NCBI RefSeq assembly: GCF_016026235.1
Contig: NZ_CP065613.1
Direction: 5' to 3' (one strand)
Length of the DNA stretch: 64,000 nucleotides
From: Escherichia coli
GTDB taxonomy: Bacteria > Pseudomonadota > Gammaproteobacteria > Enterobacterales > Enterobacteriaceae
Part shown: positions 1-64,000 of the stretch, in pieces
How the letters are laid out: every line of letters begins with the position of its first letter
Position numbering within the stretch: the stretch's first letter is position 1
Made by a program: the position numbers and the translations under genes
Notes under the pieces: model-generated
What the model was told of the DNA's origin: nothing
Databases searched by the model: none
The model's input: the letters and a program-made list of their open reading frames with translations, nothing else

Positions 1-828
1 CACTGTTCGTACCTGAATTAATTTATCGACCGGGATCCGTGATGGGCAATTTTTTGCGCATTTGCCACAATCGATACAACTTTCGGCATTGCGACGAATC
101 TTAAACGGCGATAATAGCGAAACCACGCCCATCAGCGCGCCATATGGGCAAAGATAACGACACCAGGCATGGCGAATAAACAGGCTGGCAATCAGCAAAA
201 CGGTCACGCTGATTAATGTCGCGGTCCCCATATGACGAAAGAAATCGAGCATTTTAACGTCCATCACCACGCTGTAGGGCGACAACATAAAATAGTGAAT
301 CGCCTGAGCAGGCATCAATAACGCGATATAGAGAAAAAAACTCAACAGCAAATACTTTACACCGCGCAGAGGAATATCCAGCCAGCGGGGAAGGACACAT
401 TGCCGACCAAACAGTTTGTTACCGAGAGCGCCGATTAATTCAGAAAGCGTACCAACCGGGCATAACCATGAACAAAAGGCCTTTTTGAGTAATAGACTGA
501 TGACGATAAAAGCGACCAATAACAGCATTGCGGCGGCGTGGACGGACGGTAACTGACCTGTTGCAAGGCTATATTTCAGATTCATCAGACCGGCAATCGG
601 TAGCCAGCCTTCGATACCTCCCGGTCTGGCGACAAATGTCGTGCTACTTGCCGTTTCGTAATAGCGCACCCAATACCAGAACGTGATGGCAATATAAATA
701 TTCATTGCCAACAGTAATAATTGCGTCGCTTTACGCCAGGTCGTGGCATTGCGCCAGTCATTCCACGGTAATTTGCCGCCCGTCGTGCCTGGCCGCCGCT
801 GCCAGCGGGTTCTTTTTTTCTCTGCCAT
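1..828 (-). CDS. yccM: NapH/MauN-like 4Fe-4S membrane protein YccM, N-terminal about 276 aa (gene runs off window start)
   Basis: Reverse-strand translation from ATG (rc of cat at 826-828) reads MAEKKRTRWQRRPGTTGGKLPWNDW...CIDCGKCAKNCP with ferredoxin-type Cys clusters. It sits upstream of torS as in E. coli. Confidence 0.85.
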   Translation of the reverse strand, partial: MAEKKRTRWQRRPGTTGGKLPWNDWRNATTWRKATQLLLLAMNIYIAITFWYWVRYYETASSTTFVARPGGIEGWLPIAGLMNLKYSLATGQLPSVHAAAMLLLVAFIVISLLLKKAFCSWLCPVGTLSELIGALGNKLFGRQCVLPRWLDIPLRGVKYLLLSFFLYIALLMPAQAIHYFMLSPYSVVMDVKMLDFFRHMGTATLISVTVLLIASLFIRHAWCRYLCPYGALMGVVSLLSPFKIRRNAESCIDCGKCAKNCPSRIPVDKLIQVRTV

Positions 829-899
829 GATTTTGCCAGTCCGTTAAGTTGCATACCAAATGCCACTATTCTAGTTATTCTTAACTGGCTGATATTGAT

Positions 900-3644
900 T
901 CAAATCGCGTTCAGGTCTTTCTTATTCAACCATGCTTCCAGAGCGGCAACACTGCGTGTAATTTCTTCGTGTGGAAGGGGGGCAGATAATGGCTGCTGCT
1001 CCAGTTGTGCGCATAGCTGACTGGCGCTACGCATTCCCAGACTCGAGCAACTGCTTTTTAGCTGATGCGCGGCACGCTTTATTTTCTCGCTGTCTTGGCT
1101 GGCGCGGGCAATGTCGATTTCATCGAGAAGCGGCAGGGCATGTTGTTTAAATAATGCCAGCCATTCGTGGATCTTCTCCGTCCCCATTAACTGAGCGTCT
1201 TCATTGAGTTGCGAGACATCCAGTGGTAGATCGTTATTGGCTTGCAGTTGGAGATAGTGCGCCAGTAACTGACCGAGCACTTCACGCGGCACCGGTTTAG
1301 GGATAATCCCGCGAAATAGTGAACTGGTACGCTGGCGCAGCGTTTCGTCAATGACATGGGCGCTAAAGCCAATCAAAACCAGCGACGGATATTGCTGTGC
1401 CAGTTGCCGGGCAAGCGTAATGCCGTCGACATCCGGCAGATCAAAATCCACCAGTGCGGCAGCAAACGGTTCGCTATTTTGCAGTGTCTCTAAAGCCTGC
1501 GCGGCATTGCCAATAGCAACAACCTGCGCACCACTGGTGTTCAGCATCTCAACGGTAATTCGCTGGGTTAGCGGGTTATCTTCAATTAACAGCAAACGTA
1601 AACCGTCAAGACGCACCGCCTGATTGGCTGTTTTTGGCACGGGTGCAGTGGCAACACGTAACGGCAAGCGTAAACAAAAACAGCTTCCAACCTCCGGCGT
1701 GCTGGTGGCGCTCAGTTCGCCGCCCATCGCCTGGGCCAGACGGCTACTGATAGTCAGCCCCAGCCCGGTGCCGCCGCGTTTGCCGCTTACCTGCACAAAT
1801 GGCTGGAAGATTTCTGCCAGTTTCGCGGGATCAATACCGCAGCCGCTGTCTTCCACTTCGACCAGCCATTGCTCGCCATCAGTGCGACTACGCAGGATAA
1901 TGTGCCCTTCGTCAGTAAAACGCAGGGCATTGCTCAACAGGTTGGTAATGACCTGACGAATACGTCGCGGATCGCCCATTAACGCGCTCGGTACATCATC
2001 GGCAATTGCCGTTGCCAGGCGAATCGGGCGACCTTTCACCCGTCCGCTCATTAATTGCAGGGTACTTTCCAGCAGCGGGCGCGGTTCAAAGGGCTCATCG
2101 CTGACCGAAACATTTTTGCCACCTGCTTCGATAGCCGAATAATCGAGAATATCGTTGAGGATGGTCAGCAACGATTCGCCAGAGTCGGTAATCGCCCGCA
2201 AATCATCACGCTGGGCGTTAAGTGCGGGGTTATCTGCCAGCAGTTGAGCAGTGCCGAGAATACCGTACAGCGGTGTGCGGATCTCATGGCTCATCGCCGC
2301 CAGAAACGCCGATTTTGCCTGGTTGGCTTTTTCTGCTTCCGCCCGTGCCTGTCGGTGTTCTATCACCAGTTCCTGCAATTCAGCTGTACGCGCTTTGACC
2401 TGCGCCGCCAGCTGTTCACGGTGGCGATTCAGTGCATGAACAGTGCTGCGAAACGCATCCATCAGCCGCCCGATGGTATCCAGCTCCCGTACGCCAGCGG
2501 TTTCCGGGAAAGGGGAGTCAATATCACCGTCCAGCAGCCGTTGCAGCGCCTGCGTTTGTTCGGCAAGTGGACGCGTGACTGAGCGATAAACCACGCGCCA
2601 AAGGATCAGAATCAGTGCGCAAAGTGAAACCATCCCCAGCAATAACAGGCTGTATTGCCCGCGTGCACTGGCTTTTTCCAGATGCGCCAGTCCGTGCTGA
2701 TTACGCAGCTCAATGGTGTCGACCAGCTGACTGACTTCGCTACTAAACTGCGCGAACTGGGCGATGTTATTTTGTGCGAGAGTTTGTAGGTGATTGCTGA
2801 TTTCACTGTCCTGCTGATACAGCGCCAGCAAATCGCTATATTGGCTAACGGTAGTTAACGTTGTTGCGACCTGCGCACGAACACCCGGATCTTCAATGCG
2901 TATTTGCCGACGTTGCAGAATTTTCACCGCATTATTGAGCTGCTTTTCCAGCGTTGGTGCATTTTTCTGGATCTGCTCCAGCCCCAGATTCATCACCATT
3001 TGCTGCACCCGCAGAGCGCTAAGGCGCAGTTCATTCATCTGGTTAACATACTCAAGATCGATATCAATCAGCCGATCGAGTGCACTTTCAGCAGCCTGAC
3101 GCTGATCTTGTTCGATCAAATCGTAAATCCCGGCCTGGGTCGCTCCAGCGGAAGTTGTCGCATTATTCGCCTGACCTTGCGCCAGGCGTGCGATCTCATC
3201 GGCGGCAGCGACTATCTGCTGACTGAGTTGCCGTTGTTGCTGGCGTAGTTGCAGACGCCGCCCCACCAGTTCCCCTTGCTGACGTAATGAACGGGAGATC
3301 TCCTGCTCCTGTTGTTCAATAGCGGTGGTATCAAAACCTTGTTCCCGTAACGCTTGCAGCAACGCATTAATCTTCAGGCTTTGTGCGGTGAGCATTCGCC
3401 CCTGCGCCTGCCACATCTTTTCGTTATCGGCACTGGTCAGGTTCTGCGCGGCGAAAAGTTCCCAGGCGCTGGCTTCGCTCAACTGGCGCGCCATATTCAT
3501 GGTAGGAATCAATGCCTGAGTGTTGTCTTTTTCCACCTGGCTGATAAAGCGCAGGTTGTACCATCCCACCAGGGTACTGGTCAGGGTTAACAGCGCCATC
3601 AGGGCAAAGCCCATCCAGAGTCTTCGGGTCAGGGTTAAATTCAC
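900..3644 (-). CDS. torS: TMAO sensor hybrid histidine kinase TorS (914 aa from GTG at 3642-3644)
   Basis: ORF track 900..3851. [20 protein letters not shown]-terminus follows V70 (GTG). HisKA/HATPase, receiver and Hpt domains are recognisable. Confidence 0.93.
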
Positions 3645-3726
3645 GGTCGGTGCACTTAAGGTGAAAAAGGTTGAGTCGCAAAGCGGAATGCATCTAGCAT
3701 AAAGCCTTATTATTGATGAGGCTATC

Positions 3727-4755
3727 ATGCGCGTACTGCTATTTTTACTTCTTTCCCTTTTCATGTTGCCGGCATTTTCGGCTGATAACCTGTTGCGCTG
3801 GCATGATGCGCAGCATTTCATGGTGCAAGCCTCTATGCCGCTTAAAGCCAAACGCGCATGGAAACTGTGCGCGCTTTATCCCAGCCTGAAAGATTCATAC
3901 TGGTTATCGTTGAACTATGGTATGCAGGAGGCAGCTCGCCGTTATGGTGTGGATTTAAAAGTGCTGGAGGCAGGCGGCTACAGCCAGTTGGCTACCCAGC
4001 AAGCACAAATCGACCAGTGTAAACAGTGGGGCGCAGAGGCCATTTTACTCGGTAGTAGCACGACCTCATTTCCCGATCTGCAAAAGCAGGTAGCAAGTCT
4101 GCCGGTGATCGAACTGGTAAATGCTATTGATGCTCCCCAGGTGAAAAGCCGCGTTGGTGTACCTTGGTTTCAGATGGGCTATCAACCTGGGCGATATTTG
4201 GTGCAATGGGCGCACGGTAAACCACTGAACGTGCTGTTGATGCCCGGACCCGATAATGCCGGGGGCAGTAAAGAGATGGTCGAGGGTTTTCGCGCAGCCA
4301 TTGCCGGAAGCCCGGTGCGTATTGTTGATATTGCGCTTGGTGATAACGATATTGAAATCCAGCGTAACCTGTTGCAGGAGATGCTGGAACGCCACCCAGA
4401 AATCGACGTCGTTGCCGGAACGGCCATTGCGGCAGAGGCGGCAATGGGTGAAGGGCGTAACCTGAAAACGCCGCTTACCGTGGTGTCGTTTTATCTTTCA
4501 CATCAGGTGTATCGCGGGCTGAAGCGGGGAAGAGTGATTATGGCTGCCAGCGATCAAATGGTCTGGCAGGGGGAACTGGCGGTTGAGCAGGCCATCAGGC
4601 AATTACAGGGGCAATCGGTGTCTGATAATGTCAGCCCACCGATTTTAGTTCTGACGCCGAAAAATGCCGACCGTGAACATATTCGCCGCTCGCTGTCACC
4701 AGGGGGATTTCGTCCGGTCTATTTTTATCAGCACACATCAGCGGCTAAGAAATAA
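3727..4755 (+). CDS. torT: periplasmic TMAO-binding protein TorT
   Basis: 342-aa ORF with signal peptide and periplasmic binding-protein fold; divergent from torS. Confidence 0.93.
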
Positions 4756-5420
4756 CCTTCACCATGTTGCGTCACCAGTAAATCCGCGCTGAGTTTATGA
4801 CGTAAACGACGAATTAACACATCGACGGTGCGCAGGTCAGGGTTTTCCACCCGACGCGCAGAAAGCATACGTAGCAGACGTTCACGGCTGAGAATTTCGC
4901 CCGGATTCGTCACAAATGCCACCAACATTTCATACTCTGCGCGGGTCAGTTTAATCGGCTCGCCATCCCGCTCCAGCGTATGGCGCGACACATTCAGGCA
5001 ATAACCGGCAAAGCGATAGCAGTTGTCCTGAGTGTGCGGTTGAGCTTGTCGCGCGAGGTCGATTCGCCAGAGCAGATTTTTCACCCGTACTACCAGTTCG
5101 CGCAGTTCCAGCGGTTTGGTGACGTAATCGTCTGCGCCCATTTCCAGCCCAACAATACGGTCAATCCGATCGCTGCGTCCGGTAACCAGAATAATCCCCA
5201 CCGTTGAGCGTTCTCGCAGGGCGCGGGTTAACATCAGGCCATTTTCATCGGGTAAGTTGATATCCAGCAGAATTAAATCTACCGGCTGATTCTGCATAAT
5301 TTCCCGCAGCCCGGCACCGCTCGCTGTAACGGAAACGGTATACCCCTCCTGAGTGAAGTAAGATTGTAATCGCGCCTGGGTAACCGGCTCATCTTCAACA
5401 ATAACAATGTGATGTGGCAT
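4728..5420 (-). CDS. torR: response regulator TorR (OmpR family)
   Basis: 230-aa ORF with receiver and winged-helix domains; overlaps the torT 3' end as in E. coli. Confidence 0.93.
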   Translation of the reverse strand: MPHHIVIVEDEPVTQARLQSYFTQEGYTVSVTASGAGLREIMQNQPVDLILLDINLPDENGLMLTRALRERSTVGIILVTGRSDRIDRIVGLEMGADDYVTKPLELRELVVRVKNLLWRIDLARQAQPHTQDNCYRFAGYCLNVSRHTLERDGEPIKLTRAEYEMLVAFVTNPGEILSRERLLRMLSARRVENPDLRTVDVLIRRLRHKLSADLLVTQHGEGYFLAADVC

Positions 5421-5438
5421 CAGAGGGTTTTACTCATT

Positions 5439-5501
5439 CTGTTCATATCTGTTCATATTCTGCCGTAAGCCGTTCATCCTGACCAGTGCCGCTGTTCATA
5501 T
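5439..5501. promoter_or_regulatory. tor boxes: four decameric TorR-binding repeats (CTGTTCATAT x2, CCGTTCATCC, CTGTTCATAT) in the torR-torC intergenic region
   Basis: Direct repeats read at 5439-5448, 5449-5458, 5470-5479 and 5492-5501, immediately upstream of torC. Confidence 0.85.
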
Positions 5502-5549
5502 TTGCTCATTAAGATCGCTTCACTAAACCATAATTTTACAGGGGCTATT

Positions 5550-6722
5550 ATGCGGAAACTCTGGAACGCGCTACGCCGACCCAGTGCTCGTTGGTCGGTA
5601 CTGGCGCTGGTCGCAATTGGGATTGTGATTGGCATTGCGCTGATTGTATTGCCACACGTTGGGATCAAAGTCACCAGCACAACCGAATTTTGTGTCAGTT
5701 GCCACAGTATGCAACCGGTATATGAAGAATATAAACAGTCGGTGCATTTCCAGAACGCCTCCGGCGTGCGAGCTGAATGCCATGACTGTCATATCCCGCC
5801 GGATATTCCAGGCATGGTGAAGCGCAAACTGGAAGCGAGCAATGATATCTACCAGACCTTTATTGCTCACTCCATTGATACACCTGAAAAATTCGAAGCC
5901 AAACGCGCGGAACTTGCCGAGCGTGAATGGGCGCGAATGAAAGAAAACAACTCGGCAACCTGCCGCTCCTGCCATAACTACGATGCGATGGATCATGCGA
6001 AGCAGCATCCTGAAGCGGCACGTCAGATGAAGGTGGCAGCGAAAGATAATCAATCCTGCATCGACTGTCATAAAGGTATTGCCCACCAGTTACCGGATAT
6101 GAGTAGCGGCTTCCGTAAGCAGTTCGATGAGCTGCGCGCCAGTGCTAATGACAGTGGTGACACGCTGTACTCTATTGATATTAAGCCAATTTATGCGGCG
6201 AAAGGCGATAAAGAAGCCTCTGGTTCTCTGCTGCCTGCTTCGGAAGTGAAAGTCCTTAAACGTGACGGCGACTGGCTGCAAATTGAAATTACCGGCTGGA
6301 CGGAAAGCGCCGGACGTCAGCGTGTACTCACCCAATTCCCAGGTAAACGCATCTTTGTTGCCTCGATTCGTGGTGATGTGCAGCAGCAGGTAAAAACGCT
6401 GGAGAAAACCACCGTTGCCGACACCAATACCGAGTGGAGCAAGTTGCAGGCCACTGCGTGGATGAAGAAAGGTGACATGGTGAACGATATCAAACCGATC
6501 TGGGCTTATGCGGATTCGTTGTACAACGGCACCTGTAACCAGTGCCACGGCGCACCGGAAATCTCTCACTTTGATGCTAACGGCTGGATTGGCACGCTCA
6601 ACGGCATGATTGGCTTTACCAGCCTCGATAAACGTGAAGAACGCACCTTGTTGAAATATCTGCAAATGAATGCGTCTGACATCGCAGGTAAGGCTCACGG
6701 CGATAAGAAGGAAGAAAAATAA
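5550..6722 (+). CDS. torC: pentahaem c-type cytochrome TorC
   Basis: ORF track 5502..6722. MRKLWNALRRPSARW start at 5550. Multiple CxxCH haem motifs. Confidence 0.93.
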   Translation: MRKLWNALRRPSARWSVLALVAIGIVIGIALIVLPHVGIKVTSTTEFCVSCHSMQPVYEEYKQSVHFQNASGVRAECHDCHIPPDIPGMVKRKLEASNDIYQTFIAHSIDTPEKFEAKRAELAEREWARMKENNSATCRSCHNYDAMDHAKQHPEAARQMKVAAKDNQSCIDCHKGIAHQLPDMSSGFRKQFDELRASANDSGDTLYSIDIKPIYAAKGDKEASGSLLPASEVKVLKRDGDWLQIEITGWTESAGRQRVLTQFPGKRIFVASIRGDVQQQVKTLEKTTVADTNTEWSKLQATAWMKKGDMVNDIKPIWAYADSLYNGTCNQCHGAPEISHFDANGWIGTLNGMIGFTSLDKREERTLLKYLQMNASDIAGKAHGDKKEEK

Positions 6723-9262
6723 TGAACAATAACGATCTCTTTCAGGCATCACGTCGGCGTTTTCTGGCACAACTCGGCGGCTTAACAGTCGCCGGGATGC
6801 TGGGGCCGTCATTGTTAACGCCGCGCAGTGCGACTGCGGCGCAAGCGGCGGCTGTCATCTCGAAAGAGGGCATTCTTACCGGGTCGCACTGGGGGGCTAT
6901 CCGCGCGACGGTGAAGGATGGTCGCTTTGTGGCGGCAAAACCGTTCGAACTGGATAAATATCCGTCGAAAATGATTGCCGGATTGCCGGATCACGTACAC
7001 AACGCGGCGCGTATTCGTTATCCGATGGTACGCGTGGACTGGCTGCGTAAGCGCCATCTCAGCGATACCTCCCAGCGCGGTGATAACCGTTTTGTGCGCG
7101 TGAGCTGGGATGAAGCCCTCGACATGTTCTATGAAGAACTGGAACGCGTGCAGAAAACTCACGGGCCGAGTGCCTTGCTGACCGCCAGTGGTTGGCAATC
7201 GACGGGGATGTTCCATAACGCTTCGGGGATGCTGGCGAAAGCTATTGCCTTGCATGGTAATAGCGTTGGTACGGGCGGAGATTACTCTACCGGTGCTGCG
7301 CAGGTGATCCTGCCGCGCGTAGTCGGTTCGATGGAAGTGTATGAACAGCAAACCTCCTGGCCGCTGGTATTGCAGAACAGCAAAACCATTATGCTGTGGG
7401 GCTCCGATTTGCTGAAAAACCAGCAAGCGAACTGGTGGTGCCCGGATCACGATGTTTATGAATATTACGAGCAACTAAAAGCGAAAGTCGCCGCCGGTGA
7501 AATTGAGGTCATCAGCATCGATCCGGTTGTCACATCCACCCATGAGTATCTGGGGCGCGAGCATGTGAAGCACATTGCGGTTAACCCGCAAACTGACGTG
7601 CCGCTGCAACTGGCGCTGGCGTATACGCTGTACAGTGAAAACCTGTACGACAAAAACTTCCTCGCTAACTACTGTGTAGGTTTTGAGCAGTTCCTGCCGT
7701 ATCTGCTGGGTGAGAAAGACGGTCAGCCGAAAGATGCCGCATGGGCTGAAAAACTGACCGGCATTGATGCCGAAACCATTCGTGGGCTGGCGCGGCAGAT
7801 GGCGGCGAACAGAACGCAAATTATTGCTGGCTGGTGCGTGCAGCGTATGCAGCACGGTGAACAGTGGGCGTGGATGATTGTGGTTCTGGCGGCGATGCTG
7901 GGGCAAATTGGCCTGCCAGGTGGTGGTTTTGGTTTTGGCTGGCACTACAACGGCGCAGGCACGCCGGGGCGTAAAGGCGTTATTCTGAGTGGTTTCTCCG
8001 GCTCTACGTCGATTCCGCCTGTTCACGACAACAGTGACTACAAAGGCTACAGCAGCACCATTCCGATTGCCCGTTTTATCGATGCGATCCTCGAACCGGG
8101 GAAAGTGATCAACTGGAACGGTAAATCGGTAAAATTGCCGCCACTGAAAATGTGTATTTTTGCCGGAACTAACCCATTCCATCGCCATCAGCAGATCAAC
8201 CGCATTATTGAAGGCTGGCGCAAGCTGGAAACGGTTATCGCCATAGATAACCAGTGGACCTCAACCTGCCGCTTTGCCGATATCGTACTGCCTGCGACCA
8301 CGCAGTTTGAGCGTAACGATCTCGACCAGTACGGCAACCACTCCAACCGTGGCATTATCGCCATGAAACAGGTGGTGCCGCCGCAGTTCGAGGCGCGCAA
8401 CGACTTTGATATTTTCCGCGAGCTGTGCCGTCGCTTTAATCGCGAAGAAGCCTTTACCGAAGGGCTGGACGAAATGGGCTGGCTGAAACGCATCTGGCAG
8501 GAAGGTGTACAACAAGGCAAAGGACGCGGCGTTCATCTGCCAGCGTTTGATGACTTCTGGAATAACAAAGAGTACGTCGAGTTTGACCATCCGCAGATGT
8601 TTGTTCGCCACCAGGCATTCCGCGAAGATCCGGATCTCGAACCGCTGGGCACGCCGAGTGGCCTGATTGAGATCTACTCGAAAACCATCGCCGATATGAA
8701 CTACGACGATTGTCAGGGGCATCCGATGTGGTTTGAGAAAATCGAACGCTCCCGCGGTGGGCCCGGCTCGCAGAAGTATCCGTTGCATCTGCAATCTGTG
8801 CATCCGGATTTCCGACTTCACTCGCAGTTATGTGAGTCGGAAACTCTGCGTCAGCAATATACGGTAGCGGGTAAAGAGCCAGTATTCATTAACCCGCAGG
8901 ATGCCAGCGCGCGCGGTATTCGTAACGGTGATGTGGTACGCGTCTTTAACGCTCGCGGTCAGGTGTTGGCAGGGGCAGTAGTTTCTGACCGCTATGCACC
9001 CGGCGTGGCACGAATTCACGAAGGGGCATGGTACGATCCAGATAAAGGCGGCGAGCCTGGTGCGCTGTGCAAATACGGTAACCCCAACGTGTTGACAATC
9101 GACATCGGTACTTCGCAGCTGGCGCAGGCGACCAGTGCGCACACTACGCTGGTGGAAATTGAGAAGTACAACGGAACAGTGGAGCAGGTAACGGCGTTTA
9201 ACGGCCCCGTGGAGATGGTGGCGCAGTGCGAATATGTTCCCGCGTCGCAGGTGAAATCATGA
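6722..9262 (+). CDS. torA: TMAO reductase TorA (molybdopterin, Tat signal)
   Basis: 846-aa ORF with [11 protein letters not shown] twin-arginine signal and molybdopterin oxidoreductase motifs. Confidence 0.93.
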
Positions 9263-9858
9263 CCACGCTGACAGCACAACAGATTGCCTGTGTTTACGCC
9301 TGGCTGGCGCAGTTGTTCTCCCGTGAACTGGACGATGAACAACTGACGCAAATCGCCAGTGCGCAGATGGCTGAATGGTTTTCGTTGCTGAAAAGCGAAC
9401 CGCCGCTCACTGCGGCGGTGAATGAACTGGAGAAACGTATTGCCGCTGTGACCGTACGTGACGATGCTCGCCTGGAACTGGCCGCTGACTTTTGCGGCCT
9501 GTTTCTGATGACTGACAAACAAGCGGCGCTGCCGTATGCATCGGCCTACAAACAGGACGAGCAAGAGATTAAACGCTTGTTAGTTGAGGCAGGGATGGAA
9601 ACCAGCGGCAATTTCAACGAACCGGCAGATCATCTGGCGATCTATCTCGAGTTGTTGAGTCATCTGCATTTTTCGCTGGGAGAGGGGACGGTTCCTGCGC
9701 GAAGAATCGACAGTTTACGGCAAAAAACACTCACGGCGCTGTGGCAATGGTTACCAGAGTTTGCTTCGCGTTGTCGTCAGTATGACAGCTTTGGTTTTTA
9801 CGCGGCACTAAGCCAGTTATTGCTGGTGTTAGTTGAGGGCGACCACCAAAACAGATAA
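9259..9858 (+). CDS. torD: TorA-specific chaperone TorD
   Basis: ORF track 9226..9858; [20 protein letters not shown] start at 9259; 199 aa. Confidence 0.9.
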
Positions 9859-9870
9859 CGTCGTTTGTGC

Positions 9871-9941
9871 GCCTGAAAAGATGCGTTTAGCGTCGCATCA
9901 GGCATTATGGCGCAGTTGCCGGATGCGTCATCACATCCGGC
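9871..9941. repeat. two REP (repetitive extragenic palindromic) units between torD and cbpM
   Basis: gcctgaaaagatgcgtttagcgtcgcatcaggc and gccggatgcgtcatcacatccggc palindromes. Confidence 0.6.
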
Positions 9942-9950
9942 AAACACACA

Positions 9951-10256
9951 TCACGGATGAGCTACAAACCGGGAAAGCCGCTGGCGCAGCAGGCGGTTTT
10001 CCTGCTTCAGGTGCGCAATATCATCCATTAACGTCAGCGCCACCGCGATCCCCGGCCAGTCCAGAGCGAGTTCATGACGCAGGCGTACCGCACGTTGCAC
10101 CACAATGGCGGCATGGTCGTCAAATACCCAGGTTGTTTCCTGGATCTCACGCGGTTCAACCACCCCCAAACCGACAATTTCATTCAACTCCTCTTCAGAG
10201 ATGCCGGTATGCAGGCAAAATTCGGTAATAGTAAAAGTCACCGTAACATTAGCCAT
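9951..10256 (-). CDS. cbpM: CbpA modulator CbpM
   Basis: ORF track 9951..10271; [13 protein letters not shown] start at codon 6; MerR-like; 101 aa. Confidence 0.9.
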
Positions 10257-11176
10257 TATGCTTTCCCCCAATCTTTACGTGGATCAAAAGACGACTGGGC
10301 GTCTGCCAGTTGCTGCCACAGCGCGGCAGTGTTTTCATCCGGTTTCGGCGGCATCACGATTTTCAGTACCGCATACAGATCGCCGGTCTGTTTTTTGCTC
10401 ACCAGACCTTTGCCTTTAACGCGCAATCGTTGCCCGGCCTGGCTGCCTGGCGGGATAGTCAGCAAAATGCTTTCTTTCAGTGTTGGAACGGTGACTTTAG
10501 CACCCAGCGCCGCTTCCCACGGGCTAACCGGCACCACAATTTCCAGATCCTGGCCGACAATATCAAACAGCGGATGTGGCGCAATATGAATCACCAGCCA
10601 CAGGTCGCCATTTGGACCGCCGTTTTCGCCCGGCGTCCCCTGGCCTTTCAGACGGATGCGTTGACCATTGCCGACGCCCGCCGGGATCTTCACATTCAGC
10701 GTTTTCGGAATTTCCTGTTCGATCATGCCAAAGGCGTTATAAACCGGCAGGTTATAGCTGATGGTACGCTTATGCTCAGTAAGCGTTTCTTCGAGGAATA
10801 CCGCCACTTCGATTTCAATATCGTGGCCGCGTGTGGCGGGGCGTTGACGGCTCTGGCGGGCATGCTGACCGAAAATTGACGAGAAGATATCGTCAAAATC
10901 TTCGGCGTTAAAACTCTGACCGTCGCCATGATGGAACTGACGGTTAAATTGCGGATCGTTGCGATGTTGCCACATCTGATCATACTCAGCGCGACGTTGT
11001 TCATCACTTAACACTTCCCAGGCTTCAGCGACCTCTTTGAAGCGGGCTTCGGCATCCGGTTCTTTGCTGACATCAGGATGGTATTTACGGGCCAGTCGAC
11101 GATAGGCGGTCTTGATTGTCTTGAGATCGTCCGTCGGTTTCACGCCCATGATGGCGTAATAATCCTTTAATTCCAT
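10256..11176 (-). CDS. cbpA: curved-DNA-binding DnaJ homologue CbpA
   Basis: 306-aa ORF with J-domain (YYAIMGV...HPD) N-terminus; overlaps cbpM. Confidence 0.93.
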
Positions 11177-11435
11177 AGCGTTATCTCGCGTAAATCAACA
11201 CAAATTGAAGGAACCCCTGTAAGGTAACTCCTATAAGTGTAGGGTAATCCTCAAAATTTCATATGCCAACACAGAATATGTTATTGAAATCATCGCGGAG
11301 AGGAGGTCGCCTCAAGGTGGGGTGCTGAACATATTTTAAACAGGTGAAAAAGGGTGAGCGATTTTTGATAGTTGAACCAGGCACTTTAAGTTTAACTAGG
11401 GCGTCATTATTTATTAAATTTTATAGGCGCTATAT

Positions 11436-12689
11436 ATGGGTAATATACATGGAATTAGTTGCACTGCAAATGATTATTTGAAGCAAGCCTGGAACGATAT
11501 AAAAAATGAGTACGAAAAAAATCAAACATATTCAATCACGCTTTTTGAAAACACACTGGTGTGTTTTATGCGGTTGTATAAAGAAATCAGACGTCAACAA
11601 GCTGAAGACTACATTCCATGCCTGGAATGCGATTCACTAGAAAAAGAATTTGAGGAAATACAGAATGATAATGATTTATCATTATTTATGAAAACATTGC
11701 GTACTAATGATAAACAAATTTATTCAGGGGTTTCAGGAGGTATTACATATACTATACAATATGTTCAAAATGTTGATATTGTTAGAGTGTCCTTGCCGGG
11801 CAGAGGTTCAGAGTCTATCACAGATTTTAAAGGTTATTATTGATATGGCTTTATGGAATATATTGAAAACATTACTGCGTGTGATGATGTTTTTTCTGAG
11901 TATTGTTTAGATGATGAAAATATGAGTATCCAGCCAGAACAGATAAATACGCCGGGAATATCTGATTTAGATACTGGTATTGATTTGTCTGGCATATCTT
12001 TTATTCAGAGTGAAATTAATAAAACATATGGATTAAAATACGCTCCAGTAGATGGCGATGGATATTGTCTGTTAAGAGCCATGCTGGTTTTAAAAGAACA
12101 TGAGTATTCATGGGCGCTGGGCGGCCATAAGACGCAAAAGCAAGTATACGAAGAGTTTATTAAAATTGTTGATAAACAAACGATCGAGGCTCTTGTTGAT
12201 ACGGCATTCTATAATCTCAGGGAAGATGTAAAGACGTTATTTGGCGTTGATCTACAATCTGACAACAAAATTCAGGGGGAGGGTAGTCTTATGTCATGGA
12301 ACTTTCTGTTTTTTAAAAAAGAATTTATTGATAGTTGCTTGAATGACAAAAAATGCATACTGCATTTACCCGAGTTTATATTTAATGATAACAAGGCGCG
12401 CCTTATTTTAGACACCGACCCAGAGAAGAGGATTAATGAGGTGAAAAATTTCCTCACTGCTCTTTCAGATAGCATTTGCTCATTATTTATTGTTAATAGT
12501 AATGTGGCATCAATCTCCTTAGGGAATGAATCCTTTTCAACAGATGAAGATCTTGAGTATGGTTATTTAATAAACACTGGCAATCATTATGACGTTTACC
12601 TCCCTCCTGAACTTTTTGCTCAGGCTTACGAGTTAAACAATAAGGAAAGGAATGCGCAAATTGATTTTTTAACTCGTTATGCAATTTAA
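11436..12689 (+). pseudogene. yccE: yccE reading frame interrupted by one in-frame TGA at 11841-11843 (fragments of 135 aa and 278 aa in the same frame)
   Basis: ORFs 11436..11843 and 11853..12689 share a frame. They are separated only by ...GYY-TGA-YGF-MEYIEN, consistent with TGG>TGA nonsense in an otherwise continuous ~417-codon yccE. Confidence 0.6.
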
Positions 12690-12979
12690 TGACAGAGGCA
12701 TATGCTAAAAACCATTGTTATTAGTCTCACACTTTTTTATTGGTAAATATTGCCTCTGTATTGGTAACGCCGCCGATATTCTGTTTAGCCACAGGTGCAA
12801 TCATCAGCGGCGTACGCGAGGCAGGGGCTAATCAGGCATAGTTTGCGTCAAACCTTGCCTGTTTTTAAAGATGAATATAAAAACAGCCGTTCAACAAGCC
12901 ATTTTGCGAACCTGTTCCCGGAAAAAAGTCATATTTCTGTCACACTCTTTAGTGATTGATAACAAAAGAGGTGCCAGGA

Positions 12980-14221
12980 ATGAACAAAACGCTAATCGCC
13001 GCAGCTGTGGCAGGGGTAGTTTTACTCGCTTCAAACGCTCAGGCACAAACCGTACCGGAAGGCTATCAGCTACAGCAAGTGCTCATGATGAGCCGCCATA
13101 ACTTACGTGCGCCGCTGGCGAACAATGGCAGTGTGCTGGAGCAGTCGACGCCGAATAAATGGCCCGAATGGGACGTCCCCGGTGGGCAACTCACCACCAA
13201 AGGTGGCGTACTCGAAGTGTATATGGGCCATTACATGCGTGAATGGCTGGCAGAGCAGGGGATGGTAAAATCGGGGGAATGCCCGCCGCCGGACACCGTT
13301 TATGCCTATGCCAATAGTCTGCAACGTACCGTTGCGACCGCACAGTTCTTTATTACCGGCGCATTCCCGGGGTGTGATATTCCTGTGCATCACCAGGAAA
13401 AAATGGGCACTATGGACCCAACCTTTAACCCGGTGATCACCGATGATTCCGCCGCATTCAGTGAACAGGCGGTGGCGGCAATGGAGAAAGAGCTCAGCAA
13501 ACTCCAGCTTACCGACAGCTACCAGCTACTGGAAAAAATCGTTAACTATAAAGATTCCCCTGCCTGTAAAGAGAAACAACAGTGTTCGCTGGTGGATGGC
13601 AAAAATACCTTTAGCGCCAAGTATCAACAAGAACCAGGTGTTTCCGGGCCGCTGAAAGTCGGCAACTCGCTGGTAGATGCGTTTACTTTGCAATACTACG
13701 AAGGTTTTCCGATGGATCAGGTGGCCTGGGGAGAAATCAAATCTGACCAGCAATGGAAGGTGTTGTCGAAGCTGAAAAACGGTTACCAGGACAGCCTGTT
13801 TACCTCACCGGAAGTGGCGCGCAATGTTGCGAAACCGCTGGTCAGTTATATCGACAAAGCCCTGGTCACCGATCGCACCAGTGCACCAAAAATCACGGTG
13901 TTAGTTGGGCATGACTCCAACATTGCCTCTCTGTTAACGGCGCTGGATTTCAAACCGTATCAGTTGCATGACCAGAACGAACGCACGCCGATTGGCGGCA
14001 AAATCGTTTTCCAGCGTTGGCATGACAGCAAAGCCAATCGCGATTTGATGAAAATTGAATATGTGTACCAGAGTGCGGAACAGTTACGTAATGCCGATGC
14101 GTTAACCCTGCAGGCACCTGCGCAGCGCGTGACGCTGGAATTAAGCGGTTGCCCGATAGACGCTGATGGTTTCTGCCCGATGGATAAGTTTGATAGCGTG
14201 TTGAATGAAGCGGTGAAATAA
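12980..14221 (+). CDS. agp: periplasmic glucose-1-phosphatase Agp (histidine acid phosphatase)
   Basis: ORF track 12956..14221; [12 protein letters not shown] signal peptide start at 12980; RHNLRAP histidine acid phosphatase motif. Confidence 0.93.
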
Positions 14222-14228
14222 CAGAAAA

Positions 14229-14251
14229 CTCCCCCGCGAGAAGCGGGGGAG
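14229..14251. terminator. GC-rich hairpin (ctcccccgc-gaga-gcgggggag) between convergent agp and yccJ; the U-run is on the minus-strand side
   Basis: Perfect 9-bp stem read directly; flanking ttttct on the yccJ side. Confidence 0.6.
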
Positions 14252-14258
14252 TCGCTGG

Positions 14259-14486
14259 TTAAACGTTTTTACGTTCGATGGTCTGTTCGCCCCAAAAAAG
14301 CGAATCTTTATCGGTCTTAGCAAAGGCTTTGACTAACACTTCATCACTACCTTCTTCCCAAATCTTTTCCGCCATTTTTTCGTCGTACCCGGCGACTTCG
14401 AAAATGGCCTCGGCTATTTCCGGCGACGTATTGCGCAGAGATGCCCATTCACCGACGTGATGAGCTTTCGCTTCTTGAGTTGGCAT
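14259..14486 (-). CDS. yccJ: small protein YccJ
   Basis: 75-aa [17 protein letters not shown] upstream of and co-oriented with wrbA. Confidence 0.85.
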
Positions 14487-14506
14487 GCGTATCCTCCTGT
14501 TGAAGA

Positions 14507-15121
<615 letters not shown>

Positions 15122-15475
15122 TTATCTCTATTCCGTAGCGATTCGCTACCACTTATTTAAAGATAAGACGTCCTTTTCAGAGTGCAAATTTCACAACCAC
15201 TTATTTGATTTATAACAACTTTCACAAGCACGCAATTTTGTCGCAAAATGACACATTTTTATCTCATCGCGTTTTTTTAATCATAAGAGCGGCTTATGGA
15301 TAATTATTGGAGATGATATCTATTCTCGCTAAGAAGCTGTTGCAGGATATTACCAAACGCGGGTAGAAACACGTCAGTTCACTAAGCTTAGTCCCACGTA
15401 GCGAAAATATGGCAGCCGCCATACGCCGCGTTAATTCTATGCAATATGATGTCTATACCCAGACGGAGGTCAGTA

Positions 15476-15649
15476 ATGGCAAACCATCGAGGCGGTTCCG
15501 GCAATTTTGCAGAAGACCGCGAAAGAGCATCAGAAGCAGGTAAAAAAGGTGGACAGCACAGCGGGGGTAATTTCAAGAATGACCCGCAGCGCGCATCTGA
15601 AGCAGGTAAAAAAGGTGGCAAGAGCAGTCACGGCAAAAGCGACAACTAG
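15476..15649 (+). CDS. ymdF: KGG-repeat stress-induced small protein YmdF
   Basis: ORF track 15446..15649; MANHRGGSGNF start; repeated KKGG motifs; 57 aa. Confidence 0.8.
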   Translation: MANHRGGSGNFAEDRERASEAGKKGGQHSGGNFKNDPQRASEAGKKGGKSSHGKSDN

Positions 15650-15732
15650 CCGGGCTAATCAATGACGAATGCATTTTTTTCTTAGGCTCGTCAAAAAGTC
15701 ATCACCGCTGGGTAACCCCAGCGGTTTTCTGT

Positions 15733-17061
15733 TTATGGCTCCTGATGAACAACTTCTGGCGGTGGAACGTCAACTAACCTTCTACTTAACAACGCATTGA
15801 GCAAAATCGCGCCAAAGGTGGCTGTACCGATCCCTCCCAACGTAAAACCGCCCAGCGTGAGAGCAAAATCACCCGCGCCCAGCACTAAGGTTACTGCGAC
15901 CATAATCAAATTACCGTTCTGGCTTAAATCGACACGGTTTTGTACCCAGATCCTTGCGCCTGCGACGGCAATCAGCCCGAACACAACAATTGATGCACCA
16001 CCAATCACCGCGGCCGGAATGGTATGAATCAGCGCGCCAAATTTCGGTGAAAAGCCCAACAGCATGGCGATGACGGCAGCAGCGACAAACACCAGCGTCG
16101 AGTAGACTTTTGTCACGGCCATTACACCGATATTCTCGGCGTAGGTGGTTACGCCGCTGCCACCGACAGAACCAGAAAGCATCGTCGCCAGCCCATCACC
16201 GACGAATGCCCGCCCCATATACGGGTCCATATTGCGTCCGGTCATCCCGGCGACCGCCTTGAGATGACCTAAGTTTTCCGCCACCAGAATCACCGCCACG
16301 GGCGCAATCAGCATCATTGCCTGACTATTAAAAGCAGGAGTGGAAAAATGTGGCAAACCGAACCAGGCAGCATGGCTGACGAGAGTAAAATCGACGGCTT
16401 TTCCCAGCCCTAAAACGTTGGTCATCACGCCATACAGCAGACAGGCGACAATTAAACCTACGAGAATCAATAACCGCTGGATCATGCCACGGGTAAACAC
16501 CGCCACCAGCCCAATACACAGCACCGTCATTACCGCCATCCAGCTATCAAAGGCCGAAGCCGATACACTTTTCACTGCGATAGGCGCTAAGTTCAGGCCA
16601 ATCGCCATCACCACCGCACCCGTCACCACCGGCGGCATTAGTCGTTCAATCCAGCGTGTACCAATTTTCATCACCACCAGGCCAATGACGGTATAAACCA
16701 GCCCACAGGCGATAATCCCGCCCAGCGCAATGCTGATATTCGGGTTAATGCCCTGACCGTTAAAGCCCGTCGCGGCAATCACCACGCCGACAAAAGCCGC
16801 GCTGGAACCGAGATAACTGGGGACGCGCCCGCCGGTAATAAAGAAAAACAGTAACGTGCCGATCCCCGACATTAAAATGGAAAGATTGGGATCCAGCCCC
16901 ATCAGAATCGGCATTAACACCGTCGCGCCAAACATCGCCACCGCGTGTTGAACGCCCATTACTGCCGTCTGAGCAAACGGCAATCGTTCATACGGCGCGA
17001 CCACGCCGCTCTCTGTAGAGGTCGATTTTAACTGCCAGTGAGGAAAACCGAACATTGCCAT
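15733..17061 (-). CDS. rutG: pyrimidine (uracil) permease RutG, NCS2 family
   Basis: ORF track 15733..17175; MAMFGFPHWQLK start at codon 39; 442 aa polytopic transporter. Confidence 0.9.
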   Translation of the reverse strand: MAMFGFPHWQLKSTSTESGVVAPYERLPFAQTAVMGVQHAVAMFGATVLMPILMGLDPNLSILMSGIGTLLFFFITGGRVPSYLGSSAAFVGVVIAATGFNGQGINPNISIALGGIIACGLVYTVIGLVVMKIGTRWIERLMPPVVTGAVVMAIGLNLAPIAVKSVSASAFDSWMAVMTVLCIGLVAVFTRGMIQRLLILVGLIVACLLYGVMTNVLGLGKAVDFTLVSHAAWFGLPHFSTPAFNSQAMMLIAPVAVILVAENLGHLKAVAGMTGRNMDPYMGRAFVGDGLATMLSGSVGGSGVTTYAENIGVMAVTKVYSTLVFVAAAVIAMLLGFSPKFGALIHTIPAAVIGGASIVVFGLIAVAGARIWVQNRVDLSQNGNLIMVAVTLVLGAGDFALTLGGFTLGGIGTATFGAILLNALLSRRLVDVPPPEVVHQEP

Positions 17062-17081
17062 CAGCTGTCTCCTTAAGGAGG

Positions 17082-17576
17082 TTAACAAGCAGGGCGCATC
17101 AGCGCGTGATAACTGCGATCGAACCACACCAGCCCGTAGGGTGTGGCGTGACGATGAATCGCTTCGATGGCGCAAAACAGAATGTCGTGGGTGCCGACGC
17201 TCACCACCTGGCTGATACGGCAGTCAAACGAAACCAGAGCCTCTTCCAGTTGCGGGCATCCGGTCACACCCGTCTGCCAGCGGGCGGCGGCAAAGCGGTG
17301 TTCCATGGGCGTTTTGCCGCCAAAAAGATTTGAAAGCGGCTCCTGCCCGGCGCTCAGTGTATTTACACACAGCGTTCGATTTTCATTGAATACCGGCCAG
17401 ACGGACGCCCCACGATTCAGGCACACCAGTAATGTAGGCGGCGTGTCGGTCACGCTGCAGACCGCGCTGGCGGTGAACCCGGCGCGCCCGGCTGGACCAT
17501 CCGTGGTGATGATATTGACTGCCGCGCCCATACAGGACATCGCATCGCGAAAGGTTTGTTGATCGACAATGTTCAT
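17082..17576 (-). CDS. rutF: flavin reductase RutF
   Basis: ORF track 17082..17657; [14 protein letters not shown] start; 164 aa. Confidence 0.9.
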
Positions 17577-17586
17577 GGTTTGCTCC

Positions 17587-18177
17587 TTACAACAGCCCGC
17601 AGGCTTCTTCAAAGGACAGACGTGGCAGGCGCGCAAAAAGTTTGCTGCTATCGCCATAGCCGATATTAATCAGCAGATTGCTCTTCAGCGTGCTGCCCGC
17701 AAAAAAGGCGTCGTCAACGTGTTGACGGTCAAAACCCGACATCGGGCCGGTATCCAGTCCCAGCGCACGGCAGGCGACGATCAGATAGGCCGCCTGCATG
17801 GAACTGTTGCGAAACGCTGTTTCTTCGGCAAGTTGTGGGCTGGAGGTAAACCAACTGCGGGCATCGCCGTGAGGAAACAGTTGCGGTAACCGTTCATAAA
17901 ATTCACTGTCCCAGGCGACGATAGCGGTGACGGGCGCGGTCAGGGTTTTTTGCAGATTGCCGCTGGAAAGTGCCGGGCGCAGACGTTCTTTTCCTTCTGC
18001 CGTGCGGATAAACACGATCCGTGCCGGAGAACAGTTAGCTGATGTCGGCCCCCATTTCATCAGGGCATAAATCTCCCGTAACGTCTCATCGCTGACGGGT
18101 GTCTCCCGCCAGCCGTTGTGAGTGCGGGCATCGGTGAACAAGGTGCTAAGCGCACCTGGGCTAACGGCTTCGTTCAT
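17587..18177 (-). CDS. rutE: malonic semialdehyde reductase RutE (nitroreductase fold)
   Basis: 196-aa ORF. Confidence 0.9.
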
Positions 18178-18186
18178 AGCAATTCC

Positions 18187-18987
18187 TTACAGGGCGGCTT
18201 CACGGTGATGTAACAGGCTGGCAAGCCCGTTGAGTAACAGAGCATTAAACGTTTCGGGGTCGGTCACGTTGCAGGCGTGTCCGCCATAGCGCATCACCAT
18301 TTTCTGGCTATCGGGCAGGGCGGCATGAAGCTCACTGGAACATGCTGATGGCACCAGCAGATCATCACTGGCGCAGATGATTTGCACCGGGCAGCGGATG
18401 CGATCCGCATGGTGACTAAAGTCAGCGCGTTTGAGGGCGTTAAGTCGACGCAGTAAATTATTTTTGCCCTGAAAATGCGCCAGTGCCAGCGCGTCTTCTG
18501 CCTCAAGGCGAGGTGCGCGGGCCGCCATCCAGTCGGCGGGATAGAGGAACAACGGCTGCGCTTCCACCCATGCCTGCGCGCCGCCGCTATACAGTAATCG
18601 TTCGCGAACCTGAAAACAGCGGCGCGTATGGGCGTTTATTCGTAGCCAGCCGTTAACGCTGATCAGCACAGTTACCGACGCGGGATAATCCAGCGCCAGC
18701 TGCATTCCCACCAGCGCACCGAGCGCATGGCCGACCACCGCGTAATGCTCAATCCCTGCGGCTACCAGCGCCTGATGCAGTTCCGCTGCCATCTGGGCGA
18801 TACTGTAATCTTCTGCCAGCGTGTCGGGATTATTGCCGGTGCCGCGCTGGTCGTAACAGACTACCTGATACTCCTGCTCCAGCACCGCCAGTTGCGGTAA
18901 CCAGTAACTGCCGCTACCGCCAAGACCCGAAATCAACACCACTACGGGCGCATCAGCATAAGGGGGAGGTGAGAGTGAAAGTTTCAT
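18187..18987 (-). CDS. rutD: aminoacrylate hydrolase RutD (alpha/beta hydrolase)
   Basis: ORF track 18187..19014; [26 protein letters not shown] start; 266 aa. Confidence 0.9.
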
Positions 18988-18994
18988 CGCGGCC

Positions 18995-19381
18995 TCACTT
19001 GGCGATATGCGCAATTGTGGCGATTTCCACCAGCGCGTCAGGTTTTACCAGTCCGCACTGAATGCAGAATCGCGCCGGTTTATCACCCGGAAAAAACTCG
19101 GCGTAGATTTCGTTAATCGCGGCGTAATTTTTCCAGTCGGTAATAAAGATGCTGTTGAAGGTCACATCCGCCATCGTGCCACCCGCCGTCTCGATCACCT
19201 TGCGGATAATTTCCAGAACGTGGCGGGTTTGCGCCTTTGGGTCATCGGCAAACAGCACGTTATTATGTTGATCAAAAGCCAGCGTACCGGAGACATACAC
19301 CACGCCATCAGCCAGCGTGCCGGGAACGAAGGGGGCCAGCGGTGCGCTGCTGCCAGCGGGAATAATTACGGATTTTGGCAT
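18995..19381 (-). CDS. rutC: aminoacrylate peracid reductase RutC (RidA/YjgF family)
   Basis: 128-aa ORF. Confidence 0.9.
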
Positions 19382-19392
19382 CGTTAAACTCC

Positions 19393-21233
<1,841 letters not shown>

Positions 21234-21261
21234 ATCCTTTTCAGCCGCGTAATGGCTTGTT

Positions 21262-21277
21262 TGCAAAGCGGATGCCA
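21262..21277 (-). promoter_or_regulatory. sigma-54 (-24/-12) promoter of rutA: TGGCATCCGCTTTGCA on the minus strand
   Basis: GG-N10-GC element read as rc of tgcaaagcggatgcca, about 30 bp upstream of the rutA start; the rut operon is known to be sigma54/NtrC dependent. Confidence 0.7.
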
Positions 21278-21341
21278 GTTTTTAAAAAGTGAATGTTATT
21301 AATGTGTTAACATTGTGTTGTCTAAAATATCTGGTAAAAAG

Positions 21342-21357
21342 TGGACTAAACGGTCAA
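21342..21357. promoter_or_regulatory. candidate RutR operator (TTGACCGTTTAGTCCA-like imperfect palindrome) in the rutA-rutR intergenic region
   Basis: Matches the TTGACCAnnTGGTCAA RutR consensus at 11/14 positions. Confidence 0.35.
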
Positions 21358-21463
21358 AACAGTTGCACATAAAACATGCATCTGTGCGCGATGAGAGTGC
21401 AGAAGGTCGAGGCCGGGCGGGGGTTTTGCTATCCTGTTGCCAATCTACAAGAGGGGAGAGCGC

Positions 21464-22102
21464 ATGACGCAAGGCGCAGTGAAAACAACGGGTAAACGTT
21501 CGCGCGCAGTAAGCGCGAAGAAAAAAGCGATTCTTAGCGCAGCACTGGACACTTTTTCACAATTCGGTTTTCACGGCACAAGGCTGGAGCAGATCGCAGA
21601 GTTGGCGGGTGTTTCAAAAACCAATCTGCTGTATTACTTCCCGTCAAAAGAGGCGCTGTATATTGCCGTGCTGCGGCAGATTCTCGATATCTGGCTGGCA
21701 CCGTTAAAAGCGTTTCGTGAAGATTTCGCCCCGCTGGCGGCGATCAAAGAGTACATCCGTCTGAAGCTGGAAGTCTCACGCGATTATCCGCAGGCTTCGC
21801 GCCTGTTCTGTATGGAGATGCTGGCAGGCGCGCCGCTGTTAATGGATGAACTGACGGGCGATTTGAAGGCATTAATTGATGAGAAATCGGCGCTGATTGC
21901 CGGTTGGGTCAAAAGCGGCAAACTCGCGCCGATTGATCCGCAGCATTTGATTTTTATGATTTGGGCTTCCACTCAACATTACGCCGATTTCGCCCCTCAG
22001 GTGGAGGCGGTGACAGGCGCAACGTTGCGCGATGAGGTATTTTTCAATCAAACGGTTGAAAACGTGCAGCGGATTATTATTGAGGGGATTCGACCACGTT
22101 AA
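21464..22102 (+). CDS. rutR: TetR-family repressor RutR
   Basis: ORF track 21437..22102; MTQGAVKTTGKRSRAVSAKKKAIL start; TetR HTH; 212 aa. Confidence 0.9.
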   Translation: MTQGAVKTTGKRSRAVSAKKKAILSAALDTFSQFGFHGTRLEQIAELAGVSKTNLLYYFPSKEALYIAVLRQILDIWLAPLKAFREDFAPLAAIKEYIRLKLEVSRDYPQASRLFCMEMLAGAPLLMDELTGDLKALIDEKSALIAGWVKSGKLAPIDPQHLIFMIWASTQHYADFAPQVEAVTGATLRDEVFFNQTVENVQRIIIEGIRPR

Positions 22103-22141
22103 AGATGCCGGAGGAGGTTGTAACATCCTCCGGCTACCTGT

Positions 22142-25100
22142 TTAACCGATCGTCATTAAACTGGCGTTACCGCCAGCGGCAGCGGTATTCACACTCAGCG
22201 AACGTTCGATATACAGCCGTTCCAGAAGGATATTGCTTTCGCCACGGGCAAAACCCTGCACCGAAACAATTGCGCCATCCCGCGCAGCAACGGCTTCACA
22301 CAATGCGCGAAGCTGATCCGAATCACCGTGGAAGATCACCGCATCAAAGGGTTGAGCGGTTATATTTTCCGCTTTCGCCAGTTGAATACGTTCGCTGACT
22401 GCCGATGGCAATGCCTTTACTAGCTGACGATGCAGCGCGTCATCCGGCCACAGTACCTGGCTGCCCACCGCCAGCACGGCGGCGAGCTGAGTCAGCGCAT
22501 CCTGCTCATCATCGGCAATACACAACACGCGCTCACGCGGCAGCAGCGTCCAGGTGTTGCGTTCACCCGTCGGCCCTGGCAGCAATCGTTGTGTTCCTGC
22601 CTGCGCCAGCTCGCCATATTGCGTACATAACGCCTGCAATTCTGGACGATTTGCTGCCCATTCCCGCAGTGCATTTAGCGGCTGAGTCAATGCGGCTTTC
22701 AACTGCGCATCGACCGGATACTCTGCATCCTGACGCGCGAGCGTTACTGCCAGCGCACTTTCCGGGCGATTCGCCAGCAGACGGTAGAGATAGAGCGGGC
22801 CACCTGCTTTTGGCCCGGTGCCGGATAACCCTTCGCCGCCGAACGGTTGCACCCCGACTACTGCGCCCACCATATTACGGTTAACGTACAGGTTACCGAC
22901 ATGCGCCGAGCCAGTGACCTGGGCGATGGTTTCATCAATACGCGTATGAACGCCAAGCGTCAGACCATAACCGGAAGCGTTAATCTGCTCGATCAGCTCT
23001 GGTAGCTGGTTACGGTTGTAACGCACCACATGCAGCACCGGACCAAAGACCTCTTTGTGCAATTCGGCAAAGTCATCCAGTTCGATCAGCGTCGGGGCGA
23101 CAAAGGTGCCGCTTTGCCATTCACGGGCATCTTCGCTGTTTTCCCGCACCGCCTGGAACACCGGACGGCCTTTGCTACGCATGGTCTGAATATGGCGCTC
23201 AATATTGGCTTTCGCTTCGCTATCAATCACCGGACCGATATCGGTGGTCAGGCGACCCGGATTACCCATCCGGCATTCGGCCATTGCACCGCGCAGCATT
23301 TTCAACGTGTGGTCGGCAATCTCATCTTGCAGGCACAGCACGCGCAGTGCCGAACAACGCTGACCCGCACTGTCGAACGCCGAGGCCAGCACATCCACGA
23401 CGACTTGTTCGGTCAGTGCTGAAGAATCGACAATCATCGCGTTCATGCCGCCGGTTTCAGCGATGAGCGGAATAGGGCGACCCTGAGCGTCCAAGCGGCT
23501 GGCGATATTGCGCTGCAGTAACGTAGCGACTTCGGTTGAACCGGTAAACATCACCCCGCGTACGCGATCATCACCCGTCAGTTGCGCGCCCACGGTTTCC
23601 CCCTGACCTGGCAGCAATTGCACCACGCCAGGGGGTACACCCGCTTCCAGCAAAATGGCGATCCCTTGCGCGGCAATCAGCGGCGTTTGTTCTGCCGGTT
23701 TTGCCAGCACGCTGTTACCTGCCGCCAGTGCGGCAGCGATCTGCCCGGTGAAAATAGCCAGCGGGAAGTTCCACGGACTGATACACACCACAGGCCCTAA
23801 TGGACGGTGGGTTTCGTTAGCGAAATCATCCCGCACCTGTCCGGCGTAGTAGTGGAGAAAATCGACCGCTTCGCGCACTTCGGCAATGGCGTTACTGAAG
23901 GTTTTTCCGGCTTCACGCACCAGAATACCAATCAGTTGCTGCATCTGGCTTTCCATTAGCACGGCAGCGCGATGCAAAATCGCCGCGCGTTCAGCCGGAG
24001 GCGTGGCAAACCAGATTGGCGCGTTATTAACCGCACTTTCCAGCGCCTGTTCTACTTCACGCGGCGTGGCTTCACGCACAAAGCCCACAATATCTTTCGG
24101 TTCCGCAGGGTTAATAACGGGCGACATCTCACCTGCCGCTACCGGTTGTTCCAGCATTGGCAAGGCCTGCCATTTTTGCAGTGCACTATTGAGCAGGGCA
24201 GAGGAGAGCGAGGCCAGACGGTGTTCGTTAGCGAGATCCAGCCCTGCCGAGTTGTCGCGCCCGTGACCGTAAAGATCGCGCGGCAGGGGAATTTTCGGAT
24301 GCGGTAATCCAGTTTGCCCTTCCTGTTGCGCCAGTTTTTCTACAGCAGTGACCGGATCGGCGACCAGTTCATCCAGTGGCAAAGAGGTGTCGGCAATACG
24401 GTTAACAAACGAGGTGTTAGCACCGTTTTCCAGCAGGCGACGCACCAGATACGCCAGCAGCGTTTCATGTGTGCCAACCGGGGCATAAATACGACACGGT
24501 CGGTTAAGTTTACCGTCGGCAACTTTCCCGGTGACCTGCTCGTACAGTGGCTCGCCCATACCATGCAGGCACTGGAACTCGTACTGACCCGGATAGTAGT
24601 TCTGACCTGCCAGTTGATAAATCGCTGCCAGCGTATGGGCGTTGTGCGTCGCGAACTGCGGGTAGATTAGATTCGGCACCGCCAGCAGCTTTTTCGCACA
24701 GGCGAGATAAGAAACGTCGGTATACACCTTGCGGGTATAAACCGGATAGCCTTCAAGGCCGTCCATCTGCGCACGCTTGATTTCACTATCCCAGTACGCG
24801 CCTTTCACCAGGCGAATCATCAGACGGCGACGGCTGCGGGTGGCGAGATCAACCAGGTAATCGATCACCAACGGGCAGCGTTTTTGATAAGCCTGAATAA
24901 CAAAACCGATGCCGTTCCAGCCTGCCAGTTCCGGCTCGAAACAGAGATTTTCCAGCAGATCGAGGGAGATCTCCAGACGATCGGCCTCTTCGGCATCGAT
25001 GTTAATACCAATATCATACTGACGCGCCAGCAGGGTGAGTGATTTCAGACGCGGGTAAAGCTCTTCCATTACCCGGTCATACTGGGCGCGGCTGTAGCGC

Positions 25101-26104
25101 GGATGCAGCGCCGACAGCTTGATTGAAATGCCCGGACCTTCATAGATGCCACGACCGTTAGACGCTTTACCAATGGCGTGAATCGCCTGCTGATAGGAAA
25201 CCATATACGCCTGTGCGTCTGCGGCAGTCAGAGCAGCTTCGCCCAGCATATCGTAAGAGTAACGGAAACCTTTCTCTTCCAGCTTGCGGGCATTGGCTAA
25301 CGCTTCCGCGATGGTTTCACCCGTGACGAACTGCTCGCCCATCAGGCGCATCGCCATATCCACACCTTTGCGGATCAGCGGTTCACCGCTTTTACCGATA
25401 ATGCGGTTCAGCGAGCGGGAGAGGCTGGCTTCGTTATGGGTGGAAACCAGTTTGCCAGTAAACAACAGCCCCCAGGTAGCGGCATTAACAAACAGTGACG
25501 GGCTACGACCAATGTGTGACTGCCAGTTACCGTTGCTGATTTTGTCGCGAATTAACGCGTCGCGGGTGGCTTTGTCGGGAATACGCAACAACGCTTCCGC
25601 CAGACACATCAGCGCCACGCCTTCCTGCGATGACAGCGAAAACTCCTGCAATAACCCCTGGACCATACCTGCGCGACCACTGGCATTTTTTTGATTACGC
25701 AGTTTATCGGCCAGTTGATATGCCAGTTTATGCGCCTGTTCAGCAACTGGCTGCGGCAGGCGGGCTTGTTCCAGCAGCATAGAAACCGCTTCGGTTTCCG
25801 GGCGACGATAGGCCGCGGTGATCGCGGCGCGGGAAACCGACTGGGGCAAAATTTGCTCGGCAAAGTCGAGGAATGGCTGGTGTGGTTCCTCTGCCGGAGT
25901 CGGTGCTTCATCGCTCTCATTGGCAGCACCAGAAAGCAGCGCAGGTAGCTCTGGCAGAGTATCGCTGTTTTCCAGTTGTTCGAGATAAGAAAAAATCGCC
26001 TGCTTAATTAACCAGTGTGGCGTGCGATCGATACGTGTCGCGGCAGACTTAATACGCTCACGCGTCGCGTCGTCCAGCTTAACCCCCATGGTGGTGGTTC
26101 CCAT
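22142..26104 (-). CDS. putA: bifunctional proline dehydrogenase / P5C dehydrogenase and repressor PutA (1320 aa)
   Basis: ORF track 22142..26170; MGTTTMGVKLDDATRERIKSAA ribbon-helix-helix N-terminus from codon 23; PRODH and ALDH domains. Confidence 0.93.
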   Translation of the reverse strand: MGTTTMGVKLDDATRERIKSAATRIDRTPHWLIKQAIFSYLEQLENSDTLPELPALLSGAANESDEAPTPAEEPHQPFLDFAEQILPQSVSRAAITAAYRRPETEAVSMLLEQARLPQPVAEQAHKLAYQLADKLRNQKNASGRAGMVQGLLQEFSLSSQEGVALMCLAEALLRIPDKATRDALIRDKISNGNWQSHIGRSPSLFVNAATWGLLFTGKLVSTHNEASLSRSLNRIIGKSGEPLIRKGVDMAMRLMGEQFVTGETIAEALANARKLEEKGFRYSYDMLGEAALTAADAQAYMVSYQQAIHAIGKASNGRGIYEGPGISIKLSALHPRYSRAQYDRVMEELYPRLKSLTLLARQYDIGINIDAEEADRLEISLDLLENLCFEPELAGWNGIGFVIQAYQKRCPLVIDYLVDLATRSRRRLMIRLVKGAYWDSEIKRAQMDGLEGYPVYTRKVYTDVSYLACAKKLLAVPNLIYPQFATHNAHTLAAIYQLAGQNYYPGQYEFQCLHGMGEPLYEQVTGKVADGKLNRPCRIYAPVGTHETLLAYLVRRLLENGANTSFVNRIADTSLPLDELVADPVTAVEKLAQQEGQTGLPHPKIPLPRDLYGHGRDNSAGLDLANEHRLASLSSALLNSALQKWQALPMLEQPVAAGEMSPVINPAEPKDIVGFVREATPREVEQALESAVNNAPIWFATPPAERAAILHRAAVLMESQMQQLIGILVREAGKTFSNAIAEVREAVDFLHYYAGQVRDDFANETHRPLGPVVCISPWNFPLAIFTGQIAAALAAGNSVLAKPAEQTPLIAAQGIAILLEAGVPPGVVQLLPGQGETVGAQLTGDDRVRGVMFTGSTEVATLLQRNIASRLDAQGRPIPLIAETGGMNAMIVDSSALTEQVVVDVLASAFDSAGQRCSALRVLCLQDEIADHTLKMLRGAMAECRMGNPGRLTTDIGPVIDSEAKANIERHIQTMRSKGRPVFQAVRENSEDAREWQSGTFVAPTLIELDDFAELHKEVFGPVLHVVRYNRNQLPELIEQINASGYGLTLGVHTRIDETIAQVTGSAHVGNLYVNRNMVGAVVGVQPFGGEGLSGTGPKAGGPLYLYRLLANRPESALAVTLARQDAEYPVDAQLKAALTQPLNALREWAANRPELQALCTQYGELAQAGTQRLLPGPTGERNTWTLLPRERVLCIADDEQDALTQLAAVLAVGSQVLWPDDALHRQLVKALPSAVSERIQLAKAENITAQPFDAVIFHGDSDQLRALCEAVAARDGAIVSVQGFARGESNILLERLYIERSLSVNTAAAGGNASLMTIG

Positions 26105-26130
26105 GCCATTACTCCTGTTGTTCTGAAAGG

Positions 26131-26338
26131 TGCAACTTAACGTTATCGTGAAATATCCATGATGTTGCAACTTTGTGCAACCATGTTAAATGTGACCTGC
26201 ATAGCAAGCTTAAAAATGAATGAAATGTTAATAAAAGAAATCGATATGACAGGGATTAAAAAAATAACTCAGACTTTTTCTCTGCGGCAGTTAACATTTT
26301 TGAAAGGTGCAACCTCAAAAAATGTGAGAGAGTGCAAC
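26131..26338. promoter_or_regulatory. put control region with five PutA operator hexamers GTTGCA/TGCAAC (26131, 26164, 26176, 26308, 26333)
   Basis: Hexamers read in the divergent putA-putP intergenic region; the PutA RHH domain is known to bind GTTGCA. Confidence 0.75.
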
Positions 26339-26526
26339 CTGATGAAAAATAGTGTCGCTGAGCACTAAAATTTAATGTAAATGGTGTGTTAAATCGATTG
26401 TGAATAACCAGCGCTTCCGGCAGGATACGGTCGCCCTGGTAAAAAATAAACTCTGTTACCCCGTTCCGGTGGCAGATATAACGGCAAGTTTCGACATTGC
26501 CGATAATAATTTTTTGGAGACTTTAG

Positions 26527-28035
<1,509 letters not shown>

Positions 28036-28059
28036 GGGACTTAGCCTGCGGCGGTTTTG

Positions 28060-28330
28060 TTTGGCTTCAGCAGCGGGTTGCGCTCCCTTAATGTGCCTCG
28101 CCATATAAATTGAATGGTGCAGGGAGCGCGCAGGGGGCGGCCAATCGCCGCGGCCCCCTGCACCCCGGGCTCTGGCGAACAAAATCGCCGCTGCGCGGTA
28201 CCTTCAGCTTATCCCCTTCGGCTACCGGGTCGGGCGCGAGGTAACGTCCTGTAAGACGCGCCCTCAGCCCACATCCATGTGGGCTGCCCCGGCCTTCGGG
28301 GAACGCTTCAGCGATTTTGACGCCACCAAC
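28060..28330. repeat. cluster of GC-rich palindromic units in the putP-efeU intergenic region
   Basis: Successive inverted repeats: gcgctccc...gggagcgc, gcagggggcggcc...ggccccctgc, cagcccacatccatgtgggctg, ccccggccttcgggg. Confidence 0.5.
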
Positions 28331-28699
28331 ACCCGCGCTGTTCTTATGTTCCGGGCAAAAAGTTAGATTTGATAATCGAGGATGGACGAAATTGCTTGAT
28401 ACACCCGCTTATCAGTTTTACATGGAAGTTTTGATGTATTGAGTCAGGACGGTTTTGTCGGCTGGATACGGCGTTTACGCGGCATCCGGCAAGAACACAT
28501 GGCTCGTTGTAAACAATCCCATCTTTGTACCTGGAATAATCGTTTATATCCCCTGGCATTACCTCTCTTTGTTTACATTTCAACATCATTTTATAAACAT
28601 TCCGCTTGTATTTTTCTTTACCGTAATGATAATCGCTATCACTGCGATTTACTTTTCTTTGCATAGATTGACTCAGAAAAACGTTTAAGGGTGGGTGGC

Positions 28700-29530
28700 A
28701 TGTTTGTTCCGTTTCTCATTATGTTGCGCGAAGGACTTGAAGCCGCGCTGATTGTCAGTTTGATTGCCAGCTATCTTAAGCGTACCCAGCGAGGCCGATG
28801 GATTGGTGTGATGTGGATTGGCGTGTTGCTTGCCGCTGCGTTGTGCCTGGGCTTGGGGATCTTCATTAACGAAACCACCGGCGAATTTCCGCAAAAAGAG
28901 CAGGAACTGTTTGAAGGTATCGTGGCGGTGATCGCCGTGGTGATCCTTACCTGGATGGTTTTCTGGATGCGCAAAGTGTCGCGCAACGTCAAAGTACAAC
29001 TGGAGCAGGCAGTCGATAGCGCATTGCAGCGTGGAAATCATCATGGCTGGGCGCTGGTGATGATGGTCTTTTTTGCCGTTGCAAGGGAAGGGCTGGAGTC
29101 GGTCTTTTTCCTGCTGGCGGCATTTCAACAAGATGTCGGGATCTGGCCGCCGCTGGGTGCAATGCTCGGTCTTGCTACTGCCGTGGTGCTAGGCTTCCTG
29201 CTCTACTGGGGCGGTATTCGCCTCAATCTTGGTGCATTTTTTAAATGGACCAGCCTGTTTATTCTCTTCGTCGCCGCAGGGCTGGCGGCTGGTGCCATTC
29301 GCGCATTTCATGAAGCCGGATTGTGGAACCACTTTCAGGAAATCGCCTTCGATATGAGCGCAGTGCTCTCAACTCACTCGCTGTTTGGCACGCTGATGGA
29401 AGGGATTTTTGGCTATCAGGACGCACCGAGCGTCAGCGAAGTCGCCGTCTGGTTTATTTATCTCATCCCGGCGCTGGTGGCATTTGCTCTGCCACCACGC
29501 GCAGGGGCGACAGCGTCTCGCTCCGCGTAA
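28700..29530 (+). CDS. efeU: ferrous iron permease EfeU (FTR1 family), intact 276 aa
   Basis: ORF track 28691..29530; MFVPFLIMLREGLEAALIVS start; two REGLE motifs; no frameshift, unlike the K-12 pseudogene. Confidence 0.85.
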   Translation: MFVPFLIMLREGLEAALIVSLIASYLKRTQRGRWIGVMWIGVLLAAALCLGLGIFINETTGEFPQKEQELFEGIVAVIAVVILTWMVFWMRKVSRNVKVQLEQAVDSALQRGNHHGWALVMMVFFAVAREGLESVFFLLAAFQQDVGIWPPLGAMLGLATAVVLGFLLYWGGIRLNLGAFFKWTSLFILFVAAGLAAGAIRAFHEAGLWNHFQEIAFDMSAVLSTHSLFGTLMEGIFGYQDAPSVSEVAVWFIYLIPALVAFALPPRAGATASRSA

Positions 29531-29587
29531 CAAATACGACGCAAACTCTTGCTTAGTTACAACATACTTTAAAGGGATAGTCTCGTC

Positions 29588-30715
29588 ATGACCATTAACT
29601 TCCGCCGTAACGCATTGCAGTTGAGCGTGGCTGCGCTGTTTTCTTCTGCTTTTATGGCTAACGCCGCTGATGTGCCGCAGGTCAAAGTGACCGTGACGGA
29701 TAAGCAGTGCGAACCGATGACCATTACGGTTAACGCCGGGAAAACACAGTTCATTATTCAGAACCATAGCCAGAAGGCGCTGGAGTGGGAGATCCTCAAA
29801 GGCGTGATGGTGGTGGAAGAGCGGGAAAATATCGCCCCTGGTTTTAGCCAGAAAATGACGGCGAATTTACAGCCTGGCGAATACGATATGACCTGCGGTC
29901 TGCTGACTAACCCGAAAGGGAAGTTGATCGTCAAAGGTGAGGCAACGGCGGATGCGGCGCAAAGTGATGCGCTGTTAAGTCTTGGTGGTGCAATTACTGC
30001 ATATAAAGCGTATGTCATGGCGGAAACCACGCAGCTGGTGACCGACACCAAAGCCTTTACCGACGCGATTAAAGCTGGCGATATCGAAAAAGCGAAAGCA
30101 CTGTATGCGCCGACGCGCCAGCACTATGAGCGCATTGAACCGATTGCTGAACTGTTCTCCGATCTGGATGGCAGCATTGACGCCCGTGAAGATGATTATG
30201 AGCAAAAAGCCGCCGACCCAAAATTCACTGGTTTCCACCGTCTGGAAAAAGCATTGTTTGGCGACAACACCACCAAAGGGATGGATCAGTACGCTGAGCA
30301 GCTTTATACAGATGTGGTCGATTTGCAAAAACGCATCAGTGAACTGGCTTTCCCACCTTCAAAAGTGGTCGGCGGCGCAGCCGGACTGATTGAGGAAGTG
30401 GCAGCCAGCAAAATTAGCGGTGAAGAAGATCGCTACAGCCACACCGATCTGTGGGATTTCCAGGCTAACGTTGAAGGCTCGCAGAAAATTGTCGATTTGC
30501 TGCGTCCACAACTGCAAAAAGCCAACCCGGAACTGCTGGCAAAAGTCGATGCCAACTTTAAAAAGGTCGATACCATTCTGGCGAAATACCGTACTAAAGA
30601 CGGTTTTGAAACCTACGACAAATTGACCGATGCCGACCGGAATGCACTGAAAGGACCGATTACTGCGCTGGCGGAAGATCTGGCGCAACTTCGCGGTGTG
30701 CTGGGACTGGATTAA
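29588..30715 (+). CDS. efeO: periplasmic iron-uptake protein EfeO (cupredoxin-M75)
   Basis: 375-aa ORF with signal peptide. Confidence 0.9.
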
Positions 30716-30720
30716 GCGTT

Positions 30721-31992
30721 ATGCAGTATAAAGATGAAAACGGCGTGAATGAACCGTCACGCCGACGTTTACTGAAAGTGATAGGTGCACTGGCGCTGGC
30801 GGGAAGTTGTCCGGTCGCTCATGCACAAAAAACGCAAAGTGCGCCGGGTACGCTTTCACCGGATGCACGCAATGAGAAACAGCCGTTTTATGGTGAGCAT
30901 CAGGCAGGGATCCTGACGCCACAACAGGCCGCAATGATGCTGGTGGCGTTTGATGTGCTTGCCAGCGATAAAGCCGATCTTGAGCGGTTGTTTCGCTTGT
31001 TGACTCAGCGTTTTGCTTTTCTGACTCAGGGCGGAGCAGCACCAGAAACGCCAAATCCGCGCCTGCCACCACTCGATTCCGGCATTCTTGGCGGCTACAT
31101 TGCGCCCGATAATCTCACCATCACGTTATCGGTGGGTCACTCATTGTTTGATGAGCGCTTTGACCTTGCGCCACAGATGCCAAAAAAGCTGCAGAAGATG
31201 ACGCGTTTCCCCAACGACTCGCTGGATGCGGCGTTATGTCATGGTGATGTGTTGCTACAGATTTGCGCCAACACCCAGGACACGGTGATCCATGCGCTGC
31301 GCGATATCATCAAACACACGCCGGATTTGCTCAGTGTGCGCTGGAAGCGGGAAGGGTTTATTTCCGATCACGCGGCGCGTAGTAAAGGCAAAGAGACGCC
31401 GATTAATTTGCTGGGTTTCAAAGACGGCACTGCCAATCCCGATAGCCAGAATGATAAGTTGATGCAAAAAGTGGTGTGGGTAACGGCAGATCAGCAGGAG
31501 CCTGCGTGGACAATCGGTGGCAGCTATCAGGCAGTACGCTTGATTCAGTTTCGAGTGGAATTTTGGGACAGAACGCCGCTGAAAGAACAGCAGACGATTT
31601 TTGGCCGTGATAAGCAAACCGGTGCGCCGCTGGGAATGCAGCATGAGCATGATGTGCCTGATTACGCCAGCGACCCGGAAGGGAAGGTGATCGCGCTGGA
31701 CAGCCATATCCGGCTGGCGAATCCCCGCACGGCGGAGAGTGAGTCCAGCCTGATGCTGCGTCGTGGCTACAGTTATTCACTGGGCGTCACCAACTCCGGG
31801 CAACTGGATATGGGGCTACTGTTTGTCTGTTACCAACACGATCTGGAAAAAGGCTTCCTGACAGTACAAAAAAGGCTCAATGGCGAAGCGCTGGAGGAAT
31901 ACGTTAAACCTATCGGCGGCGGTTATTTTTTTGCGCTGCCGGGAGTGAAGGACGCGAACGATTATCTCGGAAGCGCGTTATTGCGGGTTTAA
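30721..31992 (+). CDS. efeB: DyP-type haem peroxidase EfeB with Tat signal
   Basis: 423-aa [20 protein letters not shown] twin-arginine signal. Confidence 0.9.
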
Positions 31993-32000
31993 TGTTTTTA

Positions 32001-32150
32001 GACGGATAAGGCGTTCTTGCGCAGATGCCTGATGCGATGCTTGCGCGTCTTCTTATGCCTACAATCGGCGCGGGTTCGGTAGGCGGATAAGGCGTTCACG
32101 CCGCATACGGCGTTCGTGCGCAGATGCCTGATGCGAATCCTGCTGAAAGC
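32001..32150. repeat. REP/BIME-type repeats downstream of efeB
   Basis: Repeated gacggataaggcgtt...gcagatgcctgatgcga units. Confidence 0.6.
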
Positions 32151-32168
32151 ACACAGCTTTTTTCATAT

Positions 32169-32187
32169 CTGTCATCACTCTGTCATC
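32169..32187 (+). promoter_or_regulatory. Pho box (CTGTCATCACTCTGTCATC) of the phoH promoter
   Basis: Two CTGTCAT direct repeats with 11-bp periodicity upstream of phoH. Confidence 0.7.
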
Positions 32188-32335
32188 TTTCCAGTAGAAA
32201 CTAATGTCACTGAAATGGTGTTTTATAGTTAAATATAAGTAAATATATTGTTGCAATAAATGCGAGATCTGTTGTACTTATTAAGTAGCAGCGTAAGTTC
32301 CCGGCAGTGATAGTCAGTCACTATGGAGATCGCGG

Positions 32336-33400
32336 ATGGTAACGTCCTGTACTGGACATGTTTTAGATAATCAACGCGCCACCACTCGCGGAGTTTTCTC
32401 CTCCGGTAGTCATCTCGTCACTTTGCATTTTCAACCTCATCCTTTCTTTTCATGTGTTACCGACGCCGTAAACGGTGCGCGTAGCCGTTTTTCGGCATTT
32501 TATCCAAAAGCAAACTATGGCTTACAAGGAAGCCAACCCTCTGATGTTCGTGCGCATAATCGCGCTGCCAACGGCGCGTGTGATGAATACAAACAACTCA
32601 AGGTGCTCTCCATGGGAAGACAAAAAGCAGTGATCAAAGCTCGTCGCGAGGCAAAACGTGTGCTGAGACGGGATTCGCGCAGCCATAAGCAGCGTGAAGA
32701 AGAATCGGTCACCTCGCTTGTGCAGATGGGCGGCGTAGAAGCCATTGGTATGGCCCGCGACAGTCACGATACTTCGCCCATCCTCGCGCGAAATGAAGCG
32801 CAATTGCACTATCTGAAGGCTATTGAGAGTAAGCAGCTGATATTCGCCACGGGCGAAGCCGGGTGCGGAAAAACCTGGATCAGCGCAGCAAAAGCGGCAG
32901 AGGCCCTGATACATAAGGATGTCGACAGGATTATCGTCACCCGTCCAGTTCTGCAAGCCGATGAAGATCTTGGCTTCTTACCTGGAGATATCGCAGAAAA
33001 GTTTGCTCCCTATTTTCGCCCGGTCTACGACGTGCTGGTCCGGCGCTTAGGGGCTTCCTTTATGCAGTACTGCCTGCGACCGGAAATAGGGAAGGTGGAA
33101 ATCGCGCCGTTCGCCTATATGCGTGGACGTACCTTTGAAAATGCAGTCGTCATTCTTGACGAGGCGCAGAATGTGACTGCCGCGCAAATGAAAATGTTTT
33201 TAACCCGCCTCGGGGAGAACGTGACGGTTATCGTCAACGGTGATATCACGCAATGCGATTTGCCTCGCGGCGTCTGCTCCGGATTAAGTGACGCGCTGGA
33301 ACGTTTCGAAGAAGATGAAATGGTTGGGATCGTCCGGTTCGGAAAAGAGGATTGCGTACGTTCGGCACTTTGCCAACGTACGCTGCATGCATACAGTTAA
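32336..33400 (+). CDS. phoH: phosphate-starvation-inducible ATPase PhoH
   Basis: 354-aa ORF with Walker A GEAGCGKT and PhoH family signature. Confidence 0.9.
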   Translation: MVTSCTGHVLDNQRATTRGVFSSGSHLVTLHFQPHPFFSCVTDAVNGARSRFSAFYPKANYGLQGSQPSDVRAHNRAANGACDEYKQLKVLSMGRQKAVIKARREAKRVLRRDSRSHKQREEESVTSLVQMGGVEAIGMARDSHDTSPILARNEAQLHYLKAIESKQLIFATGEAGCGKTWISAAKAAEALIHKDVDRIIVTRPVLQADEDLGFLPGDIAEKFAPYFRPVYDVLVRRLGASFMQYCLRPEIGKVEIAPFAYMRGRTFENAVVILDEAQNVTAAQMKMFLTRLGENVTVIVNGDITQCDLPRGVCSGLSDALERFEEDEMVGIVRFGKEDCVRSALCQRTLHAYS

Positions 33401-33449
33401 GTGTATTATCGGTGCAGAGCCCGGGCGAACCGGGCTTTGTTTTGGGTGT

Positions 33450-33863
33450 TTATGCCCGGACTAGCGCTTTTTCTGAAACAACCATTTTTATTTGCCCCTG
33501 GCTGGTGAAGTGTACGCTCATCCTGTGGCTTTTTTGTAGTTGCTGATAGAGCTCATCAGGTATTGCTAAGCTCTCTGCATATTCTTGCGGCGTATATTGG
33601 TAGGCTGCATGATGCTGCTGTTTTTGAAAACGCAGCTTATTGTACAGCGCCCAGACAATTAACACGACGGCATTCGCCACTGCCAGCAAAAAATAGAACT
33701 GAAGTCGGCTTCTGGCCTCGCTTTGCCAGTAATAACCCGTCAGCAGATCCATGGCGAATAAGAATATGAACAAAGCAAATAATGTCCACAAGATGGTTGT
33801 GGCAACATAATCAACCAGTAAACGTACTGGTGATTGTCGGGTCGTAATAATTAAATTGTTCAT
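33450..33863 (-). CDS. pgaD: PGA synthesis protein PgaD
   Basis: 137-aa membrane ORF overlapping the pgaC stop. Confidence 0.9.
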
Positions 33864-33864
33864 A

Positions 33865-35190
33865 TTAACCTCTCAGAATCCCGCGATCAGGACTTACCCA
33901 ACGGGCGCGTTGCTTTTTAGGCATCAACATGACTCGTGTAAATGATACCAATGTCGTTGCCAGGCTCAGCATCCAGAAAATAACCGGGAACCAAATAATC
34001 CAGAAAAGCGATGAAGTCAGATTATGCTCATAGCGATTCTCGATCATCAGGCTGACAATAAATTGCAGTAAACATAACGTACACAATAATATTCCGGCAG
34101 TATGTGTCGCAGCGATATGTGTCAATTCAATATTTAACGGTACACCGGCAAGTTGGACTGCGTAAATAATGAAACCGACCAGGCAGGTGAAGGCCCATAT
34201 TGTCGTCAGGCAGTATTCAAAAAACAGCGGCCACATTCGAAAGTTTTCTTTGCGCCACAACCTTGTCATATTTTTGAGGAATACTTCTGCACCGCCCTGA
34301 GCCCAGCGCAGGCGCTGTTTCCACAGCCCTTTTAACGTTTCAGGCATTAATATCCAGCACAGCGCCCGTGGCTCGTAAAAAATCGTCCACTGATTCAACT
34401 GCAGCTTCCAGCTAATATCAATATCTTCGGTGATCATATCGTCACTCCAGTAACCCACTTCTGCCAGGGCGCTGCGACGAAATGCGGCAATAACACCGGA
34501 AACGGTAAATACGTTTCCATAGATACGCTGGGTTCGCTTGATCAAACCAATAATTGAGGAATACTCGCCAACCTGAATTTTACCCACCAGGGTAGAACGT
34601 GTTCGAATACGAGGATTACCGGTTACGGCACCCACACGCGGGTTGTACAACATCGGTTCCACAATATATGCCGCCGCATCGCGGTCTAATAACGCATCGC
34701 CATCAATGCACACCAGATATTCACTTTTCGCCGCGGCAGCTCCGGTTTTAAGCGCAATGGCTTTCCCCTGGTTTTGCGCCAGATGAATGACCCGCAAATG
34801 GGGAATTTGTGCAGCCATGCGATCCAGGATGGCACGGGTTTTATCTGTTGAACCGTCATTTACGGCAATAACTTCAATGTTCTCATAACGCTGTGCTAAA
34901 GCGGCGTGTATGGTTTCCTCAACGTTTTTCTCCTCATTAAAACAGGGAATGATAATGGAGATAGACGGATTATCTTTCAACTGGGGAGCTGGTGCGTTTT
35001 CTCCCCACGGCCAGTGGCGTTCACGATAGACCCAGAAATAGACGCCGCCAACAATCCACATAATGGACATAAAAAACGGCCAGAAGAAAACGAACCTCAT
35101 CATCAGTTCACCAGAGTGAAAGTACGCTACGCATAGGGGTATGCATAACACCAGACATAATATAAAAAACGATACGATGCGATTAATCAT
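33865..35190 (-). CDS. pgaC: poly-beta-1,6-N-acetylglucosamine synthase PgaC (GT2)
   Basis: 441-aa ORF; GT2 motifs [14 protein letters not shown]. Confidence 0.92.
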
Positions 35191-36685
35191 TTTTCGGATA
35201 CCAGGCTGTTGAAAACTCAGGACGAATAACGTCTATTTCAGGTTGGTTATGCAGAAAATTGTCGGGATAATAACCATAGTTTTTCACTCCATTCAGTTGT
35301 AATAGGCTCATCCAGTGAGCGAGTTGTTGCGAAGAAATAGCCTGATGCTGACCATTTTTCTGCCAGTTTTGTGCCTGTAATTCTAAAATAGATTTGTCTT
35401 TAGCCTGAGGGATGCTTTTAATCTGATTGGTCAGTTGTATTAACCATTGATCAGCCGATTTTTCTGCGACACCTTCCATATAAGGCATAGCCATAATAGC
35501 GGTCCAGTCATAGCTTTTTAGGAAATCAGCATAATTCTGTGCAAACCAGGCTTCACTTTCAGGTTGTGTTACCGGAAGTGCAAAAATATTTCGTGCAGTT
35601 TTAACATGTGGACCACGAATGGCTTTTACGCGCGCACTAAGTTCTAAAGTGAAGTCAGTTAACGCACGACTTTTAAAGCGGGTCCACTGTTTAAATTGCT
35701 CCGGGTTTTGTCGAATTTCGCTCAGACTCCCGCTAAAGCCTGCTTGCTGATAAGCCGCGATAGCCGGTGCACTGGCATCTTCATAATCTGAAAGCAAAGC
35801 ATCATCGTGGAACAATAGGCCATCAAAAGCAGCATGTCCGGCAAGATCTTCATATAACATGCCAACTTGTGCTCTGACCCTGTCATCAAAAGGCGAGAGA
35901 CGGCGATATTGTTCAGGATGAATTTGTGCTTTTTTCTCCCCAGTTGGTAAGTATTTTACTCGCGTTAATGTGGGATCTAAATCCCAGCTTAATACCGGCA
36001 TCCACGCATAGATGTTTACACCTGAGCGGGTACGTAATTGCCAGGCAACCCGACTAAAAATATCTGCTTTCATTGGTAGCAAACGATTTGGAAACCAGAC
36101 TTCTTTGACCAGCCCATCACCATCGGGATCAGCAAATGCCTGCAAATACACGGTTGATATTTGCATATCTTTCACCCGCTGAATTAGCACATCAATATTG
36201 CGATCCATTTGCTGGCGGTTTTCGTCATAAACGTAATCAAGATCGATATGCATTATCCGTTGTGGTGATTTTTCCTGTACGGTAATAATTTTCTGGGCAA
36301 ACTCTTTTAATGAGGGATTATTGGCGATTAATACTCGCGGAATGGAATCCAATTGCGACGCATTTGCCAAACCTGATTCAAGGGTGAAGAACATGTCATA
36401 ACCGAGTTTTTTTAATTCCTCTATCGCTATGCCATTCGCTTCGCCATAAGGCCAAACAAAAACGTGTGGATTTACCTTAGCCTTTGTACGCAGGTATTCC
36501 GTCATTTTTACAGCATCCAGACGAATTCTTTCCCGGTATTCTGCTGCGGTTTCATACCGTGCGTGGTCAGTAAAATATGCACGATTTACATATACAGGCA
36601 ATAAGCTGCCGGTGGCATTAGCCTGAATACCGTAGTGAGAATTCCATGTATGAGAAGAGACCTCAACGAGCGGGGAACGCGCAAC
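35183..36685 (-). pseudogene. pgaB: pgaB (PGA N-deacetylase), 5'-truncated: only the C-terminal ~470-500 codons remain, abutting the IS3 end
   Basis: ORF 35183..36601 matches the PgaB C-terminal domain. The reading frame continues to the IS3 inverted repeat at 36686. No N-terminal deacetylase domain or pgaA is upstream. Confidence 0.8.
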
Positions 36686-36715
36686 TGATCCTACCCACGT
36701 AATATGGACACAGGC

Positions 36716-37582
36716 CTAAGCGAGGTTCTGGTTTTCAAATTGTTCCGGACTGAGGCCGCCACACCAACTGTGCCGCCGCCACCGATTGTAATCACATTCG
36801 ATATAATTAAACACCGTTGCCCGCATTATTTCCCGGCTGATAAAGTGTTCTCCATGGATACATTCCACTTTCAGCGAATGAAAGAAGCTTTCCACGCAGG
36901 CATTATCGTAGCAGCAACCTTTTGCGCTCATACTTCCACGCAGATTATGCCGCTTCAGTTGCGCCTGATAATCTGCTGAACAGTACTGGCCTCCACGGTC
37001 CGTGTGAACGATAACGTTCCGGGGCCTCTTACGCCGCCACAGCGCCATCTGCAGGGCATCGCAGGCCAGTTGCGCCGTCATGCGTGGCGACATTGACCAG
37101 CCAATAACGGCACGTGACCACAGGTCAATGACCACTGCCAGATACAGCCAGCCTTCATCTGTACGTAAGTACGTGATGTCTCCTGCCCACTTCTGGTTCG
37201 GGCCACTGGCGTAAAAATCCTGCTCCAACAGATTTTCTGACACAGGCAGGCCGTGTGCGCGGTAGCTGACCGGGCTGAACTTCCGGGAGGCCTTTGCCCT
37301 CAGTCCCTGACGGCGCAGGCTTGCCGCCACGGTTTTTACGTTAAAGGGGTAACCCTGAGCACGCAGTTCATCCGTCAGGCGTGGGGCACCGTAACGCTGT
37401 TTTGACCGGGTAAAAGCCGCGAGGACAACGCTGTCGCAGTGTTGGCGGAACTGCTGACGCGTGCTTATCCTTGTCCGCCGCTGACACCACGTATACCAGC
37501 CGCTGCGGGCCACCCGGAGCACGCGGCACATTGCTTTGATGCTGAACTCAGCCTGATGTTTTTCAATAAAGACATACTTCAT
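36716..37582 (-). CDS. insF: IS3 transposase OrfB (InsF, DDE integrase core)
   Basis: 288-aa [11 protein letters not shown]...[12 protein letters not shown] motifs. Confidence 0.92.
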
Positions 37583-37887
37583 TTCAGGCGCTTCGCGAAG
37601 TATGTCGCGGCCTTTTGGAGGATAGCCAGCTCTTCATCCCGTTCTGCCAGCTGGCGTTTGAGACGTGCAATCTCGGTAGACATCTCCAGTTCACGTTCAG
37701 AAGACGTCTGCTGATTTTGCTGTTTACTGCGCCAGTTGTAGAGCTGTGATTCATACAGGCTGAGTTCACGGGCTGCGGCAGTAACACCGATGCGTTCAGC
37801 AAGCTTCAGGGCTTCACTGCGAAATTCAGGCGAATGCTGTTTACGGGGTTTTTTACTGGTTGATACTGTTTTTGTCATGTGAGTCAC
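37579..37887 (-). CDS. insE: IS3 OrfA (InsE, HTH)
   Basis: 102-aa [25 protein letters not shown]; overlaps orfB in the -1 frame. Confidence 0.92.
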
Positions 37888-38050
37888 CTCTGACTGAGAG
37901 TTTACTCACTTAGCCGCGTGTCCACTATTGCTGGGTAAGATCAATAAGTAATAAGCCCTATTTGGGGAATATGTTAAATGATTTTGCTGGCGTGGATCAG
38001 CAACGAGTTATGCATTGTCGTAAAGCATTTAGTGATGCAAAGGTATTCAA

Positions 38051-39037
38051 ATGATTCCTGATTATTTAACTTTTATTCGCTTTCAGGATAAACGAAATCT
38101 GATATACATTTATGCTATTGGACTTATTCTGATAGGCTTTTATTGGAAGAATGCAGGGTTTACTTTTCCATCAGAGGATATTGGTGTAGTTAGTGGGATT
38201 CTGGCCCTGGTGCTGTATAATTTTATTTTTGATCTCAAGGCGTACTGGGCTTATAAATGCGTCACGAAGAATATCGATTTTTCGTGGTTTAAGAAAAAGC
38301 AGAACCACAAAATAGAATTATTTCTTACACAACCTCTGGTGGCAGGATTTCTGTCGTTAATCATGTTGAGTGCAATGAGTTGGGGGCTATACCAGCTTCT
38401 ACCCTCGTTATATGCGCTGTTCCTGATTTCGTTACTTGGGCCGTTGGTCATCTTTCTGCTGTTTCGGATGATCCGCACCAGTTATGTCAAGCAGGTCGCT
38501 ATTTCAGTAGCGAAAAAAGTAAAATATAAAAGTCTGACTCGCTATGTGCTGCTTTCGGTGTGCATCTCAACGGTTGTTAACCTGCTTACTATCAGCCCGT
38601 TGCGTAACAGTGATTCTTTTGTGACAGAGGGGCAGTGGTTAACGTTTAAATCGATAATTGCATTGCTCATTCTTTGTGGCGTAGTGTTGGCGATTAATCT
38701 GTTTTTTCTGCGCTTCTCCAAGCGGTACGCTTTTCTGGGCAGGCTTTTTTTGCAGGAAATCGATCTGTTTTTCTCCAGTGAAAATGCGTTGTCGACCTTT
38801 TTTGCCAAGCCGCTTTGGCTTCGGTTATTCATATTGCTGGTTATTGAAATGATGTGGATTACGCTGGTGTCGGTATTGGCAACGCTTGTGGAATGGCGGA
38901 TTTGGTTTGAAGCCTATTTTTTACTCTGCTATGTACCGTGCTTAATTTACTATTTTTTCCATTGTCGATTCCTCTGGCATAACGATTTTATGATGGCATG
39001 TGACATGTATTTCCGTTGGGGGCATTTTAATAAGTGA
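38051..39037 (+). CDS. ycdU: inner membrane protein YcdU
   Basis: 328-aa polytopic ORF. Confidence 0.85.
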
Positions 39038-39172
39038 GGAAGTTACAGGAAGTGACCAGATAACGCATATATGTTCTCTACTATCTTGCGCATTTTGATT
39101 GTTGACTGAGTAACCAGACAGTTGATGTGCACAATTTCCCCTCGCCCTAACAGACGTGGGCGGGGGCACCCG

Positions 39173-39244
39173 GTGTGTGCAATATACGAAAAAAAAGCCC
39201 GTACTTTCGTACGGGCTCTTCTTTAAATATGGCGGTGAGGGGGG
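39173..39244. repeat. 72-bp direct repeat, copy A (displaced copy of the serX 3' acceptor end plus terminator)
   Basis: gtgtgtgcaatatacgaaaaaaaagcccgtactttcgtacgggctcttctttaaatatggcggtgagggggg; identical to 40806-40877 except one g/a mismatch. Confidence 0.85.
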
Positions 39245-39269
39245 TGCCCCTATTAAGTTGTCAAGCATG

Positions 39270-40466
39270 TTATGACCCCTGCGGGGTATAAAAAGTCCCG
39301 TCGCGCATCATGGCGAACAGAACGTCGCAGCGTCGTCTCGCCAGGGCGATAAGCGCCTGATTGTGTCGTTTTCCCTGACTCATTTTGCGGGTGTAGTAAG
39401 CCCTGGAGAGCGGATCCCTGAGCGCGGCGAAGGCCGACAGGAACAACGCCCGTTTGAGAGCTTTATTACCCCGTCGCGAGGGATGCTCACCGCGTATTGA
39501 CGAGCCGGATCGCCGAGTTACCGGCGCAAGGCCAGCATAAGCAGCGAGATGTGCGGCAGAGGCGAAGGCGCGGCAGGCGACCTCGGTGAGGAGTCTGGCT
39601 GCGGTCCTGACACCGACTCCGGGCATACTGGTCAGGACCGGGTAAAGAGGGTGAGCAAGAACTCGCTGTTCTACCTCAAGCGCCACCTCGTCTCTTTGCT
39701 TACGCAGCGTGATGAGCTGGAGTGCCAGACGTGGCAGTACTACGGCAGCGGCATTCGTGCCGGGAACGACGACGGTTTGTTCGGCCAGTGCCTGAGCTAT
39801 GTCTGCTGCAAGGCGTTTACCCAGACGAGGCGCAAGTTTGCAGAGCTGGGCTGCCAGCTTCTTCTCACCCAGCGAAGCGAGTTTTTCTGGTGAGGGATAT
39901 CGCTGGAGAAGATCGAGTACCGCCGGGTGCTCAAGTCTCGGACCGAGAACGCGCTCCAGTGCCGGATGTATCTGGGTCAGAAGGCCGCGGATACGGTTGC
40001 TGGCCTGCGTTGTCTGTGCGGCAAGATCATCATCGAAGCCGCAGAGCATGGAGAGTTCGGCGATTTGCTCGTCAGCCAGTTTCAGCGTGCGTAGCGCGTG
40101 AGGCAGGGTACGGGCAGCTTCGGCAATGATGGCAGCGTCACGAGCATCAGTTTTAGCTTCACCGGCGTGTAAGTCGGCTATGCGGCGCATGGCCAGTCCA
40201 GGGAGGTATCCGACAAGGACTCCTTCTGAGCGGGCAACGGCGACAGGTAACGCACCGATGGTAGCTGGCTGATCAACAACCAGCAGTATCTGACCATGTT
40301 GTTTCAGGTCAGATATTAGCGACCTGAGTTTGTTTTCGTCGTTGGGTAATGCTTTATCGAACAGGCGTTTACCTGAACGATTAATGGCAACAGCGTGATG
40401 CGTATCTTTACCGACATCAACGCCGATAAAGACCTGGACGGATTCGTAATCGCTGGATTCGGTCAT
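39270..40466 (-). CDS. IS110/IS116/IS902-family DEDD transposase (398 aa)
   Basis: N-terminal VFIGVDVGKDTHHAVAI RuvC-like motif and C-terminal PGVGVRTAARLLTEV...YAGLAPVTRRSGSSIRGEHPSRRGNKALKRALF signature of the IS110 family. Confidence 0.9.
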   Translation of the reverse strand: MTESSDYESVQVFIGVDVGKDTHHAVAINRSGKRLFDKALPNDENKLRSLISDLKQHGQILLVVDQPATIGALPVAVARSEGVLVGYLPGLAMRRIADLHAGEAKTDARDAAIIAEAARTLPHALRTLKLADEQIAELSMLCGFDDDLAAQTTQASNRIRGLLTQIHPALERVLGPRLEHPAVLDLLQRYPSPEKLASLGEKKLAAQLCKLAPRLGKRLAADIAQALAEQTVVVPGTNAAAVVLPRLALQLITLRKQRDEVALEVEQRVLAHPLYPVLTSMPGVGVRTAARLLTEVACRAFASAAHLAAYAGLAPVTRRSGSSIRGEHPSRRGNKALKRALFLSAFAALRDPLSRAYYTRKMSQGKRHNQALIALARRRCDVLFAMMRDGTFYTPQGS

Positions 40467-57424: not shown

Positions 57425-57453
57425 TTGAGACACTTTCAACGTAACGGTAGAAT
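57425..57453 (+). promoter_or_regulatory. sigma-70 promoter for the recombinase (TTGAGA -17 bp- TAGAAT), embedded in repeated TTTTGAGAC motifs
   Basis: -35 at 57425-57430 and -10 at 57448-57453. The 11-bp inverted repeat ccttttgagac/gtctcaaaagg (57421-57431 / 57467-57477) brackets it; further TGAGAC copies at ~57491 and ~57505. Confidence 0.55.
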
Positions 57454-57526
57454 GCACCCTCAAGTAGTCTCAAAAGGTTGTTTTTGGATTATGAGACTAA
57501 CTTTTGAGACTTCTAAGGGGAACATT

Positions 57527-58078
57527 ATGGCGATACTTGGATATTGCAGGGTGAGTACAGATGACCAATCCATCACTAACCAGCAAATGCAAATTGAAGA
57601 GGCAGGGTACAACATTGCTAAATGGTTCACTGATGAAGCTGTCAGTGGTTCTGTCAAAGCTTCTTTAAGAAACGGTTTCAGTAGTTTGTTAGCTTATGCA
57701 CGAGAAGGTGACACCGTAGTTGTGGTAGCTGTAGACCGTCTTGGACGTGACACAATTGATGTGTTATCAACGGTTAAAGCGCTACAGGCTAAAGGTGTGA
57801 CAGTTATCAGCCTTAGAGAAGGGTTTGACTTATCAAGCGCTATGGGTGAAGCAATGTTAGGCATTATGTCAACGTTGGCACAGCTTGAAAGAAGCTTGAT
57901 AGCAGAGCGTAGAAAGGCTGGTATTGAACGTGCTAAAGCTGAAGGGGTACATATGGGAAGACCTGTAAAAGCTTCTTCAGAGGCTGTACAGATGCTTATT
58001 TCACAAGGTAAAACGAGGTTGCAGATTCAGGAAGAGCTAGGAATCTCTAGAGCAACTTATTACAGACTTGCTAAATAA
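57527..58078 (+). CDS. small serine recombinase of the Hin/Gin/Pin invertase-resolvase family (184 aa)
   Basis: MAILGYCRVSTDDQ catalytic-serine motif, VVAVDRLGRDTIDVL, C-terminal HTH GISRATYYRLAK; RBS taagggg 7 nt upstream. ORF track 57389..58078. Confidence 0.88.
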   Translation: MAILGYCRVSTDDQSITNQQMQIEEAGYNIAKWFTDEAVSGSVKASLRNGFSSLLAYAREGDTVVVVAVDRLGRDTIDVLSTVKALQAKGVTVISLREGFDLSSAMGEAMLGIMSTLAQLERSLIAERRKAGIERAKAEGVHMGRPVKASSEAVQMLISQGKTRLQIQEELGISRATYYRLAK

Positions 58079-58422
58079 GTTATTAAACAGTTACATGGAT
58101 GTGACTGATATTTGGCTTTTTTGCAAAGGGGGTGCTATATCGAGAATGTACCGTACCAAGCAGCTACAGACATCTGTTAGATATTTTCGAAGATTTTTAG
58201 AAGGGGAATTTGAAGAGGGGCTACTACGATTTTATAAAAATTTTCAGATTCTGAAAAGTTACTGTACAGAATACATACAGACATCTTTAAAGTATCTATA
58301 AAGACTTTTAAGATAAAAGATAGATATCCCAGAAAGGATATCCGTTTAGAAAGCCTGTTAAGTATCTCTTAAAAGAGAGTAAACCTTGTCAATAGTGATT
58401 GCAATAAAAATTTTTATTTCTT

Positions 58423-59085
58423 ATGTCAATTGAGCATATTTTAATCGGGAAACATCATGGGGGTTCTGATTACTGGAGAACTCCATTTCTTATATTCCGC
58501 AATTTGCACCGTGAATTTATTTTCAGTCTGGATGGTGCTGCAACTGAGCATGACACGCTGTTACCACGATTCACCGATGATATTCACAATCAGTCATGGG
58601 ATGGTGAAAGGGTCTTCGTTAACCCACCATACAGCGACACTAAAACATTCCTCGTAAAAGCGTCTGAAGCAGATTTAGCGGTATTCCTGATACCGTACCG
58701 ACCCCAAACCATATACTGGCTTAAGCACATCTTCACAAACCCGCTTTGCCATGAAATCCGTATTCTTCATCGTGCAGTTAAATACCTTCCACCAGCAGGG
58801 CATAACAGGCTTACTATTAGGTCACCGTTTCCAAGTGCAGTCGTTGTTTTTAAAAAAGAACCACGTAAGCATGAAATTACACAGATGATTTGCTGTGGTG
58901 ACACATTGCTACCGTTAACCATCATTAACCGTGGTGGACTAAGAGGAAGACCCACCATTTACCCACCTGAGACGCTCGACAGCTTCATAAAACTATACAG
59001 GCAAGGCAAACCCATTAAGTGCATTGCAGATGCTCTCAGAATGCCCCTGAGCACGTCATACAGGATTGCTCAAAGGTTGAGCTAA
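58423..59085 (+). CDS. phage Dam-type N6-adenine DNA methyltransferase (NPPY motif) with C-terminal resolvase-like HTH extension
   Basis: GGSDYWRTPF...FSLDGAATEHDT...ERVFVNPPYSD resembles the phage N-6-adenine-methyltransferase family. The last ~60 aa (PIKCIADALRMPLSTSYRIAQRLS) resemble a resolvase-type HTH. Confidence 0.7.
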   Translation: MSIEHILIGKHHGGSDYWRTPFLIFRNLHREFIFSLDGAATEHDTLLPRFTDDIHNQSWDGERVFVNPPYSDTKTFLVKASEADLAVFLIPYRPQTIYWLKHIFTNPLCHEIRILHRAVKYLPPAGHNRLTIRSPFPSAVVVFKKEPRKHEITQMICCGDTLLPLTIINRGGLRGRPTIYPPETLDSFIKLYRQGKPIKCIADALRMPLSTSYRIAQRLS

Positions 59086-59465
59086 AATTCTCATAAATAT
59101 GGTCATTTACAAGACAGGTGTTTTAGATATTAAGAAGTATCCCTGTGAACAATAAATGACCAATCAGTAATTATTCTGTGAAATAATTGTTGCAATTTAT
59201 AATCACATCTGTTATAGTTTCTATGGGCTGATAAAAGAACTCAGAACATTAAGAGGTTACAACGTTGGGAGGCGTCAGAGTATTGACGGATTTTCACAGC
59301 CTCTTATTCATTCAAGGCTTTTCCTTTTGCTGTTAATGCTCGCGTAATCGCTCAGGCTTCTGAGTTCCTTTATCAGTCCATCTTCTAATTAATTCACTCC
59401 CTCTGGGGTTGGTCACTATACGTGGTCAGCCCTTTCTTTGTTTTATTTTTAAAAAGGAAAACGTA

Positions 59466-60401
59466 ATGGAAAAATTTCACATGTTTGATGACCGTATTTA
59501 TCAGATGACTAATGGCGTTAAAGCTGCCGACCGTATTATTTACACTGTCATGTTGAATGAACAAAAGTTTTATCACGATAAGGGGCAATATTATACCCCT
59601 TCATATGCTCATCTTGGTCAGTATGCTGGAATCACAAGAACATCCGTGATTGCATGTATGAAACGACTTGAGGCACATGGTTTAATCAAGAAAACTAACG
59701 TTGCAAGCAATCAGTGTGTTATTAAAGTTTATTCACTTGATGAAGTACCGGAAGTTTTAACAGAGCTTACAGCTAAGGAAGCCAGAAAGGCAAAGCTGGA
59801 GTCTAAAGTTACTCAGTCAGTCAAGAAAGATGACCCACTGAGTCAAAATTCTTTACCCACTGAGTCAAAATTTTTTACTCAGTCAGTCAAAATCTTTGAC
59901 ACGTATAATAACAGTAATAACAAGAAAGAACTTATTAATAACAATAAAGAAGATGACTTTGAAGAAGAATCTCTTAAGAAGGGAGCTTCGCTCTGTGATT
60001 CACATGAATGTGATTCTCTTGGTATTGAAGAGGCTATTAAACAATCTGACTTGGATGACCTTGATAAAGAGGCTATTAAACAAGATGAAGTAAACTCTGA
60101 TGTGAATGAAGTTAGTGACCAGCAAGATACACCTTGCCGCCTCGAATCAACTGATGATGAATTACCGGATGTTGACCTTGATGATGAAGAAGACCCTGAA
60201 GAGGAATTGAAACGTGAACAGCGTAAAGCAGAAATTAAAGAAAGATTCAGAAAGGCGAAGCTAAAGAGCAGGATTGATGAACTTGATGACTTTGATGATA
60301 GTGACGATGATTTTACTTTTACACCAAAAAAGAAAACTCACACCGAGCCAAAGAAAGAAAAAGTTAAAGTCAGACGTGTTTATGGTGGAGGAATGTTTTA
60401 A
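59466..60401 (+). CDS. lambda-O-like replication initiator (winged-helix N-domain) with long acidic low-complexity C-terminus
   Basis: YTPSYAHLGQYAGITRTSVIACMKRLEAHGLIKK DNA-binding motif typical of phage replication-protein O N-domains; iterons inside the gene; RBS aaggaaa before ATG 59466. ORF track 59409..60401. Confidence 0.6.
   Translation: MEKFHMFDDRIYQMTNGVKAADRIIYTVMLNEQKFYHDKGQYYTPSYAHLGQYAGITRTSVIACMKRLEAHGLIKKTNVASNQCVIKVYSLDEVPEVLTELTAKEARKAKLESKVTQSVKKDDPLSQNSLPTESKFFTQSVKIFDTYNNSNNKKELINNNKEDDFEEESLKKGASLCDSHECDSLGIEEAIKQSDLDDLDKEAIKQDEVNSDVNEVSDQQDTPCRLESTDDELPDVDLDDEEDPEEELKREQRKAEIKERFRKAKLKSRIDELDDFDDSDDDFTFTPKKKTHTEPKKEKVKVRRVYGGGMF
59811..59893 (+). repeat. candidate origin: four iterons (ACTCAGTCAGTCAAG, ACCCACTGAGTCAAAATT x2, ACTCAGTCAGTCAAAAT) followed by an AT-rich stretch, inside the rep gene
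   Basis: Direct/inverted repeats read at 59811-59825, 59833-59850, 59855-59872 and 59877-59893, then acgtataataacagtaataacaag; architecture like lambda ori within gene O. Confidence 0.6.
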
Positions 60402-60691
60402 TGAAAACTTATAATGGCGAGAGAAAATACCGTGACTATTTACTCAGACGTTACAGCATTTCTCGTGAAGGTTACTTGATGAAAGATACTCACGGGGAAG
60501 TTTACCGGATTCGACCGAAGAAAGAAGGGAGGGATTATTATTTCGTCGATGGTGTGACAGATTTAAAGATTGACGCTTTGAGGTTTGCAGTGATGTATCA
60601 TTTTGATATCTGGGATTCAGTCCACCAGCTACGATTAAAAGACGGTGACCCCAATAACTTAAAGGCCACCAATATTATCACAAAACGTTAG
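60401..60691 (+). CDS. HNH_3/NUMOD4-like small protein (96 aa), translationally coupled to the rep gene (ATGA overlap)
   Basis: YSISREGYLMKDTHGEVYRIRPKKEGRDYYFVDGV...VHQLRLKDGDPNNLKATNI fits the Y-x-VS-x-G-x-V...H-x-DG-x-x-NN-x-x-NL pattern of phage HNH homing-endonuclease-like proteins. Confidence 0.45.
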   Translation: MKTYNGERKYRDYLLRRYSISREGYLMKDTHGEVYRIRPKKEGRDYYFVDGVTDLKIDALRFAVMYHFDIWDSVHQLRLKDGDPNNLKATNIITKR

Positions 60692-60873
60692 TTTGTTTTA
60701 CCATCATCAATCGTAATTGTGATTTCATATTTGAAAAGCTTAATGCTGAAATTGAATCGTGTACTTTTGGCGATAATCATTTTTAAAAGCTGATACACCA
60801 GAAGCACCAGAAACACAAAGCAACCTAAGCTTGCGAATCTGTGAGATTCAGCAATTGTTTCAAGAAAGCCCAT
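60688..60873 (-). CDS. 61-aa single-pass membrane protein on the opposite strand, with strong RBS
   Basis: MGFLETIAESHRFASLGCFVFLVLLVYQLLKMIIAK...; rc shows TAAGGGGAATTAATG (SD 5 nt before ATG); driven by a near-consensus minus-strand promoter. Confidence 0.55.
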   Translation of the reverse strand: MGFLETIAESHRFASLGCFVFLVLLVYQLLKMIIAKSTRFNFSIKLFKYEITITIDDGKTN

Positions 60874-60924
60874 TAATTCCCCTTATTTATCAAAGGGAAT
60901 GACCTGTATCAGCCCCCTATAAAC

Positions 60925-60975
60925 ATAATATCATGTAAATGAGATGTTGACAATATGTTAAATAAATGTTAAGAT
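60925..60975. promoter_or_regulatory. face-to-face divergent promoters sharing the TTGACAA core
   Basis: Minus strand: TTGTCA -17- TATTAT (60948-60953 / 60925-60930). Plus strand: TTGACA -17- TAAGAT (60947-60952 / 60970-60975). Geometry resembles a phage immunity/anti-immunity switch. Confidence 0.5.
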
Positions 60976-61011
60976 TGTAGTATGAGCAAGAGATTTAAGG
61001 AGATTTTTGCA

Positions 61012-61302
61012 ATGACTCACACAGTTACGCGCCTTTTGCCAGAGGCATTTGAACGACTGGCAGCAATCAAAGCCAAATACCCTGATATGAAGCACACAGC
61101 GCTTGTTGGAGAGCTTTTAAAAGAGTCGGTAGCCCTGACCCCTTTCGATAACGTTAAGGGCGTTGCAGAGGGTTCTAAGGCCATCAGAATCACAACAGGC
61201 CAACTGGAACTACTCAAAGCACAGTCCGCAGTAGCAGGTTGCTCAATGATTCAGGTGTTAAGCGCGAAGGTTCATCAACTGGCGGATAGATTGGAGGTTT
61301 GA
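61012..61302 (+). CDS. hypothetical protein (96 aa from ATG 61012 with AAGGAG SD; alternative leaderless start at 60982 gives 106 aa)
   Basis: MTHTVTRLLPEAFERLAAIKAKYPDMKHTALVGELLKE...; no recognisable domain. Confidence 0.5.
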   Translation: MTHTVTRLLPEAFERLAAIKAKYPDMKHTALVGELLKESVALTPFDNVKGVAEGSKAIRITTGQLELLKAQSAVAGCSMIQVLSAKVHQLADRLEV

Positions 61303-61727
61303 TGCTATGTACATTTGATTATCATGCGTTTTATCGCCATAGAGGTCATCTTGTCCGTGAGAATAACGGAACATGGAAAGATTTAACTCGTAATGCTGAA
61401 CCCTTCACACACCAGCAATTAAAATCCCGCTTCTCCAGATGGAAGAATGCACCAGCAGATACTGGTGATTTTGAGATTACCCATACATTTGATTACGCAT
61501 CAGAAGATGACCTTCGCAATGCAATTAAGCTGATTGAAGACTTCAATACCTCAGAAGATGTGGATGGTGACAAATATAAATCCCGTGGTAACCGCTATAA
61601 CCGTGATGATATCACTCAGGCCATAAATGCTGGTCAATCTCAGCGATACATCACAGAAAAATATGGTATTTCACGGAGACAGTATTTCTACGTTAAATCA
61701 TTGATTAATAAGGACAATTCAAAATAA
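61299..61727 (+). CDS. hypothetical protein with C-terminal resolvase-type HTH (142 aa)
   Basis: C-terminus DDITQAINAGQSQRYITEKYGISRRQYFYVKSL resembles invertase/resolvase HTH; ATGA-coupled to the upstream ORF. Confidence 0.5.
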   Translation: MMLCTFDYHAFYRHRGHLVRENNGTWKDLTRNAEPFTHQQLKSRFSRWKNAPADTGDFEITHTFDYASEDDLRNAIKLIEDFNTSEDVDGDKYKSRGNRYNRDDITQAINAGQSQRYITEKYGISRRQYFYVKSLINKDNSK

Positions 61728-61735
61728 CCATCTAA

Positions 61736-61752
61736 GTAACGGTAGAATGCAC
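61736..61752 (+). repeat. 17-bp motif GTAACGGTAGAATGCAC, second copy in direct orientation (first copy at 57441-57457 in the recombinase promoter)
   Basis: Exact 17/17 match read at both positions, 4.3 kb apart. Confidence 0.7.
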
Positions 61753-61888
61753 TTTACAGGCAGAGTTGCACCTTAATTTGATAAATTACCTTACCAGCCA
61801 GTGCAACTCCCTCTGTAACCCGCATGGTTACTGGCCTCAGAATGGCTATTTTAAGAGGTCTGAGATGTGTTTTATAGGAAATTTAAAA

Positions 61889-62212
61889 ATGAGCAATTAC
61901 GAATTACAGATTTTTGTTGATAACGACACCGTGACCATGCTTCAACACTTCACTGATGTAGGTATCGCAATTAATTTTGATAAATTACTAAAGCTGATGG
62001 CTGATAATGCAGAAAACATCTCTGACTTTATTCAGTCGGTGGAGTTTAACGAGCCCCGAATGATGCTACCAATTACAGACAGCAGTATGAAGCGTCTTAT
62101 TATTGAGGAAACTAACCGATACAGCGTTAGCCCTGAAAAATATCTCAAGGCGGCTGTAACAATTTTGTACGCTGACAGTATTCTGGTGACGGATTCTGTG
62201 AGGGTTCACTAA
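61889..62212 (+). CDS. hypothetical protein (107 aa from ATG 61889; ORF track 61766..62212 begins at an upstream TTG)
   Basis: MSNYELQIFVDNDTVTMLQHFTDVGIAINFDKLLKLMADNAENI...; no recognisable domain. Confidence 0.4.
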   Translation: MSNYELQIFVDNDTVTMLQHFTDVGIAINFDKLLKLMADNAENISDFIQSVEFNEPRMMLPITDSSMKRLIIEETNRYSVSPEKYLKAAVTILYADSILVTDSVRVH

Positions 62213-62313
62213 TGGGTTTAATAATTGCTTGGACGTTGCTTGGCTTATTTGTTGGTTGCTGGGTGGGTAATACGGTAAATAAAAATTGATATTACCAATC
62301 TGTTAAAAAGCTG

Positions 62314-62342
62314 TTGACAAATAACCTTAAGCATGGCATAAT
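62314..62342 (+). promoter_or_regulatory. near-consensus sigma-70 promoter TTGACA -17 bp- CATAAT
   Basis: -35 at 62314-62319, -10 at 62337-62342; no ORF for the next 335 nt. Confidence 0.6.
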
Positions 62343-62677
62343 TTTAATTATGGGAGAGCAATTCTCTCTTATTTCTTTCAACAATTCCATCTACGTCTAG
62401 GGATAGTTATTCTGAAAGGTGCAATGCTTTTCGTCATGGCTTATTTAGCCCGCACTAAATAGGCCATATCAAAAATCTTTGTTCATTCATTGAATCCTTT
62501 AGATGTTTTTAATTTCTTCACCTTATGAATAGCCCTTTATAAGAAATTATCTAGGGCTATTCAGTTTTTAAAAAGCATACTTGGCAAACGCTTTTAAGTC
62601 TCTTCTAAGTTTTTTGTATGGCTGTCAAGTATGCTTTTTAAAAACTGAAATACTTTAGCTTAGAAGAGGAAAAAACA
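62343..62677 (+). ncRNA. candidate structured leader/ncRNA with a 24-bp perfect inverted repeat (62560-62583 / 62626-62649, 42-nt loop) and a second 8-bp IR (atagccct...agggctat, ~62527-62560)
   Basis: ttcagtttttaaaaagcatacttg ... caagtatgctttttaaaaactgaa read directly; region lacks any ORF; ends 28 nt before the strong SD agaggaaaaaacaATG of the next gene. Confidence 0.45.
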
Positions 62678-63388
62678 ATGACAAACGATTTATATTTTAA
62701 CGGTCGAAAGATTGATAGCTTCGGTGACTGGTCACCACAGACTGAACATCCGCTACATATTATTCAGCGTCAAGAGCATGACAAGCGTATTGAGCTTGAG
62801 CAAGAAATCCGAAGGTCACCAAAGGTAATTTCCTTTGTGTCCCCTGAGCCTCAAGAGATGCCTGATGTATGCAAAACTGAATCATTATTTAATCTTGAGC
62901 GTGAATATTACCCACTGCTAAAAGCACAGCGTATTAAACTAGATGATGCTTACGATGCTGTTAAGAACTTCGAAGAAACCTCGAAACCTTCAGAATATGA
63001 TATTGCTTACGAGATTAAGTCAAACCCGTTTATCTATTATGAAGGAAACTTTAATGATGGTTTTGGTACAGCGATTGAAGACGTTCCTAAAGTTCTTCAA
63101 AGTATCCCTGAAGGGTTCCGGTTAATTGATGTCAGACAAGCATTAAGGGGTTCTGGTCAATTTATTCTGATGACTGGTAAAACAGATGAAGAGATTCTTC
63201 AGTTAGCTGAAGCTAATTTGACTAAGCATTATTCCGGTAAACTGGATAAGTTAAAGCAAAAGCTTAAAAAAGAACTTGATAGCATGAAAGAACTTGTTAG
63301 TGAATATGAATCACAGAAGAAGATTGCTATGCAGGCTGATATTGAGCAGCTTACGAAGATTTCTCAGAAATATAGCAAAGCACTTTAA
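62678..63388 (+). CDS. hypothetical protein (236 aa) with C-terminal coiled-coil
   Basis: MTNDLYFNGRKIDSFGDWSPQ...; strong RBS AGAGGA; K/E-rich heptad-like C-terminus; no recognisable domain. Confidence 0.6.
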   Translation: MTNDLYFNGRKIDSFGDWSPQTEHPLHIIQRQEHDKRIELEQEIRRSPKVISFVSPEPQEMPDVCKTESLFNLEREYYPLLKAQRIKLDDAYDAVKNFEETSKPSEYDIAYEIKSNPFIYYEGNFNDGFGTAIEDVPKVLQSIPEGFRLIDVRQALRGSGQFILMTGKTDEEILQLAEANLTKHYSGKLDKLKQKLKKELDSMKELVSEYESQKKIAMQADIEQLTKISQKYSKAL

Positions 63389-63402
63389 TTATGAGGTGGT
63401 GA

Positions 63403-63609
63403 ATGATTGATTTAACAGAACGCTATGAGCTTATTAAAGCAATTAGCGAACGATTGAAAGAACAACCCAACAAACCAAAACGAATCAAATCATCCACCTC
63501 CTCTAAGCAAAATAACAGAATCAGAAGAATCGCTAAATGGTGTCTTGATAAATTACCAAGTGATTGTCAGATTGTCGGTGAAGATGGTAATTATTATCTG
63601 GTTAGGTAA
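63403..63609 (+). CDS. hypothetical basic small protein (68 aa)
   Basis: MIDLTERYELIKAISERLKEQPNKPKRIKSS...; RBS gaggtggtga before the ATG. Confidence 0.45.
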   Translation: MIDLTERYELIKAISERLKEQPNKPKRIKSSTSSKQNNRIRRIAKWCLDKLPSDCQIVGEDGNYYLVR

Positions 63610-63633
63610 AAATTGGTTGGGTAGAAAATCTAC

Positions 63634-63676
63634 GGGAGAGATTATCGATATTATTCGGTAGTTTCTCCCTTTTTTG
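63634..63676 (+). terminator. possible rho-independent terminator (gggaga...tctccc + T6)
   Basis: 6-bp stem with long loop followed by tttttt. Confidence 0.35.
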
Positions 63677-63775
63677 TATGTGCACTACGTGAAATCTGTA
63701 AAGCTAATATCTACACTGAAAAATAGAATTTACGTACAACACGCTTAAACAAAGGTATGAGGTGAAAAAATATGA

Positions 63776-64000
63776 ATGAGCAAATTCACAGTTGATAGTT
63801 TTATCGTTGAACTGGGCTTCAATGAGAACGTTATTAAAGGTCTGCAAAAAGTTGAAAAGGCAGCTTTGCAGTCAGCACAAAAAATTGAACGGAATTTGAA
63901 TAGAGCGTTTAAGGTCGATACCAAGCAACTTGACAGCAATTTAACGGCTTCTTTAAAGTCAATGGAGGGGAAGATTAATAAAACTTTTGACCGTCTGGAA
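63776..64000 (+). CDS. 5' part of an ORF running off the window end
   Basis: MSKFTVDSFIVELGFNENVIKGLQKVEKAALQSAQKIERNLNRAF...; RBS gaggtg upstream; no stop before the window end. Confidence 0.45.
   Translation, partial: MSKFTVDSFIVELGFNENVIKGLQKVEKAALQSAQKIERNLNRAFKVDTKQLDSNLTASLKSMEGKINKTFDRLE

What the first reader, a model, noticed from the sequence alone, without database searches (positions are those of the whole stretch)
58423..59085. Dam-like MTase fused to a resolvase-type HTH; same HTH flavour recurs in three proteins of the element
The methyltransferase core (NPPY) ends around residue 160. It is followed by a ~60-aa tail whose last 25 aa (IKCIADALRMPLSTSYRIAQRLS) look like the DNA-binding helix-turn-helix of Hin/resolvase proteins. 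Similar C-terminal HTHs occur in the recombinase (GISRATYYRLAK) and in the 142-aa ORF at 61299-61727 (GISRRQYFYVKSL). A site-targeted orphan MTase, or an MTase doubling as a regulator, would be unusual. Shared HTHs suggest the proteins compete for the same DNA sites.
Basis: inference. Interest (0 to 1): 0.5.

Follow-up and report, generated by a model that had tools for sequence, protein, structure and literature searches.

The report
Adenine methylase carrying a resolvase HTH
A small phage-type DNA adenine methyltransferase on an E. coli mobile island really does end in a resolvase-style DNA-binding domain; the fusion is conserved but unstudied, most likely gives the enzyme its DNA targeting, and shows no sign of competing with the neighbouring recombinase.

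Summary
ORF 58423-59085 (220 aa) has a PF05869 "phage Dam" catalytic core (NPPY at residues 67-70) followed by an appended resolvase-type helix-turn-helix (HTH_7, residues 175-220, with the GRP minor-groove arm).

Support comes from Pfam, a profile search of solved structures (Sin, gamma-delta and Tn3 resolvases), a confident AlphaFold model and conservation. Only about 8 of 2,173 family clusters carry the tail, all from Enterobacterales.

The core folds most like gamma-class MTases (M.TaqI), so the HTH sits where their target-recognition domain sits. I think it most likely acts as a DNA-anchoring or target-recognition module. SsoII-like autoregulation is the main rival.

The "three proteins compete for the same sites" idea is not supported:
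- The recombinase has its own five-half-site res-like cluster (57406-57510), found nowhere else in the island.
- Sister islands swap in a different recombinase cassette with different repeats, or carry tyrosine recombinases, while the MTase tail stays nearly unchanged.

Context matters. The gene lies in an ~11 kb island with a large serine integrase, a Rep gene with iterons, and tape-measure and Dit genes. The island is completely free of GATC and shares this, its GC content and tail-gene homology with Felixounavirus phages. "Dam-like" therefore probably does not mean self-GATC methylation.

The parts
58423..59085 (+). Dam-HTH gene: 220-aa orphan N6-adenine MTase of the PF05869 family with a C-terminal HTH_7 domain
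   Evidence: ORF. Pfam, PHROG, NCBIfam and PADLOC hits. AlphaFold model pLDDT 89.6. The gene is present in 144 of 5,426 complete E. coli genomes.
58465..58929 (+). Catalytic core, residues 15-169. It includes the motif I-like FSLDGAAT (D37), the motif IV NPPY (residues 67-70, nt 58621-58632) and a clade-conserved beta-hairpin (residues 153-169).
58930..58965 (+). Linker, residues 170-181 (RGGLRGRPTIYP). It contains the GRP arm (G175-R176-P177, nt 58945-58953).
   Evidence: Lower pLDDT, about 75, in the model. The GRP-x-x-Y stretch aligns with Sin resolvase residues 142-155. G171 and G175 are invariant in the clade.
58966..59082 (+). Three-helix HTH_7 bundle: helices at residues 182-193, 198-205 and 209-219. 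The presumed recognition helix is STSYRIAQRL (nt 59047-59079).
   Evidence: The recognition helix is conserved across genera as (S/R)T-x-x-RI-x-QRL.
58119..58422 (+). Upstream regulatory region that travels with the MTase gene rather than with the recombinase cassette. It holds candidate cis-elements: AAAGTTACTGT at 58255-58265, the palindrome CTCTT-AA-AAGAG at 58366-58377, and a -35-like TTGTCA at 58388-58393.
   Evidence: BLAST collinearity with L008 starts at 58119. The palindrome and TTGTCA are conserved in the Pluralibacter island L012. The motif recurs upstream of relatives in L005, L007 and L012, but the pattern was defined post hoc.
57527..58078 (+). Small serine recombinase (183 aa from the MAILGY start) with its own HTH_7. 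It is a resolvase/invertase-type protein. The longer 229-aa ORF starting at 57389 is probably not the true start.
   Evidence: Resolvase PF00239 E 1.1e-41 and HTH_7 E 7e-5. Closest solved proteins are gamma-delta and Tn3 resolvase, E 6e-31. RefSeq annotates 182-183 aa in sister loci.
57406..57510 (.). res-like or operator cluster: five GTCTCAWAAGG half-sites at 57406(+), 57421(-), 57467(+), 57487(-) and 57500(-). The first pair forms a 26-bp imperfect palindrome that overlaps a promoter-like site at 57425-57453.
   Evidence: L001, L002 and L009 have the same five-site layout; L008 has none.
61299..61727 (+). 142-aa protein found only in Escherichia, with a probable C-terminal tri-helical HTH (residues 102-140, nt 61602-61718)
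   Evidence: Only 9 homologues, all Escherichia. hhalign against the MTase-tail profile gives 85.5% probability, E 5.7e-6. AlphaFold helices at 102-110, 115-122 and 126-140 have pLDDT about 80.
59409..60401 (+). Replication-initiator-like winged-HTH protein. The true start is probably the ATG at 59466. Three iteron-like repeats lie inside the gene at 59809-59890.
   Evidence: PHROG replication-initiation families, E down to 5e-11. Repeat family D3.
56951..64000 (+). Left ~7 kb of an ~11-12 kb integrated island that interrupts mdtG and runs off the window. It contains no GATC.
   Evidence: Sister islands L001, L002, L008, L009 and L012 continue with a tape-measure gene (TMP_3), a Dit-like gene and a 506-aa large serine recombinase. 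GATC counts are 0 observed against 26 expected here, and 0-2 against 36-51 expected in whole sister islands.

Best explanation
The protein is an active orphan N6-adenine DNA methyltransferase built from two modules.
- Module 1 (residues 15-169) is a minimal phage-'Dam' (PF05869) catalytic core. Its fold is closest to gamma-class MTases such as M.TaqI.
- Module 2 (residues 175-220) is a resolvase-type HTH_7 domain, including the GRP minor-groove arm. It was captured from a serine recombinase and joined at the C-terminus, the topological position where gamma-class enzymes carry their target-recognition domain.

Proposed mechanism (inferred, not shown). The core has no target-recognition domain of its own. 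The HTH docks the enzyme on DNA and supplies most of its sequence preference, so methylation is concentrated at or next to the HTH's cognate sequence.

The target is probably not GATC on the element itself. The island has no GATC site, and neither does pinkbiff, the one phage checked from the group whose tail genes it shares.

The gene is the second gene of the early/regulatory arm of a satellite-like island, between a resolvase and the replication initiator. It probably marks island, helper-phage or host DNA during the island's replicative phase.
For: Shown:
- Both domains are real.
- All family-invariant catalytic residues, including NPPY, are retained.
- The tail-bearing clade is small, about 8 of 2,173 clusters at 50% identity. 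It has kept the fusion from 64% down to 35% identity in Escherichia/Shigella, Pluralibacter, Erwinia, Franconibacter and Raoultella.
- The tail and the preceding hairpin are more conserved than the core among 119 E. coli/Shigella variants.
- Other members of the subfamily carry different extensions at the same junction: P0135 (419 aa) after the same hairpin, and P0181, P0187 and P0221 with about 100 unassigned residues. This resembles swapping of recognition domains.
- The recognition helix is conserved across genera although the flanking DNA is unrelated and the element types differ (serine- or tyrosine-recombinase islands, and a lambda-like prophage). That fits a target that belongs to the enzyme rather than to one locus.
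- A T1-Dam relative is reported to methylate GATC with substantial off-target activity (PMC4996451), consistent with weak intrinsic specificity of such cores.
- There is no GATC in the island or in Felixounavirus pinkbiff.
Against: - No methylation data and no DNA-binding data exist.
- I could not inspect the inter-domain geometry of the model. A pTM of 0.86 suggests a fixed arrangement but does not show that the recognition helix and the catalytic pocket face the same duplex.
- A 46-aa HTH normally reads one half-site of about 6-9 bp. It may act as a non-specific or operator-specific anchor rather than as a true recognition domain.
- Conserved elements upstream of the gene (a palindrome next to the -35, and the AAAGTTAnYTGT motif) would fit an operator-binding, regulatory role equally well.
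- The two roles are not mutually exclusive.
Confidence: 0.45

Rival explanations
1. Regulatory (bifunctional) MTase of the SsoII/Ecl18kI kind. The HTH binds an operator in the promoter region of its own gene or operon. It autoregulates transcription of the island's early genes (MTase, Rep), and the catalytic domain methylates elsewhere, independently of the HTH.
For: - There is an established precedent for MTase-HTH fusions that repress their own promoter (PMC12707154, PMC2760811, PMC3978073, PMC6100179).
- The ~300 bp upstream of the gene moves with the MTase, not with the recombinase cassette.
- That region contains a palindrome, CTCTT-AA-AAGAG, directly upstream of a -35-like TTGTCA. Both are conserved in the Pluralibacter island although the surrounding sequence has diverged.
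- A motif AAAG[TA]TA(N)YTGT lies upstream of the gene in four lineages.
- The gene occupies the slot just after the recombinase, where many islands keep their regulator.
Against: - Known regulatory MTases are C5 enzymes with an N-terminal HTH. They sit next to a restriction gene whose timing they control, and there is none here.
- The upstream motif was defined post hoc. It is absent from four other relatives (L003, L004, L006, L013).
- The recognition helix is conserved across loci whose upstream DNA is otherwise unrelated.
- Nothing shows that the protein dimerises, which a palindromic operator would require.
Confidence: 0.3
2. The MTase HTH, the recombinase HTH and the ORF142 HTH recognise the same DNA sites. 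The MTase therefore competes with the recombinase at its res or crossover sites, or methylates them, and so modulates recombination.
For: - All three tails belong to the same broad tri-helical HTH class.
- A small site-specific recombinase is the immediate neighbour in most islands that carry the fusion.
Against: - Tail versus neighbouring recombinase HTH is 35% identical in the window and 20% in L008. BLASTP finds no alignment between ORF142 and the MTase tail, and hhalign reports 9% identity.
- The recombinase's inferred half-sites (GTCTCAWAAGG, five copies) are confined to 57406-57510.
- The alternative recombinase cassette in L008 and L012 has different repeats and a 35%-identical HTH, yet the MTase tail is 96% identical between the window and L008.
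- Other relatives sit next to tyrosine recombinases, or next to none.
Confidence: 0.05
3. An ordinary GATC-specific phage Dam that over-methylates host or incoming DNA or counters restriction. Its tail merely raises non-specific DNA affinity or processivity.
For: - Characterised members of the family are reported to methylate GATC: M.EcoT1Dam and its relative M.Btr190III (PMC4996451).
- The Pfam Dam match is clear.
Against: - The island has no GATC site over about 11 kb. The Felixounavirus genome examined has none over 88.8 kb. A GATC enzyme would have only the host chromosome as substrate, and host Dam already methylates that.
- The protein scores 39.6 bits against the TIGR01712 equivalog cut-off of 97.
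- Only the N-terminal half matches the Pfam model (model positions 9-95 of 169), so the DNA-contacting half has diverged.
- HTH_7 domains are sequence-specific in every characterised resolvase or invertase (established knowledge).
Confidence: 0.15
4. The tail is a non-functional fossil, or an artefact: a 3' fragment of a resolvase gene fused by accident, or a mis-called ORF.
For: The tail plausibly derives from a serine recombinase C-terminus, and such genes are adjacent.
Against: - 118 of the 120 closest database variants have exactly 220 aa.
- The tail is more conserved than the core.
- The fusion persists down to 35% identity in five genera.
- The tail is not a recent copy of the neighbouring recombinase HTH (35% identity).
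Confidence: 0.03

Closest known systems
Phage 'Dam' N6-adenine MTases of Pfam PF05869 / TIGR01712 (T1 Dam M.EcoT1Dam, HP1 Dam, VT2 Dam, M.Btr190III)
   Same: Same catalytic core family: Pfam 52.2 bits, PHROG 111, NPPY and all family-invariant residues present. It is carried by a phage-related mobile element and is an orphan, with no restriction partner.
   Different: - It has a C-terminal HTH_7 domain that about 99% of the family lacks.
- It fails the TIGR01712 equivalog cut-off (39.6 versus 97 bits).
- The C-terminal half of the core has diverged.
- It sits in an element with no GATC sites, so the canonical GATC role is doubtful.
SsoII/Ecl18kI-type regulatory MTases (PMC12707154, PMC2760811, PMC3978073, PMC6100179)
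   Same: A DNA MTase translationally fused to a small sequence-specific HTH domain through a linker. The concept is one polypeptide that both methylates DNA and binds an operator.
   Different: Those are C5-cytosine MTases with the HTH at the N-terminus. They are embedded in restriction-modification systems, where the operator lies between the R and M genes. Here the enzyme is an N6-adenine MTase, the HTH is C-terminal and of the resolvase (HTH_7) type, and there is no restriction gene.
C-terminal DNA-binding domain of small serine recombinases (Sin, gamma-delta/Tn3 resolvase, Hin/Gin invertases)
   Same: Significant sequence-profile similarity that includes the GRP minor-groove arm, the same three-helix layout, and the same position at the C-terminus behind a flexible arm.
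   Different: It is attached to a methyltransferase instead of a serine-recombinase catalytic domain. No dimerising E-helix precedes it.
Gamma-class N6-adenine MTases with a C-terminal target-recognition domain (M.TaqI, M.BseCI, CamA)
   Different: Their recognition domains are large (150-250 aa) and are not HTH domains. Sequence identity is only 14-16%.
Dam-type (PF05869) MTase domain of eukaryotic DIRS retrotransposons (PMC3783388)
   Same: The same MTase family recruited by a mobile element that moves by site-specific (tyrosine) recombination, and likewise of unknown role.
   Different: It is eukaryotic, part of a retroelement polyprotein, and has no HTH_7.

Membership tests
PF05869 phage Dam-type N6-adenine MTase | Scores above the Pfam gathering threshold | tested here: met
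   52.2 bits against a cut-off of 28.1, E 7.3e-14, but only model positions 9-95 of 169. PHROG 111 covers residues 15-151.
PF05869 phage Dam-type N6-adenine MTase | Catalytic motif IV (D/N)PP(Y/F/W) and motif I-type AdoMet-binding residues | tested here: met
   NPPY at residues 67-70 and FSLDGAAT with D37. All columns that are at least 90% conserved in a 68-sequence family alignment are retained.
TIGR01712 phage_N6A_met (equivalog of the canonical phage enzyme) | Scores above the NCBIfam equivalog cut-off | tested here: not met
   39.6 bits against a cut-off of 97.05, with only residues 15-83 aligned. The protein is a diverged relative, not an equivalog.
PF05869 phage Dam-type N6-adenine MTase | GATC (Dam) sequence specificity and m6A product | not testable with these tools
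   This needs a methylome or restriction assays. The context argues against a self-GATC role: 0 GATC in the island and in Felixounavirus pinkbiff.
HTH_7 (PF02796), resolvase-type helix-turn-helix | Scores above the Pfam gathering threshold | tested here: met
   In the full-length protein it scores 21.4 bits, below the 23.8 cut-off. The isolated tail scores 25.4 bits, above it. All 9 clade tails match, best E 1.2e-7.
HTH_7 (PF02796), resolvase-type helix-turn-helix | GRP arm followed by a three-helix bundle, homologous to solved resolvase DNA-binding domains | tested here: met
   G175-R176-P177. Profile hits to Sin 2r0q (8.9e-7), gamma-delta 1res (6.8e-5) and Tn3 5cy1 (7.6e-5). Helices at 182-193, 198-205 and 209-219, pLDDT 90 or more.
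HTH_7 (PF02796), resolvase-type helix-turn-helix | Sequence-specific DNA binding | not testable with these tools
   Only candidate motifs were found upstream.
SsoII-type regulatory MTase | C5-cytosine MTase with an N-terminal HTH | tested here: not met
   The enzyme is an N6-adenine MTase (NPPY, PF05869) and the HTH is C-terminal.
SsoII-type regulatory MTase | Adjacent restriction endonuclease gene, with the operator between the R and M genes | tested here: not met
   The neighbours are a resolvase and a Rep-like gene. There are no nuclease or defence hits.
SsoII-type regulatory MTase | The HTH binds an operator in its own promoter and represses it | tested here: inconclusive
   A conserved palindrome lies next to a -35-like hexamer, together with an upstream motif. 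There is no binding evidence.
Gamma-class N6A MTase (TaqI-like) | Motif I before motif IV, with the recognition module C-terminal to the catalytic domain | tested here: met

The most novel reading that the evidence does not exclude
The resolvase-derived HTH delivers the adenine methyltransferase to a few specific sites, making a locally acting epigenetic writer. The element that carries it is an undescribed, GATC-free satellite of virulent FelixO1-like phages. The mark could discriminate satellite DNA from helper or host DNA, or switch the island's early promoter or origin, during helper infection. That would be a natural 'DNA-binding-domain-targeted methylase' used in a phage-satellite conflict.
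Probability: 0.15. Interest if true: 0.75.

Novelty: new variant of a known kind. Interest (0 to 1): 0.45.

Why it matters
Minimal PF05869 methylases are widespread in phages, yet it is unclear how an enzyme of about 150 aa with no recognition domain chooses its targets.

A natural fusion to a well-understood, sequence-specific resolvase HTH offers a tractable way to ask this question:
- Delete or swap the HTH and read the methylome.
- If the HTH sets the target, this is a natural counterpart of engineered targeted methylases and a new way of evolving MTase specificity.

The context adds interest. The gene lies in a compact island that has purged every GATC site, carries diverged copies of Felixounavirus tape-measure and tail-hub genes, and occurs in about 2.7% of complete E. 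coli genomes. I found no paper describing such an element.

A 'Dam-like' enzyme in DNA that cannot be Dam-methylated is a paradox worth resolving experimentally.

Tried and rejected
1. Sequence search of the full protein against PDB gave nothing useful for the core. A profile of the tail was needed.

3. I looked for an invertible segment, because the neighbour matches 'DNA invertase' profiles and lies on the opposite strand in L008 and L012. BLAST shows a cassette replacement (41% protein identity, no nucleotide similarity), not an inversion. The inverted repeats flanking the MTase gene (I3, I5) are only 71-72% complementary and were not pursued.

4. Shared k-mers in the upstream regions of six relatives gave nothing above chance. 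The AGTATCY motif (5 intergenic copies) and the TTAAGT repeats are suggestive only. AAAG[TA]TA(N)YTGT was defined post hoc.

5. Genome-collection scans with tail alignments failed. There was either no conserved stretch, or 247 pattern matches of which none was confirmed. Taxonomy came from cluster members instead.

6. Rfam found nothing credible in the island.

7. PADLOC, Pfam and PHROGs gave no function for ORFs 60401-60691, 60982-61302, 61766-62212 and 62678-63388. The last is labelled 'transposase' in RefSeq but has no supporting domain.

8. Literature searches found no paper on this fusion or on Felixounavirus satellites. The Tai tail-interference paper is unrelated.
Full report
**1. What is at the coordinates**

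ORF 58423..59085 (+) encodes 220 aa.
- Its N-terminal two-thirds belong to the phage 'Dam' family. Pfam PF05869 scores 52.2 bits against a cut-off of 28.1 over residues 15-91. PHROG 111 'DNA methyltransferase' covers residues 15-151. PADLOC matches 'orphan methyltransferase' at 3.7e-12.
- NPPY is at residues 67-70 (nt 58621-58632).
- Every column that is at least 90% conserved in a 68-sequence family alignment is retained (W18, T20, P21, L28, F34, D37, A40, W59, N67, P68, P69). The enzyme therefore looks catalytically competent.
- It is a diverged member. It scores 39.6 bits against the 97-bit equivalog cut-off of TIGR01712, and only the first half of the Pfam model aligns.

**2. The tail is a genuine, appended resolvase-type HTH**

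- In the full protein HTH_7 (PF02796) is just sub-threshold (21.4 versus 23.8 bits, E 2.7e-4).
- Scanned alone, the tail passes (25.4 bits). All nine tails of the clade hit HTH_7, best E 1.2e-7.
- A profile built from those tails and searched against all PDB sequences finds Sin resolvase (2r0q, E 8.9e-7). That alignment starts at the G-x-x-GRP-x-Y arm. It also finds the gamma-delta resolvase DNA-binding domain (1res, 6.8e-5) and Tn3 resolvase (7.6e-5).
- AlphaFold2 with a 68-row alignment gives pLDDT 89.6 and pTM 0.86. The Rossmann-type core runs to a beta-hairpin at 153-169. A linker follows at 170-181 (pLDDT about 75), then three helices at 182-193, 198-205 and 209-219.
That condition is not met, so the tail is a separate domain.

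**3. How unusual is the fusion in this family?**

- An exhaustive HMMER scan of 1.84 billion cluster representatives found 2,173 relatives with E up to 1e-3.
- Almost all are proteins of 150-190 aa that align only to query residues ~15-145.
- About eight clusters (P0121-P0126, P0132, P0152; 35-64% identity) align through residue 219.
- Their tails share the pattern RGG-x-x-GRP-T-x-Y-D...LD-x-VI...G...EIA...P-x-ST-x-x-RI-x-QRL.
- Named members come from Escherichia/Shigella, Pluralibacter gergoviae, Erwinia typographi, Franconibacter helveticus and Raoultella planticola. The clade is narrow and restricted to Enterobacterales.
- Among 119 E. coli/Shigella variants the tail is more conserved than the core. 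Mean entropy is 0.153 bits for residues 170-220, 0.274 for residues 1-169, and 0.05 for the hairpin and linker at 151-174. This rules out a fossil or an artefact.
- The gene is in 144 of 5,426 complete E. coli genomes, always chromosomal, at 75-97% nucleotide identity.

**4. Fold class and the position of the HTH**

- Despite its name, then, the PF05869 core is structurally closest to gamma-class enzymes. In those the recognition module lies C-terminal to the catalytic domain or on a separate subunit.
- The HTH occupies exactly that topological position.
- Other members of the same subfamily carry different, unassigned C-terminal extensions at the same junction. P0135 (419 aa) has one after the same hairpin motif, and P0181, P0187 and P0221 have about 100 extra residues. 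This looks like module swapping at a recognition-domain slot.
- This is the main basis for my preferred explanation: the HTH is the DNA-anchoring or target-recognition module of an otherwise minimal MTase. The step from 'is positioned like a recognition domain' to 'acts as one' is inference.

**5. The 'same HTH in three proteins, same sites' idea**

The recombinase:
- The recombinase (57527-58078; the true start is MAILGY) is an ordinary small serine recombinase. It is closest to gamma-delta and Tn3 resolvase (E 6e-31).
- Its HTH aligns in register with the MTase tail, but at only 33-35% identity.

Its binding sites:
- It has a textbook res-like array directly upstream of its own gene. Five GTCTCAWAAGG half-sites lie at 57406(+), 57421(-), 57467(+), 57487(-) and 57500(-).
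- The first pair forms a 26-bp imperfect palindrome that overlaps a promoter-like site.
- No other copy exists in the island.
- L001, L002 and L009 have the same five-site layout.

The cassette swap:
- The MTase tail is nevertheless 96% identical between the window and L008, and 58% identical to L012.
- In the Erwinia and Raoultella-type relatives the neighbour is a small tyrosine recombinase. In a Franconibacter-type prophage there is none.
- The MTase HTH therefore does not co-vary with its neighbour's HTH or sites, and competition for the same sites is not supported.

The third HTH (ORF 61299-61727) is plausible but weakly documented:
- There are only nine homologues, all from Escherichia.
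- Pfam gives E 0.11.
- hhalign gives 85.5% probability, E 5.7e-6, at 9% identity.
- The AlphaFold model has a tri-helical C-terminus at pLDDT about 80 but is otherwise poor.

**6. The rival regulatory model**

- MTases fused to an operator-binding HTH are established (SsoII/Ecl18kI; PMC12707154, PMC2760811, PMC3978073, PMC6100179). Those are C5 enzymes with N-terminal HTHs inside restriction-modification systems.
- Here the ~300 bp upstream of the gene (58119-58422) travels with the MTase across cassette swaps.
- That region contains the palindrome CTCTT-AA-AAGAG (58366-58377) abutting a -35-like TTGTCA. Both are conserved in the Pluralibacter island while the flanks have diverged.
- A motif AAAG[TA]TA(N)YTGT lies 75-229 nt upstream of the gene in four lineages. 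Background is 5 hits per 146 kb. However, I defined the pattern from those same loci, and it is absent upstream of four other relatives.
- I keep autoregulation as a serious rival that is not mutually exclusive with the preferred model (0.3).

**7. Context changes what 'Dam-like' can mean**

The island:
- The window ends inside an ~11-12 kb island inserted in mdtG; its left end is near 56951.
- Sister copies in E. coli sit at mdtG-lpxL, yciI-tonB and yecE. A Pluralibacter-type genome has one at mdtG-lpxL.
- They show the full gene order: small recombinase, Dam-HTH, Rep-like initiator with internal iterons, five or six small ORFs, a tape-measure protein (TMP_3), a Dit-like tail protein, and a ~506-aa large serine recombinase.

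GATC content:
- The island contains no GATC. The window part has 0 observed against 26 expected. Whole sister islands have 0-2 observed against 36-51 expected, and the two sites in L009 fall inside an IS insertion.
- The flanking chromosome is at expectation, and no other 4-nt palindrome is depleted in this way.

The link to Felixounavirus:
- The only nucleotide similarity to phages is at the start of the tape-measure gene, to Felixounavirus (FelixO1-like) phages.
- The Dit-like protein is 74% identical to the gene downstream of the tape-measure gene in phage pinkbiff. The tape-measure protein is 50% identical at the N-terminus and 34% in the middle.
- Pinkbiff has the same GC content (38.9%) and zero GATC in 88,814 bp. 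A paper on another FelixO1-like phage, VpaE1, also reports that it has no MboI (GATC) sites (PMC4690856).

What follows:
- The island looks like a satellite or parasite of these virulent phages.
- A GATC-specific enzyme would have no substrate on the island and none on pinkbiff, the one candidate helper genome I counted. This argues that the enzyme's target differs from GATC or lies on host DNA.
- Other Dam-HTH carriers (L003-L007, L013) are not GATC-depleted. The avoidance therefore belongs to this island family, not to the protein clade.

**8. Verdict**

The HTH is appended and the MTase is an orphan. However, there are precedents for regulator-MTases, and the shared-site competition idea is contradicted by comparative evidence.
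- The architecture (PF05869 core plus HTH_7) is a new variant of a known kind. RefSeq labels it simply 'DNA N-6-adenine-methyltransferase', and I found no literature on it.
- The mechanism is unproven. I put the target-recognition/anchor role at 0.45, SsoII-like autoregulation at 0.3, a plain GATC Dam with an affinity tail at 0.15, shared sites with the recombinase at 0.05, and a fossil at 0.03.

Noticed in passing
window 56783-64000; L002 11882-23712; L008 6000-17400; L012 8100-19330: The whole island family is free of GATC: 0 observed against 26-49 expected, while the flanking chromosome is at expectation. No other 4-nt palindrome is depleted like this. The few GATC sites in L001 and L009 lie in IS insertions.
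   Followed up: yes
window 63767-63929; L002 18845-21911; phage pinkbiff MN850603 (L010, L011): The island's tape-measure and Dit-like genes are homologues of Felixounavirus tail genes. The Dit-like protein is 74% identical to pinkbiff_20, and the tape-measure protein is 50% identical at the N-terminus and 34% in the middle. That phage shares the island's 38.9% GC and has zero GATC in 88.8 kb. This suggests an undescribed satellite or parasite of FelixO1-like virulent phages, integrated by a large serine recombinase.
   Followed up: partly
window 57406-57510: A res-like array of five GTCTCAWAAGG half-sites lies directly upstream of the small serine recombinase. It includes a 26-bp palindrome that overlaps the promoter-like site at 57425-57453. 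It probably serves as the resolution site and the autoregulatory operator.
   Followed up: partly
L008 6267-7107 and L012 8604-10000, versus window 57235-58118: The small-recombinase module is a swappable cassette. It comes as a serine type on the + strand, a 41%-identical serine type on the - strand with GTCTATAGC repeats, or a small (186-205 aa) tyrosine recombinase in Erwinia- and Raoultella-type islands (L004, L005).
   Followed up: partly
window 57329-57390 versus L008 5943-6004: A 62-bp segment lies at the extreme left end of the island in L008. In this window it is inverted and sits ~380 bp further inside. It is absent from L001 and L002. This is a small rearrangement of the island's left non-coding arm.
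   Followed up: no
window 59190-59470: The region between the MTase and Rep genes is strongly structured. Folded as RNA it gives -84.2 kcal/mol, z = -5.7. It contains a 38-nt-arm imperfect palindrome (59223-59260 / 59344-59381). A promoter-like site precedes it (59190-59218) and a terminator-like hairpin follows (59405-59433). It could be a leader, a small RNA or an origin element controlling Rep. There is no Rfam match.
   Followed up: partly
window 59809-59890: Three copies of TTACTCAGTCAGTCAA-like repeats (spacing 44 and 22 nt) lie inside the Rep-like gene. This resembles the lambda-O-type arrangement of iterons within the initiator gene.
   Followed up: no
window 57436-57457 and 61731-61752: A 22-nt repeat (91% identical) contains a TAGAAT -10-like hexamer. 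One copy lies upstream of the recombinase and the other upstream of ORF 61766-62212. They may be duplicated promoter or operator elements.
   Followed up: no
window 62678-63388: This 236-aa ORF is labelled 'transposase' in RefSeq sister loci. It has no Pfam, PHROG, NCBIfam or PADLOC support, so the annotation looks unfounded.
   Followed up: partly
window 55891-56950: The island insertion truncates mdtG, which encodes a multidrug efflux MFS transporter, at its N-terminus. The same site is used in E. coli RM9088 and in a Pluralibacter-type genome. Other island variants use yecE or the yciI-tonB interval.
   Followed up: partly

What the first reader, a model, noticed from the sequence alone, without database searches (positions are those of the whole stretch)
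62314..63388. Consensus promoter, 335-nt ORF-less structured leader with a 24-bp perfect inverted repeat, then a 236-aa unknown protein
A near-perfect sigma-70 promoter (TTGACA-17-CATAAT) fires into 335 nt with no reading frame. The leader contains a 24-bp perfect inverted repeat (ttcagtttttaaaaagcatacttg / caagtatgctttttaaaaactgaa, 42-nt loop) plus a second hairpin. It ends 28 nt upstream of a strongly ribosome-bound ORF encoding a 236-aa domainless protein with a coiled-coil tail. This layout of strong promoter, long structured RNA, U-rich hairpin and then effector gene recalls RNA-antitoxin plus toxin (type III-like), retron-like, or other RNA-guided or RNA-regulated defence loci. It matches none of them: there are no tandem repeats and no RT motifs.
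Basis: seen in the sequence. Interest (0 to 1): 0.75.

Follow-up and report, generated by a model that had tools for sequence, protein, structure and literature searches.

The report
Structured RNA leader silencing satellite operon
The 335-nt gap is a conserved, heavily folded RNA leader, with a predicted terminator and a long hairpin whose loop masks the ribosome-binding site, that probably keeps a two-gene operon of a common but undescribed ~11-kb phage-related E. coli element switched off until some unknown signal arrives.

Summary
A TG-extended TTGACA-17-CATAAT promoter (62314-62342) fires into 335 nt with no credible ORF, ahead of a 236-aa orphan protein.

The window from about 57000 is an ~11-kb low-GC integrative element in yecE. 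It is present in about 10% of complete E. coli genomes.

In 83 distinct homologous leaders the same plus-strand RNA architecture recurs:
- 5' hairpins;
- an invariant 20-nt hairpin (62414-62433), exact even where the downstream protein is only 24% identical;
- a covarying hairpin H3;
- one or two terminator-like hairpins (T2, 62526-62569);
- a 21-29-bp hairpin H5 (62560-62649).

H5 exists in five sequence types. Each keeps the stem, with G·U pairs that only work on the plus strand. Each also carries a loop sequence complementary to its own Shine-Dalgarno region.

Best reading: a multi-layer "off" leader. Most transcripts stop at the terminator(s), and read-through mRNA is translationally masked by loop-SD pairing. 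Operator-like TGTTA repeats overlap the -35.

The type III toxin-antitoxin, retron and RNA-guided-defence readings are not supported. The RNA matches no Rfam family. The protein is a coiled-coil orphan; the RefSeq name "transposase" has no support. All function is inferred.

The parts
62290..62316 (+). Three phased direct repeats, T(A/G)TTA-N6-TGTTA-N6-TGTTG, with an 11-nt period. They run into the -35 hexamer and look like an operator.
   Evidence: The repeats are invariant while their spacers vary across loci, including the very divergent L110. A four-copy array of the same repeat spans a second promoter at 60935-60975. Only these two sites carry the array within 2.5 kb in 78 loci. Protein binding is inferred, not shown.
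62314..62342 (+). Sigma-70 promoter TTGACA-17-CATAAT with an extended -10 TG. The predicted transcription start is about 62349.
   Evidence: scores it 11/12, the best site in 57000-64000. It is near-invariant in 98 loci. The transcription start is inferred.
62350..62372 (+). H1, a hairpin at the 5' end of the transcript.
   Evidence: Stem variants GGGAGAG/CUCUCUC, AGAGAG/CUCUCU and GGAAGAG/CUCUUCC all keep pairing.
62384..62404 (+). H1b, a small hairpin.
   Evidence: Three unrelated alternative sequences occupy this position in other loci, and each forms a hairpin.
62414..62433 (+). Invariant 20-nt core GAAAGGTGCAATGCTTTTCG. It forms hairpin H2 (62414-62432): 7 bp with loop GCAAU.
   Evidence: A 16-nt part of it (62418-62433) is exact in 77 of the loci held. 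The 19-nt core is exact in viral contigs whose downstream protein is only 24% identical. In distant loci (L103, L106) the stem changes with G·U to U·G flips while UGCAAUG stays fixed.
62436..62467 (+). H3, a 13-bp hairpin that covaries.
   Evidence: In alignment A3, 5 of its 12 pairs change on both sides and 96.9% of cells are paired. Slid-register controls give 39-55% paired for the combined H2+H3 structure.
62513..62519 (+). UUUCUUC, a possible second anti-SD that pairs with GAGGAAA at 62666-62672.
   Evidence: RNAalifold predicts this helix on short-form leaders. The sequence never varies, so there is no covariation support.
62526..62569 (+). T2, a terminator-like hairpin (62526-62563) followed by GUUUUU. 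It would end a roughly 220-nt RNA.
   Evidence: I15; dG -19.6, z -5.4. Every one of 83 distinct leaders has such a GC-stem plus T-tail hairpin at this place, and most have a second one (T1) upstream. Termination has not been tested.
62560..62649 (+). H5, a long hairpin: 27-bp stem, 36-nt loop.
   Evidence: Five sequence types keep a 21-29-bp stem. In alignment A4, 15 of 24 pairs change on both sides and 94.7% of cells are paired. The plus strand is more stable in 41 of 42 variants.
62598..62611 (+). Anti-Shine-Dalgarno sequence GUCUCUUCUAAGUU in the H5 loop.
   Evidence: It is complementary to 62657-62670. The window's loop-tail duplex, which includes a further 4-bp segment, has dG -19.7 kcal/mol. 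A loop-SD duplex is present in every intact H5 module (about 66 distinct ones). It changes together with the SD context in types A-E.
62657..62670 (+). Shine-Dalgarno region AGCUUAGAAGAGGA of the 236-aa ORF, the target of the H5 loop.
62678..63388 (+). 236-aa orphan protein. It is an antiparallel coiled coil (residues 68-101 and 170-235) with a small alpha/beta head (106-166).
   Evidence: AlphaFold2 mean pLDDT 76. Fold hits are generic coiled coils only. No family hit. Only 24 cluster representatives in 1.84 billion proteins match. Three alleles (100%, about 60% and about 24% identity) assort freely with the H5 types.
63403..63609 (+). 68-aa basic protein, the second gene of the operon.
   Evidence: It is 46-59% identical across all loci and better conserved than the 236-aa protein. 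No family hit. The single-sequence AlphaFold2 model has low confidence.
63634..63679 (+). Strong intrinsic-terminator-like site that closes the two-gene operon before the tape measure gene (which starts at 63776).
   Evidence: 15-bp stem followed by TTTTTTGTAT. The same site is present in L089.

Best explanation
What it is. The 335 nt are the transcribed 5' leader of a two-gene operon. The genes are a 236-aa coiled-coil orphan protein and a conserved 68-aa basic protein. The operon belongs to an ~11-kb phage-related, satellite-like integrative element inserted in yecE.

How it most likely works. The leader is a modular plus-strand regulatory RNA that holds the operon off by default, in layers.
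1. The near-consensus promoter is overlapped by phased TGTTA repeats shared with a second promoter of the element. These are probably an operator.
2. Transcripts start about 62349 and fold into H1, H1b, the invariant H2 and H3. Most then end at the intrinsic terminator T2. In most relatives there are two terminators, T1 and T2. The product would be an abundant non-coding RNA of about 220 nt.
3. Transcripts that read through form the 27-bp hairpin H5. Its loop (62598-62611) base-pairs with the Shine-Dalgarno region (62657-62670) and blocks translation of the first gene.

Switching on. Expression would need a signal that overrides termination and unmasks the ribosome-binding site. Candidates are processive antitermination, RNase III cleavage of H5, or a factor that recognises the invariant H2 loop. 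This would presumably happen on induction or helper-phage infection.

Shown versus inferred. Shown: conservation, plus-strand covariation, the terminator-like anatomy, and loop-SD complementarity that changes on both sides. Inferred: actual termination, translational repression, the operator, and the activating signal.
For: Context. GC drops to about 38% from 57000. Gene order is:
- small serine recombinase;
- Dam methylase;
- Rep-like HTH protein;
- four small ORFs plus a 25-aa peptide;
- the leader;
- the 236-aa and 68-aa genes;
- a terminator;
- tape measure (PF20155);
- Dit_like protein (PF21821);
- large serine recombinase.

The element lies inside yecE. It is found in 556 of 5426 complete E. 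coli genomes.

Leader conservation.
- 83 distinct leaders of 317-516 nt share the same order of modules.
- The 19-nt core is exact even where the protein is 24% identical.
- H2 plus H3: 98% of cells paired and 7 of 18 pairs changed on both sides, against 0-3 in slid registers. No shuffle out of 500 reaches the observed covariation score.
- H5: 15 of 24 pairs changed on both sides and 94.7% paired. For the tested structure (H5 stem plus loop-SD helix) the slid registers give 39-53% paired.
- Plus-strand H5 is more stable than the minus strand in 41 of 42 variants, -34.8 against -25.2 kcal/mol, with a median of 4 G·U pairs.

Terminators.
- Every leader has at least one GC-rich stem plus T-rich tail (T2).
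- Most have two (T1 plus T2), including distant Citrobacter-type loci with compensated stems, GCCCUAA/UUAGGGC against GCCCUC/GAGGGC.
- The window's T2 has dG -19.6, z -5.4.

Loop-SD pairing.
- It is present in every intact H5 module, with dG -13 to -22 kcal/mol.
- Five types carry different partners:
  - A: CCUCUUCUAAG / CUUAGAAGAGG
  - B: UCUUCUAAGUGU / ACACUUAGAGGA
  - C: UUCACCUCU / AGAGGUGAA
  - D: AUUCACCUC / GAGGUGAAU
  - E: UCCUCUAAGUG / CAUUUAGAGGA
- Shuffle z-scores run from -2.4 to -5.0. The cognate partner is best in 4 of 5 types.
- The SD travels with the H5 type, not with the protein allele.

Operator-like repeats.
Against: - No transcript, termination or translation data exist here. 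The T2 loops are large in many relatives and its U-tract is interrupted (UAUUCAGUUUUU), so efficiency is unknown.
- The covariation rests on only about 4-6 independent sequence types that are spread by recombination. Cell counts therefore overstate the number of events.
- Any pyrimidine-rich loop will pair somewhat with an SD. Types A, B and E cross-pair at -15 to -18 kcal/mol, and loop E pairs slightly better with tail B than with its own tail.
- Geometry: the linker between the H5 base and the SD is only 5-9 nt in some loci. Cis pairing would need the long flexible loop linkers or melting of the A/U-rich lower stem.
- Alternative SD partners are predicted in this window: 62513-62519 and 62385-62405.
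- No activator, antiterminator or Q/N homologue was found among the element's proteins.
- The most divergent relative (L110) keeps the promoter, the TGTTA repeats and a multi-terminator leader. It lacks the H2 core and has no clear loop-SD duplex.
Confidence: 0.55

Rival explanations
1. The functional product is a trans-acting small RNA. The promoter-to-T2 transcript (about 220 nt here, up to about 330 nt in long-form leaders) would be a stable sRNA, and the invariant H2 loop/core its seed or protein-binding site. It would act on host, helper-phage or element targets. The downstream operon would merely get residual read-through. This is the situation of StxS, which is made from the always-active Stx-phage late promoter by early termination. 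It is compatible with the best explanation rather than exclusive of it.
For: - A near-consensus promoter followed by conserved terminators.
- The 224-nt RNA folds with z -6.0.
- A 5' hairpin and a terminator hairpin are typical stabilising ends.
- The 20-nt core is far more conserved than any neighbouring coding sequence, as expected for a seed or recognition site.
- Precedent: PMC7547250.
Against: - No conserved complementary target was found in the element. The 10-nt match at 61765-61774 exists in only 9 of 97 loci.
- The core's partial complementarity to the first arm of H5 is inconsistent between types.
- It does not explain H5 or the covarying loop-SD pairing, which lie downstream of the terminators.
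- No expression data.
Confidence: 0.3
2. The leader is a P1 c4 / P4 CI-type immunity RNA. H5 would be processed out of the leader into a stable same-strand antisense RNA. Its loop would repress the RBS of the first gene in trans as well as in cis. That would block translation and, by polarity, transcription. The five H5/SD types would be specificity (hetero-immunity) groups among co-resident or incoming elements.
For: - The layout is the same: promoter, then an upstream-encoded structured RNA, then a complementary RBS on the same transcript.
- Loop and target have diversified together into types, and C/D are orthogonal to A/B/E.
- Genomes can hold several copies of the element, up to 6 places.
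[quoted passage not shown] Details of c4 and CI processing come from my own knowledge.
Against: - No hit to the Rfam C4 family or any other family, even at E <= 10.
- H5 is one long hairpin with a single target, not a two-loop c4 fold.
- No tRNA-like or RNase P features.
- Types A, B and E cross-pair strongly, so specificity is weak among the common types.
- H5 lies behind the terminators, so it would be made only from read-through transcripts.
Confidence: 0.2
3. The leader works like the lambda pL-nutL-N leader. The invariant H2 pentaloop hairpin would be a boxB-like site. It would be bound by the conserved, basic 68-aa protein encoded in the same operon, or by a helper-phage protein, giving processive antitermination through T1, T2 and the terminator at 63634. 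H5 would be an RNase III-sensitive hairpin next to the RBS that tunes translation.
For: - The invariant small hairpin sits upstream of several terminators.
- The 68-aa protein has an Arg/Lys-rich centre and is conserved across the whole family.
- A perfect stem of two or more helical turns next to an RBS is the classical RNase III arrangement (my own knowledge of the lambda N leader).
- A further terminator precedes the tape measure gene.
Against: - No sequence or profile similarity of any element protein to N, Q or other antiterminators.
- The loop GCAAU does not fit the GNRA-like boxB pentaloop, and no conserved boxA was found.
- The AlphaFold2 model of the 68-aa protein is unreliable.
- This reading is analogy only.
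Confidence: 0.1
4. One reading: an RNA-protein defence module such as a type III toxin-antitoxin pair, a retron, or an RNA-guided system, with the 236-aa protein as toxin or effector and the leader as its RNA partner.
For: - The layout of a strong promoter, a structured RNA and an unknown protein.
- The tight multi-layer repression is what one would expect for a harmful product.
Against: - No tandem repeats in the leader.
- No reverse transcriptase, ToxN/AbiQ, nuclease or any PADLOC hit.
- No retron msr/msd or other Rfam family.
- The protein is a coiled coil without a catalytic-looking domain.
- The RNA contains terminators and an anti-SD, which are cis-regulatory features.
- The module is always embedded at the same place in a phage-like element, next to tail genes.
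Confidence: 0.03
5. The function is at the DNA level. The long inverted repeat would be an operator, a cruciform, an origin or a packaging site, and the rest an ordinary untranslated region.
For: In this particular window the repeat is a near-perfect 27-bp palindrome-like structure.
Against: - In relatives the arms carry 2-6 G·U pairs, which are mismatches in DNA or on the minus strand.
- A 36-42-nt spacer is atypical for an operator.
- The arms are replaced wholesale between types while pairing is kept.
- The loop is complementary to the SD.
- Iteron-like repeats, the likely origin, lie elsewhere at 59809-59890.
Confidence: 0.03

Closest known systems
Lambdoid late promoter region pR'-tR' (6S RNA; StxS in Stx phages) with Q antitermination
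   Same: - A strong promoter stands at the border between regulatory/replication genes and morphogenesis genes.
- It fires into an ORF-less leader that ends at intrinsic terminator(s).
- The default product is therefore a short non-coding RNA, and downstream genes need read-through (PMC7547250; anatomy here).
   Different: - No Q homologue and no demonstrated Q-binding or pause element.
- The leader is longer, with several extra conserved hairpins and an invariant core.
- It carries an additional anti-SD hairpin.
- The downstream unit is a two-gene operon closed by its own terminator before the tail genes.
- TGTTA repeats suggest the promoter itself is also regulated.
P1/P7 immI operon (c4 RNA - icd - ant) and P4 immunity (CI RNA, seqA/B/C)
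   Same: - A regulatory RNA is encoded upstream on the same strand and the same transcript as its target.
- Exposed loop bases pair with the ribosome-binding region of the first downstream gene.
- RNA and target have diversified together into types.
- P4 is likewise an E. coli satellite.
   Different: - No homology: Rfam C4 and all other families are negative.
- One long hairpin with one target instead of two loops and two targets.
- The hairpin sits behind the terminators.
- Processing and trans-action are untested.
- The common types cross-pair.
Lambda pL leader (nutL boxB, RNase III-sensitive hairpin, N gene)
   Same: The order matches: a promoter, a small conserved hairpin, a long double-stranded hairpin abutting the RBS, then the first gene. 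There are terminators to be overcome, and a small basic protein is encoded in the same operon.
   Different: - No N-like protein family hit.
- The H2 loop is not a boxB-type pentaloop, and there is no boxA.
- Here the hairpin loop itself carries the anti-SD.
IncI-alpha/IncB plasmid repZ/repA leader pseudoknot
   Same: The loop of an upstream hairpin pairs with a sequence at the RBS of the downstream gene on the same mRNA.
   Different: - There the pairing activates translation and is blocked by a minus-strand antisense RNA.
- Here the duplex covers the SD itself, so repression is expected.
- No conserved antisense promoter exists here.
Type III toxin-antitoxin systems (ToxIN, AbiEi-like layouts)
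   Same: A promoter, then a non-coding RNA with a terminator-like hairpin, then a protein gene.
   Different: No tandem repeat array, no endoribonuclease toxin family, and the RNA is complementary to the RBS.

Membership tests
Rfam C4 antisense RNA / P4 CI-type immunity RNA | Match to the family covariance model (shared sequence and structure) | tested here: not met
   cmscan of the whole window at gathering score and of 62250-62750 at E <= 10 gave no C4, IsrK or other bacterial/phage regulatory family. Only chance microRNA-type hairpin hits appeared.
Rfam C4 antisense RNA / P4 CI-type immunity RNA | An upstream, same-strand RNA whose loop is complementary to the RBS region of the downstream gene | tested here: met
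   A loop-SD duplex is present in every intact H5 module, with dG -13 to -22 kcal/mol, and it changes on both sides between five types.
Rfam C4 antisense RNA / P4 CI-type immunity RNA | Processing to a small stable RNA (RNase P) and repression in trans | not testable with these tools
   Needs Northern blots or RNA-seq and trans-complementation. ARAGORN sees no tRNA-like element in the leader.
Lambdoid pR'-tR'/Q late control | A strong promoter followed by an ORF-less leader ending in intrinsic terminator(s) ahead of late genes | tested here: met
   This is predicted anatomy only.
Lambdoid pR'-tR'/Q late control | A Q-family antiterminator gene adjacent upstream | tested here: not met
   The 96-, 106-, 142- and 107-aa upstream ORFs have no Pfam, PHROG or NCBIfam hit. 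The 142- and 107-aa ORFs also have no significant PDB sequence hit.
Lambdoid pR'-tR'/Q late control | A sigma-dependent promoter-proximal pause element (-10-like hexamer in the initial transcribed region) and a Q-binding element | tested here: inconclusive
   AATTAT-GGG (62346-62354) or TATATA-GGG follows the -10 in most variants. Its position overlaps the expected start site, and nothing can be tested in silico.
Type III toxin-antitoxin | A tandem array of short RNA repeats as antitoxin | tested here: not met
   TRF with minimum score 30 finds no array in 62343-62677.
Type III toxin-antitoxin | A ToxN/AbiQ-type endoribonuclease toxin | tested here: not met
   No PADLOC or Pfam hit. The predicted fold is a coiled coil.
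Retron | A reverse transcriptase next to an msr/msd RNA | tested here: not met
   No reverse transcriptase domain in any ORF from 57389 to the end of the window. No retron RNA family.
Intrinsic (Rho-independent) terminator | A GC-rich stem-loop followed directly by a U-tract, conserved in position | tested here: met
   T2 is at 62526-62569. Equivalent hairpins are present in all 83 distinct leaders, with compensated stems in distant loci. Activity is untested.
Riboswitch / known cis-regulatory leader | Match to a curated aptamer or leader family | tested here: not met
Transposase (the RefSeq product name of the 236-aa protein) | A recognisable transposase domain or family | tested here: not met
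   No Pfam or NCBIfam hit. The profile search of PDB sequences gave only weak chance matches (E >= 0.005). The fold is a coiled coil with a small head.

The most novel reading that the evidence does not exclude
The leader would be the sensor and switch of a previously unrecognised class of E. coli phage satellite. This satellite brings its own tape measure and distal tail protein. The invariant H2 hairpin would be recognised by a helper-phage or element factor. That factor would convert a constitutively made, terminated sRNA-like transcript into a read-through, RBS-unmasked mRNA. The result would be release of a coiled-coil morphogenetic or interference protein only during helper infection. 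The covarying H5/SD types would then act as hetero-immunity groups between competing satellites.
Probability: 0.15. Interest if true: 0.85.

Novelty: new variant of a known kind. Interest (0 to 1): 0.6.

Why it matters
- It defines an undescribed structured RNA family. It is not in Rfam, not annotated in RefSeq, and its core sequence was not found in the searched literature. The family has strong comparative support and sits in an element carried by roughly one in ten sequenced E. coli.
- The design stacks up to four controls in front of an orphan protein: operator-like repeats, one or two terminators, and an anti-SD presented on a long RNase III-sized hairpin. That makes it a compact, testable model for how satellites and defective prophages keep a gene silent yet poised.
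- The 20-nt invariant hairpin is conserved beyond any neighbouring protein. It points to a specific, still unknown recognition partner.
- The host element carries only a tape measure and a distal tail protein as structural genes, plus two serine recombinases. It matched none of the satellite descriptions found in the searched papers.

Tried and rejected
- Rfam at gathering score and at E <= 10 gave nothing relevant.
- Phage and plasmid collections gave no match, near or distant.
- Literature searches found no description. Terms tried were the core sequence, yecE elements, and satellites with tape measure or Dit genes.
- A target for the invariant core was sought inside the element.
  - A 10-nt complement at 61765-61774 looked promising but exists in only 9 of 97 loci, so it was rejected.
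  - Complementarity between the core and the first arm of H5 (8 nt in types A and B) shifts or fades in types C-E. It cannot compete with a 24-bp stem, so it was rejected (by eye).
- Minus-strand antisense RNA: the promoter-like site at 62784-62757 is not found in L093 or L089, and the G·U pattern favours the plus strand. Rejected.
- boxA-like (CUCUCUUA, UUUCAACAA) and RfaH ops-like (CGGTAGAATG at 57444 and 61739) resemblances were recalled from memory.
  - The boxA-like stretch is not conserved across leader variants, and the ops-like repeat lies outside the leader.
  - Neither was pursued.
- Leader peptide: the 16-codon ATG ORF at 62350 is absent from most variants.
- Protein function:
  - no Pfam, PHROG, NCBIfam or PADLOC hit;
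  - only weak chance matches to PDB sequences;
  - Foldseek against viral structures gave all E > 0.1;
  - the afdb50 library was unavailable;
  - the 68-aa protein model was too uncertain to search with.
- Remote relatives P0281 and P0283 were not found in viral contigs. They were recovered through the look-up of encoding contigs.
- A column-based covariation test of the loop-SD helix fails for types C and D, because the pairing register shifts there. A duplex-energy test was used instead.
Full report
**1. Observation**

- TTGACA (62314-62319), 17 nt, CATAAT (62337-62342) with an upstream TG is the best sigma-70 match in the 7 kb scanned: 11 of 12 positions.
- The 335 nt up to the ATG at 62678 contain only ORFs of 32 codons or fewer, with no ATG plus SD.
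- The inverted repeat is 62560-62583 / 62626-62649. It is 24 bp perfect, or 27 nt at 96% as extended by the tool.
- A second hairpin lies at 62526-62563 (I15).
- The leader RNA folds far better than shuffles, z -7.1.
- There are no tandem repeats and no Rfam family.

**2. Context**

From about 57000 the GC content falls from about 50% to about 38%. The genes are phage-like:
- a small serine recombinase (57389-58078);
- a Dam methylase;
- a replication-initiator-like HTH protein;
- several orphan ORFs;
- after the finding, the start of a tape measure gene (63776 onward).

Complete copies in E. coli chromosomes show an ~11-kb element inside yecE. It ends with a tape measure, a Dit_like (distal tail) protein and a large serine recombinase.

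It occurs in 556 of 5426 complete E. coli genomes at 80-90% identity. It is absent from the phage and plasmid collections. I found no description of it in the searched literature.

It has the look of a phage satellite or a minimal defective prophage. That is an inference.

**3. The leader is conserved and modular**

Sources were viral, metagenome and genome contigs plus look-ups of remote protein relatives. From these I collected 98 loci with 83 distinct leaders of 317-516 nt. All share the same order:
1. promoter;
2. H1;
3. a small hairpin with three alternative sequences (H1b);
4. optional inserted hairpins;
5. an invariant core;
6. H3;
7. optional terminator T1;
8. terminator T2;
9. long hairpin H5;
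10. the SD.

The core GAAAGGTGCAATGCTTTTCG (62414-62433) is exact in loci whose downstream protein is only 24% identical to the window's. In Citrobacter-type and other distant loci the stem changes (G·U to U·G, A-U to G·U) while UGCAAUG stays fixed.

**4. Covariation and strand**

H2 plus H3:
- 98% of cells are paired.
- 7 of 18 pairs changed on both sides, against 0-3 in slid registers.
- No shuffle out of 500 reaches the observed covariation score.

H5:
- Five sequence types (A, the window's, to E) share little arm sequence but keep 21-29 bp.
- 15 of 24 pairs changed on both sides and 94.7% are paired. For the tested structure (H5 stem plus loop-SD helix) the slid registers give 39-53% paired.
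- H5 variants carry a median of 4 G·U pairs.
- The plus-strand RNA is more stable than the minus strand in 41 of 42 variants, -34.8 against -25.2 kcal/mol.

The window's near-perfect repeat is therefore an exception. The structure is selected in plus-strand RNA, not in DNA.

Caveat: the sequences are related and recombine. The number of independent events is about 4-6 per helix, not dozens.

**5. Terminators**

Every distinct leader has a GC-rich stem, (A)GCCCU...AGGGC(U), followed by a T-rich tail at the T2 position. Most also have T1, GCCCUAA...UUAGGGC plus UUUCUUU. Distant loci keep both, with compensated stems.

In the window only T2 is present (62526-62563 plus GUUUUU; dG -19.6, z -5.4). 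A transcript from about 62349 to about 62572 would be a 224-nt RNA with z -6.0. Termination itself is inferred.

**6. Loop-SD pairing**

The H5 loop contains GUCUCUUCUAAGUU (62598-62611), which is complementary to AGCUUAGAAGAGGA (62657-62670). That region includes the SD, 7-8 nt before the ATG. The window's loop-tail duplex has dG -19.7 kcal/mol.

- A loop-SD duplex of -13 to -22 kcal/mol exists in every intact H5 module.
- Where the SD context differs, the loop differs to match: CUUAGAAGAGG, ACACUUAGAGGA, AGAGGUGAA, GAGGUGAAU and CAUUUAGAGGA each have their own complement.
- Shuffle controls give z -2.4 to -5.0.
- The cognate partner is best for 4 of 5 types.
- H5/SD types assort freely with the three protein alleles, so the SD belongs to the leader module.

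I infer that this pairing masks the RBS. Cis pairing is sterically possible only through the long loop linkers or opening of the A/U-rich lower stem. Action in trans cannot be excluded.

**7. Promoter control**

Upstream of and into the -35 lie three TGTTA-type repeats with an 11-nt period (62290, 62301, 62312). The repeats are invariant and their spacers vary, even in the most divergent locus, L110.

A four-copy array covers the only other consensus-like promoter of the element, at 60935-60975. No other site within 2.5 kb has the array in 78 loci.

So the promoter is probably not simply constitutive. The binding protein is unknown.

**8. The proteins**

The 236-aa protein:
- no family hit and only weak chance matches to PDB sequences;
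- only 24 cluster representatives among 1.84 billion proteins, all from this element family where I could check;
- an AlphaFold2 model (mean pLDDT 76) of a long antiparallel coiled coil with a small alpha/beta head;
- fold hits that are generic coiled coils only;
- the RefSeq name "transposase" therefore has no support.

The following 68-aa basic protein is better conserved than the 236-aa protein, at 46-59% identity. A strong terminator at 63634-63669 separates this two-gene operon from the tape measure gene.

**9. Interpretation**

The best-supported mechanism is a cis-regulatory plus-strand RNA leader that holds the operon off by stacked devices:
- operator-like repeats;
- one or two intrinsic terminators, which would yield a short abundant RNA;
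- an anti-SD presented on a long hairpin.

The activating signal is unknown. Candidates are processive antitermination, RNase III cleavage of H5, or a factor that recognises the invariant H2 loop.

Closest analogues:
- the lambdoid pR'-tR' arrangement, whose terminated transcript is the sRNA StxS (PMC7547250);
- the same-strand antisense immunity RNAs of P1 (c4; PMC8546580) and P4 (CI; my own knowledge);
- the lambda N leader with its RNase III hairpin (my own knowledge).

It is a member of none of these. The Rfam models are negative, and no Q, N or related protein was found.

The type III toxin-antitoxin, retron and RNA-guided-defence readings fail their defining features.

**10. Verdict**

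This is a real and strongly conserved regulatory RNA of an undescribed family, in a widespread and uncharacterised satellite-like element. It is a new variant of known kinds of phage leader control. Function is inferred from anatomy and comparative evidence only.

Noticed in passing
window 60935-60975 and 62290-62316: Phased TGTTA-type direct repeats with an 11-nt period cover both consensus-like promoters of the element, four copies at the first and three at the second. The repeats are invariant and the spacers vary across loci. They are probably a shared operator for an unidentified DNA-binding protein.
   Followed up: partly
window 62212-62290: A conserved 25-aa hydrophobic peptide, MGLIIAWTLLGLFVGCWVGNTVNKN. 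Its ATG overlaps the stop of the 107-aa ORF (TAATG) and it ends just before the leader promoter. Variants are present in all loci checked. It could be a small membrane peptide or toxin.
   Followed up: partly
window 57000-64000 and loci L089, L103, L106, L110, L111: The host element is ~11 kb, lies in yecE, and is carried by about 10% of complete E. coli genomes. Its only recognisable structural genes are a tape measure (PF20155) and a Dit_like distal tail protein (PF21821). It also has Dam, a Rep-like protein and two serine recombinases. No description was found in the searched literature. It may be a new kind of phage satellite or tail-interference element.
   Followed up: partly
window 63403-63609: A 68-aa basic protein with the central motif KPK..RIK....K..RRI.KWC. 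It is 46-59% identical across the whole element family, more conserved than the 236-aa protein it follows. It has no family hit.
   Followed up: partly
window 57446-57458, 61441-61453, 61741-61753: The repeated motif GGTAGAATGCAC(C/T) sits ahead of the small recombinase gene and of the 107-aa ORF, within a 22-nt repeat that is 91% identical. It contains a TAGAAT -10-like hexamer and resembles the core of an RfaH ops element (CGGTAGnnTG). Its meaning is unknown.
   Followed up: no
window 59809-59890: Three copies of TTACTCAGTCAGTCAA (one at 81% identity) lie inside the Rep-like ORF. They look like iterons and may mark the element's replication origin. A 38-nt inverted repeat at 79% lies upstream at 59223-59381.
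   Followed up: no
window 61747-61825: A second structured intergenic region lies upstream of the 107-aa ORF, with a 25-nt inverted repeat at 76%. It contains GTTGCACCTT, which is complementary to the leader core, but this cassette is present in only 9 of 97 loci.
   Followed up: yes
window 62678-63388: RefSeq/PGAP names this protein 'transposase' in hundreds of E. coli genomes. No domain, family or fold evidence supports that name.
   Followed up: yes
window 62513-62519: An invariant UUUCUUC(ACCU) lies upstream of T2 in short-form leaders. RNAalifold pairs it with the SD (GAGGAAA, 62666-62672). It is a possible second anti-SD, but there is no covariation to test it.
   Followed up: partly
locus L059 (T2 hairpin): The loop of terminator T2 is reverse-complemented relative to all other loci (AAACATAATCTGTGA against TCACAGATTATGTTT). 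It looks flipped by recombination across the stem.
   Followed up: no
window 20700-21900 versus 50000-57000: rutA/rutR lie about 35 kb from torYZ-cmoAB-yecN in this window. From my memory of the K-12 map, that is not the K-12 arrangement, so the strain may carry a large rearrangement. The rutA-rutR intergenic region also holds a three-copy TGTTA array (21294-21320).
   Followed up: no
window 33202-33395 (-), 55065-55107 (-), 40863-40950 (-): Rfam hits above the gathering score to Ysr251 (178 bits) and ES036/CssrF (48 bits), and a tRNA-Ser(GGA). All are unrelated to the finding.
   Followed up: no
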